Source: Thalia democratica (lineage: Eukaryota). From it: a stretch of DNA of 64,000 nucleotides. Under the pieces are notes generated by a model. The model worked only from the letters and a program-made list of their open reading frames with translations, had not been told where the DNA came from and ran no database searches. The translations under genes were made by a program, and so were the position numbers. Positions 1-64,000 of the stretch are shown here, one piece after another. Positions within the stretch are counted from its first letter, which is position 1, and each line of letters opens with the position of its first letter. The stretch is taken from the NCBI GenBank assembly GCA_965202585.1, contig OZ241834.1:30938001-31002000 (forward strand), written 5' to 3'.

Positions 1-1917
1 GTTACTTTTTTTGATAGTTTCAATCTAAGATAAGTAAAAAATAATGTTTAGTATTTTAATATTATCAATATACTGGTTAAACTTAATACGTACAAAAGTA
101 AATGGAACTTTCAAGACAATAAAAATGGAAAAAAAAAACATATCTGAAAAAATTGCATCAGGTTTATATATCTATGTAAGAAATTAAAGTTGTAGTGTAA
201 ATTAATGACTGTTTTTCTGTGGTAAAGAAAGAAATATAAAATATTAAAATAAGCAAGAAAATTTGGTTCTGTGTAAAAGGTGCCACTAAAAAGACAAAAT
301 GAACTATTTAACTTAAAGCACTCTTAAGTCAAAAAACTGTCTTGAGTGATCAAAAATTGCCTTGAGTCATCCTGAGATTTTTTTTTGATCCTTAAAAAAA
401 AAACTTTTGACTCATGCACAAACTACTTATACCTCACGTTCATTTTTCTTCTTATTAGTTAAAAAGAAGGCTGTGTGTGTATGATTTTGTATTAGATGTT
501 AACTAAACTTATGATAAACACCGATTTTAAAGATTCAAAGTTTTAATCCGTTGAGATTAAAAACTAAAATTTGAAGATAGATATAAGTAACCATGTTAGT
601 TAACTTAATATATTATAGAGAATAGTTTGAATTTATTTTGACATTTTAATTGACTAACTTCAATCTTTCCACATAAAGTACTCACTTGAATGCATATTTA
701 TTTATTGAAAAAAATCTTTTCTGAGATATAAAAAGCAAATTTTAAACTATTCTGAGATAAAAAAAAGTCAAAACTGTCCTGAGTCATCTTGAGTTTAAAA
801 AAGTCAACATACCCTGAGCTATTCTGTTATTTTATAGAATTTTTAAGATATCTTTAGTTATCCAGAATACCATGAGTGTGTGAAAACCTTGTAAAATCTA
901 TATTTTTCAAAGGTTCTTAAGGGCATAGGGGAGGGTTTAACTAGCTTTTTACAACTTAATATTATTCTTTTGAGTTTATCTTAGCAATCAGACATTCTTA
1001 ACGTCTAAACAAAATTCAAAGTTAATTTTGGTTAGATTTTTAGTTAAATAATTAACTTTTAGTTAATTAAAGGGTTTATTAGTTGTTGAAAAAAGTCTAA
1101 TAATTAAAAGCTATAGTAAAAAAATCTAGAAGGAGATTAAACTAAGATTTTTATTGCAAAAAAGTAAGATGAAGTCTTTTAAGCTAACCTCTTTTTTTCA
1201 GAAGTTTTTAGCAAAACTAACAATATGTCAAAAGTATAATTTTTTAATTAAATAGTTTTTATTTTAAGATTTATATAAGAATCTTTACTAATTTTTATAA
1301 AAAAAAAATACTTTGACCCCGTATAAAAATCTAGTATATACTTTAAAACTAATTCATCTTATAATACTCTTTTTCAAATAAATGGCAAGTAATAGTTTCA
1401 TTTAAGTATAACAAAATTGATCCTTTTTAGAGCTGCCAACACCTTGCTTATTTGTTTATAATGAAATTTTAATTATTATAATAAAAATGCATACATCAAA
1501 ATTCTTATGGCTTTTTGCTAACATAATGAAAACTTTGAACAAATGAAAAATTTTATTAAAAAAAACTTTAAAATGTATTTGTTAGTCTATGCTCTAATCC
1601 AAGTTAAGATCGTCCTGGACAAAATGTTAAAAGGTAACCATGGTGTACAACTCAATAATTAAAAGGTTTTTGTGCACCAGGCACTAGGACTAAATATTTT
1701 GAGCGTATTTTTGTTGTTCAATAAACTATTAATATAATAAAAATGAATAAAGTTTGAAATTTAATTTAATATCTATAAAATAAACTTTAGCTAAACTTTA
1801 TAATTAAGGACATAGGGAGATAAGGATTTTTTTTAACAAACTGATCTAATTTACTGCCATTGTTTCAGCCTCAAAAAGCCATCCTTAAAAATAAAAAAAT
1901 ATCTTAAAAACATGTGT

Positions 1918-2500
1918 TTTCAAAAATCTTTTAGGTTTACATTTTCAATGTTTTTAAACCAAAAACATGTTAAATGGTTTTGATTTCTTTTTAGACTATG
2001 AAGAAAAACTTCATCTCAAATAAAAAAGTCATTTTTTTTTTCCTTTAAAACTACTTTTTTTTGATAAAGTTTTTCTATTAAGCATAAGCCTCTTTTCAAA
2101 AATATCTTTTATGCTTTCAACTTTCTATGCTTTAAAACAAAAAACATGTTAAACGGTTTTGATTGCTTTGTAAATTATAAATAAAAACTTTATTTCAAAA
2201 AAAAAAGTAGCTTAAGTATTTTTTTAACTTTAAAACTAGACTTTTTTTGATAAACTTCTTCTTTTGAGCACAAGTTTTTTTTCAAAAATCTTTTAGGCTT
2301 ACAATTTTCAATGTTTTTAAACAAAAACCATATTAAACGGTTTTGATTGCTTTGTAGATTATGAATAAAATCTTTATTTCAAATAAAAAACTTAAGAAAA
2401 GTATTTTTTTAACTATTAAACTATTTTTTTCGATAAACTTCTTCTATGAGCATAAGCCTCTTTTTTACGTTTACAATTTTCAATGTTTTCAAACAAAAAT
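1918..2500 (+). repeat. Degenerate tandem repeat, ~180-bp unit, about 3 copies plus a partial
   Basis: Recurring ttcaaaaatcttttagg..ttacaattttcaatg..aaaaacatgttaaacggtttttgatt at ~1918, ~2095, ~2281 and ~2461. Confidence 0.75.
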
Positions 2501-2585
2501 CCCCAAAACAACTTTTTTGCACGGGTTGAAAACTTTTTATTTTTTTTGTATTAGCTTTAATTTTGTTTAGTTTTTTTTACTATAA

Positions 2586-2777
2586 CTAACCCTTACCCTA
2601 TATGAGTAATTTTTTTTTCAGTTTTTAAATGTATGTTTCAATTAATTTCCAAATTTCTATTTTTTTATAATTGTTACCTCTATGAGTAATTTTTTTTTTT
2701 TCTAAATGTATGTTTCAATTAATTTTTAAATTTATATTTTTTTATAATTGTTACCCCTAACCCTTACCCTTGATCGG
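2586..2777 (+). repeat. ~80-bp local duplication bracketed by telomere-like ctaacccttaccct motifs
   Basis: tatgagtaattttttt..aaatgtatgtttcaattaattt..ttttataattgttacc occurs twice. ctaacccttaccct occurs at 2586 and 2757, and again at ~14086. Confidence 0.6.
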
Positions 2778-4420
2778 TAATTTTTTAATGTTTTAAGGAT
2801 TTGAGTATGTGAATTAAAATCATTCAAGAAAGTTGCAAAAATTTGCATATTTGAGCATAGCTTTTTAAGGCTGAAAAGATTTTGGTGACCTAACTTTTAA
2901 GATCTCTAACTTACTTAACACAGGGTTACCACTGGTTTTGACAAATTTTCTCCATGTTTTCAAAATTTGAAACTATCTATGCATGACAATTAGTATTAGA
3001 ACAAATGTTTTTTCTACTTTTTTTCATGTGTCAACTATTTATTTCAACATTACAATCTATAGTCACTACATTTTCAAAACTGTCATTTGGATCCTAACAC
3101 TACCAACTTACACTTATCTATACAATAAAGTTATTTTTGGATGTACAAGCAGTATTTTTATTATGATTGAGTTTTAATTCTTAGAATAGGATGGCCACTA
3201 TATTTTAAGACATTTCTTCCAGGTTTTTTTATTTTCTACAAAGATTTTTTTATATTTATTGTTTTAGCTGAAAATTAACTTGAGATTAAAAAATGTACTT
3301 AAGTTAGTGAAAAATACTGTTATGCTACTTTAAATGTGTTTTATTAAAATTATTTAAATTTATAAAATATACCCTTTTTTGTATTTCTTATCTAATCAAA
3401 AGCTTAAATATTCTATATAAAATTGTTTAAAACTTTAGATTTTCAAGGATTCTAGCTTAAATGGCCACTCTGTTAGTTTAATTTTTAAAAATAGGAATAA
3501 AATTCATTTTTTCATTGTTATATACTATATACTTAAAATATCAACATGCTTATTATGTGAACTATGAGAGTTTATAAATTTTAGTTTATTGAATGACAAA
3601 ATAAAGTACTCAAAAAAAATTGGTCAAATGACTTAAGGTAAAAAAAAACCTTTTAGTTAAGATGTATACTACTTGGATATAGTTAAGTGTCTTGTACAAG
3701 ATAAGAGATACAGTATTCAAAGGTTAAGTTCAAATAAAGTAATAACAGTTTTACAGTGTACATTGAACGACATGTTTACAAAATTGTTGTTTTTTTCATA
3801 GAGAAGTGTTTGTATTAGATGTCAATTTAATACTACCTTGTACTTTAGTGCCTAGGAAAATTGAAGCAAAAAGAGACACAAAACTATTTTAAGCCTAAAT
3901 GTTTAGAACTTTTCCTTTTTTTTTAAATAAAATGAGTTGTATGATGGTTTAGGGGTTCTTAATGACAGCATTATTAACTCTATAGGTTATATGTTACAAG
4001 AGTTAAACCCAGTAGTCAACACATATACAAAAAATTAACATTTAAATACTTATTAGCTTCAACCTAGTTAAAAATGATAAAATTATGTAAAATTTATGAT
4101 TAGACAAACACATTTTAGATTAAAAAAATAATAGTTTTTGTTAAAAAAAAATGTATATAAACAAGTTTTAAATTTAATAAACTTAAAATTTAAACTACAG
4201 TACTATTTTTTTAAATTTTATAAACGTTAAATAGATATATTTCATAAAATAATGTGTATGCAAACATTATTAGAAGTAAAATCAACATTATTGCTTGTTG
4301 ATAGCTTACTACAACATAAAAGTTTTTTTAGGTAGCCTAGCAACTTTATGCTTGAGAAGTTTAAAAAAAAGTTAACTATTGAAAATGTAAGAATGGTTAT
4401 ATGTATATCCTATTTAGACT

Positions 4421-5593
4421 GGTTGGGTGTCACTTTTGCACGAAGGGACACTTTTGCACAAACGTCACTTTTGCACGAACGGTTACTTTTGCACGGCGAC
4501 TCTTTTGCACAAGCGTCACTTTAGCACGAGGGGACACTTTTGCACGGAGGGTCATTTTAGCACGGCGACATTTTTACACGTCAAAACTTTTGCACGACGT
4601 TACATTTGCATAGCGACATTTTTGCAAAGCGTCACTTTTTCACGACGTTATATTTTCACTGATATACTTATGAACTGAAAAAGTTGCAAACAATAAGTCA
4701 ATCTTGAGAGGAGCTTCAATTTTGCACAATTCTAATTTTTATTTTCTCAAATAAAAGTTTAAATAACTATATATATATATAAATTTTGGACAAAATTAAC
4801 AAACAATTATTTTATTTTTGTTACTAGTCAATGCATTTAAGTATTTGATGTTAATCGTTCTACATCAAAGCGTTAATAAGTATAAGTTTGTGGTTAAAAC
4901 TTTGCTTTTTATGTTAACCTATAAACTTTATATCAAATTATTTTTTATCTTTGCTTTTATAAATAAAATTTTTGTGTTAACTTTTTTTTTCTTTATGTGT
5001 CTTTAAGTTTAGGTGGTCTAGGTTTTGATGCTTATTGCCTAGGTCCATCATATGGTCAATAAACTTGTAGTCGTATAGTAAAATATATAAAAAGGTGTAG
5101 TTGTTAATTAATGTACTAAAGTTCAAATTTAACTAGAACAATTTACTTACATTTAAAGATTTTTTTACCTTAGCTTCTAAATAATTTTTTTTTTGTCCCT
5201 GGTATGAATCTTTTATAAATAATTTTGTTCTATCTTTTCGTTAGTTTGTTTCTAACATTAACTTTTACTGTTTAAAAATTTAAACCTTTCATTTTTTGCC
5301 TTTAATATAAGTATGTTATAAAATTTTAGTTTTCAGTTTCTTTTTATGTTACAGATTTGGTATTATCTGAAAAACTTTTGGTCGGCCTGCATGCAGTAGT
5401 GATGTTCCGTGCAAAAGTATCGTAGTGCAAAAATGCTTCGGTAAAACTTGTCATTGTGAAAAAATGTCGCCGTGCAAAGATGACGCCGTGCACAAGTGAC
5501 ACCGTGAAAAAATGACGCTCCGTGCAAAAGAGTCGCCGTGCAAAAGTGTCCCCTCGTGCAAAAGTGATGCTTATGCAAAAGTGACCCGTTCCC
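4421..5593. mobile_element. Non-autonomous Mutator/Foldback-type DNA transposon with long sub-repeated TIRs
   Basis: A perfect 9-bp direct repeat ATTTAGACT flanks it at 4412-4420 and 5594-5602. Both termini start GG (ggttgggtgtcacttttgca / gggaacgggtcacttttgca). The arms (~4421-4650 and ~5405-5593) are inverted arrays of a ~17-18 bp unit with core cacttttgcacg. The AT-rich interior has no ORF. Confidence 0.85.
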
Positions 5594-6039
5594 ATTTAGA
5601 CTAGATCGGTTTCATTATTATTTTTTTGTTTGTCTATTGATAATTACAATAATAATAACAAATTTTGCTAAAGTTTATTGATTTGATTCCTAAAATTAAA
5701 TTTTTATATAAAAAGAAAGTATGTATGTATAAAATTAATTCACTTAACTTTAAGCTATGTATATAAAGAAAACATATAAATTGTTAAAGTTCAAACACTA
5801 GTTCTTATGTTTATAAATTTTACATTTCACACAACCATCATTTTACAACTTAAAATGTTTTATTTAAAGTAATCTATTTATTTTTGGGATAGCTGTAATA
5901 ACTATTTTTTTAAGCTACATTTTTAGATAAATAGAAATAAAAAAAGTTTTATATTTTTAATCTCTGTTGTGCACTGTTTTCAATAGTCTTAAACAGTTTA
6001 GTTTTATACAAAATTTAATATTTGTATTTATATTGTTCA

Positions 6040-6420
6040 GTAAAGTGTTTTTAGCTTAAAAAATACGCATTTTATTATCTACGTACGATTTTTATATAGT
6101 AAACAGTTTTATGAGCTTAACACGACTAAGTCTTTTTAAATGCTATCTTACAAACTTAAGCTTTACTTCAGTTTGATCAAAGCGTATTTACCAAATCTTA
6201 GGTCATACTTGCAAAAAAAAAATTATTAACTTGTTTTAGAATTTATTCTAACATCATTTTCTAAATAGAGCCGATATAAACGAAGTTGCTTTAAATATAG
6301 TTTAATTTTACCTTGACTCGTTAAGACTTTGAGTTCAGTATAACTTTTTATCAACACATCATGAGTTTCTTAACTAAATCAAAATTTCCAGTAGATTATA
6401 ACTGATACACTTCCTGTTTT
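6040..6420 (-). repeat. Dispersed degenerate repeat, homologous to ~10205-10600; probable decayed coding/TE relic
   Basis: Shared anchors ctacgtacgattttt, aacacgact, gtcatacttgc and cagtataactttt occur in the same order and spacing in both copies. Confidence 0.55.
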
Positions 6421-6435
6421 GATAATGATATAGAA

Positions 6436-6798
6436 CCGGGTGCATCAAATATGATGACCACTTGCGGCCTATGAAGTTTATAAGTGCGGCCCGAAATCAT
6501 GTTTCTATTCTAAATGGAATGCGGCCAATCAAAGGTTAACATGCGGCCCGCGAGTATTGAAATTTTGCCCGCAACGAAATTTATTGACACTTATTTTATA
6601 AATTTTTTTAGTTGAAGTTAAGAGTAAAATTAAAACAAAGGTCTTTAGTTAAATTTACGGAAAATTCAAAGCTTAGACTTGATACTTTGGGTCTGCTATA
6701 AAAGGGTACAAATTACAAACTGAAGCTACAAATGCAGCTCGTAAATACTTAAGTTTTCAAAATTTGGCCTGCGATCACTAATTGCTTGCCGAGTCGTG
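6436..6798. mobile_element. Degenerate hAT-type MITE remnant
   Basis: Recurrent tgcggccc/gcggcccgcg subterminal motifs and a terminal ttgccgagtcgtg resembling a hAT TIR. No TSD found. A similar remnant (tggcccgtgggccgta) lies at ~20540. Confidence 0.4.
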
Positions 6799-7213
6799 GC
6801 TTAGCTTCTGATAATTAAAAACTGTGGTTATTAGTAAAAAAATATAAACAGTCTAAAAAACATTATTTCAAAACACAAATACAGAACAACATTAAGCTGT
6901 TTAAACTGTTATATTGAAAAAAATATTTTTTAAAGTCGTTTAACAAATTTTAAACAAAAAGAGCATTTTTACTAACTTTAAAAAGAACTTTTTCACAAAA
7001 ATTTCTTGCTGTTTTAAAGCAAATAAATTTGTTCTTTTTTTTCGAATTCACATGACTTTTTTCTCTTCGATTTCTACGACTTACTAAATTCTAAATTTTT
7101 CCTAAAACTAGTTCTACGAAAGACTTTAAATCGTTTTTAATGTAAATGATAATTAATTATTCTTAAGCTGCACGCTTGTGAGTTTTTCAAACTATTGTTT
7201 TAGTACTTTAACT

Positions 7214-8280
7214 CAGTGATTCTGAAATGGGGTTCCGCGGAACCCTAGAGTTCCGCGACGCCTCTCAGGGGTTCCGCGAAGCCTTTCGAAATTTAAAAAA
7301 GAAATTTGAAAAAAAAAAAACTTTTGGAAGAAAATGGTTAGCAATGGTAATTTTGCGATGTTTGACCGGTTTGATGAGGCCCATGAAAAATGCATAGAAT
7401 TCAACTTCTCTGACGAAATATACCTTGATCTTTTGTCTATAAAGTTTCAACATTATTTCCTGAAGATGTTTGCATCGGAAATTATGGATTTTGAATCCTT
7501 TTATGTGTGATATTGTTTTAGAGGAATTGAATCTTCCTACAGATACAGAAAACGAATTGCTGCAACTATCTGAAGATAGCAAAATTGAGTTTCAAAGGGA
7601 AGGAGCTTTTAGATTTTTGGGTATGTGCAAGTTCAGAGTACCCCGTCTTAGCAAAGCGTGCAGTCAAATTTCTTTTACCATTCACCACCACTTATCTTTG
7701 CGAGTCTGGCTTTTCGCAAGTAACAAACATTAAAACGAAGCAAAGGAACTGTATGCTAAGTCCAACCTTATCTGCCTGTCTCCGTCTCAATCTATCCAAA
7801 TCCAGCCGGGCATTGAGATGCTTGTTGCTAAAAGACAAGTTCAAGTTTTGCACTAAATGTTTTTTATTTATTTTTTTTTAGGCATCTTATCCGTTTATTA
7901 CAGTAATCTGTGAATTTGATTAGGTTTATGTTCATTTCGTTATTTTTTGTAGCTCTCATTTTGTTTTTATTATGCAAAGAAAGATTTTTATGACGTTGTT
8001 ATTAATCATGTTTGTTTTCGTTTATTTATTATAGAATCATAAAATACCTATTGCCTCTGGCGCACTTTGAGTTTGACTTGACTTAATATTATTACAATTG
8101 GTATGATTTCTAACAATGATATAGTTTTGCTAAAAAAAAATCGTTTTTTACTGGAATTATTTTGTTTTTTGCAGGAAATATTATATTAAACATTTTATGA
8201 AAAATTAAAATTAGGGGTTCTGCGGAAAAGTTGAACTTTGGAAAAGGGTTCCGCCACTAGAAAAAGGTTCAGAAGCACTG
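7214..8280 (+). mobile_element. Internally deleted hAT (Charlie/Buster-like) transposon with a frameshifted transposase C-terminus
   Basis: TIRs CAGTGATTCTGAA / TTCAGAAGCACTG. 8-bp TSD CTTTAACT at 7206-7213 and 8281-8288. Subterminal GGGTTCCGCGGAA repeats. ORFs 7470-7881 encode NPF..ELLQLSED and LLDFWVCASSEYPVLAKRAVKFLLPFTTTYLCESGFS, the hAT C-terminal dimerisation domain. Confidence 0.92.
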
Positions 8281-8850
8281 CTTTAACTTATATCAAAGAT
8301 ATTACCCTAAACATATTATTTTTTATAAGATATCTAGTTTTTATTTTTCGATAAAGTTCTGCAAGGAACTATAGATAAAAATTTTAAAAATGTGAAACGT
8401 TTTTTGTATTATAGTAAAAGGTAGGATTTATTTTGATTAAACACGTCTTGTGCAAACTATTTAGATATGTTGTCTTCTTTTTGATACAAAATACTTTAGA
8501 GTATGGTCGAAAATTTGTTTTTATTACACATAAAGAATTTTTTATCATTTATTTTATTCAATTTGGCACTCAAGAAATTATATCAGTTTTTATAGTGCAA
8601 TTTTTTAAAATGTGCGGCTCACTAAACATTTTTTTAAACGAAGTTGACCAGTGATAAGTTTTGTGGTAAATCAGGTCCATTGACAAAAAAATTACAATAC
8701 CCTAGTAAAAGAGATAGTTGAAATATTTAAGAATTTAAAATTAGGTAGTTGTAATAAACTATAAATCCTATAGTTTGTACAAGTCACAATTAGCTCCAGA
8801 TAATATGTTTGTTAACAATAATTTTCCTTTTTGAATTTTACTATTTTCAG

Positions 8851-9148
8851 CAAATGTCCTGGAAGATTCTGGGCGATGACTGAATTAAAGCAAGCAATCA
8901 TTCTTTTTATCACAAAGATCGATTTCGAACTTGTCACGCCTTCACAGGAGATTTCCGTGAAACAAGATCGCTTCATGATGGGATCTTTGTCTCTTAACAA
9001 AGACCCTGTCATTCGGTATCGTAAGAAAACAGAAGAGTTCAAAATAACACCTGAGAGTATTTATCATAACTTTTTAAAAACAAATTTTAGATTTTTTTTC
9101 ATAGTTCCAGATTTTAATAGGTTAGAAAAACCTTTTTTAAATTTATAA
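8851..9148 (+). pseudogene. Orphan copy of CYP exon 10 (heme-Cys exon), B-type, inside a partial duplication of CYP-B intron 9, exon 10 and 3' flank (~6940-9600)
   Basis: Acceptor tttactattttcag|C AAA TGT CCT GGA AGA TTC TGG gives KCPGRFWAMTELKQAIILFITKIDFELVTPSQEISVKQDRFMMGSLSLNKDPVIRYRKK. Flanks align in inverted orientation to 20990-19380. No exon 1-9 sequence is recognisable in 1-8850. Confidence 0.75.
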
Positions 9149-12100
9149 GCTAAAACTTGTTTTTTTGAGACTTTTTTACTTCAAATTTCCTTCATTTTAA
9201 ATTTTACTCGAAATTTTATTTTTTTCATGCTGACATAAAACTTTCTTAAACCTTGTAAAAATGTACGTTTGTATTACATTTTTGATAGTACGAGGTTAAA
9301 TTTAATTTTTATTAACTTTATCTAAAGTTTTAATAAACTGAATTTTTTTTTCAACTTGTGATAATTTCTAGCATTTTTTACTTTGCACTTTAGAAAAGTT
9401 AGAATATTACATTATAACTAAATAACAATTGAGTTCAATACTTTTTTACTCAGTTTAATTCTTTTAACATTAACAAATGAAAATTGTATTATTTATTTTA
9501 AACAACAATAGGATAACTTTAAATTTAGAGTTCACAATGTGTTTTATTCACACAGCAATAATCACAATAACAAACTTGTTCATATTACTTGTTAATATCT
9601 TGTAATATATTTTGTTTTGAAAGTTTTTGTCCAACTTTAACAAGGAACTATAACAGAAAAAGATGTTCATTATAGACTTTTTTATAAATTTCTTTATAGT
9701 CGTTTTGAAACCATTTAATTTTCATTTTTAAAATAATACTGTAATTTTAGTTCAAGATTGAATTGGTTTGTTTGTTTTTAAATATTAAAAATATTTCGTA
9801 TAGCTACCAGGTAAATGCTTTTATAAAACCTTAGTTTAGTATACATTAAAAATACATTAAAATAACTACATCAAATCACCATTTAACTACATTTTTTTTG
9901 CAACTTCAAATTCAGGACTTGAAGTATTCAAGATTCTAATGCACTAATGTCTCAATAAAATTAATAAAACTAACTGTGTATCCAATACATGCTACATAGT
10001 ACATACACTTAACTTTTTTCTATTAAACATGAATTATTTAAGACAACTTGACGATTTTTTGATAAACTTGTAATAGCTTTAAAAAATACTCAATTACTTA
10101 AAAAAGAATATATATATATTACCACTGCCTTTTGTGAATTAAATTCAATAGCTTTAAACAACTAAGTTTTAAACAAAACTTTTTAACTAAATTCAATTTA
10201 AACAATAAAGTGTATTAAGCTTTAAATATACATTGCTTATTTTCTACGTACGATTTTTTAAAGATAAAACTTCTATAAGCAAAACACGACTGAAGTTTTA
10301 TTTCATATGCTAAATTACAAACTCAAATTTATTTTTTTTCAGTCTTATGTTATACAACCATATCTTTAGTCATACTTGCCAGAACAATTTTTTTGAGTTC
10401 GTTTTGAAACCTTATCCTAATAGTTCTGTTTGTATATAGCAGCTACAAATGAAATTTCATCAAACAAATCTCATTTAAAATTTTTACATTTTTACCTCTA
10501 CTCGTTAGCAGTTCGATGCAGTATAACTTTATATAAACAATTCTTGACTTGGCCGGAAATTTCTAGTACATTATAACTAATTAACTTATAGTTTGATAAG
10601 CAACTATAAAATTTTCTTACAATGTTTAATACTGTAGACACGCTAAAGTTTGGTATAAGTTTAAATTTATTTCTGTGCTCTTAGGCTAACTTTGGTAAAC
10701 TAACTAAAAAATCTTATGTAGCGTAACGTACGAATAAAAGTATGTACTAAATTATTGTAGATTTAGTTTGTAAAAAATATTGAGTACTGCTAAAACAACG
10801 TAGATGATAGAAAAAATTATGTTAAATGAAAAATAAAAGTGTTAAAAAACGTAGTGCAGCTTTAGCGTCACGAACAAAAAAAACATAATTTCTTATAATA
10901 TTAAAAAAAAAATATTTATTGATTGTTTAGGGAATAAAAGTTTTAATACTTTATTCGGACTCATGTTGCATTATAAATCAAGAACTCCTTAAAAAAATTA
11001 TAAATTTTATAACTAAAAGTGTTTAAAAGTTTTTTTGTTTTGTTTTTATTTTAAAATTATGACACTATTATAAACACTCAACAGTGCTTTTTTTAATTGA
11101 GTAATTTTAAAGATAATTAAAAATAATTGCTTAAAAGTTTCGGCTCTTAGGCTTATATAAAAGCTTTTAGCTGCTATCATATATCAATTTTTAAGAATTT
11201 CTAGAAATTACTTTGTATAATAAAATACCTGCATTAATATATCTAGTATGTAAATAATTACATTATAAAATTTGAAACTTTAATTTATTGCACCTATTTT
11301 GTCAAAAACTTTTTTTAATTAGATTTTGTTTTTTAAAGTTCTAATACTTGAAAAAATATAAAATTACATGAAGCTGTAACATTAGTCATCTTAAATTAGT
11401 TTTATTTTCTCATTAGTCATAAACATGTAAGTTAACTGAAGCAGAAACTTATAGTTGCATTGTTTAAATACTTCAATTTTAGCTCTGTGTTTTGCAGTTA
11501 GTGCTACTACAACTGTCAAAAGGTTTTATGAGGAACACCATAAAATTAGTAGCAAAGTTTTTGCAAGTTTACCCAGTGGAAAAGTGTCAAACTTTTTTAA
11601 GAACGCTTACGATGATTTATAATTTTAATGTTTAAATAAAGATGTGCTGATTGAACATTTTATTCACATAGTAAATTAAATATTTAATTTGCAAACCTTT
11701 ATTTAAATAAACTCTTTACATTTCAGTAAATTGAGCAATTTTTTTAGTTAAGCAAACAATTACATACTTGTAATGTTTAAAAACCTTAAAAAAACTCAGA
11801 GTGTTTTCAGAGGTGTTAGAAGTTAGTTTTAGAAAGATTCAGTTTTATAGCTTAAACACTAGTTGCTCGGCTTACACGATCAGTTATACTTGTTTTTGCA
11901 ACAGTGTGCTGTCGAGCTAGCTAAATCAAAAGGCAAGAATTAAAGATAGCTAAGTTTATGTTTAAAAGGTAAAATATTGTTTACTGCATTTAATCAAAAA
12001 TGTCTTTATTATTTTAATTTTTACTGTTAGGTGTTGATAGAAATTTGCACATACTACTCAGATTATTTATGTTCTACAGTAGAAGTTTTCAGTTATAAAC

Positions 12101-12896
12101 GTCTTAATTATTCTTCATAGCAATTTAAGTACTAGCTAAATCTACTAAAAGAGATGGTTCACAATACTTCAGAAGTATTAAAAGTTGAAATATCGAAATT
12201 AAAATTTTCAGAACTTGAATATTTGTGAACCTCTTAGGCTAGTTTAAGTTTAAGAATTTTAAAATTTACAAATTTCAGGAATTCTGTATAAAAAACTTTT
12301 ACTGTTTAACTTTGGTTTCTATAATTTTAAACTTGTAACTTATTCTTAATGAAGGTAAGTTATAAGAAAATAAGTTTGTTGATAAGTAGAAGCTTTATTA
12401 ACTAACCTATTTTGTTACTGGATTTAAGAATAAAGAATGCAATTTTAAAATGTGTTTGACAAGTTAAACTTAACTGCTTAAAACTTAACTGCTTTAAAGT
12501 TAGACTGCTTATAATTACTGTCTAGTTAAGCTAGTTTTACAGTCAGATGAAGATAAGCAAATATTTGTATACGTAAGCTTATATAAATAAAAAAAAAATT
12601 CTTGTTGACATTAAACTAGCTTTTATAGTGTTTAAAAATAAAGCCGACTTATGTACACTGTAAAGTAAGCTGTATATTGTTGTTATCTAATATAAAAGAA
12701 AGATATAAAATAAAGTTTTAAGTTCAGATAAAAGTTTTTTGGATTCTTTCTATTGTTTACTGAGTTATATATTTAGAATAGAAGTTGTTATTTTAGTTTG
12801 ATAGTTTTAGTACTTCAAATTAAACTTATGTTTAGAAAATATAAATTGAATTTTACAATCACAGTTTTAAATTTCAACTTTTAAAAGTCTTCCAAT

Positions 12897-15800
12897 ATGG
12901 TAGTAAGTGCAACTTATGTTGTAAGTGTTTTGTTATTGTTTTTAACAATATTTATTTACACTGTTCTATCAAAAAGAAGAGCAGGAAAAGATGAACCCCC
13001 TATAGTTCCATATATAGTTCCTTTTATTGGTTTGTTTCAAATTTATCTAACAGTTTAGCATATTAAAACTGTTTAAGCAAGTATTTCAGCTAAAACTAGT
13101 ATGCTTTTTAAATTTTTAAACAAAACGTAACAATTGATACCAGCGATGACGTCAGCTGATTACGTCATAAAGGTGCGGAATTAAACTGCTCTATATGCGT
13201 TTATCTCTCATAAATATTTCTAAAAAAAACTGTTTTTGTTGAATGTTTAAAACATCTGTATACTTAAACATGAACCGCAACAACACTCGAGTTAGTTTAA
13301 GTTCAAAGTTAACCCCCCCTCCCCCCCCCCCCTTTAAGCTATGACGTCATCACACTTCGCCCTCGATGTGTAATATATCTTACTAGGGTTTTAGAACACA
13401 TGGCATTACATTTTAACAGTTTTGCAAGATAAGTAATCATCAAGTAAATGTGTGATTAAAAAAAACCAGCCGTAAATAACATAAACTCTAACAGGATCTG
13501 GGCTTGAGTTTAAACGGAACCCTTTTGAGTTTTTAAAGAAATGTCACAAAAAGTACGGAGAAATTTTCACAGTTTATATGGGTCAGTTTATTTTTTTGTT
13601 GAATAAAATTTTCATATTTTGTTAATATAAATTACCTTATTGAATTAAAAAAACATATAAACTTAGTTTTCTTGCTGGAACTAAGTACAAAAACTCCACA
13701 GGGGGCCAATACTTTCACTTTTTGGCCGATCCCTTCAGCTTTCAGGCGGTTGCTAAGGAGAGCAATAAGTTGTGCTTCAGAAAGTTCACCATAAAACCCT
13801 TGAAAAAGATATTCGACATAAACAGAATACTCAAAAGTGAGAGGAGCTCTCACCCAGCAAACAAGCACTTGCAGGTTAAAATTCAATGTATGTAAAGTTT
13901 CAACTACTTGTTAGGTTTCAAATACCACCTAAACTTCAGAACAAAGCTACTGTACTAAACCTAATACATGTCAGTGTAAGGATATGCTTAAAGTTCCTAC
14001 CCGAGGTCAATTCACACCAACTTTTTTTCTTTATTTTTTATTTGTTCATTGATATTGTTTTTATTTATTACTTTCACTGTTACCCCTAACCCTTACCCTT
14101 GGTCGGCATGCAGTTCTCGGATTTGACCGGGTGGAAACTGATCGCGGGTTGGAACTGAGCGGTTTCTGTGTGCAAGCACAGTTACAAAAGTAGCATAAAA
14201 CCTTCCTGATTCTAAAGTAAACATAAGGATAACAAAAGTGGTAATTTTGGCAGCTGTGAATGTTGTATGTTGTATGTAAAAACAACTTTTAAAAAAGTTG
14301 TCATAGTACAAAACCGAGCTCTGTACTGGAAAGGAGCAAACAAATGAAAACAATGAGACAACTTAAGACTTAGAGCTTATAACTTGATGTAACCTAAACG
14401 TGTGCGTGATTTTTAAGCAGTCTTTACATTACTACACTAGCTCGTAATAACGCACGTTTTAGCCATATCATTTTATCATTGCAAATTAAAACAAAACATT
14501 TTGAATTTCATCTTGCGAAGCATTTCAAAACACGCTGTAGGAATTAAACTAGCGAAAAATTTAGTTTAGTAAAATTTGAACGCTTATGGTTGACTAATTG
14601 AATGGTTATTTTTTAATATTTGATTTTAAAAAAATGAGCAAAAGTATATTTACAACTAAAAGAACAGCTCGATAGATGATTTGAAAACTCGATTAATATC
14701 TTTGGTAAGCTTGAAACTTGAAAAAAAACTTCTACAATATTTTACTCAGGGAGCAAACTTAGAAGAATTACAGCAACAAATGATGGAAACTTTAAAAGAA
14801 ACATTAGAAAGAGAAGTATCAGAAAATTGGGTAGAAGATGGCTTGTTTGAAATGTTATTTAGAATAATGTTTTTTGCTCAAATTGATGTTATGTGAGTTT
14901 GTTATGATACTTAGTAAATTTTGTGTACAAAAATAGTTATGACTTTATAAGTTAATCGTAATATAAAAAAGGTTTGTTTATTAACTTTTTATACAAGATA
15001 ACGTTACAAATCTTTAAGTTTTTAAGATACACGGAAGACCTGGAACATTTTTGAAAAATAAAGTTGTTTGTTTGTTTATTTAAACTAGTGATTGTTCTAC
15101 TAACGACGTTCACTTAAAAATTTGAAATTTAAAGATCATGTGTTTTTTAAAGAATTTAACCTAAGAAAACATTGTTAGTAAAATAAAACTGCATTTACAA
15201 AACATTTTTTTATAAAATCTTACCATAACAAGTTTATAATTATTGTTTAATTATAAAATTGCCGCTACAGGTTCGGAAGATCAACATGCAGTGAAAACAA
15301 GGACGAGTTAGTGAAAGATTTTAAGATTTTCGATAAATATTTCCCACTCCTTGCAAAGGGCTATCCCCACTCAGCATGCAAAGTGAGTTGCCTTTAAACT
15401 CTGTATTTAAAGACAAAAAAAAACAGCTTAGAGTTTCTACAACAATACAAATATCCAACAAGTTTTAAATTTATGACTTATTAGCTTTTTAAGTCTTTAT
15501 TTAAAGTTTGAAATAAACTTGCGAAGCGTAAATTGTCATGGCATCGCTGGTGTCAAACAAAAGCTTTAGTTCTTATTTTTTACTATCATACCGGCAACGC
15601 TTCGCAAAAGCGTGTTTTACTTTGAACCAAAAATAAAAATCGTTTCCAGGGGTTCTTGGAAGCCAGGGAGCGTTGCTGGGAGTTTCTGGAGCTGAAAAAA
15701 GTAGAGAAGAGGGTTGGAACGTCGAAGTTGGTGGAGGAAATCGTCCTGAACAGGACGGGTCGCGGGGGAAGCGAGTCAGACGCGACCAAGGACGTGTTTT

Positions 15801-17519
15801 CACTTTTGTGGGCCGCAGCAGTTAGTTTGTTTATTTATAGTTTCATTGTTTGTTTTATTTTGCTTTTTTCTGACTGATTTATTGAGTTCAAAGGAGAATC
15901 TGGATTGTTTTTTTCCATTCAGTAATGAACGTATCTGTCGAATGTCCACAAAGTTTTTCAGATAACTTTTCAGGCTGCAGTTTTTGCTTGTACGAAACGA
16001 GTGTAGCATCTGAGTAACAAAAATAACAAAATCTTTATAATACTAGTTTTGTATTAAACTAATCTGTCTTACTTTTAAAACACGAATAAAGCTATGTTAA
16101 GCTTAAAAAAAGTATTTCTGAAAACATTATAAAAATAAAATCAAGTAATATTACTATATAAAATGTAAGTTGTACATAGAACTGTATTTTCAGTAAAATA
16201 AAACGTTCCTCTCAGTTTAACATATGTTTATGACTGATCAGCTATTTTTGTTATAACCAAATAAAAAAGACAAAAATTACTCAGGGTAACACAAACACAG
16301 CAGTATTTTGGTCTGTATTCTACATGATTTCACACGAAAACGCTTTGAAAAGTGCAAAACAAGAAATAGAAAGGATGATAAGCAAATACAATAAAACTGA
16401 TTTGAAATTTACACGCGAAGAATTAGACGAAATGACCGTTTTAAGTTGGTTTAGATTTACAATAAAAATACAATTACAATTTTATTATATTATCAAATAA
16501 CAAAGCTGTAATTAGTATTTTTGTACTAGTTTTTAAAGTTTATAAGAAATATTTAAAACATTAAAAAGTTCATATACAGATGTTAAAAACTCTGACAATT
16601 AGATTTATAGTTATACACACTTAAGAATAAATTATTTTATTCATAAACTTTCCAGACAGTATTTGTAATGAAGCGATGAGATTAACTGTAAGTTCTTTTG
16701 CTCCAAGGCAAGCAATTGAATCTACAAGAATTAAAATTGCTTCTACTGGCGAAACTAAAAGGTAAACTGTTAAATAGATGAATAATTGATTAAAACTTAT
16801 ATAGTATTTCAATACATTTTTAATCTAACATGTTTGTTTTACAAAGGGCTAAGTCAATTATCGATTTTAACAACTAGTACTAAATATCAAGAATTCACTT
16901 TAACTTTCTTTTTAGAATACGCACGGACGATATGATAATGCTGGCATTCAAACTGCTTTACTTTGACGAAGAAGTTTATCAGCAGCCTGAAAGTTTCCAG
17001 TTTGACCGCTTTTTGAACAAAGACGGCAGCGAAAAGTCGAACTTTTACAAGGGAGGCAGAAGGCTTCAGAGATATTTGCAACCGTTTGGCATGGGACCGA
17101 GGTAAATAATTTGAAAACAAAATAAATAAAGATTACACATACCTGTGAATAGCTGAAAGTAGTTGTTTTACGTGCTTCATGGTTGTTAAAAAATCAACTT
17201 TTATAAAAGTTTTTATTCCTGTTTATGAAATTAAAACTAAAAGCTTAAATTGCAATAGCTACAACTTACTTTAACTTATTTTTCTGCTACACAAAAGTTT
17301 TAAGTTCCAACCATTTTCAGCAAGTGCCCTGGAAGGTTCTGGGCGATGACTGAACTGAAGCAAGTGATCATTCTTTTTATCACAAAGAACGATTTCAAAC
17401 TTGTCACGCCTTCACAGGAGATTTTTCCGGAGCAAGATCGCTTGGGAGTTTTGACTCCGAACAAGGACCCTGTTATCCGGTATCGCAAGAAAACAGGAGT
17501 GATTGAAGCATCCCTATAG
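12897..17519 (+). CDS. Cytochrome P450, CYP7/CYP8-like (clan 7), copy A, 489 aa, 10 exons
   Basis: Exons 12897-13029, 13495-13581, 13702-13874, 14750-14892, 15271-15382, 15650-15820, 16285-16444, 16656-16761, 16916-17101, 17321-17519 total 1470 nt and are open. Features: N-terminal TM anchor, EPP..P hinge, I-helix LWAAAGNTNTAVFW, K-helix EAMR, FQFDRFL meander, FYKGGRRL insert typical of CYP7/8, and heme motif PFGMGPSKCPGRFWA. Confidence 0.93.
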
Positions 17520-18131
17520 TGTGTACAATGAACTTGAACAGATTGAGTTTAAAATTGCTGTTGTTTATTGTTTAAACTTCAAGTTATCGTCAGTTTAAAC
17601 AAAAAAAGGTTTTCTAAATCTGTTTTACAATTTATGATCTTTTTGGCTAAAGTTTAAATGTTTAAAACACAATCATTTAATTTATTGTGCTTCTATTCCT
17701 AGAATAAATTATATTGCAGTTTTTAACAAAAAACATTTATTAAATTTTTTTTTGAACATGTCTTAAATTTATTTAAGCAAGCATGGAACCTTATTTTTAA
17801 CTAATTAGCAATAGGGTTTGAGAAATATGTTAGTATATTTTCAAAAACTTTCAAAAAAAAAAGAGTTTTAAAGACTTAGTTTGCGATAAAGTTACTATTT
17901 AATGAGTATATATGATAAATTAAGTATATGCTTAAAACAGTTTTAACACGGAAATAAATTCAAAATGAAGACTTATATATTTAGAATAATTTATTACAAA
18001 ATTTACACTTACTCCTTTTCACCTTTCAACGAATTTTCAAACTGTGATTTTTATATATAATGTATTTTCAAACCATAAAAAAATACCAAGTTTTTAATTT
18101 TTCTTATTGAAAAGTATTTGAGTTTTTTTAA

Positions 18132-18251
18132 ACAAAAGGGTTGATCATACCAATTCGATCATCAGACTACAAGCTACAGTAGACTGAAACCGGTCTCAGT
18201 CTACTGAAGCTTGTGGTATGATGATCGAATTGGTATGATCAACCCTTTTGT
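18132..18251. mobile_element. 120-bp near-perfect palindrome; probable MITE with 3-bp TAA target duplication (PIF/Harbinger/Tourist-like)
   Basis: The left arm acaaaagggttgatcataccaattcgatcatc... is the reverse complement of the right arm, with about 4 mismatches and essentially no loop (centre 18191/18192). TAA lies at 18129-18131 and 18252-18254. Confidence 0.65.
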
Positions 18252-18934
18252 TAATCTTGTGCTTGTCTCACGGCATACAAAAGTCCAGGCTTGTGCTTTG
18301 CAGACTTTTGCCGATGTTTTTGTTAATCGAATTTTTAAAGAGTATCATTTTAAAAACATTTAAACTAATTACAAACATAATTACTACTCTACTAAAGGTA
18401 CCAATACCAACTTAACACTAATCAAAATATTTTATTCACGTGCTTAGTTAAACTACGTATATTTCACAAACGATATGTTGCTGCAGTATTAAACTATTTC
18501 AAGACTGAAATAAAAAGTGTTTATATTTTAACGATTCGATGAATATTTATTTAATAAACAATTATAAAAGTTGTTTTAAAAGATTTCTTTTTTATTATAA
18601 AAAGTTGTAACAACAATTTTAATAACCTTATTTTGTGTAATTGTTGTAAAAACTTTATTTCATCTACTGCATGACTACAGCAAAAACTTTTAGTCGATTA
18701 TAAAAAATACCTCTATGTTTTTGTAAAACAAGAACTACTGCATAGAAAAGGTAATTTAGCTATTAAATTTTCTCTATACATTTAGTTGGTTGTTAAGTAC
18801 TAGTGATAAGCTAAAACACTAATTTAGATAACTATAACTTGTTATAAAGTTTAAAAGTTATTTCTCTATAGCTAGAATTGATAAAATAACATTATGAGGA
18901 ATATAATTTAAATAATTGATGTGTAATAAATAAT

Positions 18935-19228
18935 TTGATTATAATATCCAATAATGGGATTTTGTTTCCACATTACCCATAAGTGAATTTTATATATTTG
19001 TTTAGTTTGTTTAACTTTTTGTGGAAGTTTTAAAATAAGACATCTTATCAAAAATACAGAATATGTCATCCACATATCGGAGGTATAGCACTGGATTGTT
19101 TTCATCTTCGCTATTGAACAGAGTTTTTCTAATGTTTCCATAAAATAATTAGCTATACTGAGAGCTAACGGGTTTCCCATACTTACAACATCAATTTGGA
19201 TGAATAATTTATTATAACACTTAAACAA
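18935..19228 (-). mobile_element. Penelope-like element reverse-transcriptase fragment (degenerate)
   Basis: Frameshifted motifs FIQIDVVSMGNPLALSIANYFME, NPVLYLRYVDDIFCIF and KKLNKLNKYIKFT..KIPLLDI match PLE-type RT motifs. Confidence 0.8.
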
Positions 19229-19901
19229 GTCTCCAGTAAAACAAATGTTTACTAAGTGTGCAGTATAATTTGTAAAAAAAAATTCAAGTGTTAAAAAACG
19301 ACTATTAAAAAAACTATAAATAAGTTTTCAGTGAAGTTTCTTTTAAATTTGTTTATTTTTTACAAGTTAAAAAACAATTTAAAAGTTGGTTACTGTGCTC
19401 ATTGCTTCGTGCATGGAACACATTGTAAATTAGTAAATTCTAAATATATAGTTAACTTGGTGTTGCTTAAAAAAATACTTGTTTTAACTTTATAATTTTA
19501 CGAGTAAAGCAGCATTGTACTCATTTGTTGTTTAGTTTTCTAAAAAAATCTAATTTCTTAAAATTAATGCGAAGTTAAAAATATTATAAATTATTACAAG
19601 TTGAAAAAAAAAAATTAGTCTATATAAACTTTAGATAAAGTAAATAAAAAAGCAATTTAAGGTAGTACAATCAAAACTGTAATACATACATACTTTTTTA
19701 GAGTATTCAAGCAAATTTATGTTAGCATGAAAAAAGACTTTGCAATAAGATTTCAAGTAATATTTTCAAACTCAAAAAGTTTAAAGTAAAAAAATAATCT
19801 AAAAAATAATTTCTTACTTAAAAATTTCAGAAAAGCTTTTTCTAAGCTATAAAAACTTGGAGCTATAAACAAAAATATAAGAAAATCAATTAAAGATCAA
19901 T

Positions 19902-22900
19902 TCACACAAAGTCATCATATATACTATCGGGTGTTATTTTGAACTCTTCTGTTTTCTTACGATACCGAATGACAGGGTCTTTGTTCGGAGACAGAGCTCC
20001 CATCATGAAGCGATCTTCTTTCGGAAAAATTTCTTGTGAAGGCGTGACAAGTTCGAAATCGATCTTTGTGATAAAAAGAATGATTGCTTGCTTTAATTCA
20101 GTCATCGCCCAAAGTCTTCCAGGACATTTGCTGAAAATAGTAAAAATAAAAAATAAAAACTACGTTAACAGACGTATTATTTGGAGTTAATTCTGGCTTT
20201 TACAAAGTATAGTGTTTTATAGTTTATTACAAATATATTTAGCAGACTTCCAACTTAAACTCTTAAAAATTTTAACTTCTTATTATACCATAAAACTCCT
20301 ATAGTGTGTCAGTTTTGTTAATAAAAACTTTTAGCGGGCCACTTACTGTGAGAAATTGTATTAGAAAACTAAGTATAAATTATTTAAATGTAAAATTGCA
20401 ATCAATTAATTACTAAAAGATACTAATGTTTAATAAAAACAGAGTTTTGACAATGTTAAAAAAATTTTTTTTTTGAAAAGAAGACTTATTTAAATGGTTT
20501 GCCTAAAATATATTTAACTAAAAATACTCGTGGGTCGGATCTGGCCCGTGGGCCGTACGTTATCTTATCTTTTAGTATAATACTTAAAACGCTTAAAGTT
20601 TTTATATTCTAACTTAAAAATTCTTGCAAAACTTTATTGGAAAAATAAATAATTGATGCCTTATAAAAAATATATTTTTAAGGGTAAAATCTTTATTAAT
20701 ACAAGTGATAAGCTGAAGTATTTAAACATTAGTTTTTTTTAGTTTACAAACTTTGCAGGTTAAGTATACTTAACTATTGTTTATACTAAAAAAGATTTAA
20801 AAGTCTTTCGAAGAAAAGTCTTTCGTAGAACTAGTTTTAGGAAAGTCTTTCTAGAAAAGTCTTTCGTAGAACTAGTTTTAGGAATAGAGGTTAAAGTTAT
20901 GCGAATTGAAACAAAACAAGCAAAGTTGTTTATTTTAAAACAACAAGAGCTTTTTTTGTATAAAAGTTATGTTTAAAATGTAAAAACTATTTTTAAATTT
21001 GAAGTTACCTTGCTCCCATGCCAAACGGTTGCAAATACTGCTGAAGCTTTCTGCCTGCCTTGTAAAAGTTTGTCTTTTCGCTGCCGTCTATGCGCAGGAA
21101 GCGATCAAACTGAAAGTTGTCAGGCTGATGAAAAACTTCCTCGTCAAAATGAAGCATTTTAAACGCCACCATCACCATATCTCCTTTGCGTATTCTAAAA
21201 AATAGGTTTTAAAAAAAATAAAACTAAAAATTTTATTAAGTTCAGACTCTTGAGATTCAATTAAATTGTATAAGTCCGAGAGAAAAATAAATTTAAGGAA
21301 AAGTATATTGATTTTTATTAAAAGTGTTCAATGACAAACCTTTTAACTTCACCAGTAGATGAAATTTTCAGGTTAATAGATTCTATTGCTTGCCTTGGAG
21401 AGGAAGAACTTACAGTTAATCTCATAGCTTCATTGCAGATACTATCTAAATGAATAACACATAGATTTTATTTTAATTTGTATGTTAAAAATAACCAAAG
21501 TATTTTTATTTTTTTGGATTTACAGTTTTTAAGATAAACAGCCTAAAACTTAAAAGAATTTTAAGTTGTAATTAGATATTCAAAAGTACAAACAACTTTA
21601 AATTGCACTTTAAATTGTAAGTTAACCAACTTAAAACGGTCATTTCGTCTAAGTCTTCGCGTGTAAATTTCAAATCTGATTTATTGTATTTGCTTATCAT
21701 CCTTTCTATTTCCTGTTTCGCACTTTTCAAAGCGTTTTCATGTGAAATCATGTATAATATAGACCAGAAGACTGCTGTGTTTGTGTTAGCCTGAAGGTGT
21801 AACCTTGTATTAATAAAAAAACATAGATCTGTGCTGACTAAAAAAGTTAAAAAAAATGTATTGATTTTATTGTGCTCATTGGTAAGTGTAGTTGTGTTTT
21901 TTTTTTGTATGAACTTATGTATAGGTGTCAAAAACGCACGAGCGTCTTTTTTTTTGCACAAAGCAACACTTTTGCACTTGATTTAACAAAAATTTCCATT
22001 TTTATAATAAGTTATTTTTATTTGTTGGAAAACAACGTTTTAAAGAAAAAACGCTTTAAGTTATTAAACATATTAATTAGAACATTTTAAGCTCGTGCAA
22101 AACTGAATCCGTACATTTGTGACCCTTTCTCAAATTTATACCTAAATTTTAAACACTTTAACCACTACTATATAAACTTACTTATATATTATTTAGTATG
22201 TTATACTCTTTAAGACCTACTAAAAACTTGAAGTTAACAAAAGAAAGTTTGTAAGTAAGTAACAAATACTTCAACCACTACTGACGACTGCGGCCCACAA
22301 GAGAGAAAACACGTCCTTGGTCGCGTCTAAGTCGCTGCCCCCGTCACTGGTCCTGTTCATAATCGTTTCTTCGATCAACTCCGCCGTTCCTATTCTTTTC
22401 TCTATTTCTTTCACTTTCAGAATGTCCCAGCACTGATTCCTGGCCTCCAGAAAGCCCTTTAAAATGTTTGTTATTGTTAGAGTAAATAATCAAGTTGTGC
22501 TGTTATAAAGTGTTTATTGTATACAACCAATAAAGTTAAAATTAATTATCATGTGTTATGTTTGCTTATATTTTAATCTTTCTAACTTAAAAAAAAAAAA
22601 AAGATACTTTGCACGCTGAATATGGGTACCCTTGAGCGAGGAGTGGAAAGTGCTCATCGAAAAGTTGAAAGTTTTTCATCAGTTTGTTTTTATTTTCACT
22701 ATCTGCCGATCTGCCGCACCTGTAGTAAAGTTTTTATATATTAAAATTACTTTACATGTGATAGATATCACAAAACAACTGTTTTTGCGTTAAGCTTTAT
22801 TTTACTGGTGTTTCCGTGGATTAATTAAATCAATATCAGAAAAGTATTAGTTGAAATTGAAAAGAGAATTCATTATATAAACTTTTAAAAAATAGCTTTA

Positions 22901-25168
22901 ACTTTTAGAAGTTTGTCAACCGTTCTCTGAGTTTTATAATTTAGAAAACTCAAAAAGTAGCGCTGATAGATTAATAGTATTCAAATAAAAAATAATGTAA
23001 GATTGTTTTTTAAAGTTTTCTTAAACTATATTGTTAGATTAAGTAGTTTTACTATAAAAAGCAAATAAAATTGTTTAGGTATTCATTTTTGTGAAGTATG
23101 TCTACAAAATACAGTTTTTACAAACATTTGTTAATGTATTTACAAAATTTGGTTCAGTTTATATTCGTGATGTTTTATTGAGAATTTCATTTTTTTTTAA
23201 CAATTTTATACACTGGTTAACAATATTGTACGAAATTAAACTAAACTTACAAAATATCAACTTCAGCGAAAAACATTATTTTGAATAATAAATTAAACAG
23301 GCCGTCTTTATTCCAATCTTCCGACACTTCTCTTTCTAATGTTCTTTTCAGCGTTTCCATCATTCTTTGTTGGAACTTTTCTAAGTTTCTCCCCTTTGTA
23401 AATACTTTTTAGAAAGATGTTTTATCTGAATAAGTATACTTTTTGTTTTAATATATAATCAAGTATTGGCTAACTCTTGAATAATTATACGTTTTTTGTC
23501 TTTTAGTAAATAAAACTAACGAAATATTTTATTTAGCTTTTGGAGTTAAGTCTTAATATATAAGAGCGATTAAAAATGTGTTCTGTTTTAGTTTAGTATC
23601 AAAGTATAATGCAGCACTTATTCTAAATATTTTCAATGGCCACGCCTTGCACAGTAATTTACTGGGTAATATAATATGTGCACACTTCCAGACTATAAAC
23701 AGTTTAAGTTGTTTAAAAGTTGCGTTTTTAGTACTGGGGTACTTTATGTAGTAACAGAATTTAATTTGTGTTGGTTTTAGCTTGTTTCTATAAACAAGAT
23801 AATATGTGTACATTTCAATAAGTATTTTAAACCTTAATAAGTTTTCTGTGTACAGAAAAATAGCTGCTACTGTGCACAGGTGCACACCGTTAGAAATATA
23901 ATAAAAAAATCGTCCTACTTTACTAACTCTTTATTTGTTATAGTTTGAACAAATGTTTATAAACCTTCGATTATAAGTGCAAACTTAAGTTCTACACCAT
24001 TAAAGTATAAATAAAAACATACATAAGCAGCAGTTGTATATCAAGATTAAAAACTTAACAAAAGAACATTAAAACTAATCCATAGTAAAAAAACAGAAAA
24101 AAACAAACATTATTTTCAACCTGCAAATGTTTGTTAAACCCTCCATGGTTCGTAGCCACGTTTCCGCTTCTTCGTACAATATCGAATATATTTTTCGTGG
24201 GGCCGGTCGTGAACTTCCTGAAGCACAACTTTTTTCGTTCCTTAGCAACCGTCGGAAAGCTGAATGGGTCAACCAAAAAATGAAAGTACCGACCTCCTAA
24301 CAAACAATGTACAGTTATAATTGTTCAATATCTTAATGTCGACCTCTTTAAAAATGTTATGAAATTGAAGCTGTTTTTGTTTTTTAATGTAGAGTATCAG
24401 ATTTTTTTGAAGAAATAGAAAACAAATTTGAACATAAACTTATAAATTATTCCAAAAATTAATCAAAATAACTTGAAATATACAGCTATAATTGTTTTTT
24501 TAAATTAATTTATAAGACTTTTTAAATAAATAACTAACTTCTCATAAAAGTTGAACTAAAAGAATCAACTCATAATTAAATTTTAAACTAACCCATGTAT
24601 AATGTAAATATTTCTCCATACTTTTTGTGACACTTCTTTAAAAACTCATAAGAGTTTCGTTTAAACTCAAGCCCAGATCCTTTTGAAATATTTTTTTTTT
24701 AAGATCGATTTTAAAAAATAACTCCTATTCAAAAAAATAAAAAATGATTATTTTTAAGAAGTAAGCTTTGTTAGATTATTTTATGTCTCCTTACTCGGTA
24801 ATAAGATATACTATTTATCCTTAAGTTTCCTCTACATACTTTAAATACTTCAACAATATGAATTTTAATGTTTATATCAAGTCTTTTATATTTCAAACAT
24901 TTTACAATTATATTTTCAAGACAGTGTTTAACTCAAAAAGAGATCATCACTTAATAAGATATCTTATTCAAATATTTATGAATTCTGATATTTTGGATTT
25001 TACTAACTATTTGATTTAAAACACTTAAAACAAACCTATATAAGGAATTATGTACGGGACAATAGGGGGTTCATCTTTTCCAGCTCTTCTTTTCAGTAGA
25101 ACGGAATAAATAAATAATGTTACAAACAATAACAAAACACTTACAACATAAGTTGTACTTAATATCAT
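19902..25168 (-). CDS. Cytochrome P450, CYP7/CYP8-like (clan 7), copy B, 500 aa, 10 exons; inverted paralog of copy A
   Basis: Exons 25168-25036, 24679-24593, 24296-24121, 23393-23251, 22719-22608, 22456-22286, 21790-21631, 21445-21340, 21194-21009, 20130-19902 total 1503 nt and are open, with the same intron phases as copy A. I-helix LWAAVANTNTAVFW, EAMR, heme motif PFGMGASKCPGRLWA. Confidence 0.93.
20801..20883 (+). repeat. Two tandem copies of a ~41-bp unit in CYP-B intron 9
   Basis: aaagtctttc..gaaaagtctttcgtagaactagttttagg occurs twice. Only one core copy is present at the paralogous site (~7100-7130). Confidence 0.8.
21924..22110. repeat. Decayed short relative of the cacttttgcacg sub-repeat element in CYP-B intron 6
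   Basis: ggtgtcaaaaacgcacg..ttttgcacaaagcaacacttttgcac on the left and cgtgcaaaa on the right. No matching TSD. Confidence 0.45.
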
Positions 25169-28100
25169 TTCAGGTGGCTTAAAAAAAGTTACTGTGAAAA
25201 TTATAAATACAATTTAGTTTTAACAAAAACGCTTTTTGATGATACTTAAATCAGGTTTATTTGTTATTTGCTTGCACCTAAACTTATTTTTAGTAATTTA
25301 GAAAAAAAAAAATTAAAACTGTTTTAAATAAACCATAAACAAAAAGCGTTTTTTAAAATAAATAATCTATATTAGCAATTTTTTCTGCGAAATGTCAAAA
25401 AAAATCTTTCTGAAAAAATTAATGTAAAAAGATAAAGTTTATTCGTAATTTTGTTAATTTTAAACATAAAAGCACGCTTGTGTTTCTAAATAAAAATAAC
25501 AGTTAGTCATAATTACTTCATTAAAAACCTTACGCATAACAAAACACCGTACAACTATCATATTTAACTTAAAAAACGCAATTTTATAAATTTTACTAAA
25601 ATAGCAACAGGCACATTTGAAATATAAAATGTGGAAAAAATACATTAAAATTTAAGCCTTTTAAAACTTTTAGAAATATACTATACTTAAAGAACTTTTC
25701 AGCTGCAGTGTTCTAAATATAAATTTAATTTGTTTAAGTTGTTTATGAGGACAAAAACTAACAGAAATATCAAACTACTTGACTATTAAGGTTAGAACTA
25801 CTTTTTGAGTTAAAAAAATAAAATCATATACAAAATGAAAAAGCTACAACTGTTAATAAAAGAAATGAGTAGTAACAGAAATAAAGACTAACTTAAAAAA
25901 AAAATTAAAAAAAGCAAATTTTTAAATCTTTAAAATTATTAAACTTTAACTGAAAAAAAACTTGAGCTAATAAAAATATGTTGATTATCTTCAAATTTTT
26001 ACTAACTTTTCTGTATAACGCATTAATTCATAAATAGTCAAAAAAAAGTTTACTTTATTTACTGTAAGCTCTAGCCACATTAAGTTTATTAGCAAAGTAT
26101 ATTATACACTAAAAATAAAAGAAAAGCCTCAAACTTAATTTATATATTTTATGATGAAACTTCAAACTTTTTATAGTTTAAATGTTTAAAGATTTTTTGA
26201 GGTAAGTAAGATAAATTTTTTTTTATGAAATATATTATATTTTTAAGACGGGCTAAAAATTCCTATTAATTGACTTCATGAATTTTTACAACTTCAGTTA
26301 GTATAAAGTTGGTTTTAGTATAAAGAGTGTAACTTACTATAGTTAACCTAAATAAAAATACTCTTTTGGAAACACTAATCTAAATTCCTTATTTGAACCA
26401 ATTGTAAAATAGAAAATATACTTACATTTTTTTTTACTTCAGATTTTTAAAGTAAAAGTAAGGTCGTGTGAGGGCCTAAAGGTTAGAAAAGGTTAAAGAT
26501 TAAATGTTAGTTCATGTATTTTGTATTTTAACTCTAAAAAATAAGGTTGAATTTTTTTTCAAACCTGTTTATGATTTTTTTGGCTTATGTAGTTACTTTT
26601 AGCTAACTTTTTGTTGTTTAGCTTACGACTGATTTTAAAGTTTTGGTGTACTAAATAAAGATTACTTTTCATTTTAACCTTTCAAGTTTTAAACTCAAAT
26701 TTTCTTGTTTTTGTAGTGTAAGTGTAACATTTTAAGAATTTAGCAATAAAAAACGTTTTCATTCGAAAAAATTATGTTTAATTTAAAAGACGTCAATCTT
26801 ATATTTTCACGTTTTGGATGTACACAAGCTATAAGAAATTAAATAAGTGCACAAAAGTAAAAATACCAGCTAAGCATTAGAAAAAAAGGTTGACCAAAAT
26901 TTTATACTATAAACTTATACTAATAATTGTTTTCCAAAACTATCCAAAGTTAAGTGTTTTAGAATCTATAAAAAATTGCATTATTCTTTTATTAAGAATC
27001 GACATATTTGAATTAGATAAAACTTCTAGTACTTATTGAAGTTTTCAAAACATGTTCTTTTGCTTTCTTTAAATACTTTAGGCAACTAATTACAACAATA
27101 AATGATAAACCAAAACTATTACTTCATCAGTTCAAAAAAAAAAGTTTTTTACTTTCAAAACACTTAAACACATTTACAACAAAATTAAGCAAAACTGACA
27201 GTTCATTAGATTCTAACTAGTTTTATCAAAACCATTTATGTTGTAAAACAAATTATAACAATATTCATAACTAAAGCTAAAAAAAAAGTTCAAATCTAAA
27301 TATACCATTTAATTTATTGCTATAAATTTTTTTTTAATGCTAAGTTTCTACAAAATAAAACTTGTTTGATTATGCCAACAGCTTATTTTTAAAGTCCTTT
27401 TAAAGAACTTCCGATAAAGTAATGCACCTAAAAAAAAAGAGAATACAAAAATACTCGAGTTTAATTATATAAATAGAAAAAAGGCGCAAAGAAAAAAGTA
27501 ATCTCACGCTTTAAGAGCGTCAACAAAGAAAGTTTTCTTTGAGATATACTACCATTTGATATTAAAGCTTTCTTAAAGTAAAAATTTTTAAATAGGCTCT
27601 AACAAAAAAAAATTGTACATATTATAGTTATAAGTAAGTTTTTAGAAAAGCTAGAGAATAAAATGTATAAAGTAGTTAGTTTATAGTATACTTTTAAGTG
27701 AGTCTAATACTGTAAAAACTAGACTATAGATTATATATTGAGTAAGCTATAAAGTATAGTTAACTTCATAAAGCTTGTAAAAACGCAGACTAGTAGGGAG
27801 TTTTATAAATTTTATATCAATTTACCGATTTTATAAAGCACAACAATTTATTAAACAACTTCTATTATATTTAAACCTAAGAAACTTTAAATAAAGCTAG
27901 TTGAAATATCTAGGCAAATTTAAACTTAGTTAAAGAAATATTAAAACGATTCGGAAAGAGTTTTCAAAAATAGTATTTAAACTTTATAAAATAAATTGAT
28001 TTAAGTGCTTTAAAAAAGTAAAAATATAAATAATTTTTAAAATCTATCACTTTGGTATTATAATCACGGAAAAGAAATCAAAAAGTAAAAGTTATACTTG

Positions 28101-30755
28101 AGTAAAAAAATACTGTTCAGAACATTAATCAAAACCTTGTTTTTGCTTTTACTCTGAAGGTATGATAGTAAAATAAAAAAATTAAAACTTGATTTAGTTT
28201 CATCAAGTCTGTTTGCGCTTCGCATATCTAAAAGTACTTCAACATTATTTTTTTAACGCGTTAATTAATCAAATATAACTCTTATTCAAAGTTCGAAAAA
28301 ACTTTATAAAGATTTGTTTTAGAAGTATAACAAAAATTAAAACTTCAAACTATATATCAGTAAGTTAAAATCTATTTACTTTTTAAAACTGTTAAAATCA
28401 TAAATGCTTAAAAAATAAATTCTAAAAAGCCAAGCTAACTTTAACCAATTTATACCAATTAGCTCAAATGTTAAAAGAAATAATTGCTGATAGACATAAT
28501 TTGCATTATGTCTATCACGTTATTGGCTGGAAAAGTAATTGTTGTTAGTTGAAAATAAAAAAATGTTTTGATTTATACCATATTTATATGACAATAAAAA
28601 GTTCCATACAATTGTGTAAATAATAAAAATCATGCTGATACTTTTTCTTATAGTTTATATTGTGATTGTTATTGAAAAACTTAAAATTTTGTTTTAGACC
28701 AAGATAAACTGTTCAAAAACTACATTTTTTTTCTTACTTGCTTTAAAACTGTATCACGTATTTTAATACCTATCTTTTAAGTAGTTTTATAAATATATTT
28801 TATTGATGTTTTCTAAAACAAATTGGACTTTGAACTTTGCGCTGTATTAACAAAACTACCTTATAAAAAATCTCATAGACATCGCACATATTGTACACTT
28901 ATTAACACTAAGTTAGTTTGTGTAATTTTTACTTGTGCACTAAACAGCCTAAAGCTAAATATAAGATTACTAAACTGAAACTAAGTGTCAAATCAAATAA
29001 ATGTTCTAAAGTAGCAGCTAGGAAAAAAAAGTTAATAATTAACAACTTTCTATGCAGTTCAACTTTTATAAAGTTTTTGATTAGTCTGCAGAACCGAGTT
29101 GATTTAAAAATGTAAAGTGTTTACTTTTTTTGGTTTAGGCTAATTGAAAATTTGAATTACACTTGTAATAGTTTTTTTAGTTTTGAGCCTAACTTATGAA
29201 ATTTTGTTTTGTAAAAGTAAACTGTAGAGATAAAAACTTTTAGTTAAGTATTTAGAAATTTTAAATACTTAATAAAGTATATAACACTTCTAACTCTTCA
29301 ATGCAATATTGTTAGCATGATTTTTACTTGCTACGTGTAAATAAAAAAGTGATTATTTCACACTTTTTATATAAAACAATACTTTAATATTAACTGTTTA
29401 TATAAAAATAGTTAAAGCTCAATTACTATTATAATTATGGCTGAAATAACTACAAAAGTACAAAGCTGAATTAAAGTTTAAGCTTATTAATTTTTGAAAA
29501 CAAATTATTTTTAGAAAAAGATAAACTTGACAAATGGTTATTAAGTTGTAATCTTTCAAATTTTCACTGCTTTTAAAAAACTTGTTTTACATTGTTTTTT
29601 GATTCGCTATTTTTTTATGGCTATAAACTTCAAAACCGTTTTTTTTTTTTAAATATTAGTATTTATTTTTATGTTTGTTTCGATAACTACATTAAAATTT
29701 AAAGAACGTTTTAATATTTAACTAAACCTTAAGTTAATAAAGTTTAAAATACTTTTACTACGTATTTCATTGGTTTACATTAAAGTTTAGATCTACAGAA
29801 ATTACAATTTTTTCTTAAAATATCTTTTAACTAAATGTTCAAGAACATATCTACAATGCTTGCTCGTGTAAAACATTGCAAATGATGTAATTTCACAAAA
29901 TTTACAAAGTAAATTCAAATTTGTATGGCTTACTTTATTATAATCAAATTTAACTGACAGAATTGTTAAAAAAAAATTTAATTCAAGACTTAAAAAAACA
30001 TAATGCTTATTAAAAGTTTTTTTGTTGTTATTTAGCCCTTCACTTAGATTTTTTTATTTGCATAACAATAAATTTGTTTTTTACCTCTTTTTGTATTTTT
30101 TAATTGTACTAAATTGAAAAAATTCAACTACGTCTGACAATAAGCTGATATTTTATAATCCTAAAACTGAATACTGAAATACGACTGTGAGAAAAGTTTC
30201 CTATACTCTCAATAATATGCAATCTGATTTATATAGCAAAAAACATATACCTACACAAATTTAAAGAACTTCTACAAATGTGTAAGTTTTCAAATACATA
30301 CTAAACTCTTTTAAATTAATTTTTTTACTAAAAAGTGGCAAAAAAATACGGCTGATGTAAAAGTGTTTATGCATTGTTAGTTAAATCTTTAATTTAAACC
30401 AAATATATTCAGGCTTAGGAACTTTATAATAAGAACGAAGTTTAATAAGGTTTAGCTTTTAGCAGAATTACAAAAAATTATAGTATATTAATCTTTACAA
30501 AACAGACACAAATTTCAAGCTATCTTGTTTTATTTATTAAACAACATTTTTCGTCAAAATTGTGCTTATTTTCGCAACCATTGACAATCAGTTTTCAAAA
30601 GCTGACCAACAAAATGTTTACTTAATGATTATAATTTTAGTGTCTAAAATTAACAAGCTTTACTTATTTGTTTTCAAAGTAAGTATAAGAAATCTTTGAT
30701 TTTTCTAACTTATAGTTTATTCACGCTCTAGCAACTTTCGCAAATAACAAAAGCA

Positions 30756-32600
30756 TCAAAAATCTTCATCAAAGTTCTGAGGGATCTTGCACGAGTTCCT
30801 CTCTCTTCCCTCCCTGACCTTCTTCCTTGCCTCCATCGGAAAATACTCCTCGTGCTTCTTGTAGTCGAAGGTCGTCGGAGGGGCGAGCAGTTCCGTGGTG
30901 GAACCCCTGCTCGCGTCACCCAGGTATGACGTCATCAGATCGTCAAAGTTTTTCTTCATTGGGGTTTTCCCCGAAGGCGAGGTGTACTTGAGCACCTCCT
31001 GGCTGCACGGAAGCAGAAGGTCCTCGTCGTCCTCGATCGAATTCATTTTTCTGTTGAATTTTTTTGCTTTTATTTTCAAATTTAATCTTTTACTAAACGA
31101 ATTCGGTCTTAAATAAGCGTCAACCTTGGTTGAAACAGTTTTAATATTTGAGAAATTAATGTTTCGGTATTGTTTTAGCATTTTTTAGTAAAATAAACAT
31201 TTTGTCGATAGCCTAAATTTATGAAAACAAAAACTCAACAAACAACAAAAGTTCTAAATAAAAACTCACCTCATCGATGCGTTCATGACGTCATCGTGAC
31301 GCGACCGCAGCTTACGGTACGACGCGGGTTCTTTAACGGGGGCTCTCCCTCCGGTGGTGAGAAAGTCCTCTTGCGGCGACGTGAACTTGGCCAGCTCCAT
31401 CTGCAGGTGGCGTTTCTCCTGCGCCCTCTTGTGCTTGAGCATGAGCAGGTCGTAGTCGAGGAAGTCGCTGTTCCTGCTCTGCTGTGACGTCACGCTGGCG
31501 CGGTTGGCTTCCGTGACGTCATGGCGGTTGCTGGCCCGCTCCAGAAGGTCGTCGATCGGCTGCAGGAACTGAAAAGTTGTTGTTTTTAGAGCTGAGTTAC
31601 CAATTTTTAAGGTATATTGTGACAAACCTCAGGCATTTCTTTATCCTTGTTGGTGAACTCGTCAATGTGTTGTTTTTCCAAATAGTCGTTTGGGTTCAAC
31701 AACAGCTGTAAAAAATATTGAAAAAGTTTGTATAACTTAAGTATATTTTTTTCTTTTAAACACTTTTAAAGAGACTGAGCTTTTGTCTAAAATAAATAAT
31801 TTTAAACCTTTAAAAAAATCTTCGTTGTATAAAGTTTATGATTTCTTGTTTTAAAACCAAACATTTTTGAAAGCCTTTAACACTTTATTACTTTTAAATA
31901 AATGTAACTAAAAAAAAGTAGTAATTATTTTTAAGTTTTGTTTGTAGCCAGTCACTAAATACTTTGACTGTGTTATTTTCAACTTAATAAAGAAATTAAT
32001 GTCTTTTAAAACACTTGTTTTCACTTAAGTAAAACCTTTTGTTAAACTGCATTTACAAAACTATACTTACGTCGTCATCGTCATTGCTTTTTTTGCTGGT
32101 AGAAGTACTACTTCCAAAATTGTTACTCTGTCCCAAAACTTCGCTGACCGGTCTGAGTAACTGCAAATACTATGTGTTGAAACGTTTATATTTTATTTAT
32201 GTCTTATTTGATCTTACTAAAGAATTTATCTTAAAAGTTTGATAGGTTGAAAGCTTTTACACGGTACAAGTGTTGACCAACTGTGCTAAGTAAAATTTTC
32301 TGCAACAGCATATTCATACCACTTTTGTTTTGAAACAAAAATAGTAAGTTGGTAAAAAATTTGTTGACTTTACAAAAGTTACAGAAAACTGTCCAAACAT
32401 TTTAAATTATTTTTCAAGGTCATGCTTAACGACAAAACCTGGTTGTCTTCTCTTTCGCGTCGATACTTGCTCACGTCATCGTATTTATTATCCGCTAGGT
32501 GGCGCCTTCCCTGGGCCAGCTGCCTCTTGAAGGGCTCCAGCTCCCGTCTCATCGCCCCCAGTCCGGTCAGGGGGCATTTGGCTCTGCGCGGCAGAACCAT
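30756..32600 (-). CDS. Uncharacterised 307-aa protein resembling the titin M-is2 insertion; separate gene with 5 coding exons
   Basis: Exons 32600-32439, 32160-32071, 31705-31628, 31568-31270 and 31050-30756 total 924 nt, are all GT-AG and are phase-consistent. The ATG has a strong context (ACCATGG) with an in-frame upstream TAA. Codon usage is GC-rich like the titin exons. Motifs EREDNQLLRPVSE, DDDDLLLNPNDYLE, FLQPIDDLLE, SYRKLRSRHDDVM and DDEDLLLP resemble titin is2. Confidence 0.85.
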
Positions 32601-34732
32601 GGTAATTGTGATTTATGCGTCTTTGTCTTTGTTTTGAAAAATTAAACCTTACTATTTACATCACCTGTAAAAAATAAATGATTAGTGGCTGGCCGCCATT
32701 ACTGTGAATACACTGGACCCACTTTTTGATTGAGTGCTTTCGTTGACGTCCTGGTACGACTTTTAAACTGATGAGATTTTTTTGAAATACTAACTTGTTA
32801 CACTTACCTGAGTATTATGTATACTTTTCCCTAACCAACATGAAATGGTTTTTGTTGAAATTTACAGTTTTTTTCTGATTATTAAAGTGTTAGATAAATG
32901 CTGCCTTTAAAATAGCTATTAACAGTAAAGTTTGTATAAAATTATCTACAAAACATTTTTTAAAACTATAACTAATATTATACTTCGAAGTTACTAACTC
33001 TATTTAAATATTGTAAAAACTGTTTTTAAAATTAAAAGTACAATTTGTATCAAATAATATTGTAAATCCAAAAAATTATTTCAAAGATTTGTATAATATA
33101 CACTTGATTTATCTTTAATTTTTTAAAACTAAATTTTGTTAATATAATACTTAAGACCTTAACTAAATTTATATTCTACCTAAAATATTATTCAAAATTG
33201 ATCTAATATTTTTATTCTTGTAAGCTTTTACTTTTAAACATATTCTTTACCTAAAATTCTCAATAAACGCTTCAATACTTTACGTAAATAAAGACAACAT
33301 ATTCATGCATAAATAGTTTATTTTTGAAAATGTGCATAAATCTAAAGGTAAATTTCGCATAAATATGAGTTTGCATAATAATTGACTAAGTATGAGTAAT
33401 AAAAACAAGAGTAAATAGATATAAACATAAAAAAAGTGTAAAATATACTAGTTTAAATAAAATATATTGTGGTATTTACAAGAATGTATGGTATATATAC
33501 ATATAGCAACTAAATACAAAAAACTCATGCAAGATATTTACAATTTTTGAGGGATGAATTAAAAGGCACAACATTACCCCGTTTGAAAGCTTTTTGAGGG
33601 AATGAGCTCCTGACGGCATCCTGTATTGAGGGAATGTCGGATGCCGGTCAGTTTCGGGGCTTTTGTTAGTGACAATTTAAATTCGTTTGAGGGGATTTTG
33701 TTTGGGGATTCACCTTTCTGATAAACGTTCTTGAAGTTTAATCAGAGTTTTTTTTTTGTAGCTTTGCGTGTGCTACTTGTTGTATGAAGCATGAATGCAT
33801 ATGCTCATAACTATTCACTTCAGTACTCGAGTTTTTTAGCTTAGAGCTTAAAAAGACTCTTTGAAGTACTGTCACTTGGTTATTTAACCGATAAGTTGTC
33901 AGCTTTGAAAAAGCGACATACTTAGTCGGGTTAATACTGTATATGGTAGATTAAAATTAGTTCAAAGTTTTTAAAATTTATTTGGAATTTCAATTAACTT
34001 ATCAAAAAAAAAATTATTAGATTCATTAAAAAAAGTAAATAAAACATTTTGAGACTCTGTAGTTAGAGTACATAATAAACTTTGCAGTAAAATAATTCAA
34101 TAAATTGGACACGCCAGCTTTAACTGATTGCTTAAAACTTGTATGGTTTACAAACGCTCAAAAAGTATAAATACTTCTCAAGTAGCTTTGAAACATACAG
34201 TTTATTAAGGCAATAAAAAACTGGCAAATTTCCTAGAGTAATGTTGGTCCTGAAAAGTAAAAATAACAGGAGAATTCTTGCACTTGTTAGTTGTGATTAG
34301 TCGTTACACATAATCTTAATTCGTAAAAATGAAACTATAAAAATTTAAAGATATCATCAAAAAAATCATTAATACTAACTTTGAAAATTGAAAAAAAATA
34401 TTAAGTATAATCTAATAAATAGAAAAGTAATAATAAAACTAAACATTAAACATTTTCTATTCTTTGTAACATATATTTAAACTTTAAATCGTTAAACAAC
34501 TACATATACTAATAAAACATTGTACGAATGTTAACACAATCTCTTTTATTAAAAACAAAAATACTACTAAAGTAAAACTATAAAGTTATATTAGTCTAAA
34601 CATTCAAATAAAATGCTAGAGACAGTTACTTCTAAACAAAAAAAAATGAAGTAGAATGATCACTTAATTTGACAGTATAAATAGTTATGCTAGCGCAGCT
34701 AGCTGTAATATAAAACTAAACGAGCACCGTTA

Positions 34733-35006
34733 TGACGTCATAAGAAAATCTTGAAACAGCTGTTTCGACAAGTCACGTGGCGTGACGGCAGCAAAGATCC
34801 AAGAAAAGCCTATGACGTCACAACCGAAGCGAAACTCGATAAAACCGCGACGTGCAGCGAATTTTCAGTGACTCAAGATGCAAACAAAGTTGAAACTCCG
34901 TCGTTGAAAACAGCTGACGTCACAATTTGCCGAGTTACGCTTCAAATTGCTCTAAAATTCGAATGATTGACGTCATTTAAATGACGTTGACGCCTAGGTG
35001 ACGTCT
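34733..35006. promoter_or_regulatory. Cluster of CRE palindromes and E-boxes in the titin 3' UTR / upstream of the is2-like gene
   Basis: TGACGTCA at 34733, 34813, 34915 and 34968. CAGCTG at 34757 and 34911. CACGTG at 34774. TGACTCA at 34869. More TGACG half-sites at 34783, 34982, 34988 and 34999. Confidence 0.5.
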
Positions 35007-38000
35007 GTCGCTTCCGTTTTCGCCGCGAACTTGCAGCTCGTAGACGCCGCGGTCGGAACTCCTCGCGCCGAGGATGGTCAGCGTCGTCTGGCTCCTGGAA
35101 GCCACGATCCTGATCCTCCCCGACTCGTCTCCGTCCCTGAAAGTTATTGAAATTTAAAATTTCCAACCAGGAAACACTAAAACGTGGTTGGGTTTTTGAT
35201 ATTTACCTGAGCTGGGCTCCGTTGCGCGTCCAAACAGCTTGGAAGGGCTGTTGCTGTGACTTTACTGAGGCCGGGACGTTTATGACTTTTCCGCGGCCCA
35301 CTTGAATCTTCGACGGGATCCGGCTGATTTTCGGTCCTGATAAAGCTGCAAAATTTAATTATTTTTTTAATGTTTACAAAAAGCAACAAATTTGTTATTT
35401 TGCTTACGCATATGCGAAGTAACAAGTTTTAGTTATAGGGCTGTTTAAAAGCAATAAGAACTGTTGACCGATAAATTACTTGGTTTACTATTAGATATAC
35501 TTCCTTTAATACTTTTACTATTTAACGATAAACAAAAGTTGCCATCGTATCAAAACTGCTACTCATGCTATGACTTTAATACTTTATACATAATGATGCC
35601 TAAATAAACTAGATAAAACACACTAAAAAACTCTTACTTTTAGTTATCATTTAAAAAAAAGTTCAACTCACGCATTGGACCCTGCCTTTCAAACTCTCTG
35701 CTTATGCTTCTTCTTCTCTGGTTGGGGGAATCCCACTTTCTCATCATGCGGTGGCAGGTTTCCGGGGTCAAGCGCAAGTGGGTGCTCACCTCCTCACCAC
35801 TTGGTGACGCGAACACGCACTCGAACTTTCCCGCGTCTTCCTCGCTCACGTCATCGATGACGAGCGTATGCGTCGGACCGTGACGGGAAGTTTTGTACTT
35901 TTCCGCGTAGTCGCCGCTTAAGTAAGTGTTTACATGAAGACTAAGAATTAAACAAAATTTCTATTTACGTTTATCTAAGTGTTTAAAACTTATAAATGTT
36001 TTTAAGGTACACATTGCATAAGAAAAAAAAAACTTATAATTTTTCTAACATTCAGTATCATATACTTAAACCGAGTATAGGTATTGTGACTTCTAGGTTT
36101 AGGAAAATTTCAAACTAGATTTGAATTGTTATAACTTATCAAAAATACAAAACAATTTTTAACTACCTTGCAACGAGTTGCTGATCTTTGTACCACTGGG
36201 CCGACGAAACGAGCTGGGCGTTCGAAACTGCGCACTCGAGCCGGACGCTTCCGTCCAACTTCAGCTCGTAGTGCAGCTCACTGGTAACTCTCAGCCTTTG
36301 CTGGCTTCTCGGCATTGCAGGTGGCATCATGTACCTAAAATGTTAACAATAAATCTTTAACTTGTATGTTTTTTGTCCTACGTTGTCTGCTATAATTTTA
36401 AAAATCATTAGCTACCAATACTTTAACCGCAATTTTTTTTGAACATTTAACAGGATATTAAAAAAAAAATCAACTGTTTTCAGAAAAGAAAACTTAAAAT
36501 TTCAATATGATGTCATTGAAGTATCAAATCGTTTACAAACATTCAAGCAAACTTTCAAAAACTACCACTATTCAACTATACAGTTTAATTAAAAAACTGC
36601 CAAAATTCAATAAAATTTTGTTAATTTATTAAATAAATTGAAAAACATTCAAACAAACTTTTGCCTCATCTGCCTGGCGGCCTGGTACTGCCTGGGCAGC
36701 ACGGTCAGCGTGAAGTCGCTCACCGCGGTTTCGCCCTCTTGCGTCTCCACCACCAGCTTGTAGCTTCCCGTGTCGCTCGCGTGGCACCTGTTCACCTGCA
36801 TCGTGTGCGCGTCTCCGTGATCCCGCGTCTCGTGCTTGTCCGATGCGTCGATCGCCACACCGTTCCTGATCCAGGTGACTGTAAAGAAAATAAACATGTT
36901 TTAAAACTTAAGAAAAATTGAGAAAAACATATATATTTGAACAATGCTAATTTTTGCATATAAAATAGTTTATTATGAAATTTACAAGTTCCTATCCCTT
37001 AAAAAAATCCCCAGAAAAAAAATTAAAAATAAAGATTTGTTATTTTAAACAACATCAGCTTTAGCACAGTATCAAAATTTTTTTTAATGAAAAGCAGTTC
37101 CTACCTCTGTACGGAGCGGTCGACCTGACGCGGCTGGTGAAGACGGCGTTGTCACCTTCTCCCACCTGCTCGCTCCTCGGCTCCATGGCAAAGTAGACTT
37201 CTTCACTCGCCTCGTAGTAGTTCCTCGACCTGCTGCGGTTGCGTGACGAAGACCTCATCGCCACCTCTTCTCTGCTCGCCTGCCTTGACAGCACTCCGCT
37301 CGGAGGCCTCTGAGGCATTCTGAGCTGTCTGCTCGACGGCCTCAGTTCGACCTCGTTCCTGCTCGACGGTCTCGATCTTACGCGCTGTTGGCTGGACGGC
37401 CTGGATGCAATCCTGGCTTCTTGGTGCAGCCTGCTGGAAGACCTTGCCTCTTGCTGAATTCTGCTGGAAGACCTTGCTTCTTGTTGCAGTCTGCTGGAGG
37501 ATCTCGCTTCTTGTTGCATTCTGCTGGAAGACCTCGCCTCTTGTTGCATTCTGCTGGAGGATCTTGCCTCTTGCTGAATTCTGCTGGAGGATCTCGCCTC
37601 TAGCGCGTAATCTGCTGACCTGTTCCTGGATCTGAGCGTTTCTCTGAAAGGTCTCGAGACCGAACGGCTGCTCGGTGGTCGAGAAGTCGACTGTCTGAAG
37701 GGCAAACTCGAGGGTCCTTCTTCGTAGTTCAACCTAAAATTATTTTTACTGGTTAAAAGCTTAAACCTGGCTAGTAATTTTTATCTAATACTGTTTTAAC
37801 ACCACTACTTTGTTTTCAAAAAATCAATATTCAACGAACCTGTTCGCGTATTCCTGAGAACTCGACCTGAACTCGTTCTGGGTCACTTCGAGCGTCGCCT
37901 TGTCCGACACTTCACCGCAGTAGTTCTTGACCACCACTTCGTAAGTGCCGTTGTCGGCTTGGTGACATTTGTAAATATCAAGAGTGACCACTCCTGTAAT

Positions 38001-41000
38001 CAGATTGATTTGTAACACAAAAATATTTCAATGTTAAAATAACAAAAAAATCTTTTAAAACCAACCTTCTATGTTAGTTATCCTGTATTTGTTTCCGCCC
38101 GGCAGAATTTTCCTGCCGTTCTTGTACCAGCTGATGGTGGGCTGCGGCTTGGCGCGAACGCACGCGCTCATCTTCGTCGTGATTCCTTCCGGCACGACGT
38201 TGGACTTGAGGCGCAGTTGGAACAGCGGAGCGTAGTCTCCCGGTTTCGGCATCACCGGCTGATCCCGGTACTTGGAGCTGGTGAACTCGAGCCCGGACGA
38301 GATGTCCTCCTCGTATTCGTCGTTGTATCGAGACCTGGACAAAAGGTAAGGTTTTTTTTTGTTGCTTATACGCTATTAGCATTACTAAAACCTAAAACTG
38401 TTCTCCATACATATTCGAAAACTAATATTCTTTAACAAGTTTAAGATTATATTAAACATTAAATATAAAGGTTTACTTAAAAAAAAAACAAACCTGCTTA
38501 TTCTTCGGCTTCTTCTGTCCTGCCTCCATTTCTTCTTCCTCTCCTCGTAATCTTCCAAGTCTTCCTCCGACTCGGAGCTGCTGTAACTCCTCCTTCTGCG
38601 CCTGCCGCCTTCCATCACCCTCTGCTCTTCTTCCGCCTGCTCCCTTTCTCGCCTCTCCCGCGCCGCGTCCACCTGCAGCATCAGGTCCTCGTACTCGAAC
38701 GACTTCCTTCTTCTGAAGGTCGTTTCCTCTGCGTATCTCCTCTTCTTCTTCATCAGCATCGCCAGCCGCTCTTCTTCGGTCATAGTCGTCGTCGTCGTCG
38801 TGGTCGTTATCTGCTTGCCTCGGTCATCCGCCTCGTCCGTGAAGTCGAGCGAGCCGAAAGCGTCGGCTTGCACCGGCTCGTCGTCCGGATAACCACGTGA
38901 CTGGATATGCGAGGTGGGTTGCGGGAGGTTGTAGACCTGGGATGCGAGGATCTCGTCCTGAACCTGGTCGCGGTCTTCCACTGATCTTTCGAAGATCCTG
39001 TTGTTGTGAGTAAAAGTTAACGCTGAACTTGATTATTTCATTGTAAATATAAAACAAAAAGCTGATTAGTTACGGCTTCAACCTTTGCTAAGGTTTGTTG
39101 TTTCTTAAATTGCCTGATTACAATAAGCTATCGTAATAAAGATTTTGGATACATGGAGAACTTAACCAAAAAAAAAAAAACTGGTACTAATTGAATCTAA
39201 GTTTAACTTTAATTTTATAGTTTTAAGACTTTCTTATTCTTAATTTGCTTTATCAAAACTAAATTACTTTTTTATCAGCTAAAATGAATATCTTGAAAGC
39301 CATAACTACATGTAAGCCAACTATTTTGATATATTTAAACTTCTTACTTCAAAGGTATGTTTGCAGTCATCGCCTGATCGTGCCTCATCCTGAGGTTTTT
39401 GAACGATCCCACCTTGTCTTCGGCTCCCGCGTAGCGGCTGCTCATCGGAGCGGACAGCTGCCTCGAGACTCTTTGCGAAGATCTCACGTCGTCTTCGAAC
39501 AAGTCCGCGGCGCTGCTTCTGCGTGCTCTGCGAATGCAAAAGTTTTTGAATCTTTTTAAATTAATACTAGTTTAACATTAAGTTTTGATATGTTTATAAG
39601 AAGTTTTATCAATATGAAGCTAAAAGTAGTATTAGATTGTTGTAAAACTGTTTAGAAAATATGCAATTATAGTACAATTTACAGGCAAAATATAATAAAT
39701 TCAATATTGTTGTTTAGCAATGTAGTTCTCAATTACCTTTGATAACCAGAAGCTTGTTTGTTTTCATCGACAATGTCTGAGTAGGAAGGCACATCTTCGG
39801 CCCCTGAACGCAACCAGTCTTGGTTGGAAGCTTCAAATTCACGCAAGTGTGATCTTGAATCCTAAAAAGATAAATTTATTTATCTAAACTCTGTTTTTTG
39901 TGTAAAATTTTGAAAAAGTTTAACATTTATCTTAAAACAAATAAACAATATTTTTAAGTTTTTTTTTTAAGTTATAATTTTTAGCAAATAAAATCAACCT
40001 GGTAATCAGACTGAAGGTTATATTTGTCAATGTCTGGATATTGGTTACTTTGTTCGTCTCTCATAAACTGATTGATTTCTTGTTGCTCTAGCAGTTGACT
40101 GATTGGCGCTAGAATCTGAAGTTAGATTTTAGGTTAATTACTGATTTTATAAATTAAGCTTGTCTGAAACAAGTTTTATCAGTTGACTATTTACCTTTAA
40201 ATAAATCAATTAATTTTTAGATTTAACTTAATGCAAACAAAAATAAGTTTCTAATAAAAAAAATACTGATACTTACATCTAGAGTGTCGTGTTTTTCAAC
40301 ATTTTGCTTGCTCGTTGATGCAAGTCCACGTCTCTCGATGAAACTGTCTATGTGAGTTTGCTCAACTTGTTCGCGTACTGGCTTCGAAAGCTGAAAAACA
40401 AAGTATTTTAAAACTACACAAAAATTTTTATTTTACTTCTTTTCTTAAAGAACTATTTTGTACAATTTTTTTTTATTTAAAAAATTTTCTATATCAATTC
40501 CTTTTTTTTTAGTTATCACTTTCAACATAACTTTCAAATAGATTAATGATCTATTGCGTTGACTGAACTAAGTAGCTGACAAAAGCTTATTAGTATCAAA
40601 AATCAAATAAATAAAACCTCTTCGCTTTCTCGCTGAAGCTTGTACTTGTTGTATTCGTTGTCGTTCTTCTTGACACGTCCCTGCTCGATTTGCATTTTGA
40701 AGGGAACTGTCTGACTTCTTATTTTGCTGATTGTTTTCTTTTGCGGCATGACGTGATCGTGCTTAGAAGGCGGCATTATGACGAAATCGTCGTCGATTAT
40801 TCCGTCTTCCGCGCGCTCGATCACTCTGTTTATTACGTTTAGTTTTAAAATTAGTTTTAAAAAGTATACTTTTAAGCTTATATCCACGATCATTGTATTA
40901 CATTATACGTTAATGACAAAGACTTCTAAATTTCAAGTTTTTAAAACCACCAGTTTTCCAAGCTTATCAAAATTGTGTCAACGAAATACTAATTTTTTTT

Positions 41001-44000
41001 TTATCTCTAAATAAATAAAAACCTTTGTTTCTCCGTGAGTCTTGGCTCGGGCACCGAGTACGATTCGGTTTCAATCTTCACCACGTGCTTCTTCCTCCTA
41101 AAGTCCTCTTCTTTCTCCCCAGCCACCAGCTTCTTGTACCACATCTCCGCCTTGTCGTTCAGCCTCGACTCCCGCTCCTCGACGAAATCTTCATCCTCGA
41201 CTTCTCTCAGGTTGGGGAAGATTTTACCGACCGGCCGCATGAGGAGTTCGTACTCGTCGTCCAACTGGAGCTGCTCCTCCGCGGCCACGATCTTGTCGGC
41301 CAGCTTCGTCGCCTTCTCCCGTTCCAGAAGGTCCGCGTCCTCCTTGCGCCAGCTGGTGGAAGAAAAAAATATATCCTTAATGCTACTGTTTAAAGTGACT
41401 ACTCTTAAATTACAATAAAAAATAAGACTTAAGATTAAACAAAATTGCATGTAAAAAATTTAAGTGAAAGTACTATCTTGTATGTTTTGAAATAAAGTTC
41501 GGAATATTCAACTCACCGTTCGAGCTGACGGTGTTTGTAGGGCAGCACCTTCAGCTCTGCCTCGCACGACACCGACCCCACGTCGTTGGTGGCAACCATC
41601 TTGTAGGTTCCCGCGTCGGGCTGGCAGACGTGGCTGATCTTCATGTGGGCCTTGTTTTTGGTGTCCCACCCGAACGACCTTCTCAGGTCGCTGGAAATCT
41701 CCACCCCGTCCTTGTACCACTTCAGCTCGGGCCGGGGGCTGCCCCTGACGCCGACGCTGAAAAATCCGGTTTCGCCCTCTTCCACGTGCTGCGCGGTCAT
41801 GAGGCGGTGCAGGATCGGAGCGACTTGGTGGACTGGCGGTTCTCTTTCGGCTGTTTGGGAGAAAAACAATACGTTAGTGTTCTGGGTAGTACAGAGTTTG
41901 AATTCGATAGAAGCGTTTACACATTACTTTTAAATTTAATTGTTTTCATATAATTTATCTACGCATTACCATAACTTTTTGAAAACTTTTAAACTTAATA
42001 AACGTCGTATGCTACTCACGCAGAACTTTGATGGCGGCTCTGCACTCGTCTTGCCCGTACAAGTTCCTGGCCACGACCCACACGTGACCGCAGTCTTCAA
42101 CCGAGCAGTTTTGAACGCGCAAGGTGTGCAGGGACTTGTCCGACTCGACAGAGTACTTTTCGTCGTCTTCTTCCTTGTTGATCTCGTGGGCGTTGTGGAA
42201 CCAGCTCACTTCGCAAGGCGGGTTTATTCCGACTGTTGAATATTCAAAAACATTTACTTACCTCTAGATAAAAATTTGTAGCAAGCGTATACATAAAAAA
42301 GGAAACATGTCTTTCTAAAAAATAACGCTGTTTTAGAAAAAAATAGATTTGAAACTTATCTTACCTGCAACAGTAAACGTAGCCGACTCCCCGGCGTACA
42401 ACGTCGAGTCGAACAGCGGCAGCTTGAACTCTGGAGGTTTGTTTCGCGACTTGGCCGAGGCTTTGTTGCGCTTGTCGTCAAAGTACAAGTTTCTCAACTT
42501 TCTAGTTCTGCAAGTTTTATAAATACAGTATATTTTTTAGTTAAAAATATTCAGTGCCTTACAATATTCAATATATTATTTTCTTACCACATATCTACTT
42601 ACCTCGATTCATTATTTTCAAATATTCAAGGTTGAAAACTTACAAAGCTTTTCTTCACTGAAAGTTAACTTACCTCGATTCGTCTTGTACCATCAACAGA
42701 CAAGAGGTTTGGAAGGTGTTTCCGTCAGCTTGAAGCTGACAAGTGTAAACTTCCTCGTCAGCTCGCGACAGGTCTTTCACGTACAAGCTGCAAGATCCGT
42801 CGCGTTTGCTGCTTTCGTACTTTTCTCCCGATTCCAATTCCGCGCCGTTCTTAAGCCTGCATTTTAAAACTTAAGTTACATATATTGTATTTGAAGTACT
42901 TTTTAACATTTAAACTTCGTTTCTTAAAATAGTCAATTAAACAAAGAACTTATGCGAAACGCAAGCTACACTATGCACTTTGCATACATGTGCTTACAAA
43001 ACTGCTTCTAAATCTAACTCTGTTACGTTCTTGAGCCTACATTTAAAAATTTTGATTGTTTCAATAAGATCAATAAGTTTTAAGGTCAAAATTGTTTAAT
43101 TGTGTTTTTTATGCACGTGCTTATAAACTTCTCACCACTTCACGGCGTCTCCCTCTCCGAGGTCCTTCCACAAGCAGCTCAGCTTGACATCCTCGCCCTT
43201 CTTGCCGATGGCGTGCCGCAGCGGCGACACGAGCGGCCTCTCGGCCGACCTGACCGTCTTCGCGCTCGACTGAACGTCCGATTGTGACGTCACAGGCGCC
43301 AGGACGCGTCCCAGGGCGCAGGTTATGTCGTCGCGCGCCTCGCGGTGCCTGCTCCTGTACAGGGAGCGGTGGTACGCGGACGGGATGTTGATGTCTGGTA
43401 GGTCGCATGCGAACCACGGGTGAGAGAGCGCTTCCTGGATCGTCATCCTCTCGCTCCTGTCCTTCACCAGCAGCCTGTTGAATTTAAAGGTTTTGAACTA
43501 ATTGGTGTTAAATTATAATTAAGAACTAATTTAAATTATAGGATAATTTTTTTTCCATGTATTTTATACGATTCAATAACGAAACATATAAAAATAATCA
43601 CTTTTAAAGAATATTGAATGATAATTACTAGAAACTTTATATAATAAGTTCTTTTATTGTAATTTTTTTTATTGCTAAACAACAAACCTGTCGACAAAGT
43701 CCAGAGCTTCATCGGAAACGAGCTTCCACTCGTCTTCCTGAAGCACCACGTCTCCCTCCACCACTTTCTCCCTTATTTCGCCGCGGTTCGAACCGAGGAA
43801 GGGGGAAACGCCGGTGAGGATAACGTGCGTGACGACACCTACCGACCACATGTCGGAGCTTTTGTCGACTTGTCCGCCCGACAACAGCTCCGGGGAACCA
43901 AACTCGGCTCTGGTCAAGTTGATTTTTACGCCTAGAAAAAATAGCTCTTTGTAAATATAATTATGACCAAAGTTTTTAGTTTTATTAGATTAATTTTCTT

Positions 44001-47000
44001 ACATTCGCAACTAAAACATGATGTTTAAATGCAATAAATAGAAATAATTCAAAACGTTATAAAAACTTAGTAGAATAGTTGTTTAAGAGTTTTAAATTTG
44101 TCTCATTGCAATTTATACAATTAGAATGTCAATTAGGTATTAACTACAAAACTTACTTTTGATGTTCTTGATTTCTTTTGAGTTCTCAAGCCCAACAAGC
44201 TTGACATCGTTGTTCTCATCGTCTTGTGTTTTGAAAATTATGTTTTCAGGGCAAATGTCGAAGTGAGCAATGTCTTTGGAATGCAACTCTTGCACACACT
44301 TGCAAACTTGTTCAACCAGTTTTCTGCACAAGTCTTCACTCAACTGCGTCATGAATATTCCTTCCAAAATGTTACCACCGGACACAAACTCGTAAACGAG
44401 TGCAGTTTCCCGATCGCTTTCAAACCACTCGTGAAGTTGCAAAAAACCGGAACTCTGCAGCTTTTGCATCATGGCGATTTCTTTTTGAGCTTTCAGGCTG
44501 CTTTCCTTGCCGCTTGCAAACACCTTGACGGCGAAAGTCTTGCCCGTGCTCGCTTCTTTGGCGCGGTACACTTTGCACTCGTCGCTCAGCCCAAGCACTT
44601 CGAAGAGCTGGTACTTTTCGCGCAACGAGTCCTCGCTCTTTTCGACTTTACCAGCCGAGTACTGTGACGTCACATCGACGAGGCGATCGTACTGGCATCC
44701 CAGCATCTTGTCGTCCTTCGTCATCACCGCGCTCGTCGGTTCCGAGTGCCGGGATTCCCCTCTGGAGTTCTTCGCGATCACCCTGAACCTGTACTCGCTC
44801 CTCGACGCCGTCCCGTAGACGGTGTACTCGTGCTTCGAGGAAGTTCCGTCCCTCGTCCACAGTTTTCCGCCGCTGCTCGACCTCTCGACGATGTAGCTCG
44901 TGATCGGCTTGCCGCCGTCGTCTTCGGGTTCTTGCCACTTGAGGGTGACGGAATCGCTGTCGACGTCGGTGGCGATGACGTCGTGCGGGCGTTCAGGAAC
45001 GTCGCTGACCACCAGGCTGACGGTGGCGCTCTCGGTGCCGTACTTGTTCGTGAAGTCGATGACGTAACTTCCGGTGTCGTCACGCTGTGCGTTGGTCAGC
45101 GTCAGAGTGGTGAAAGAGTCGGTGTCGTGGACTTCCACCCGCTCGTCTTGAGAAATTTCCTTGTCCGAAGATTCGCGCTTCCACTTGATGGCCGGCGTCG
45201 GTTCGCACGAGTACGGAACCTTGATGCTGACCACCTCGTGAACGCGGCACTCGAAAGGCCGAGATCTCGCCTCTTCGGATATCTGCACCTCGGGCGCTCT
45301 CTCGACTCTCAATTCAGCCGCCATCGAGACCGACCCGCCGTGGTTGGTGGCCCTCACCGTGTAAGAGCCCTGGTCCTGCTTCTTCACTTTGGACAGGACC
45401 AGCGAGTAGTTGTTCGCTTTTCCCTCGTGCATCTGCACGCTGTGGGACCCGATTATTTCCGCGCCCAACTTGTACCACTTTATCACCGGCTTCGGGTTGC
45501 CCGTTATCTTGCAGCTCAGCACCGCTTTCTCTCCGACCTTGGTCACGACGTTGTCCAGGTCCTGAACGAACTTGGGGGCCAGCACCGTGATGTCCTCCTT
45601 GGGCTCGACGGTCGCGGAAACCTCGCTCGGCTCCGACTGACCGTGAGCGTTCGCGGCCCTCACCCTGAACTGGTACGAAAATCCCTCGACCAATCCGGTC
45701 ACGTAGAAAACCGAAAATTCTTTCTCGTCCGGCTTCTCCTCGTCGTTGATGGTCATCCAGTACTTGCGCTTGCTGTCGCGCCTCTCTATGACGTAATGGG
45801 TGATGGGGCTTCCCCCGTCCGACTTGGGCTGCCTCCACGACAGCATGCACCCGTCCTTGGTGACGCCCGTCGGAATCGGCTTGCTCGGCGGCTTCGGCAC
45901 GTCGAGTATCTCGCCGGCGACCACCGCAGCCTGGGTCACGGCAGCTTCGGAGGTACCGTAGCAGGTCTGGGCCGAGACCCTGAAGTAGTAGCTCTTGCCC
46001 GCCACCAGGTCGCGCACCCTCCAGTTGAGTTTGGAAGTGAAAGCGGTGACCAGGTCCCATTTGTCGGTGGGCCGCTTCACCGCGTCCTTCTTCTCGACGA
46101 TGTAGCACGAAACGGGAACTCCCCCGTTGTCAACAGGCGCCTGCCACGAGATGAACACGCTGTCGAAGGTGACGCAGTCGACCGTGACGTCTGTTGGCGC
46201 GCTCGGCACGCCGTGCACGTCCGTCCTCAGCGGTATCGAGCTCGCGCCGTGCTTGTTGGTCAGCTTCACTTCGAACGTTCCGCTGTGCTCGCTCCTCGCG
46301 GCCGACTTCACCCGCATCATGGTGAACTCCGACGTGGTCTCGATGCTGCAGTTCTCATTCGCTTCGAACACCTTGCCGTTCAGAGTCCACTCGGCGGCTG
46401 GCTTCGGGTACCCGTAGAACGGCACGTAGAGGCGCATGCTCTGGCCCTGCCTGCACGCGACGTCGTTCTTGTACTTGCCGTCGCGGTCGTTCAGTATCGG
46501 AACTCCGGCGACGATGATCTTCGCTTCGGTTTCGAGGTAGCCAAGCTTGTTGCTGGCGTACAGAGCGTAAACCCCGCCCTCGTGGTCCGTTATCTCGGAA
46601 ATTTGGATGGAGGCGATCCTGCCGTCCCAGTTCACCTTGCACCTGCTGCTTCTCTTCACCTCCCTGCCGTTTCTCATCCAGATAACTTCCGGGGTGGGCT
46701 GGCCGACGACGGAGGCGACCAGGGAGGCCGACTTGCCTCTCATCACCACCGCCTGCTGGATCTCTTCCTCCAAACGCGGCTTTTCGTCGCCGGCGCTCTT
46801 CACCACCACGGTGTCTTCCAGTTTCGCCGCCGGGGATCTCCCGCTCCTGTTGACCGCGAACACCCTGAACTCGTACTCGCTGCCCGAGTTGAGGTTCTGC
46901 ACTTGGTGGCAGCTCTCGAACAACATGTCCTCCTCGTGGCACTGCCGCCACACGGTCATGCTCGTCTCGCGTCGCTCCAGCACGTAGCCCTGCACCCTGC

Positions 47001-50000
47001 CCACGTTGAGGTCTTCGACCACCGGCTTGTTCCACGCCAGTATCACCGAGTCCTTGGTCGTGCTGACCACCTCGAAGTCTCTGGGCGCCGGCAGCCTGTC
47101 GTCGGGCTCCTTGCACCTGACCACCACGGTGGGGTTGGACGGCTTCCCGATGCCGACCTCGTTCTCGGCGAACACCCTGAACCGGTACTCGGCGTGCTCG
47201 ACCAGCCCCTGCACGGTGAAGGTCGTCCTCTTCAGCCTCACCTGGTTGCAGCGCACCCACTTGGTGGCGTTCTCCTCCTTCCTCTCCACGTAGTAGCCGC
47301 CGACCACCGGCGTGAACACGTTCTTGCTCCTGACGCGGATCCACGAAATCGACACCCAGTCGCGTCCCACCTCGTCGATGTCGACTTGGTGCGGCGCGTT
47401 GGGGACCTTCAGCACGGTTTCGGGCTTCACGCTTTCCTCGCTGACCAGAGCGTCGCCGACACCGAAGGCGTTTTCGGCGGCGACACGGAAGAAGTACTCC
47501 TTTCCTTCGGTCAGCCCCTTGACTTCCAGCCTGGTCGCTTCAACCTTCTCGTCGACAGTGATCCAGCCGGGCCTTGCGACCTCGCGGCGCTCCACGACGT
47601 AGCTGACGACTTCGGAGCCGCCGTTGTCCACCGGCGGCTTCCACTGCACCGTGACGCCCGTCTTGTTGACGTCTCTGAACTGGATCGGGCCTGAAACCCG
47701 TTCCGGTCTGCCGATCACCGTCACGTTCACGGTCGCTTTCGCCATCCCGTACTTGTTCTTGATCATGCACCTGTAGCTTCCCGCGTCTTTCTTGTCGCAG
47801 TCCTTGATAATAACCTCGGCCGACTCGTGCGTTACGGCTTGAAGCGAGTTTATCTTCAGGTCGACTTCTTCTCCCTTTGTTTTGGTCCACTCTACCAGCG
47901 GCGTCGGTCTTCCCTTGTAGGGAACGGTGATTATGAGCGCCGCTTTGCTGTGCACCGTGATCTCCCTGTCCTTTTCTTCCAACAGTATCTCGGGCGGGTT
48001 GTAGAGATCAACGACTTCGATGAACTCCTCGCTCTGCTTGAACTCGCTCTCGGCGTTCCTGTTGAAGGCGGACACGCGCATGGCGATCTTGTCTCCCACC
48101 CTCGCGCCTCTCACCTGGAACTCGTTGATCCTGATCGGCACCTGGTTGCACCTGACCCACCTGCCCGGCGGCTCGCTGCAGTCGAACAGCTCCAGGTTGT
48201 AGCCCAACAACTGCGACTGGCCCTCGTACTCCGGCCTGTCCCATGTTACGGACAATATTCCCTTGTAAAAGTCCAAGTATCTCAGATTGGTCGGGGCGTC
48301 CGGAGGCGTCATGGTCTGGCGCACGAGCACGAGTTTCGTCGCCGCGCTCGGCGGGCTTTCCCCGTGCTCGTTGACGGCGACGACGCGGAACTCGTACTCG
48401 CAACCTTCCGCCAGCTCGGGGCAGGCCAGCCTGTTCTGCTTGGTCGGCACCTGGTTGCTCCGCACCCACCGGGCGCTCTTCTTCTGCCGGTGCTCCGCGA
48501 AGTACCCGTCCACCTCCACCTCGTTCTCGATGCTCCAGCTCACGCTCACGCTGCTCTTCGTCACCAGCCCGACCTCGACGCACTTCGGCGCGCTCGGCAC
48601 CAGCTCGTCCTCTTCCAGGAACTGCAGCGTCTTGTCGAGGTACAGCGGCATTCCGATTCCGTAGCGGTTTTGTGCCGAGACGCGGAAGTCGTAGTACTTG
48701 CCTTTGAACAGCGGCTCCACCCTGAAAAGGGTTCCGGTCACCGAAGCGGATAAGTTCTTCCAGCTGAACAGCTCCCTGTCGCGCTTCTCCACCACGTAGT
48801 TGGTTATGTTGGCGCCGCCGTCTCTGATTGGCGCGCTCCAGTTCAAGGTCAGGGTATTTCCCTTCATGGCGGTGATCCTGATCGGTCCTTCGGGAACTCC
48901 CGGCACGTCTAATATTTTCACAGTTATGTTTTGCTTGCAAGATCCTGCAGAGTTTGTAGCCACTATCGAGTACACCGCTTCGTCTTCGGAAGTCGTCTCT
49001 CTGACCTCCAACGTCGCCTTGCACCCGTCCTCGACGCGCATCTTCGTTCTCAGCCGGTCCTCGAAGACCTTCTCGTCGTCCTTGAACCATTCCACGCTCG
49101 GGAAAGGCGATCCTTTGACGGGCACGGAAACCTTCAGAGGCCTTCCCGCGCGCAACGTGATGAGAGAGTCTTCCGGAAGGTCGCTCTCGCTGATGCTAGC
49201 CGCCACCTCTGGCGCCCTGACGCGCACGTCGCTCGCGTAAGTCACCACCTCGCTTTTGCCGTGGTAGTTCTTGGCGTAGATCCTGAACCTGTACTCGCCG
49301 TTCTTCACCAAGTTCTGTATTTTCAAACTCAATGCAGTCTTCGTCTTGGCCGCCGTTCTCCAGTGCTGGATGGACTCGTTCTCGGTCATCTCGACCACGT
49401 AAGTGATCTCCTTGCTGTTGAAGATGTCCGAGTCCTTCTTCCACTTGAGGGCGACGCTGTCGTCGGTGACCTCGTCCACCTCGAAGTCGTACGGGGCCGG
49501 GGGCAGCTCCGAAACCGTCACTGGCGATTTCAGCGCGTGCGGCTCTCCGATTCCCGTTTCGTTTTCGCCCAGCACCTGGAAGTAGTACGTTTTTCCGTAC
49601 ACCAGATCCGACACCTTGTAGCTGGTCTTGAGGCACTTTGTGGCGACGGTGGTCCACGCCTTGCTCTGCGCCAGCCTCACCTGCACCAAATAGTTCTTCA
49701 CTCCGCTGCCGCCGTCCACCTCGGGCGGGTTCCACCTGAGCCTGACGAAAGACCGCTCGACTTCGACCGCTTGCAGCGAGTTGGGCGGTCCCGGCGTGTC
49801 GTGCACCCTCACCTTGACTGTCGCCTGCTGCGTGCCGCTTTCGTTCGTGGCGCTTATTGTGTACTTGCCGGCGTCGAACTTGTCGCATTTCTCGATGAAC
49901 AAGCAAGTCGCCGCCTCGTGGGTGTCGACAGTCGCTCTCGACTCGAGCCTGTCGTCGGGCTGCTTGCTCCATTTTATCTCGGGTTGCGGTCGCCCGCTGA

Positions 50001-53000
50001 CCAAGACGTACAGCCTCAAAGGCTTGCCCGCCCTCACGTTGACCAGCTTCCGCAACGAGTCGTCCAACTGCAGCAGCGGAGTCGATTCCACGTCTGCCGC
50101 AGTGACCGGGTTGTGCGTCTCCGCGGGCTCCTCGCTCCTGCCGCACGAGTTCACCGCGAAAGCTCTGAACACGTACACCTCGTTCGGCGTCAAACCGCCG
50201 ACCACGTATTCGGTGTTGACGATCTGCGAAGTCGGGATTGACGATTTCCACTCCAAAGCGGTGGAGTTGACCGCGTGCTCGAGCGCGTAGCCCGTCACAG
50301 CGCTTCCGCCGTCGAACAGCGGAGGCTCCCACGTCAAGCTGACGCTCGTTTTCGATTTGTCGCTGACCCTGAAATTGATCGGGCTGCCAGGCACGAAGGT
50401 CGGCTCCTTGACGCTCACCTTGCTACTTAGCTCGCTGAAGTCGCCCATGCCCACCTTGTTGCACGCCGCCACCCTGAAATCGTACACCGCGTCGCCCCGC
50501 AGCTCGGTCACCCGCATCTGCTCGTCGTCGACGACCCTGCCCTTGTTGCAGTCGACCCACCTCGACCCTTGCGCGTCTCTCTTCTGCAGCACGTAGTTGG
50601 TGATCGGCGATCCGCCGTCCGACGTCGGTTTCTCCCACGCCAGTATGACGGAGCTGCTCGAAACGGAAACCGTCTTCGGCTTGCCCGGTCTGCCCGGCAG
50701 GTTGAAGCTGTCCCTGGCGACAAGCGGTTCCGACTGCAGCACGGATCCCCTGCCGAGGTCCGTTACCGCGAACACCCTGAAGATGTACTCCCTGTCCTTG
50801 ACGAGGTTGGACACCCGGCAGTGGGTGCTGGTGCATTTTGCTAACACAAGCGTCCAGCTCAACCGGGACGTCTCGCACTTTGACACGGTGTAATACTTGA
50901 CGTCCGAGCCCCCGTCGTGCACGGGTCTCTCCCATTTCAAGATGCAGCTGTTGGACGTGACGTTCTCGAACTTGATAGGACCCTTTGGCGGTCCCGGGCT
51001 GTCCAGAACCTTGACTTTGACAACAGCCGAGTGTTCTCCTTTGCTGTTGACGGCTGTTACTTTGTAGGTCGACGCGTCGTCCCTGGTCATCTTGTTGAGC
51101 TTCAGCGTCGAAGAAGTCCTCGTGGTGGATATTTCCGCGCGGTTGTTCTCGGCCAGATCCTCCGCGTCCTCCCTGCTCCATCTGATCTCCGGACGGGGTC
51201 TCCCCGCGACAGAGCTCGCAATCGCCAGCTGCTCTCCGGCTTCGACGACGATCTCCTCAACATCGACCTGGACCTTGGGAGGTTCGGGCACGACCTTGCA
51301 CAGGACGGGGCCGCACACCTCGGACGGCGGCCCGCTGACGCCGCGGCTGTTCCTGGCGGTGACGCGGAACTCGTAGCTGTCCTCGCGCACCAGCTCGCAC
51401 GCGCGGTACTCGCAAACGTTCACGACGTCGTAGTTGCACTTCTCCCACCTGCCGGCCGGCGCCCGCCTCTGCTCGACAAAGTAGCACGTCACGGGGGCGC
51501 CGCCGTCGTTGGCGGGGGCGCGCCACTCGAGGTACATCGACGACCTGAGCATTTCCACGACCCTGAGGTCGGTGGGCGCTCCGACTTGCTGCACCGCGAC
51601 GAAAGTCTCGCTGCTCAGGCTCGGCTCGCTCAGCCCGGCGTCGTTCTCCGCAACTATCCTGACCTGGTACTCCAATCCTTCGGTTAATCCTGTTTTTAAT
51701 TGTTTAGTAAACAGTTGATTGAATTTAAATGTACTTTTAAAGAAACTATGTTTAGTAGTTTGTAAGAAATATACAACTTTAATACTATTTATAGGTTTGT
51801 CTAAAAGTTTATAGTTTTTTAATTCACGCTAGATAGGTGAGGCCTCTGCAAGTATGTCGAGTTGCTTAATTTTGTTAAACTACAAGTAGTGTTTTAGTAA
51901 AATTTAATTATGCTTAAGTTAAATTTTATTACTTTTTTTTAATGCTAGATACCTCTACAAGTGTGTCGATACTTTCTGAAGCTCCTCTCGTTCATCCTCC
52001 TCCACATGATGTTGTTCTTCTCCTTCGCCTCCACAAAGTACCCCGTGACGGGCGCCGTCGTCTTCGGCGCCTTCCACGACACCTCCGCCGTCGACTGCGT
52101 CACCCTGCCCACCTCGGGACGTTCCACGGCCGGCGGTTTGCCGTAGCTGAAGTCGGTGGTGACCTTCTGCGAGACGATCGGCTCGCTGCAGCCCAGCTTG
52201 TTCTCGGCGCTGACGCGGAACTGGTAGGCGTTGTGCCGCTCCAGTCCGGTGATCTTGTACAGAGTTTTCAAGGTGCAGCAGGTCACCGACGACCAGTAGT
52301 TGTTTCCGACCTTCTTGTAATCGACGTTGTACCCGAGTATGGGGCAGCCCCCGTTGTCGTTGGGGATGTGCCACGCCAAAGTGACGTTGTCGTGGTCGAC
52401 CGCCATTATTTCCACGGGGCCTGCCGGGGCCTTGGGCGGGCTGAGGACTTCCAGGCTCACGCTGTAGTCTTTGGAGCCGCACTTGTTTGTCAAGTTGAGC
52501 TTGTAAGCGCAGGTGTCAGAACGCCTTAAGTCTTTTATTCTGAGGACAGTGTCGGTATTAGACGACTTCACTTTCACTCTCTCGTCATCTTCCAGCTCTT
52601 CTTTTCTGTCCGCGTACTTCCAGCTGACCACCGGTCTCGGCTTGCCGGAAATCGGAACCAAAACTCTCAAATTCTGCCCGGCCTTCATGACCAGCTTCTC
52701 GCGGCCGCTGAAGTTCGCGCTGGGCAGCTCCGACTCGTCTCTGATCAAAACGGAAACGGCGCTGCTCGAATCGCCGGCTCCCATCTCGTTCAGCGCCTTC
52801 ACGCTGACGTCATACATAGCGTCGTTTTCCAATTGGTCGAAAGTGTGCGTGAATACGTCGGCGGGAATCGGCTCGCTCGAGATGACGTTGCTTACGTCAC
52901 CGGTCTTGCAGACTTGGGCGACGTATGAAGTTATCTTGCTGCCGCCTTCGTGTCGAGGCAATTGCCAGGAGAATTTGACTCCCGTCTTCATGACTTCGTC

Positions 53001-56000
53001 TATGACCACTCTTGTGGGCGCCGACGGGGCTTGGGACGCCTTGACGGCTTCCTCGGTCTCGCGCGAGTCTCCCACTCCGTACTTGTTCACTGCCGTCACC
53101 CGGAAGTTGTAGCTCCTGCTCTCGGTGAGCCCCGTCACCTTGAAGAAGCTCCTGCCGCAGTCGTGAGTCAGCTTGCTCCACTTCTGCTGGCCGACCTCGC
53201 GCTTTTCGACGACGTAGCTGTCAATCGAAGCGCATCCGTCGTGTTCAGGCGAAGACCAGGAGAGCATGACGGATTCCGACTTGACCTCCTTGCACCTTAT
53301 CTCACCGACCTTGCCGGGCACGCTGAAGACTTTCACGGTGAAGCTGAGCTTTTTGGTGCCGACGCTGTTGGTCAGAGTCAACGTGTACTTTCCTAGATCT
53401 TCGCGCGTGCAGTTTTCGATTAGCAAGATTGTTTTACCTTCAACAGTAGTTATGCCCACTCTCGAAGTGTCAATTTCCCCATCCGATTTGCTCCATTCGA
53501 CCTCTGGATGCGGCGTTCCTTTGAAGCACACCTGCAAGCAGACGTCTTGCCCGGCGAAGACCGCCACGTGCGACTTGAAACTGTCGTCCAACAGCAGCTC
53601 CGGCGCTTCCATCTTCTCGGTGATGTGGACGACTTCCTTGTACTGGCAAGGTTCGCTGCAACCCGCCGCGTTGATGGCCTTCACCCGCAGCTTGTACTTG
53701 CCGTTGGGTTGAAGGTTGGTCACGGTCAGCTTGTTTTCGCAGGTCACTTCTTCCGCCGCCACCCACTCGTCCACGTAGTCGGCGTCCGACTTTTCCACGG
53801 CGTAACCGCTCACCTCGCTTCCGTTGTCGTTCAATGGGGGCTCCCAGGCGACTGTAGCACTTTTGCAGGTCGTTTCGAGAACCCTGAGGACGACGGGCGC
53901 GCTCGGAGGGGAAGGCGGCATCTGGCACAATATCACGGGAGAAACTGCGCTCGGCAGGCTCCTACCCGCCGCGTTCACCGCGTAAACCTTGAACTCGTAC
54001 GACGATCCCTCGCTCAGACCGGTGACGCGGTACTGCAGGTCGTCGAACAGTTCTTCGTTGCATCTCGCCCATCGCGACCCGCTGTTCTTCAGCCGCTCGA
54101 CGAAGTAGCCCGTGATCTTGCTTCCGCCGTCTTCCAACGGCCTCTCGAAACCGATAGTTATCGAGTTGAAGTGCGTCCTGAGGCACTCGGGTTTCCCCGG
54201 CGCTCCCGGAACTCCGAACATGTTCCTGGCCGTCATCGGTTGCGACTGCAGCCACGGACCCATGCCGTGCTTGTTCACAGCGTTTATCCTGTAAACGTAC
54301 TCCCGGCCCTCTTTCAGGTTGCTCACGCGGCAAGTCCTCACCTCGCACTGCTTGTTGACGACCTTCCACGAGAGCTTGGAGGTGTCGCACCTCGAAACCA
54401 CGTAGTACAAGACGTCGGCACCGCCGGTGATCTTGGGCGCGTTCCATGACAAAACGCACGATTTATTTGTAATGTCTTTAATTTCCACGGGTCCCTCCGG
54501 TTTGTCCGGGGAGTCGATGACCAGAACTTGTACTTTGGCCGATGATTCGCCGCTGGCGTTTGACACGGTCAGCTTGTAGCTGCCGCCGTCCCACCTCGTC
54601 ACTTTCTTCAATCTCAGCTCGGAAGAGAGCCTGGTAGTGGTCACGGTCGACCTGCTGTCCTCGGTCAGGTCCTCCTCGTCTTCCTCCTTGACCCACACCG
54701 CTTGAGGTCGCGGTTTTCCTTTGATGCTCGACTTGAGCACCAGCGTCTCTCCCGACTCGATCTCGACCTTCTTGTCTTCGAGAAGTTTCACCGTGGGTTT
54801 TTCCAGTTGGTTTCGGGAAAGCACCGGGCCGCAAACTTTTGAAGGCAACCCGACGGTTCCGCTCGAGTTGCGGGCGAAGACCCTGAACTCGTACGAGCAC
54901 TCTCTGATCAGACCAGTGACCTTGTAGTCGCACGTCAATATGCTCTCGTAGCAGGGACTCTCCCACTTTCCGCTGGGCAACAACCGCTGCTCGACGATGT
55001 AGTTGGCGATCTTGCTTCCGCCGTCCTCCGGGGGCTCCTCCCACTCCAAGTACGCGCACGAGTTGTACACTTCCACGCACTGCAGGCTCCTGGGCGGGCC
55101 CACTTGCAGGATGGCGAGGAAGGGTTTGGACGGTTGGCTGGGTTCGCTGTTTCCTGCCTCGTTGACGGCAACCACGCGCACCTGGTACTGGAGTCCTTCG
55201 ACTAAATCTGAAAAAAAAGTTTATCTTAAAAAAGCACTCATGAACTTTACTGTAGAGTTAACAGTTCTAAATCTGAAAGAAAGAGTTCGTTACATTTGTA
55301 TTAAGATAATTCGGAACTTTTTTATACAGTTAAAAAAGTTAATTTTGTTATTTGTTGTGTATATTAAAATTTATATATTAAGACGTTACATTTTAAAAGT
55401 TAAGTAAACAATGGAACTTTTTTTGTTTGTTAATTTTCTTTATATAAGAGTTTTTTTCAAACCTTTTATGGTGTAGGTGCTCTTAGCAATCAGGTTCTTG
55501 TTTTCGCGTTGCCACGAAACGGCGTTCATCTCCTTAGTTTCCACGTAGTAACCGGAAACGACGACCCCTGAAGCGGGCATTGACCACGATGCCAGCGCCG
55601 ATTCCGGCCTGATCTTGCTCATGATTGGCTGTTTAGGCTGCGGTGGCGGCGCTGTAGTAAGAACAGTTAATTATTGTAAAAAAAAATATACTATTACAAA
55701 AGTTTAAACTATAGATTTTATTTATTATTTTTTTACAGCAGTACCAGTCAGTTTTTGATTAATTAACAGAAGCTTAATCTATTTAATTAAAATATGTAAC
55801 TCACCGAAAGCGAAGTCAGTTGTGACAGTTTGAGACAGAAGTGGTTTTCCTGCTCCGAGTATGTTCTCGGCTATCACCCTGAACTGGTAGGCTTGGTGTC
55901 TGCGTAACTTTCTCACCTAGATTAAAAGTTTAACGTTAGTATTCGTTAAAACTTTAAAATTTTCAATTAAATAGTTAATCAAAGGATTTCTATTTTAGAA

Positions 56001-59000
56001 AACCAACAAAGTTGTTTCTGCACAATAAAACTCTAAATTACTTTCGAGATACTCTCTTCTTAAGTATTCTACGATTACTTTCAACGTCAAAGTATTAATT
56101 ATTTGCAACTAACGCTGATGGTGGTCTTGGTGGTGCAGGTTGTCACTGACGACCACACCTGGTTGCCATACTCCCTGTAGTCGACCACGTACCCGGTCAC
56201 GGGGCTTCCCCCGTTGTCCTTGGGCGGCTGCCACGAGATCTTCACGTTGTCGACCTCGATCTTCAGGAAGTGTATCGGACCTCTGGGTGCTTCTGGAACA
56301 TCTGAAAAAAACAGGAATTCTTAATTAAATGGAAACTTTAAAGATTGTAAAAATGAAATATCATTAATGCAGGCGTAAGATGTTCAATCAGTTAATATTC
56401 CAATTTTATCAAAACTATCCAAGCACATCAACATGAACCAAGTAAAAACCGAGCTTGTAAACAAGTTGAGAACTTTAAGATTTAAAACAATAAATAGTTT
56501 TATTTAAATTTTTACACAACATCTGTAAAAACTTGATCACGGAACGTTATAAGATATATTATAACAAAAACCATAAATATACGTTTAAAATGTTCAGTTG
56601 ATAATATCAAAACTCTATTCAAAACTAACCAAGCACGTCAACTTGGATGTTATACAAGTTCGATCCCAGCTTGTTCTGCACGCAAAGTTGGTATCTTCCG
56701 CTTTCGCTTCGCTGGATGCTCTTCTTCTGAATGATCGCTTGTTTGCTGCTTGATTCAATCTTGAAATCATCTAAATAAAGATTGAAAATTATATAGCTTC
56801 AAATTTTAAAAGTGTTTGTGTCAGTACTCAATAACTTTAGTTTCTTTCAAAAAAAATTTAAAATCTAAAAGTTGTGGTGAAAAGAAGTATTTTATTTTTA
56901 CATTACAAATAAAAAATGCTTGAAACTGATGCTATGCAAGGGTTAAAAAATAACCTGTGATATTGTTGTCATTCCATTTCCAGAAAGCTTCTGGTTTTGG
57001 TTTTCCGAAAATAGGTACTGTAACTTTGAATTCTGAGCCGCTCTTGATGTTTATTTGCTCTAAACCAGTTATGTCTGCAGTTGGTATTGCTGTAGAAAAA
57101 TTTTTTTTAGTAACACTTTTAATATAAACTTAGTAATACTTAACTTATTGAGAGTTAAACAGAATTGTAATTTACTAGAATAAAATTCTTAAACTTTGTT
57201 AACCAGTTTTCGTTCTCCTTAAATTTATAAAATCAAAACGTTGGTATAGCTATGATAAAAGATACAGTATTTTTACTGTTTTAATAAAACCTTTAATATC
57301 AAACAACTAACAAGTGTCGTCCCTGGTAACGACAGAAGTGACGGGTATGCACGCATCTCCGTCCCCTGCCTCGTTGGTCGCCAACACTCTGACGTCATAG
57401 GCCGTTTCCTCCTTCAGCCCGGTGATGGCGAACCTGCTGACGTCACCCCGCACCCTGGCGTTCACGGCGAACTTCTCCTCGTCGCTCTGTGACGTCTCGA
57501 TGACGTAAGACTTGATCTTGCTGCCTCCGCACTCCTCCGGAGGCGACCAGCAAACAGTGATGCTCGTCTTGTTGACCTACGAGAAGTTAATAAGGTTAAA
57601 ACAAAACAAAACAAAAAAATGTATGTCAGAACTAGAAGTTACTGTTGTAAAACTTTAATTGAAGGCAAATAAGTGTAAAGAAGTAAAAAACTAAACCTTA
57701 TTTATTTTCAGTTAAATAAGAGCTAAAACAAAAAAAAAAAAGTATCATGATGAAACGTATTATAAATTAGTCACTTACCTCTACAACGTCAAGGTTTTGA
57801 GGTGGCGACGGAACCCTGGTTATCTTGATCGACTGTTCGGTTTCCCTCGGCACTCCCGCTCCGAGCTTGTTCACCGCGGTGACCCGGAACAGGTAGTTCC
57901 TGCCCTCCACCAGACCGCAGATCTTCAAAAACGGCCTGGGGCAGTCCACGGACACTTTCTCCCACCGCTGGTCCACGACGTCGCACTTTTCGACGACGTA
58001 GCTCTCGACGGGGTGGCATCCGTCGAACAAAGGTTCCGACCAGCTCAGCGACAGCGACTCCTGCCGAACGTCTCTGGCCCTGATCTGTCCGACCTGGCCC
58101 GGGGTGTCCAGCACTTTGACGGTGTACGTGAGCTTCTTGGTGGAAACCTTGTTGGTGGCGGTTATGGTGTACTTGCCGGCGTCCTCTCTCTCGCACCGGT
58201 CGATCACCAGGGAGGCGGACACGGAGTTTATGTCTATGATCGCCTCGGCGTTGATTGCAAACTCTTGTCGGTTCCACTCCAACTTTGGTTGGGGTTTGCC
58301 GAAAACGTTCGCTTTCAAGCTGAGAGCGCTGCCAGAGTGTATTACGACGTGCGACTTGAAGTCGTTTTCAAAGATAAATTCAGGTTCCTCCAAACGATCA
58401 ACTGCTTTGATGAAGTCGTTGCACTCGCATGGTTCACCAAGACCTGCCTTGTTTACTGCTTTTACTTGTATTTCGTACACATTGTTTTCCTCCAATCCGT
58501 CAACAACCATTTTACAGTCTGTTACTGGTGTCTTATTGACAATAAACCACTCAGCACTGTCTGTTGCGTCAAATTTCTTCTTTTCAACTACATAACCGGT
58601 AACTTCACTTCCGTTATCGTTCAGTGGAGCTTCCCAGTCAATTGTAGCTGAATTCTTTGATGTGTCAACCAACCTTACAAGACATGGAGGTCCTGGTGGT
58701 TTGACTTGCAGTCTGCACTCAATTGGTTTCGATACTGGACCTGGTAAACTAATACCAGCAGCATTCTCTGCGTATACACGGAACTCATAGAAAGCTCCTT
58801 CAATTAAGCTAGTTATGCGGTACTGAGTATCTGTTATAGGCTCGTCGTTACATTTAGCCCATCTCTGGCCCTTGTCCTTGAGCCTCTCAACGTGGTATCC
58901 GATAACTTTACCACCACCGTCGCTCTCAGGCTCGTTCCACTTGATCGTGATCGAGTTGAAGTGAGTCCTGGTCGGTTCCGGTTTGCCGGGAGCGTCCGGC

Positions 59001-62000
59001 ACGTTGAAACCGCACTGAGCAGTCACGGGTTCGGAGGTGAGGTAGGGTCCGGTGCCGCGCTCGCTCACCGCGTTTATCCTGAACACGTACTCGCGGTCCC
59101 TTTCCAGGTTGCTGGCCCGGAACACCGTGGTTTCCGATTGGTCGTTGACCACGTGCCAGCTCAGCTTGGACGTCTCGCAGACGGATACGGTGTAATATTT
59201 CACGGTGAAGCCTCCGTCGTATAGTGGAGGCTTCCATTTAAGCAGGCAAGATTTGGCTGTGACCTGGCTTATTTCTACGGGACCTTCCGGTTTTCCTGGC
59301 GTGGTCAGCACTTTGACTACAATTGAAGCGTCAAAGCTACCTTCTTTGTTGGACAGCGACACCTTGTAAGTTCCCGCGTCGCTCCTGTTGACTTTTTTGA
59401 TCATGAAAATTGATTTCGTTCTCGAAGTTTTGATCGTCACTCTGACGTCGTTGACCACGTCTTCCTGGCCTTCCTTCACCCACACGACTTCCGGTTTCGG
59501 CCTGCCTGCGACGTTAGCCTCGATGACAAGGTCCTCGCCTGCTTCTATTTCAATGTTTTTGTCTTTAGTAGCGAAAGTGCAAGACGGTTTCTGCAGTACG
59601 ATCTCGCAGAGCACGGGGCCGCACACTTCCGAGGGCTGGCCGAGGGTTCCTGTTGTGCTCAGGGAGAAGACCCTGAACTCGTACGGGGCCGACTTCATCA
59701 GCTGACCCACCTCGTATTCGCACCCGGACACAACCTCGAAGTTGCACTGCTCCCACCTGCCGTCCGCTAACGCGTGCCTCTTCTCTATGACGTAGCTGGC
59801 CACCTTGATGTTCTTGTCCTCGACCACGGGCGGCTTCCACTCCAACAGCATGGAGGAGTTGGTGACGTCAGCGACCGTGACGTCAGTGGGGGGTGGAACG
59901 ACGTCGAGCGCGAAGAAGGATTCGCTGATTTGGCTCGGTTGACTTTCTCCCGCCTCGTTTGCCGCCACCACGCGGACATAATATTGGAGGCCATGTAGCA
60001 AATCTGTAAAACAAACGTTTGATTTAATTTTGCTTAGTTGTTGGTGCTTTTAGACTCAAAAGGTTTTACTGTTTTTGTTTTGTAAACTAAGTTATTGTAA
60101 TTTCCGCAAAAAAGTTTTTGTATTTTCCTTACGCTAAAACTCACCTTTTATTTTGTAGTTGACTTTGAGTATGGAGTTTTTGTTCTGTCTCTCCCACACA
60201 ATCGAGTTGCTGGACTTCACTTCGACAAAGTATCCCGAAACTACGCTGTTCTTCGAAGGTTCCCAGTGAACCGTCGCTGAATCGTGAGTTACTTTTCCGA
60301 CAACCGGTCTTCCTGGCTGGCTCGGCGGTTCTAATTTGATATAATGTAAGTTTAGAATCAAACAACTCTCTTATTTCGTGTTTCATTAAGTTGCCAGAGT
60401 CTTATTTATAGTTTAAAGACTCTCCTAAATCTGTATCACTTAAGTGTATTATTTAACGACTTGCTAAAAATGCAGTCTAACAAAATTTACTGAAAGATAA
60501 TTGTAATAATATTTAAAAAAAGAAACAAAACAAACCGTAGTTGTAAGCCGTTGTGCACTTGGCAGAAACGAGCGCCTTTCCGCAACCAATCACGTTCTCG
60601 GCGATCACTCTGAACTGGTAGCTGGCGCGCTTGCGAAGGTTTGAAACCCTCAGCGTGGTCTTGGCCGTCAGCGCGGTCACTGGCGACCAGACTTCCCTGC
60701 CCCACTCCCTGAAGTCCACCGAGTACCCGGTGATGGGGGATCCCCCCGTTTCGGTGGGCGGTTGCCAGGCAATCTTCACGTTGTCGATGTCGATTGAAAC
60801 GAGCTGCAGCGGACCGAGTGGTGCGGACGGGATGTCTAAAATAATTAAAATGTTTTGTTATTAATTTTACTGAGTGAATTTTAAGTAATTGTTTTTTTTT
60901 GTGCTTTTTGAAATATGAAACTTTTTTGCAAACTATTTATAGGTATTTAGCATTTTTAAACAAGTTAAATAAAATAGTTTGGAGCTTCTTACCCAACACT
61001 TTGACGTTTATGTTGTAAGATTTAGTGGCAACAGAGTTGGTGAGTGTTAGTTTGTAAGCTCCTGTGTCTTTCCTCGCGACTTCTTTGATGTTAAGTGTCG
61101 TGGATGATGAAAGATCAGTTGTTTTAACTCGGTTGTCTTCTGAAATGTAAAAAGTTGCTAAAATCTTATTCTTTTAATTCTTTTAAATACTCAAGTACAA
61201 AACATTTACCAATAACGTCCTTTTCATTAAACTTCCAATCGACAGTCGGTTTAGGCAGTCCGGCAACCGGTACTGACAAATTTAGTTTTTCTCCAACTTT
61301 AAGTGTCAAGTTTTGGATTCCTTGAACATTTGCCGTTGGTTCAGCTAAAAAAATTGTTTATAAAGTCGATGCTTCCAATTGTATACATTTACAAACTAAA
61401 ACTCTTGGCTTAAAAATCTTGTTTTAAAATTTTGCAAATTTTAATGCTAACCGCCAATTTTGAAACTAAAAATTATGATTTATTTTGTTTTGAGGTAGTA
61501 CGACAACTAAAAACCTTATAAAGAGTTTTATAACATAAGACTATGAAAAAAAAATCATTTGCGTAGCCCGATGTCCAAATATATAATTTTTTGACCATTT
61601 TTTTAGCTTCAGTTTCCATATTGTAATCAACAAACTAATTTATACTAACACGTGTAGTCTCCGGTGAGCACTGACGCGAGAACGTCGCTCGCCTGCCCCG
61701 TTCCTTCCGAGTTGACCGCCGAAACCCTGACGTCATACCTCGTTGCGTCATCGAGCTCGGTTATCTTGTGCGACCTCACCTCTGACGTCAACTCGCCGCA
61801 CGCGACGAAGTCGTACACTTCTCCTTGCGACTTCTTGACGACGTATCCGGTTATCCTGCTTCCGCCGTCGTGCTTCGGCGCCACCCAGCGGACAGTTATG
61901 CTCGATCGAGTGATCTGTGTCAGAACGATTTTAATTAACTGTTTTAAAGTGACTAGCGTAAGAGGCGGATTTTGAAACTATTATGATAAAATGTAATAAG

Positions 62001-64000
62001 TTGTCACAAATTTTGAATAACAAACCTCTTCGACATCCAAGTCCAACGGCGCCGACGGTGCGTTGGTTATCTTGAGACTTTCCTCCGTCTCTTTCGGCAC
62101 TCCGGCGCCGTACTTGTTGAAAGCGGTCACGCGGAAGTTGTACGTCTTCCCTTCGACCAGCCCCGATATCCTCACCACGGTCCTGGTGCAGTCCACGGAC
62201 ACTTTCTCCCAGTGCTGCAGCACCACGTCGCACTTTTCGACCGCGTAGTGCGTCACCGGGGAGGCTCCGTCAAACTCGGGTTCCTCCCAGGCGAGCGTCA
62301 CCGCCTCGGACTTGACCTCCTTGTAGACGATCTCGCCCACCCGGCCCGGAACGTCCTTGACGTCGACGGTGAACCTGAGGCTCCTCTTGCCGGCGGCGTT
62401 CTCGATCGTCAGCACGTACTTGCCGGCGTCCTCTCGCTTTACTGTTTCGAGGAAGACGCTCGAGCTTCGGTCGTTGGTTGTTGTGACAGCGTCAGATGAG
62501 ATCTCTTTGTTGTTATCTCTCGCCCAAGAAGCCGTCGGAGTTGGTAAACCGATAAACGAAGCTCCGATAGTGAGAGCTCCGCCGCTGTTCACAACCATTT
62601 TGTTTTTGAAGTCATCGCCAAACACGAACTCTGGTTCTTCAAAGCGGTCAACAGCTTTAATGAAGTCATTGCATTCACAAGGTTGGCCGAGACCAGCTTT
62701 GTTTATTGCTTTTACCTGTATTTCATATACCTGGTCTTCTTCTAGTCCTTCAACAACCATTTTACAGTCAGTTACTGGTGTGTTATTGACAACAGACCAC
62801 TCAGCACTGTCTGTTGCGTCAAACTTCTTCTTGTCAACTACATACCCGGTAACTTCACTTCCGTTATCGTTCAGTGGAGCTTCCCAGTCAATTGTAGCTG
62901 AGTTCTTTGATGTATCAACCAACCTTACAAGACATGGAGGTCCTGGTGGTAAGACTGGCATGCAACATTCGATCATAGGAGATCTGTTGCTTGGTAAGCT
63001 GACACCAGCAGCATTCTCGGCGTATACACGGAACTCGTAGAAAGCTCCTTCAATTAAGCTAGTGATACGGTACTGAGTATCTGTGATGGCTTCTTCGTTG
63101 CAACTAGCCCATCTCTCGCCTTTGTTTTTGAGCCTTTCAACGTGGTAAGCTGTTATTTTGCTGCCACCGTTGTTTTCGGGTGCGTTCCACTTAATGGTGA
63201 TCGAGTTGAAGTGAGTTCTGATTGCCTCCGGTCTGCTTGGAGCATCAGGTACATCAAATTGATATTTCGGCACGAAAGGCAGTGACTGTAAGTAAGGACC
63301 GACTCCGATCGAGCTAACTGCTTTTATTCTGAAGCTATACTCGTGACCTTCTTGCAGTCTGATCACTTTGACCGCAGTCGTCTCACTGTGGTCATTTATT
63401 ATTTCCCAGCTCAGTTTTGACGTGTCGCATTTTGAAACGATGTAGTACAAAACATCGGCACCTCCGTCACAGACAGGAGGACTCCATGAAAGCATACATC
63501 CCTTTGCTGTCACTTCTGTGAACTTTACAGGACCTTCAGGTGCTCCTGGTGTGTCAACAACAACCACATTTACTGCAGCTGATGCATCTCCACTGAGATT
63601 TGAAGCTGTAAGCTCGTATTTGCCTGCATCTTCACGAGTCACTTTTTCAATGACAAGTGTAGAAGATCCACGTGTTGTTGTGATGCAACTTCTTATGTCT
63701 TCAGCGATGTCTTCTGGACTGTTTACTTTTTTCCATGATATAATTGGTCTTGGTGAGCCTGTTACAAGCATTTCAACTTGTAATTGCTTACCTTGCTCAA
63801 TTTTGATCTTATCAGAGCCAGACACAACCACTTTAGGTACTTCAGGTGTATCTTTGAATAGAATTGGGCCACAAACATCAGATGATGGTCCTACAATTCC
63901 ACTCTTGTTACGTGCAGACACTCTGAACTCATACGAAGCTAATCTAATAAGATCTTCAACTTCATACTCACATTTGTCTACAACATCATAGTTGCATCTG
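34977..64000 (-). CDS. TTN: Titin/connectin, 3' part: C-zone, P-zone, kinase and M-band. The 5' end is beyond the window.
   Basis: Phase-consistent GT-AG exons (high to low): >64000-62026, 61914-61650, 61344-61210, 61139-60993, 60835-60536, 60330-60145, 60003-57779, 57576-57312, 57089-56955, 56770-56630, 56301-56114, 55916-55805, 55651-55463, 55207-51953, 51689-44157, 43931-43688, 43474-43136, 42856-42674, 42507-42365, 42232-42020, 41850-41517, 41352-41023, 40825-40618, 40390-40277, 40115-39999, 39861-39737, 39527-39348, 38997-38494, 38334-38066, 37993-37840, 37733-37105, 36878-36659, 36334-36167, 35940-35672, 35345-35207, 35136-34977 (TAA at 34979-34977). Translation shows Ig-Fn-Fn-Ig-Fn-Fn-Fn-Ig-Fn-Fn-Fn repeats, then Ig-Ig-Fn-Fn-Ig-Ig-Fn, a kinase with HFDICPEN (titin-type HFD), and a terminal M10-like Ig (PKISRIPSKIQVGRGKVINV...GVYELQVRGENGSD). 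Confidence 0.96.
37410..37602 (-). repeat. TTN: Coding 30-bp minisatellite in the titin M-band linker before M5: (EARSSSR[I/M/L][Q/H]Q) x6
   Basis: The unit ctgctggaagaccttgcctcttgctgaatt repeats in tandem, visible in ORF 37061..37732. Confidence 0.92.
43411..44613 (-). CDS. TTN: Titin kinase domain (CAMK/DAPK-like fold, pseudokinase-like), split over three exons
   Basis: YQLFEVLGLSDECKVY..TFAVK..KEI..HFDICPEN..VKLVGLENS..TRAEFGSPE..DMWSVGV..FVDRLLVKDRSERMTIQEALSHPWF. It is followed by a tail (HRSLY) and an M1-like Ig (HAIGKKGEDVKLSC). Confidence 0.93.
44157..51689 (-). CDS. TTN: Titin giant exon (7533 nt): end of the penultimate C-zone repeat, last C-zone repeat, P-zone (A164-A170 equivalent) and kinase up to the activation segment
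   Basis: Matches the 2511-aa ORF 44140..51675. Acceptor ..aaaaacag|GATTAACC at 51689, donor ATCAAAA|gtaagt at 44157. Length is 2+3n+1, which fits the flanking phases. Confidence 0.95.
56421..56470 (-). pseudogene. Decayed partial duplicate of titin exon 56770-56630 inside the downstream intron
   Basis: Reads QLVYKLGFYLVHVDVL|gatagt versus QLCVQNKLGSNLYNIQVDVL|gttagt in the real exon. Adjacent intron sequence is also duplicated (56381-56420 vs 56590-56629). Confidence 0.65.

Follow-up and report, generated by a model that had tools for sequence, protein, structure and literature searches.

The 64,000-nucleotide stretch of the Thalia democratica genome analysed here (the window) harbours titin on its minus strand and, 2.4 kb downstream of the titin stop codon and on the same strand, a small gene of five coding exons and 307 aa (ATG at 32600, stop at 30756). 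An earlier sequence-only reading had proposed an intact five-exon frame opening in the context ACCATGG, and recommended a search for an independent transcript; both the frame and the start context were confirmed, and spliced RNA contigs supported all four coding introns plus a short intron in the 5′-UTR. The introns are GT-AG throughout, with phases 0, 0, 0 and 2; RNA coverage at the gene was confined to exons, and GC content is 40–61% in exons versus 21–31% in introns.

Coding exon 1 (32439–32600; aa 1–54; joint 32160|32439 in run X2) carries the conserved N terminus MxLPRRAKC, followed by MRRxxEPFKRxLAQGR and KYRxxRED. Exon 2 (32071–32160; aa 55–84; phase 0/0; joints 31705|32071 in runs X1, X2 and X8, and 32160|32439 in X2) starts with the motif LLRPVSEVL and continues into a variable, Ser-rich acidic linker, while exon 3 (31628–31705; aa 85–110; phase 0/0; joints 31568|31628 and 31705|32071) holds a decayed motif copy, LLLNPNDYLEKQHIDEF, where distant relatives have LLRPVGDYLEK. 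Exon 4 (31270–31568; aa 111–209 plus 2 nt; joints 31050|31270 in X1, X2 and X8, and 31568|31628 in X2) encodes the motif FLQPIDDLLE, a predicted helix (aa 149–173) and YRKLRSRHDD. The last coding exon (30756–31050; aa 210–307 plus stop; joint 31050|31270) encodes the motif EDDEDLLLPC and a lineage-specific tail, and is followed by a 3′-UTR (30700–30755) with AATAAA at 30721–30716, the X8 contig ending at 30700.

At the 5′ end, one X8 contig extends 14 letters beyond 32664, and their reverse complement, CACTCAATCAAAAA, equals genomic 32736–32723; this defines a short non-coding 5′ exon (32723–32736, minus strand; at least 14 nt seen) that is followed by a GT donor at 32722. The 5′-UTR part of coding exon 1 (32601–32664) contains a minimal ATG-TAA upstream ORF, and each of the three frames that follow the acceptor at 32664 is closed by stops, as had been read from the sequence. 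That acceptor, ttttttacag, is conserved in the related sequence L004. A TATA-like TTTAAAAG (32760–32767, minus strand), a candidate promoter element, precedes the 5′-most observed transcript position by approximately 30 nt.

Six related proteins, 33–94% identical, were found in marine metatranscriptomes. The dN/dS of the small gene was 0.09 and 0.12, values which, as a check proposed beforehand, indicate that the coding sequence is under purifying selection. Identity to a genomic contig (L001) is 87% for exon 2 and 95–97% for each of the other four exons, of which exon 5 is covered in part, with no indels; for introns it is 78–89%. Within the family, the new N terminus and the tail are conserved, and the invariant blocks (PFK..QGR, RED..LLRPV and LRxRHD) are those in common with titin's is2 insertion.

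In this genome, the whole titin insertion (38230–41352, minus strand; ~560 aa), rebuilt from RNA joints, lies between the third and fourth Ig domains after the kinase, which is the position of is2; its flanks are I-set Ig domains, with an Ig-Ig-Fn3-kinase arrangement upstream. Five of its exons, likewise defined by RNA joints, are homologous to the small gene (39348–40825, minus strand: 40825–40618, 40390–40277, 40115–39999, 39861–39737 and 39527–39348). A profile of the small-gene family matched the RNA-defined is2 with 60.9 bits (E 9e-21; single-sequence search) over is2 aa 141–364, and a profile of three distant relatives alone still reached 52 bits. With Smith-Waterman alignment, the 307-aa protein scored 139 against is2, while shuffled sequences scored 49 ± 7 with a maximum of 77 (none of 1,000 reached 139); every family member scored against is2 at z of 10–22, the distant relatives (204–211) above this genome's copy. 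Thus the similarity exceeds that of composition-matched shuffles, a comparison that the sequence-only reading had called for, and by sequence comparison the small protein is homologous to is2. Composition alone, with both sequences charged, of low complexity and rich in D, E, R, K and L, and with a HMMER bias term of 14.7 bits, can be dismissed as the source of the resemblance, since 1,000 global and 1,000 within-20-residue-window shuffles gave at most 7.7 bits, the reversed sequence gave −11, and the match is colinear with intron positions and phases in common.

The colinear match extends over ~200 residues. Exon 1 aligns to the 3′ half of titin exon 40825–40618, exon 2 to titin exon 40390–40277, exon 3 to titin exon 40115–39999 (ILAPISQLLEQQEINQF), and the LRxRHD block of exon 4 to titin exon 39527–39348; intron column and phase are identical for exons 2 and 3. 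Two phase-0 introns thereby share alignment column and phase with is2, and a third intron, of phase 2, falls within two residues. Exon 5 alone showed no significant similarity to titin (z 1.4), nor was a titin counterpart detected for the first 12 residues. Motif pairings with is2 had been drawn by eye from the sequence, and two of them, SYRKLRSRHDD with SFKNLRMRHDQ and NDYLEKQHIDEF with QLLEQQEINQF, proved colinear, but the other two did not hold: REDNQ-LLRPVSE pairs with RESEE-LSKPVRE of the 40390 exon rather than with DEYELLMRPVG, and the pairing of DFLDYDLLMLKHK with SFEYEDLMLQVD is out of order and without profile support.

The relatedness to is2, together with a position on titin's own strand 2.4 kb beyond its stop, is what could make the small-gene exons an alternative 3′ end of titin, that is, a Mex-like optional exon set. 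However, titin has its own end: the stop codon (TAA, 34979–34977) is followed by a ~1.65-kb 3′-UTR (33300–34979, minus strand) with AATAAA at 33322, X8 RNA covers this 3′-UTR from 34954 down to 33352, and the small gene starts ~560 bp beyond the 3′-UTR end near 33300. Between the genes, depth was 0.57 in 32961–33157 and zero in 32764–32960. Among the RNA contigs, no supported joint between titin exons and small-gene exons was found, nor any splicing of the latter to upstream titin exons in one frame; the sole cross joint (34450 to 31788) had a depth of 2 and landed within an intron. Furthermore, the acceptor at 32664 is fed by the local mini-exon 32736–32723 and opens onto the three-frame stops, and the orthologous mRNAs are ~1 kb with in-frame stops upstream of the ATG (in L002, L004 and L005). 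An alternative titin end is thus highly implausible, and the view that these are not titin exons stood up: the small gene is an independent protein-coding gene that has a short 5′ exon, a start codon and a poly(A) signal of its own. Mean contig word depth, a rough guide only, was 485–560 in the small gene versus ~110 in the last exons of titin for X8, and 41 versus 8.6 for X2. The RNA runs were of whole communities or of unspecified tissue.

The family appears narrow. The family profile, searched at E up to 10 against 5.8 billion proteins (170–535 aa, which excludes full-length titins), retrieved only the same six relatives and P0009, a genomic mis-call. Exon 4 against 1.84 billion representatives retrieved, besides orthologues, only a repeat protein, P0004, that was discarded as a spurious low-complexity match, with no titin and no stand-alone relative elsewhere; JGI metagenome contigs yielded no confirmed locus. 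The marine planktonic carriers of the gene are probably pelagic tunicates. With a known range of a handful of marine planktonic sequences, the reach of the finding is limited, and synteny with titin is a statement on the Thalia democratica genome only, the other genomic contig (L001) spanning just 2 kb.

The homology to is2, together with the common intron columns and phases, points to an old partial duplication at the DNA level; its age follows from the nucleotide comparison, where no significant similarity between the small gene and the is2 exons is left. A block of is2 exons, introns included, would have been duplicated in tandem, and the copy would later have gained the N-terminal extension (MxLPRRAKC) and its own tail. 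The reverse direction, in which the small gene is ancestral and titin gained is2 by capturing a copy, draws on three observations: homology by itself gives no direction, the distant members are closer to is2 than this genome's copy, and the motif exons are symmetric phase-0 exons that are readily inserted into other genes. Against such a donor stand the absence of any stand-alone relative beyond the six marine sequences in both searches above, and the presence of the motif in mouse titin, probably within its M-band insertion, by which is2 would already have been in titin before this lineage split from vertebrates.

The motif evidence is as follows. Along with the PFKxxxxQGR and LRxRHD blocks of is2, the small protein retains the motif acidic-(L/F)LxP(V/I/C)..(Y/L)L in three to four copies, the majority at the start of a phase-0 exon. 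Among mouse titin phosphosite windows are SDEELLLPIDDYL (S33880) and EEEELLRPV (S34005), both of which precede an Ig at S34207 and KSP repeats at S34451–34470 (PMC7174613). These are two short windows, tentatively placed in is2 from residue numbers and neighbouring windows, and they show the same acidic-LLxP(I/V)..YL motif (LLLPIDDYL, ELLRPV) (PMC7174613). Of four strings that the sequence-only reading had attributed to human titin is2, DEELLLPIDDYL and the core EELLRPV of a second are thus seen in mouse (PMC7174613), while YAELRERH was not found in a literature search. Of the two origins offered by the sequence-only reading, partial duplication of titin is therefore favoured over an ancestral donor, on the common introns, the motif inside mouse titin and the lack of a stand-alone relative beyond one marine group. 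The donor scenario is considered quite improbable, and the small gene is very probably both independent and a paralogue of central is2 that arose by an old tandem duplication.

The small protein is predicted to be mostly disordered: its AlphaFold2 model has a mean pLDDT of 54 and a pTM of 0.17, with one confident helix (aa 149–173). It lacks an Ig domain by which it could be built into the M-band lattice. In line with the earlier remark that no protein of this type was known, the small protein matched no named family: no Pfam hit reached its cut-off for the individual exons or for four relatives searched at full length, and the family profile found no match among PDB sequences at E up to 10. 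Three ESM Atlas searches were uninformative (best scores 0.56–0.72), and Rfam gave no match over 30000–35200.

In vertebrates, FHL2/DRAL binds the is2 region of titin (PMC7023976). With the docking motifs of is2 available in an unattached protein, the partners that dock on titin is2, in vertebrates FHL2/DRAL (an adaptor) and its metabolic enzymes, would bind here too; the small protein would then either add to the docking capacity or serve as competitor or buffer (a decoy or adaptor). The sequence-only reading had likewise suggested a sarcomeric protein that may act at the M-band, against titin or alongside it, which is a hypothesis. Taken as a whole, an independent gene of duplication origin that carries free is2 docking motifs is probably the best explanation, with the docking function itself put forward tentatively, as one possibility. 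Yet more speculative, and in our view doubtful, is the idea that acidic-LLxP(V/I)..YL is a chordate-wide docking motif that defines the role of is2, here turned into a separately regulated, abundant, soluble protein that would compete naturally with titin's insertion and so tune the amounts of FHL-type adaptor and metabolic enzyme retained at the M-band. A titin-derived gene could instead serve a non-sarcomeric role, such as that of a disordered protein elsewhere in the body; the family-wide conservation of the new N terminus and tail would fit this, as would the second motif copy, whose decay in this lineage (LLLNPN) argues against a strict need for every motif. However, the blocks that are invariant in the family are precisely those in common with is2, and the depth of the small gene tracks that of titin in two independent runs at a ratio of ~5:1, which is weak evidence; a non-sarcomeric role is considered unlikely.

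The M-band insertions of titin are long unstructured stretches whose functions are mostly obscure, and for is2, FHL2/DRAL binding is to our knowledge the only function reported. The small gene provides a natural free version of the is2 core, conserved and highly expressed, and residues under selection can be read from the blocks that titin and the free protein have both retained, one motif of which also occurs in mouse titin. Its small, tractable product suits binding and localisation work that is hard to do on titin itself, and the gene clearly illustrates how an unstructured region of a giant protein can give rise to a new gene, via duplication of symmetric exons.

Compared with is2 of titin (between Ig M3 and M4), the small protein is alike in its ~200-residue homologous sequence, motif repeats, PFK..QGR and LRxRHD blocks, intron positions and phases, and predicted disorder; unlike is2, it is made from a separate transcript with a start codon and tail of its own, lacks flanking Ig domains and matches central is2 only. 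Likewise, OBSL1 (the smaller obscurin-like paralogue), Novex-3 and Cronos are shorter products or paralogues that derive from portions of giant sarcomeric proteins, but these are Ig/Fn3 arrays, Novex-3 and Cronos being titin isoforms, and none of them duplicates an unstructured insertion on its own. A parallel is telokin (kinase-related protein), in which the C-terminal Ig of smooth-muscle MLCK is expressed separately: there too, part of a large muscle protein with a kinase domain is produced as an abundant small protein in its own right, able to act on its parent's partners. The small gene is not a fragment of the telokin type, as its exons lie outside titin and have no significant nucleotide similarity to the is2 exons: telokin is a folded Ig whose sequence is that of its parent and which is transcribed from a promoter inside the parent gene, whereas the small gene represents a duplicated, diverged and, by prediction, disordered segment.

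The small gene on the minus strand 3′ of titin is a separate, expressed and selected paralogue of the core of is2, the titin M-band insertion that separates the third Ig domain after the kinase from the fourth. Its five coding exons (32600-32439, 32160-32071, 31705-31628, 31568-31270 and 31050-30756) join into a 307-codon frame with ACCATGG at its start, and are separated by GT-AG introns of phases 0, 0, 0 and 2; GC content is 21-31% in the introns and 40-61% in the exons. For RNA evidence, 30400-36300 was compared with contigs from one run of the window's own organism (X8) and from three runs of marine metatranscriptomes (X1-X3). Contigs of X8 carried splice joints and their coverage was restricted to exons, thus X8 behaves as RNA. 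On the minus strand, each of the four coding introns was confirmed, the joints 31050/31270 and 31705/32071 by X1, X2 and X8, and 31568/31628 and 32160/32439 by X2. The five-exon, 307-aa ORF first described from the sequence was therefore borne out by both its exon frame and spliced RNA.

The same-strand gene upstream encodes Ig-Ig-Fn3-kinase and then Ig domains with insertions between them, a layout that identifies it as titin (this architecture, with the ocean samples, suggests a marine planktonic chordate, probably a pelagic tunicate); its last exon carries the end of an I-set Ig domain and TAA at 34979-34977. RNA covers the titin 3′-UTR from this stop to about 33352 (AATAAA at 33322), and X8 depth between the two genes is 0.57 in 32961-33157 and 0 in 32764-32960. 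One X8 contig extends 14 letters past the small gene's acceptor at 32664, and these equal genomic 32736-32723 followed by GT, indicating a very small first exon without coding sequence and a 5′-UTR intron of 58 nt. About 30 nt upstream of these most 5′ transcript letters lies TTTAAAAG, a putative promoter element judging by its sequence. At the other end, a poly(A) signal (AATAAA) is found at 30721 and the RNA ends at 30700. With its own 5′ exon, stops in all three frames of its 5′-UTR and no supported joint from titin exons among the X1-X3 and X8 contigs over the compared region, the gene stands alone, as the sequence-only reading had held. Contig word depth, a rough measure only, was ~5-fold that of titin's last exons in X8 and X2 alike.

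Two further features were seen in these untranslated regions. The small gene's 5′-UTR holds a minimal upstream ORF (ATG-TAA, 32661-32656) that is retained in a relative's mRNA (L004, positions 15-20). Within the titin 3′-UTR, 33534-33933 shows a contig depth in the metatranscriptomes far above that of titin coding exons (up to about 480 versus 8.6 in X2) and several indel variants; this stretch, for which no Rfam match was found, could be a repetitive element, or else be transcribed separately.

The titin exon chain from 42507 to 37840 was set by RNA joints, and its is2 spans about 560 residues encoded on the minus strand by exons 41352-41023, 40825-40618, 40390-40277, 40115-39999, 39861-39737, 39527-39348 and 38997-38494, ending at the start of exon 38334-38066. 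Against this is2, the profile HMM built from all seven members of the family scored 60.9 bits (E 9e-21 for one sequence), aligning its positions 13-216 with is2 residues 141-364, while reversed is2 scored -11 and shuffles reached at most 4.6 bits (1000 global) or 7.7 bits (1000 within 20-residue windows). A profile of three distant relatives alone gave 52 bits. The Smith-Waterman score of the window's small protein was 139 (shuffles, 49 ± 7), so the relationship to is2 claimed from the sequence was upheld. Distant relatives scored above it (204-211; z about 20-22), hence the window's copy is more derived and the match does not stem from recent gene conversion; at the nucleotide level, the small gene and the is2 exons no longer resemble each other significantly. 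In titin itself, a six-letter CGGACG insertion at 39486, an in-frame length variant within an is2 exon, was carried by a minority of X8 contig depth (19/151). An exon of titin after the fourth M-band Ig contains a tandem 30-nt repeat (37383-37622; six overlapping 90-nt copies at 30-nt spacing) encoding serine-rich QQEARSSSR(I/L/M) decapeptides within the next insertion.

Searches that used first exon 4 and later alignments as queries recovered six relatives, all from marine metatranscriptomes or metagenomes and none bearing a name or Pfam domain; identity to the window's protein is 94% (P0005), 89% (P0002), 79% (P0006), 40% (P0003 and P0007) and 33% (P0008). Their mRNA contigs L002, L004 and L005, about 1 kb each, have in-frame stops 5′ of the ATG. 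The protein call of P0003 is 16 residues too short, and its mRNA opens with MTLPRRAKC like the window's protein, thus the start codon is conserved. Compared with the genomic contig L001, identity is 95-97% in exons 1, 3 and 4 and in as much of exon 5 as is covered, 87% in linker exon 2 and 78-89% in introns, with no indels in the exons compared. The dN/dS comparison that had been suggested gave 0.09 (L001) and 0.12 (L004): the gene is conserved under purifying selection. P0003 and P0008 (L002 and L005) share run ERR1719466, yet are only 51% identical to each other; they may represent two species or two paralogues of one species.

No Ig or Fn3 domain was found in the small protein. An AlphaFold2 model from a six-sequence alignment (first row P0005) had a mean pLDDT of 54 and pTM of 0.17, with one confident helix (aa 149-173) and a weaker one across the LRxRHD block. 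Invariant family columns concentrate in MRRxxEPFKRxLAQGR, RED..LLRPV.E.LG, P.FL.PIDD.L, DF.DY..L...H.R, LR.RHD and D..L.PC, several of which are the blocks common to is2. In vertebrate titin, FHL2/DRAL is stated to bind is2 (PMC7023976). The small protein may be a free carrier of is2 motifs for the binding partners of is2, one that would supplement docking capacity or else be a competitor of titin. In agreement with the earlier claim of novelty, no such protein was described in Pfam, PDB sequences, source names or the literature searched.

As for origin, introns 1 and 2 of the small gene each share a column with a phase-0 intron of titin under profile-guided alignment (slash, intron: REDNQ/LLRPV versus RESEE/LSKPV, and DDDD/LLLNPN versus DTLD/ILAPIS), and its last, phase-2 intron lies two residues off a phase-2 titin intron, just past the LRxRHD block. 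These common columns and phases disfavour retroposition and point to duplication of genomic DNA together with its introns. Both genes also share a repeated unit composed of an acidic stretch and then (L/F)LxP(V/I/C)..(Y/L)L; three phase-0 exons of the small gene open with it, as do two in titin. The exon 3 copy has decayed in the window's lineage (LLLNPN, LLMNTN, LLMSTN), thus not every copy is needed. In X8 the start of this exon (31688-31705) occurs in two versions of the same depth (about 499 versus 485) that differ over 18 letters; the assembly has LLLNPN, whereas the second version reads LLMSTN. They are probably two alleles, the alternative being a paralogue.

The same motif recurs in mouse titin (A2ASS6). 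Two of its windows, S33880 and S34005, would sit within is2, judging by the known M-band layout. The comparison rests on 31-residue windows from a phosphoproteomics table, in which S33880 contains SDEELLLPIDDYLAMK and S34005 contains EEEELLRPVTTTQ, both following the Fn3 at S32936 and preceding the Ig window S34207 and the KSP repeats S34451-34470 (PMC7174613). The motif is thus present inside vertebrate titin, which speaks for titin as the source of the duplication rather than as the recipient of a captured gene. Between the two origins that the sequence-only reading had left side by side, capture of a donor gene by titin is accordingly the less favoured, and partial duplication of titin is preferred on both the shared introns and the motif in mouse titin.

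Follow-up and report, generated by a model that had tools for sequence, protein, structure and literature searches.

The long linker that follows the third post-kinase Ig domain of Thalia democratica titin probably holds an old array of short peptide repeats, from which a segment has been copied to a free, trans-spliced gene beside titin, the copies within titin having since drifted. Here we describe both genes, all features of which lie on the minus strand of a 64,000-nucleotide stretch of the genome (the window; GCA_965202585.1, contig OZ241834.1, positions 30,938,001 to 31,002,000), together with the evidence that relates them.

The domain order of the titin gene is titin kinase (best PDB match human titin kinase 6YGN, 2.8e-41), three Ig domains encoded by three groups of exons, a linker of 525 amino acids (aa) and further Ig domains, the first Ig exon after the linker starting at 38334 (-). 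A long non-domain insert is therefore present between the third and fourth post-kinase Ig domains, the place occupied by titin M-band is2, and "is2" is used here as a positional label for this linker. It is encoded by seven exons. Homology with the neighbouring gene starts in the 3' half of exon 2 (40618..40825, -; profile alignment from is2 residue 146), downstream of exon 1 (41023..41352, -). Exons 3 (40277..40390, -; 114 nt) and 4 (39999..40115, -; 117 nt), both of phase 0-0 with AG/GT borders, open with the repeat copies T3 (LSKPVREQVEQTHIDSF, 40340-40390) and T4 (ILAPISQLLEQQEINQF, 40065-40115), and exon 5 (39737..39861, -), which has a phase-0 acceptor, carries a degenerate third copy (DSRSHLREFEASNQDWL) in which the LLxPV core is lost. 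Exon 6 (39348..39527, -) contains a SFKNLRMRHDQAM box at 39368-39406. Exon 7 (38494..38997, -), which has a degenerate acidic-LL box at its start (QDEILASQVYNL, 38925-38960) and directly precedes the next Ig exon, is the counterpart of exon G in a second titin (L007, from a short-intron organism, the only other titin orthologue recovered), where EEDDELLTPFSALVMKY is retained. RNA contigs confirm the titin introns 38996>39347 and 38332>38492 on both sides of exon 7, loose ends of RNA confirm the exon joins 1>2 and 5>6, and joins 2>3, 3>4 and 4>5 are supported by RNA depth alone.

The neighbour, 2.3 kb downstream of titin, is a real, separate, spliced-leader trans-spliced tunicate gene of 307 codons. 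Its exon 1 (32439..32664, -), preceded by a trans-splice acceptor AG at 32666-32665 and with the ATG at 32600, carries a PFKR-QGR box whose titin homologue is the 3' half of is2 exon 2. Exons 2 (32071..32160, -; 90 nt) and 3 (31628..31705, -; 78 nt), again of phase 0-0 with AG/GT borders, open with the copies R1 (LLRPVSEVLG) and R2 (LLLNPNDYLEKQHIDEF). Exon 4 (31270..31568, -) begins with R3 (FLQPIDDLLERASNRHD), behind which come a predicted helix (FLDYDLLMLKHKRAQEKRH) and a SYRKLRSRHDDVM box, and exon 5 (30756..31050, -), which ends at the stop codon, contains the conserved R4 (DEDLLLPCSQEVLKY, 30984-31028). A spliced mRNA contig (L001), which derives from a 94%-identical relative and not from the individual sequenced here, aligns in five blocks and so confirms the exon borders. 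This contig has a 16-nt Ciona-type spliced leader (identified by comparison with the sequence in PMC1488885 and PMC7986045) at nt 21-36, directly before the sequence aligning from 32664, as well as in-frame upstream stops and a poly(A) signal. Sites consisting of the leader plus GT number 358 in the genome, versus 0 for the reversed control.

Alignment and intron positions show the 307-aa neighbour to be paralogous, in colinear order, to residues 146-369 of titin is2. The blastp match between the neighbour and is2 is colinear (E = 2e-12), and a profile built only from the neighbour proteins of other species scores 50.3 bits on is2 residues 146-369, against a maximum of 9.5 bits over 2000 shuffles. 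At least two introns are identical in titin and the neighbour, those before LSKPV/LLRPV (between titin exons 2 and 3) and before ILAPI/LLLNP agreeing in position and phase. The columns of an LRxRHD box are the sole invariant columns across titin and the neighbour family, and L007 titin resembles the free-gene family even more closely. The motif is common to both genes because one of them duplicates part of the other and the repeats were inherited together; a preliminary description of the sequence had taken it as a motif shared by two separate genes, a view that the colinear homology and matching introns replace with paralogy. A tree for dating the duplication gave no support at the key node and lacks resolution because of long branches, that of the titin segment in the window measuring 3.2 changes per site. 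A first pairing of the neighbour RHD box with titin exon 6 was discarded as probably an internal-repeat match, L007 having two RHD boxes; the neighbour box corresponds to the first of these, which titin in the window does not have. A MAFFT alignment that placed PDIDKYNLQ, at the end of titin exon 4, against R3 was also dropped, because L007 shows that this tail belongs to its exon D.

The presence of an exon-duplicated array in is2, as proposed in the preliminary description, is borne out by the exon series, conserved exon sizes and exon-to-exon similarities of L007, which keeps matching exons and mutually aligning repeats. Three consecutive phase-0 exons of L007, named C, D and E, open with LLQPVSDFLEQ, LLKPVGDYLEQ and LLQSVDDYLNE, and exons C and D (114 and 117 nt, phase 0-0) have the same sizes as titin exons 3 and 4 in the window. 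One repeat per small symmetric exon is found in the window titin, in L007 and in the neighbour, and the copies resemble each other across the exon beyond chance. Compared as whole exons, L007 C and D give a Smith-Waterman z of 16.8 against shuffles (C-E, z = 5.5; D-E, z = 4.9), and T3 and T4 of the window give z = 4.3. Between genes, titin exon 3 (T3) matches L007 exon C with z = 8.0 and exon 4 (T4) matches exon D with z = 10.0, while neighbour exons 2, 3 and 4 give z = 4.6, 8.1 and 6.7 opposite L007 exons C, D and E. Titin exon 5 starts at the same place as L007 exon E and neighbour exon 4, and the exon order matches L007; its identification as a third copy is by position only, because its similarity to the other copies is not significant (z <= 1.3). 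Further downstream, L007 has two acidic-LLxP boxes, DDDLLLPV and DDELLTPF.

Nine peptide strings had been put forward as copies of the motif, about four of them in titin is2 and five in the neighbour. All nine are present, and six are real copies, but the other three do no better than chance or lack conservation. The motif begins at the first codon of an exon in five of the nine, and the four small exons have the coordinates, size range and phase originally reported, whereas the consensus that accompanied them, [DE]-L-[LI]-x-P-[VI]-x-[DEQ]-x-L, fits none of these strings when read literally. To separate copies from look-alikes, a position matrix was built solely from the neighbour-gene sequences of relatives and then run on is2. 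It finds two significant sites in the window is2, and these are the two intact titin copies: ILAPISQLL (T4), at 16.1, exceeds the 99.9th percentile of the shuffle maximum, while LSKPVREQV (T3), at 9.7, lies above every second-best shuffle. The remaining titin strings are degenerate or were never copies. ELLMRPVGK in exon 1 scores 2.3, which is chance level, so that YELLMRPVGK (41223-41252) is unsupported as a repeat copy, and its L007 counterpart reads HRMPYTIPEP. DDFVIMPPSK (40762-40791, exon 2) is outside the top eight matrix matches in is2 and belongs not to this repeat but to a separate conserved acidic-FV-x-x-P box, for which L007 has DEEFVAKPLRYK at the same place. Four of the neighbour strings, LLRPV, LLLNP, FLQPI and DLLLPC, are real copies; the fifth, TELLAPPTT (30870-30896, exon 5), has 0/9 invariant positions across six orthologues and is absent from two distant ones. 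In L007 is2 the same matrix gives five matches (25.6, 23.0, 12.4, 6.8 and 5.3), each above all 3000 rank-matched shuffles. Enrichment over background is also seen with a looser pattern, [LIVF][LIVMSA]xP[VI] (5 observed versus 0.15 expected), although P values of this kind are inflated because the patterns were chosen with the data already in view.

In this genome the free gene appears, from the pattern of residue conservation, to keep four good copies under purifying selection. Among six orthologues (down to 40% identity) the motif cores have 8/10, 9/17 and 7/15 invariant positions, versus 2/20, 2/18 and 2/28 in the spacers. R1 (LLRPVSEVLG) accounts for the 8/10, and FLQPIDD of R3 is invariant in all six; R2 reads LLRPVDQYLEKQ and LLRPVGDYLEKR in the distant orthologues and LLMNTNDYLEKQ, with the proline lost, in one close relative. 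At the place corresponding to R4, L007 titin carries DDDLLLPVNQDTLTY.

These data point to a probable history. The centre of is2 is an old tandem array with one small phase-0 exon per repeat. Each exon starts with the pattern Leu-Leu-x-Pro-(Val/Ile)-x-(Asp/Glu)-(Tyr/Phe/Leu)-Leu-Glu-(Gln/Lys), continues with a variable spacer and ends in acidic residues, which give the copy in the following exon its acidic prefix, and two related acidic-LLxP boxes lie downstream of the tandem array. A segment that starts with the 3' half of exon 2 of is2 and reaches the first acidic-LLxP box was probably copied with its exon borders kept. The titin copies have drifted, leaving two intact and the others decayed, with four good copies retained in the free gene. 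In an AlphaFold2 model the helices of R1 and R2 begin at the proline or immediately behind it and a single helix passes through R3, with pLDDT ~90 at residues 149-173 of a model that is poor as a whole (mean pLDDT 56, pTM 0.17); the proline may thus cap a short amphipathic helix, and the array could be a putative multivalent docking site for an M-band partner.

The preliminary description had likened the array to titin Z-repeats, as a module in which cassette exons set the number of binding sites. The exon structure would lend itself to this: the repeat exons are symmetric (114, 117, 90 and 78 nt), so that the reading frame would survive their skipping; each holds one copy whose acidic prefix comes from the upstream exon, so skipping would recreate a complete motif; and the exon sizes are conserved in L007. 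The RNA evidence points the other way, and the small repeat exons appear constitutive. In the neighbour family, 13 full-length reading frames derived from mRNA, in five sequence clusters (307, 305, 291, 283 or 271 aa), all keep every exon, and none of the 13 is short by 26-30 aa. In titin, metatranscriptome contigs cover both small exons at about the depth of their flanks (~16-44x, versus ~19-24x for flanks and ~0 for introns), and no skipping joints or loose ends occur at these exons among the joints listed; this RNA evidence consists of assembled contigs of a 90-97% identical relative, a form of data that drops rare isoforms. The splice sites also look standard, with polypyrimidine tracts and donors of the GTAAGT or GTTGAT type. 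Splicing-tuned copy number, the main appeal of the original finding, is thus not supported, and we regard it as unlikely.

An alternative function for the copies would be the recruitment of phosphatase to the M-band through PP2A-B56 docking sites of the LxxIxE type. The B56 motif is [LMFI]xx[ILV]xE with an invariant Glu at position 6 (PMC10970375), and the repeat resembles it in Leu 1, Pro 3, Val/Ile 4, an acidic residue at 6 and a disordered context. R1 of the free gene, L-R-P-V-(S/G)-E in 6/6 orthologues, fits the motif, and PP2A is among the enzymes localised to the M-band (PMC7023976). However, R1 is the only copy that conforms: R2, R3, T4 and the three L007 exons (C, D and E) carry Asp or Gln at position 6, and T3 has Ser at position 1. 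The conserved repeat also runs on to x-Y-L-E-Q, beyond the B56 motif, and the proposal is very unlikely to hold. HP1 PxVxL, calcineurin LxVP, the paxillin LD motif, LIR and PP1 RVxF were dropped on inspection of the residues.

The location of five copies exactly at the 5' ends of exons might instead reflect splicing signals conserved at the nucleotide level, with no bearing on protein function. Since the pattern is also found in exon interiors (DLLLPC for the neighbour; DDDLLLPV and DDELLTPF for L007), and since the residues are retained even though their codons differ greatly among copies and among species, this has little to recommend it. Chance recurrence in disordered sequence rich in Leu, Glu and Pro has even less: it would account for the three strings that are not copies and for a literal consensus that matches nothing, but for the other six it is contradicted by shuffle controls with a matrix from independent sequences, by exon-to-exon z values of up to 16.8 and by islands of conservation in the orthologues. 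Independent recruitment of one short linear motif by two unrelated disordered proteins would suit two separate transcription products, the neighbour having its own spliced-leader acceptor, start and stop. Against such convergence, the colinear homology extends over ~220 residues and includes the motif-unrelated PFKR-QGR and LRxRHD boxes, the intron positions are identical, L007 titin lies closer still to the free-gene family, and shuffles contradict an alignment driven by composition; we give it practically no weight, and retain duplication of an is2 segment as the explanation.

Titin Z-repeats are ~45 residues long, lie one per exon, bind alpha-actinin and are differentially spliced. The array is like them in being a tandem series of short helix-forming peptides in non-domain titin, with one copy per small symmetric exon and an origin by exon duplication. 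The likeness is in architecture only, with no sequence relation found in the Pfam search given below: Z-repeats belong to the Z-disc whereas the array is in an M-band linker, its unit is 38-39 residues with a conserved core of 12-15 residues, and no differential splicing is seen in it in contig-level RNA. The PPAK repeats of the titin PEVK segment, ~28 residues each in its own small exon, are similar in having one repeat per exon with symmetric phases in a disordered segment of titin. By comparison, the array has only three tandem exons plus two related boxes, lies outside the spring region, and is built on another motif, in which a conserved hydrophobic core goes with a predicted helix. Vertebrate titin M-is2, located between Ig M3 and M4, binds FHL2/DRAL and is described as unstructured (PMC7023976); it occupies the same slot in the order kinase, three Ig, long linker, Ig. 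In human TTN, exon 359 (Mex1) contains both M-is2 and M-is4, and differential splicing is restricted to Mex5 (PMC5123623), whereas the linker in the window is split into seven exons.

No membership in a described repeat family, such as the Pfam Titin Z-repeat, was found: searched against Pfam, neither the neighbour protein nor is2 exons 1 and 7 reached the curated cut-off of any family (best E ~0.1, unrelated). Nothing related was found by PDB profile search or in the ESM Atlas, and there were no matches in metagenome contigs scanned with the is2 segment and with the family alignment A4. Searches for homologous proteins with the 248-aa central is2 or a 108-aa two-exon piece gave no matches, within a length window that may hide fragments. 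A profile search of 1.84 billion proteins gave six matches, comprising the neighbour family and an L007 fragment and no vertebrate protein, from a library that may lack full-length vertebrate titins. A free-standing copy beside titin was found neither in the literature searched nor, outside this family, in the same library.

The array may be a putative docking platform that part of the tunicates has outsourced to a small, separately expressed paralogue, a reading we consider possible but doubtful. The related suggestion that the paralogue acts as a soluble adaptor or competitor with constrained copies, as the titin copies decay, is equally speculative. Titin M-band linkers are usually drawn as featureless spacers; here one of them contains conserved peptide modules delimited by exons, and the same modules make up a stand-alone gene that adjoins titin. 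This yields a defined peptide (~12-15 residues) and a 307-aa protein that can be used to find docking partners, which is hard with titin itself, and provides a natural case of how pieces of a giant gene turn into independent genes.

All of the genes and features described here lie on the minus strand of the window, the upstream part of which encodes Fn3/Ig super-repeats and a kinase. Compared with solved structures, the kinase has human titin kinase as its top match (6YGN, 2.8e-41), with twitchin behind. Where the catalytic-loop motif is normally found it reads HFDICPENIIF, and its glycine-rich loop lacks the canonical glycines (both within 44165-44600), which fits a pseudokinase-like titin kinase. 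The kinase is followed on its 3' side by three Ig domains, a 525-residue linker encoded in seven exons (41352-41023, 40825-40618, 40390-40277, 40115-39999, 39861-39737, 39527-39348 and 38997-38494, all with AG/GT borders), four Ig domains and a stop at ~34980. The linker occupies the place of vertebrate M-is2 in the domain order and is called is2 here. RNA contigs that match the window at 90-97% identity, drawn from two marine metatranscriptome runs, confirm the titin joins 38996>39347 and 38332>38492 and three inter-Ig introns, and their loose ends confirm the is2 exon joins 1>2 and 5>6. Contig depth is ~0 in the titin intron bins, and the contigs therefore represent spliced RNA. Between post-kinase Ig 4 and 5, a 30-nt tandem repeat in the minus-strand coding sequence (37412-37601, 6.3 copies, 85% match) encodes an SSRxQQEAR-type decapeptide array.

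Downstream of titin lies a neighbour gene of 307 codons in five exons (32600-32439 from the ATG, 32160-32071, 31705-31628, 31568-31270 and 31050-30756), with AG/GT at every border. A 1071-nt metatranscriptome contig (L001), encoding a protein 94% identical to that of the neighbour, falls into exactly five blocks on the window, bounded at the exon borders. In this contig, the 16-nt Ciona spliced leader ATTCTATTTGAATAAG (PMC1488885, PMC7986045) directly precedes the sequence aligning from window position 32664. An AG acceptor is present in the window at 32666-32665, and leader+GT sites number 358 in the genome versus 0 for the reversed control. The leader, the acceptor and the genomic leader sites thus place the organism among the tunicates and mark the neighbour as a gene expressed by trans-splicing, which has a start, a stop and a poly(A) signal of its own. 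The sequence ahead of the leader (L001:1-20) nearly duplicates a stretch of the coding sequence of the same gene (CTGGGGGCGATGAG...) and very probably arose as an error of assembly. The true N-terminus, M-x-LPRRAKC (32574-32600), is kept in distant orthologues (L010:63-110; L011:67-114), whose database reading frames start at a later Met; in-frame stops lie farther upstream of M-x-LPRRAKC. A palindromic CRE-like octamer, TGACGTCA, occurs 19 times in the window (0.55 expected), with four copies in the 243 nt (34733-34975) that follow directly on the titin stop codon and precede the trans-spliced neighbour, and four more inside the neighbour coding exons; the sites outside 34733-34975 are 30927, 31286, 31485, 31514 and 11 more.

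A preliminary description listed nine copies of an acidic-LLxP[VI] motif in is2 and the neighbour. All nine peptide strings are found in the sequence, the five placed at exon starts open at the first codon of their exon, and the four small exons said to be phase 0-0 are so; the consensus as written, taken literally, matches 0/9 strings. The copies were scored with a 15-column matrix made solely from other species' neighbour-gene copies, lest the test be fitted to the data. In is2, ILAPISQLL (16.1; T4, opening exon 4) and LSKPVREQV (9.7; T3, opening exon 3) both exceed shuffle expectations, ELLMRPVGK scores at chance level (2.3) and DDFVIMPPSK is unranked. Across six neighbour orthologues (to 40% identity), the invariant positions number 8/10 in LLRPV (R1), 6/17 in the second copy (LLLNP, R2), 9/17 in FLQPIDD (R3) and 7/15 in DLLLPC (R4), compared with 2/20 to 2/28 in the spacers and 0/9 in TELLAPPTT. 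On these scores and this conservation, six of the nine copies are real and three (YELLMRPVGK, DDFVIMPPSK and TELLAPPTT) are not. DDFVIMPPSK (40762-40791) lies outside the repeat family; its acidic-acidic-F-V-x-x-P core is kept in a second titin on a metagenome contig (DEEFVAKPLRYK, L007:9374-9593) and may be a separate conserved element.

The motif is indeed common to is2 and the neighbour, and the reason is paralogy. Alignment of the neighbour to the central part of is2 is colinear, and a profile built without window sequences gives 50.3 bits on is2 residues 146-369 (at most 9.5 bits in 2000 is2 shuffles). The alignment takes in the motif-unrelated boxes PFKR-QGR and LRxRHD, LRxRHD being the one place where columns are invariant in all eight aligned sequences, and the introns before LSKPV/LLRPV and before ILAPI/LLLNP fall at the same residue and phase in both genes. 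Together, these features indicate that the neighbour is a paralogue of part of is2, with the motif copies inherited as a block. A box in is2 exon 7, FEYEDLMLQVDAARERRE (38646-38699), is similar to FLDYDLLMLKHKRAQEKRH (31407-31463), which is predicted with confidence as a helix in the neighbour, and to LEYEELMMHVDQSRKRQE of the second titin, and these appear to form a second recurrent module of the linker.

The second titin was reached through a weak match of the profile search (P0010), which falls within a titin M-band gene; the metagenome contigs carrying it (L007-L009, 5-18 kb) come from an organism with short introns. The L007 linker was modelled as exons A-G, all with AG/GT borders. Exon C (114 nt, phase 0-0) opens LLQPVSDFLEQ and exon D (117 nt, phase 0-0) opens LLKPVGDYLEQ, their sizes and phase being identical to those of the window titin's two small exons; exon E opens LLQSVDDYLNE, and DDDLLLPVNQDTLTY lies in exon F and EEDDELLTPFSALVMKY in exon G. 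The matrix scores in this is2 (25.6, 23.0, 12.4, 6.8 and 5.3) are each above all rank-matched values from 3000 shuffles. Exon-to-exon alignments, giving z = 16.8 for C with D, about 5 for C or D with E, 8.0 for T3 with C, 10.0 for T4 with D, 4.6 for R1 with C, 8.1 for R2 with D and 6.7 for R3 with E, link the window titin, the neighbour and the L007 titin in order. They show an array that arose through exon duplication before these lineages split, and bear out the earlier reading of is2 as exon-duplicated. In the window titin, the cores are gone from the third copy and from the two boxes downstream, and the branch of its segment is very long, at 3.2 changes per site, in a tree of titin and neighbour segments that gives neither date nor direction of copying. 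The free gene adjoining the window titin keeps four good copies; no free gene lies in the 4.5 kb that follow the L007 titin. Further repetition within the L007 linker (L007:10001-11093) comprises a pair each of SFxxLRxRHDxAM boxes, YSD(L/I) boxes and (E/S)(E/D)LM-x-(H/V) helices; after each SFxxLRxRHDxAM box, an acidic-LLxP...Y box follows on the far side of a phase-2 intron. The first RHD box is missing from the window titin.

Tuning of copy number by cassette splicing, as had been proposed, finds no support in neighbour reading frames or titin RNA contigs, which are a weak test of it. The 13 full-length neighbour-family reading frames from mRNA contigs encode 307, 305, 291, 283 or 271 aa, none being shortened by one small exon. 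Depth over both small titin exons (~16-44) compares with ~19-24 in neighbouring exons, and among the contig joints and loose ends listed, where rare forms drop out, none skips a titin repeat exon. In human TTN, one large exon, 359 (Mex1), encodes M-is2 together with M-is4, and differential splicing occurs in Mex5 only (PMC5123623). Division of the linker over several exons is thus a tunicate feature, and alone it is no sign of regulation.

AlphaFold2 on the neighbour-family alignment gives a poor model of isolated helices (pLDDT 56). In R1 and R2 these start at the proline or directly behind it, and one helix spans R3; the sole confident helix covers residues 149-173. The conserved core, LL-x-P-V/I-x-D/E-aromatic-L-E-Q/K, would fit a proline-capped amphipathic helix within a disordered chain, which is the usual form of docking peptides. 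Vertebrate is2 is bound by FHL2 (PMC7023976). The LxxIxE rule of PP2A-B56 is fitted by R1, but its invariant Glu is broken in most copies, and the array as PP2A-B56 sites was set aside for this reason. The FHL2-is2 interaction has no known motif. The titin linker of this tunicate holds a peptide array that is real, conserved and built by exon duplication, and that the neighbouring gene has in common with it through paralogy.
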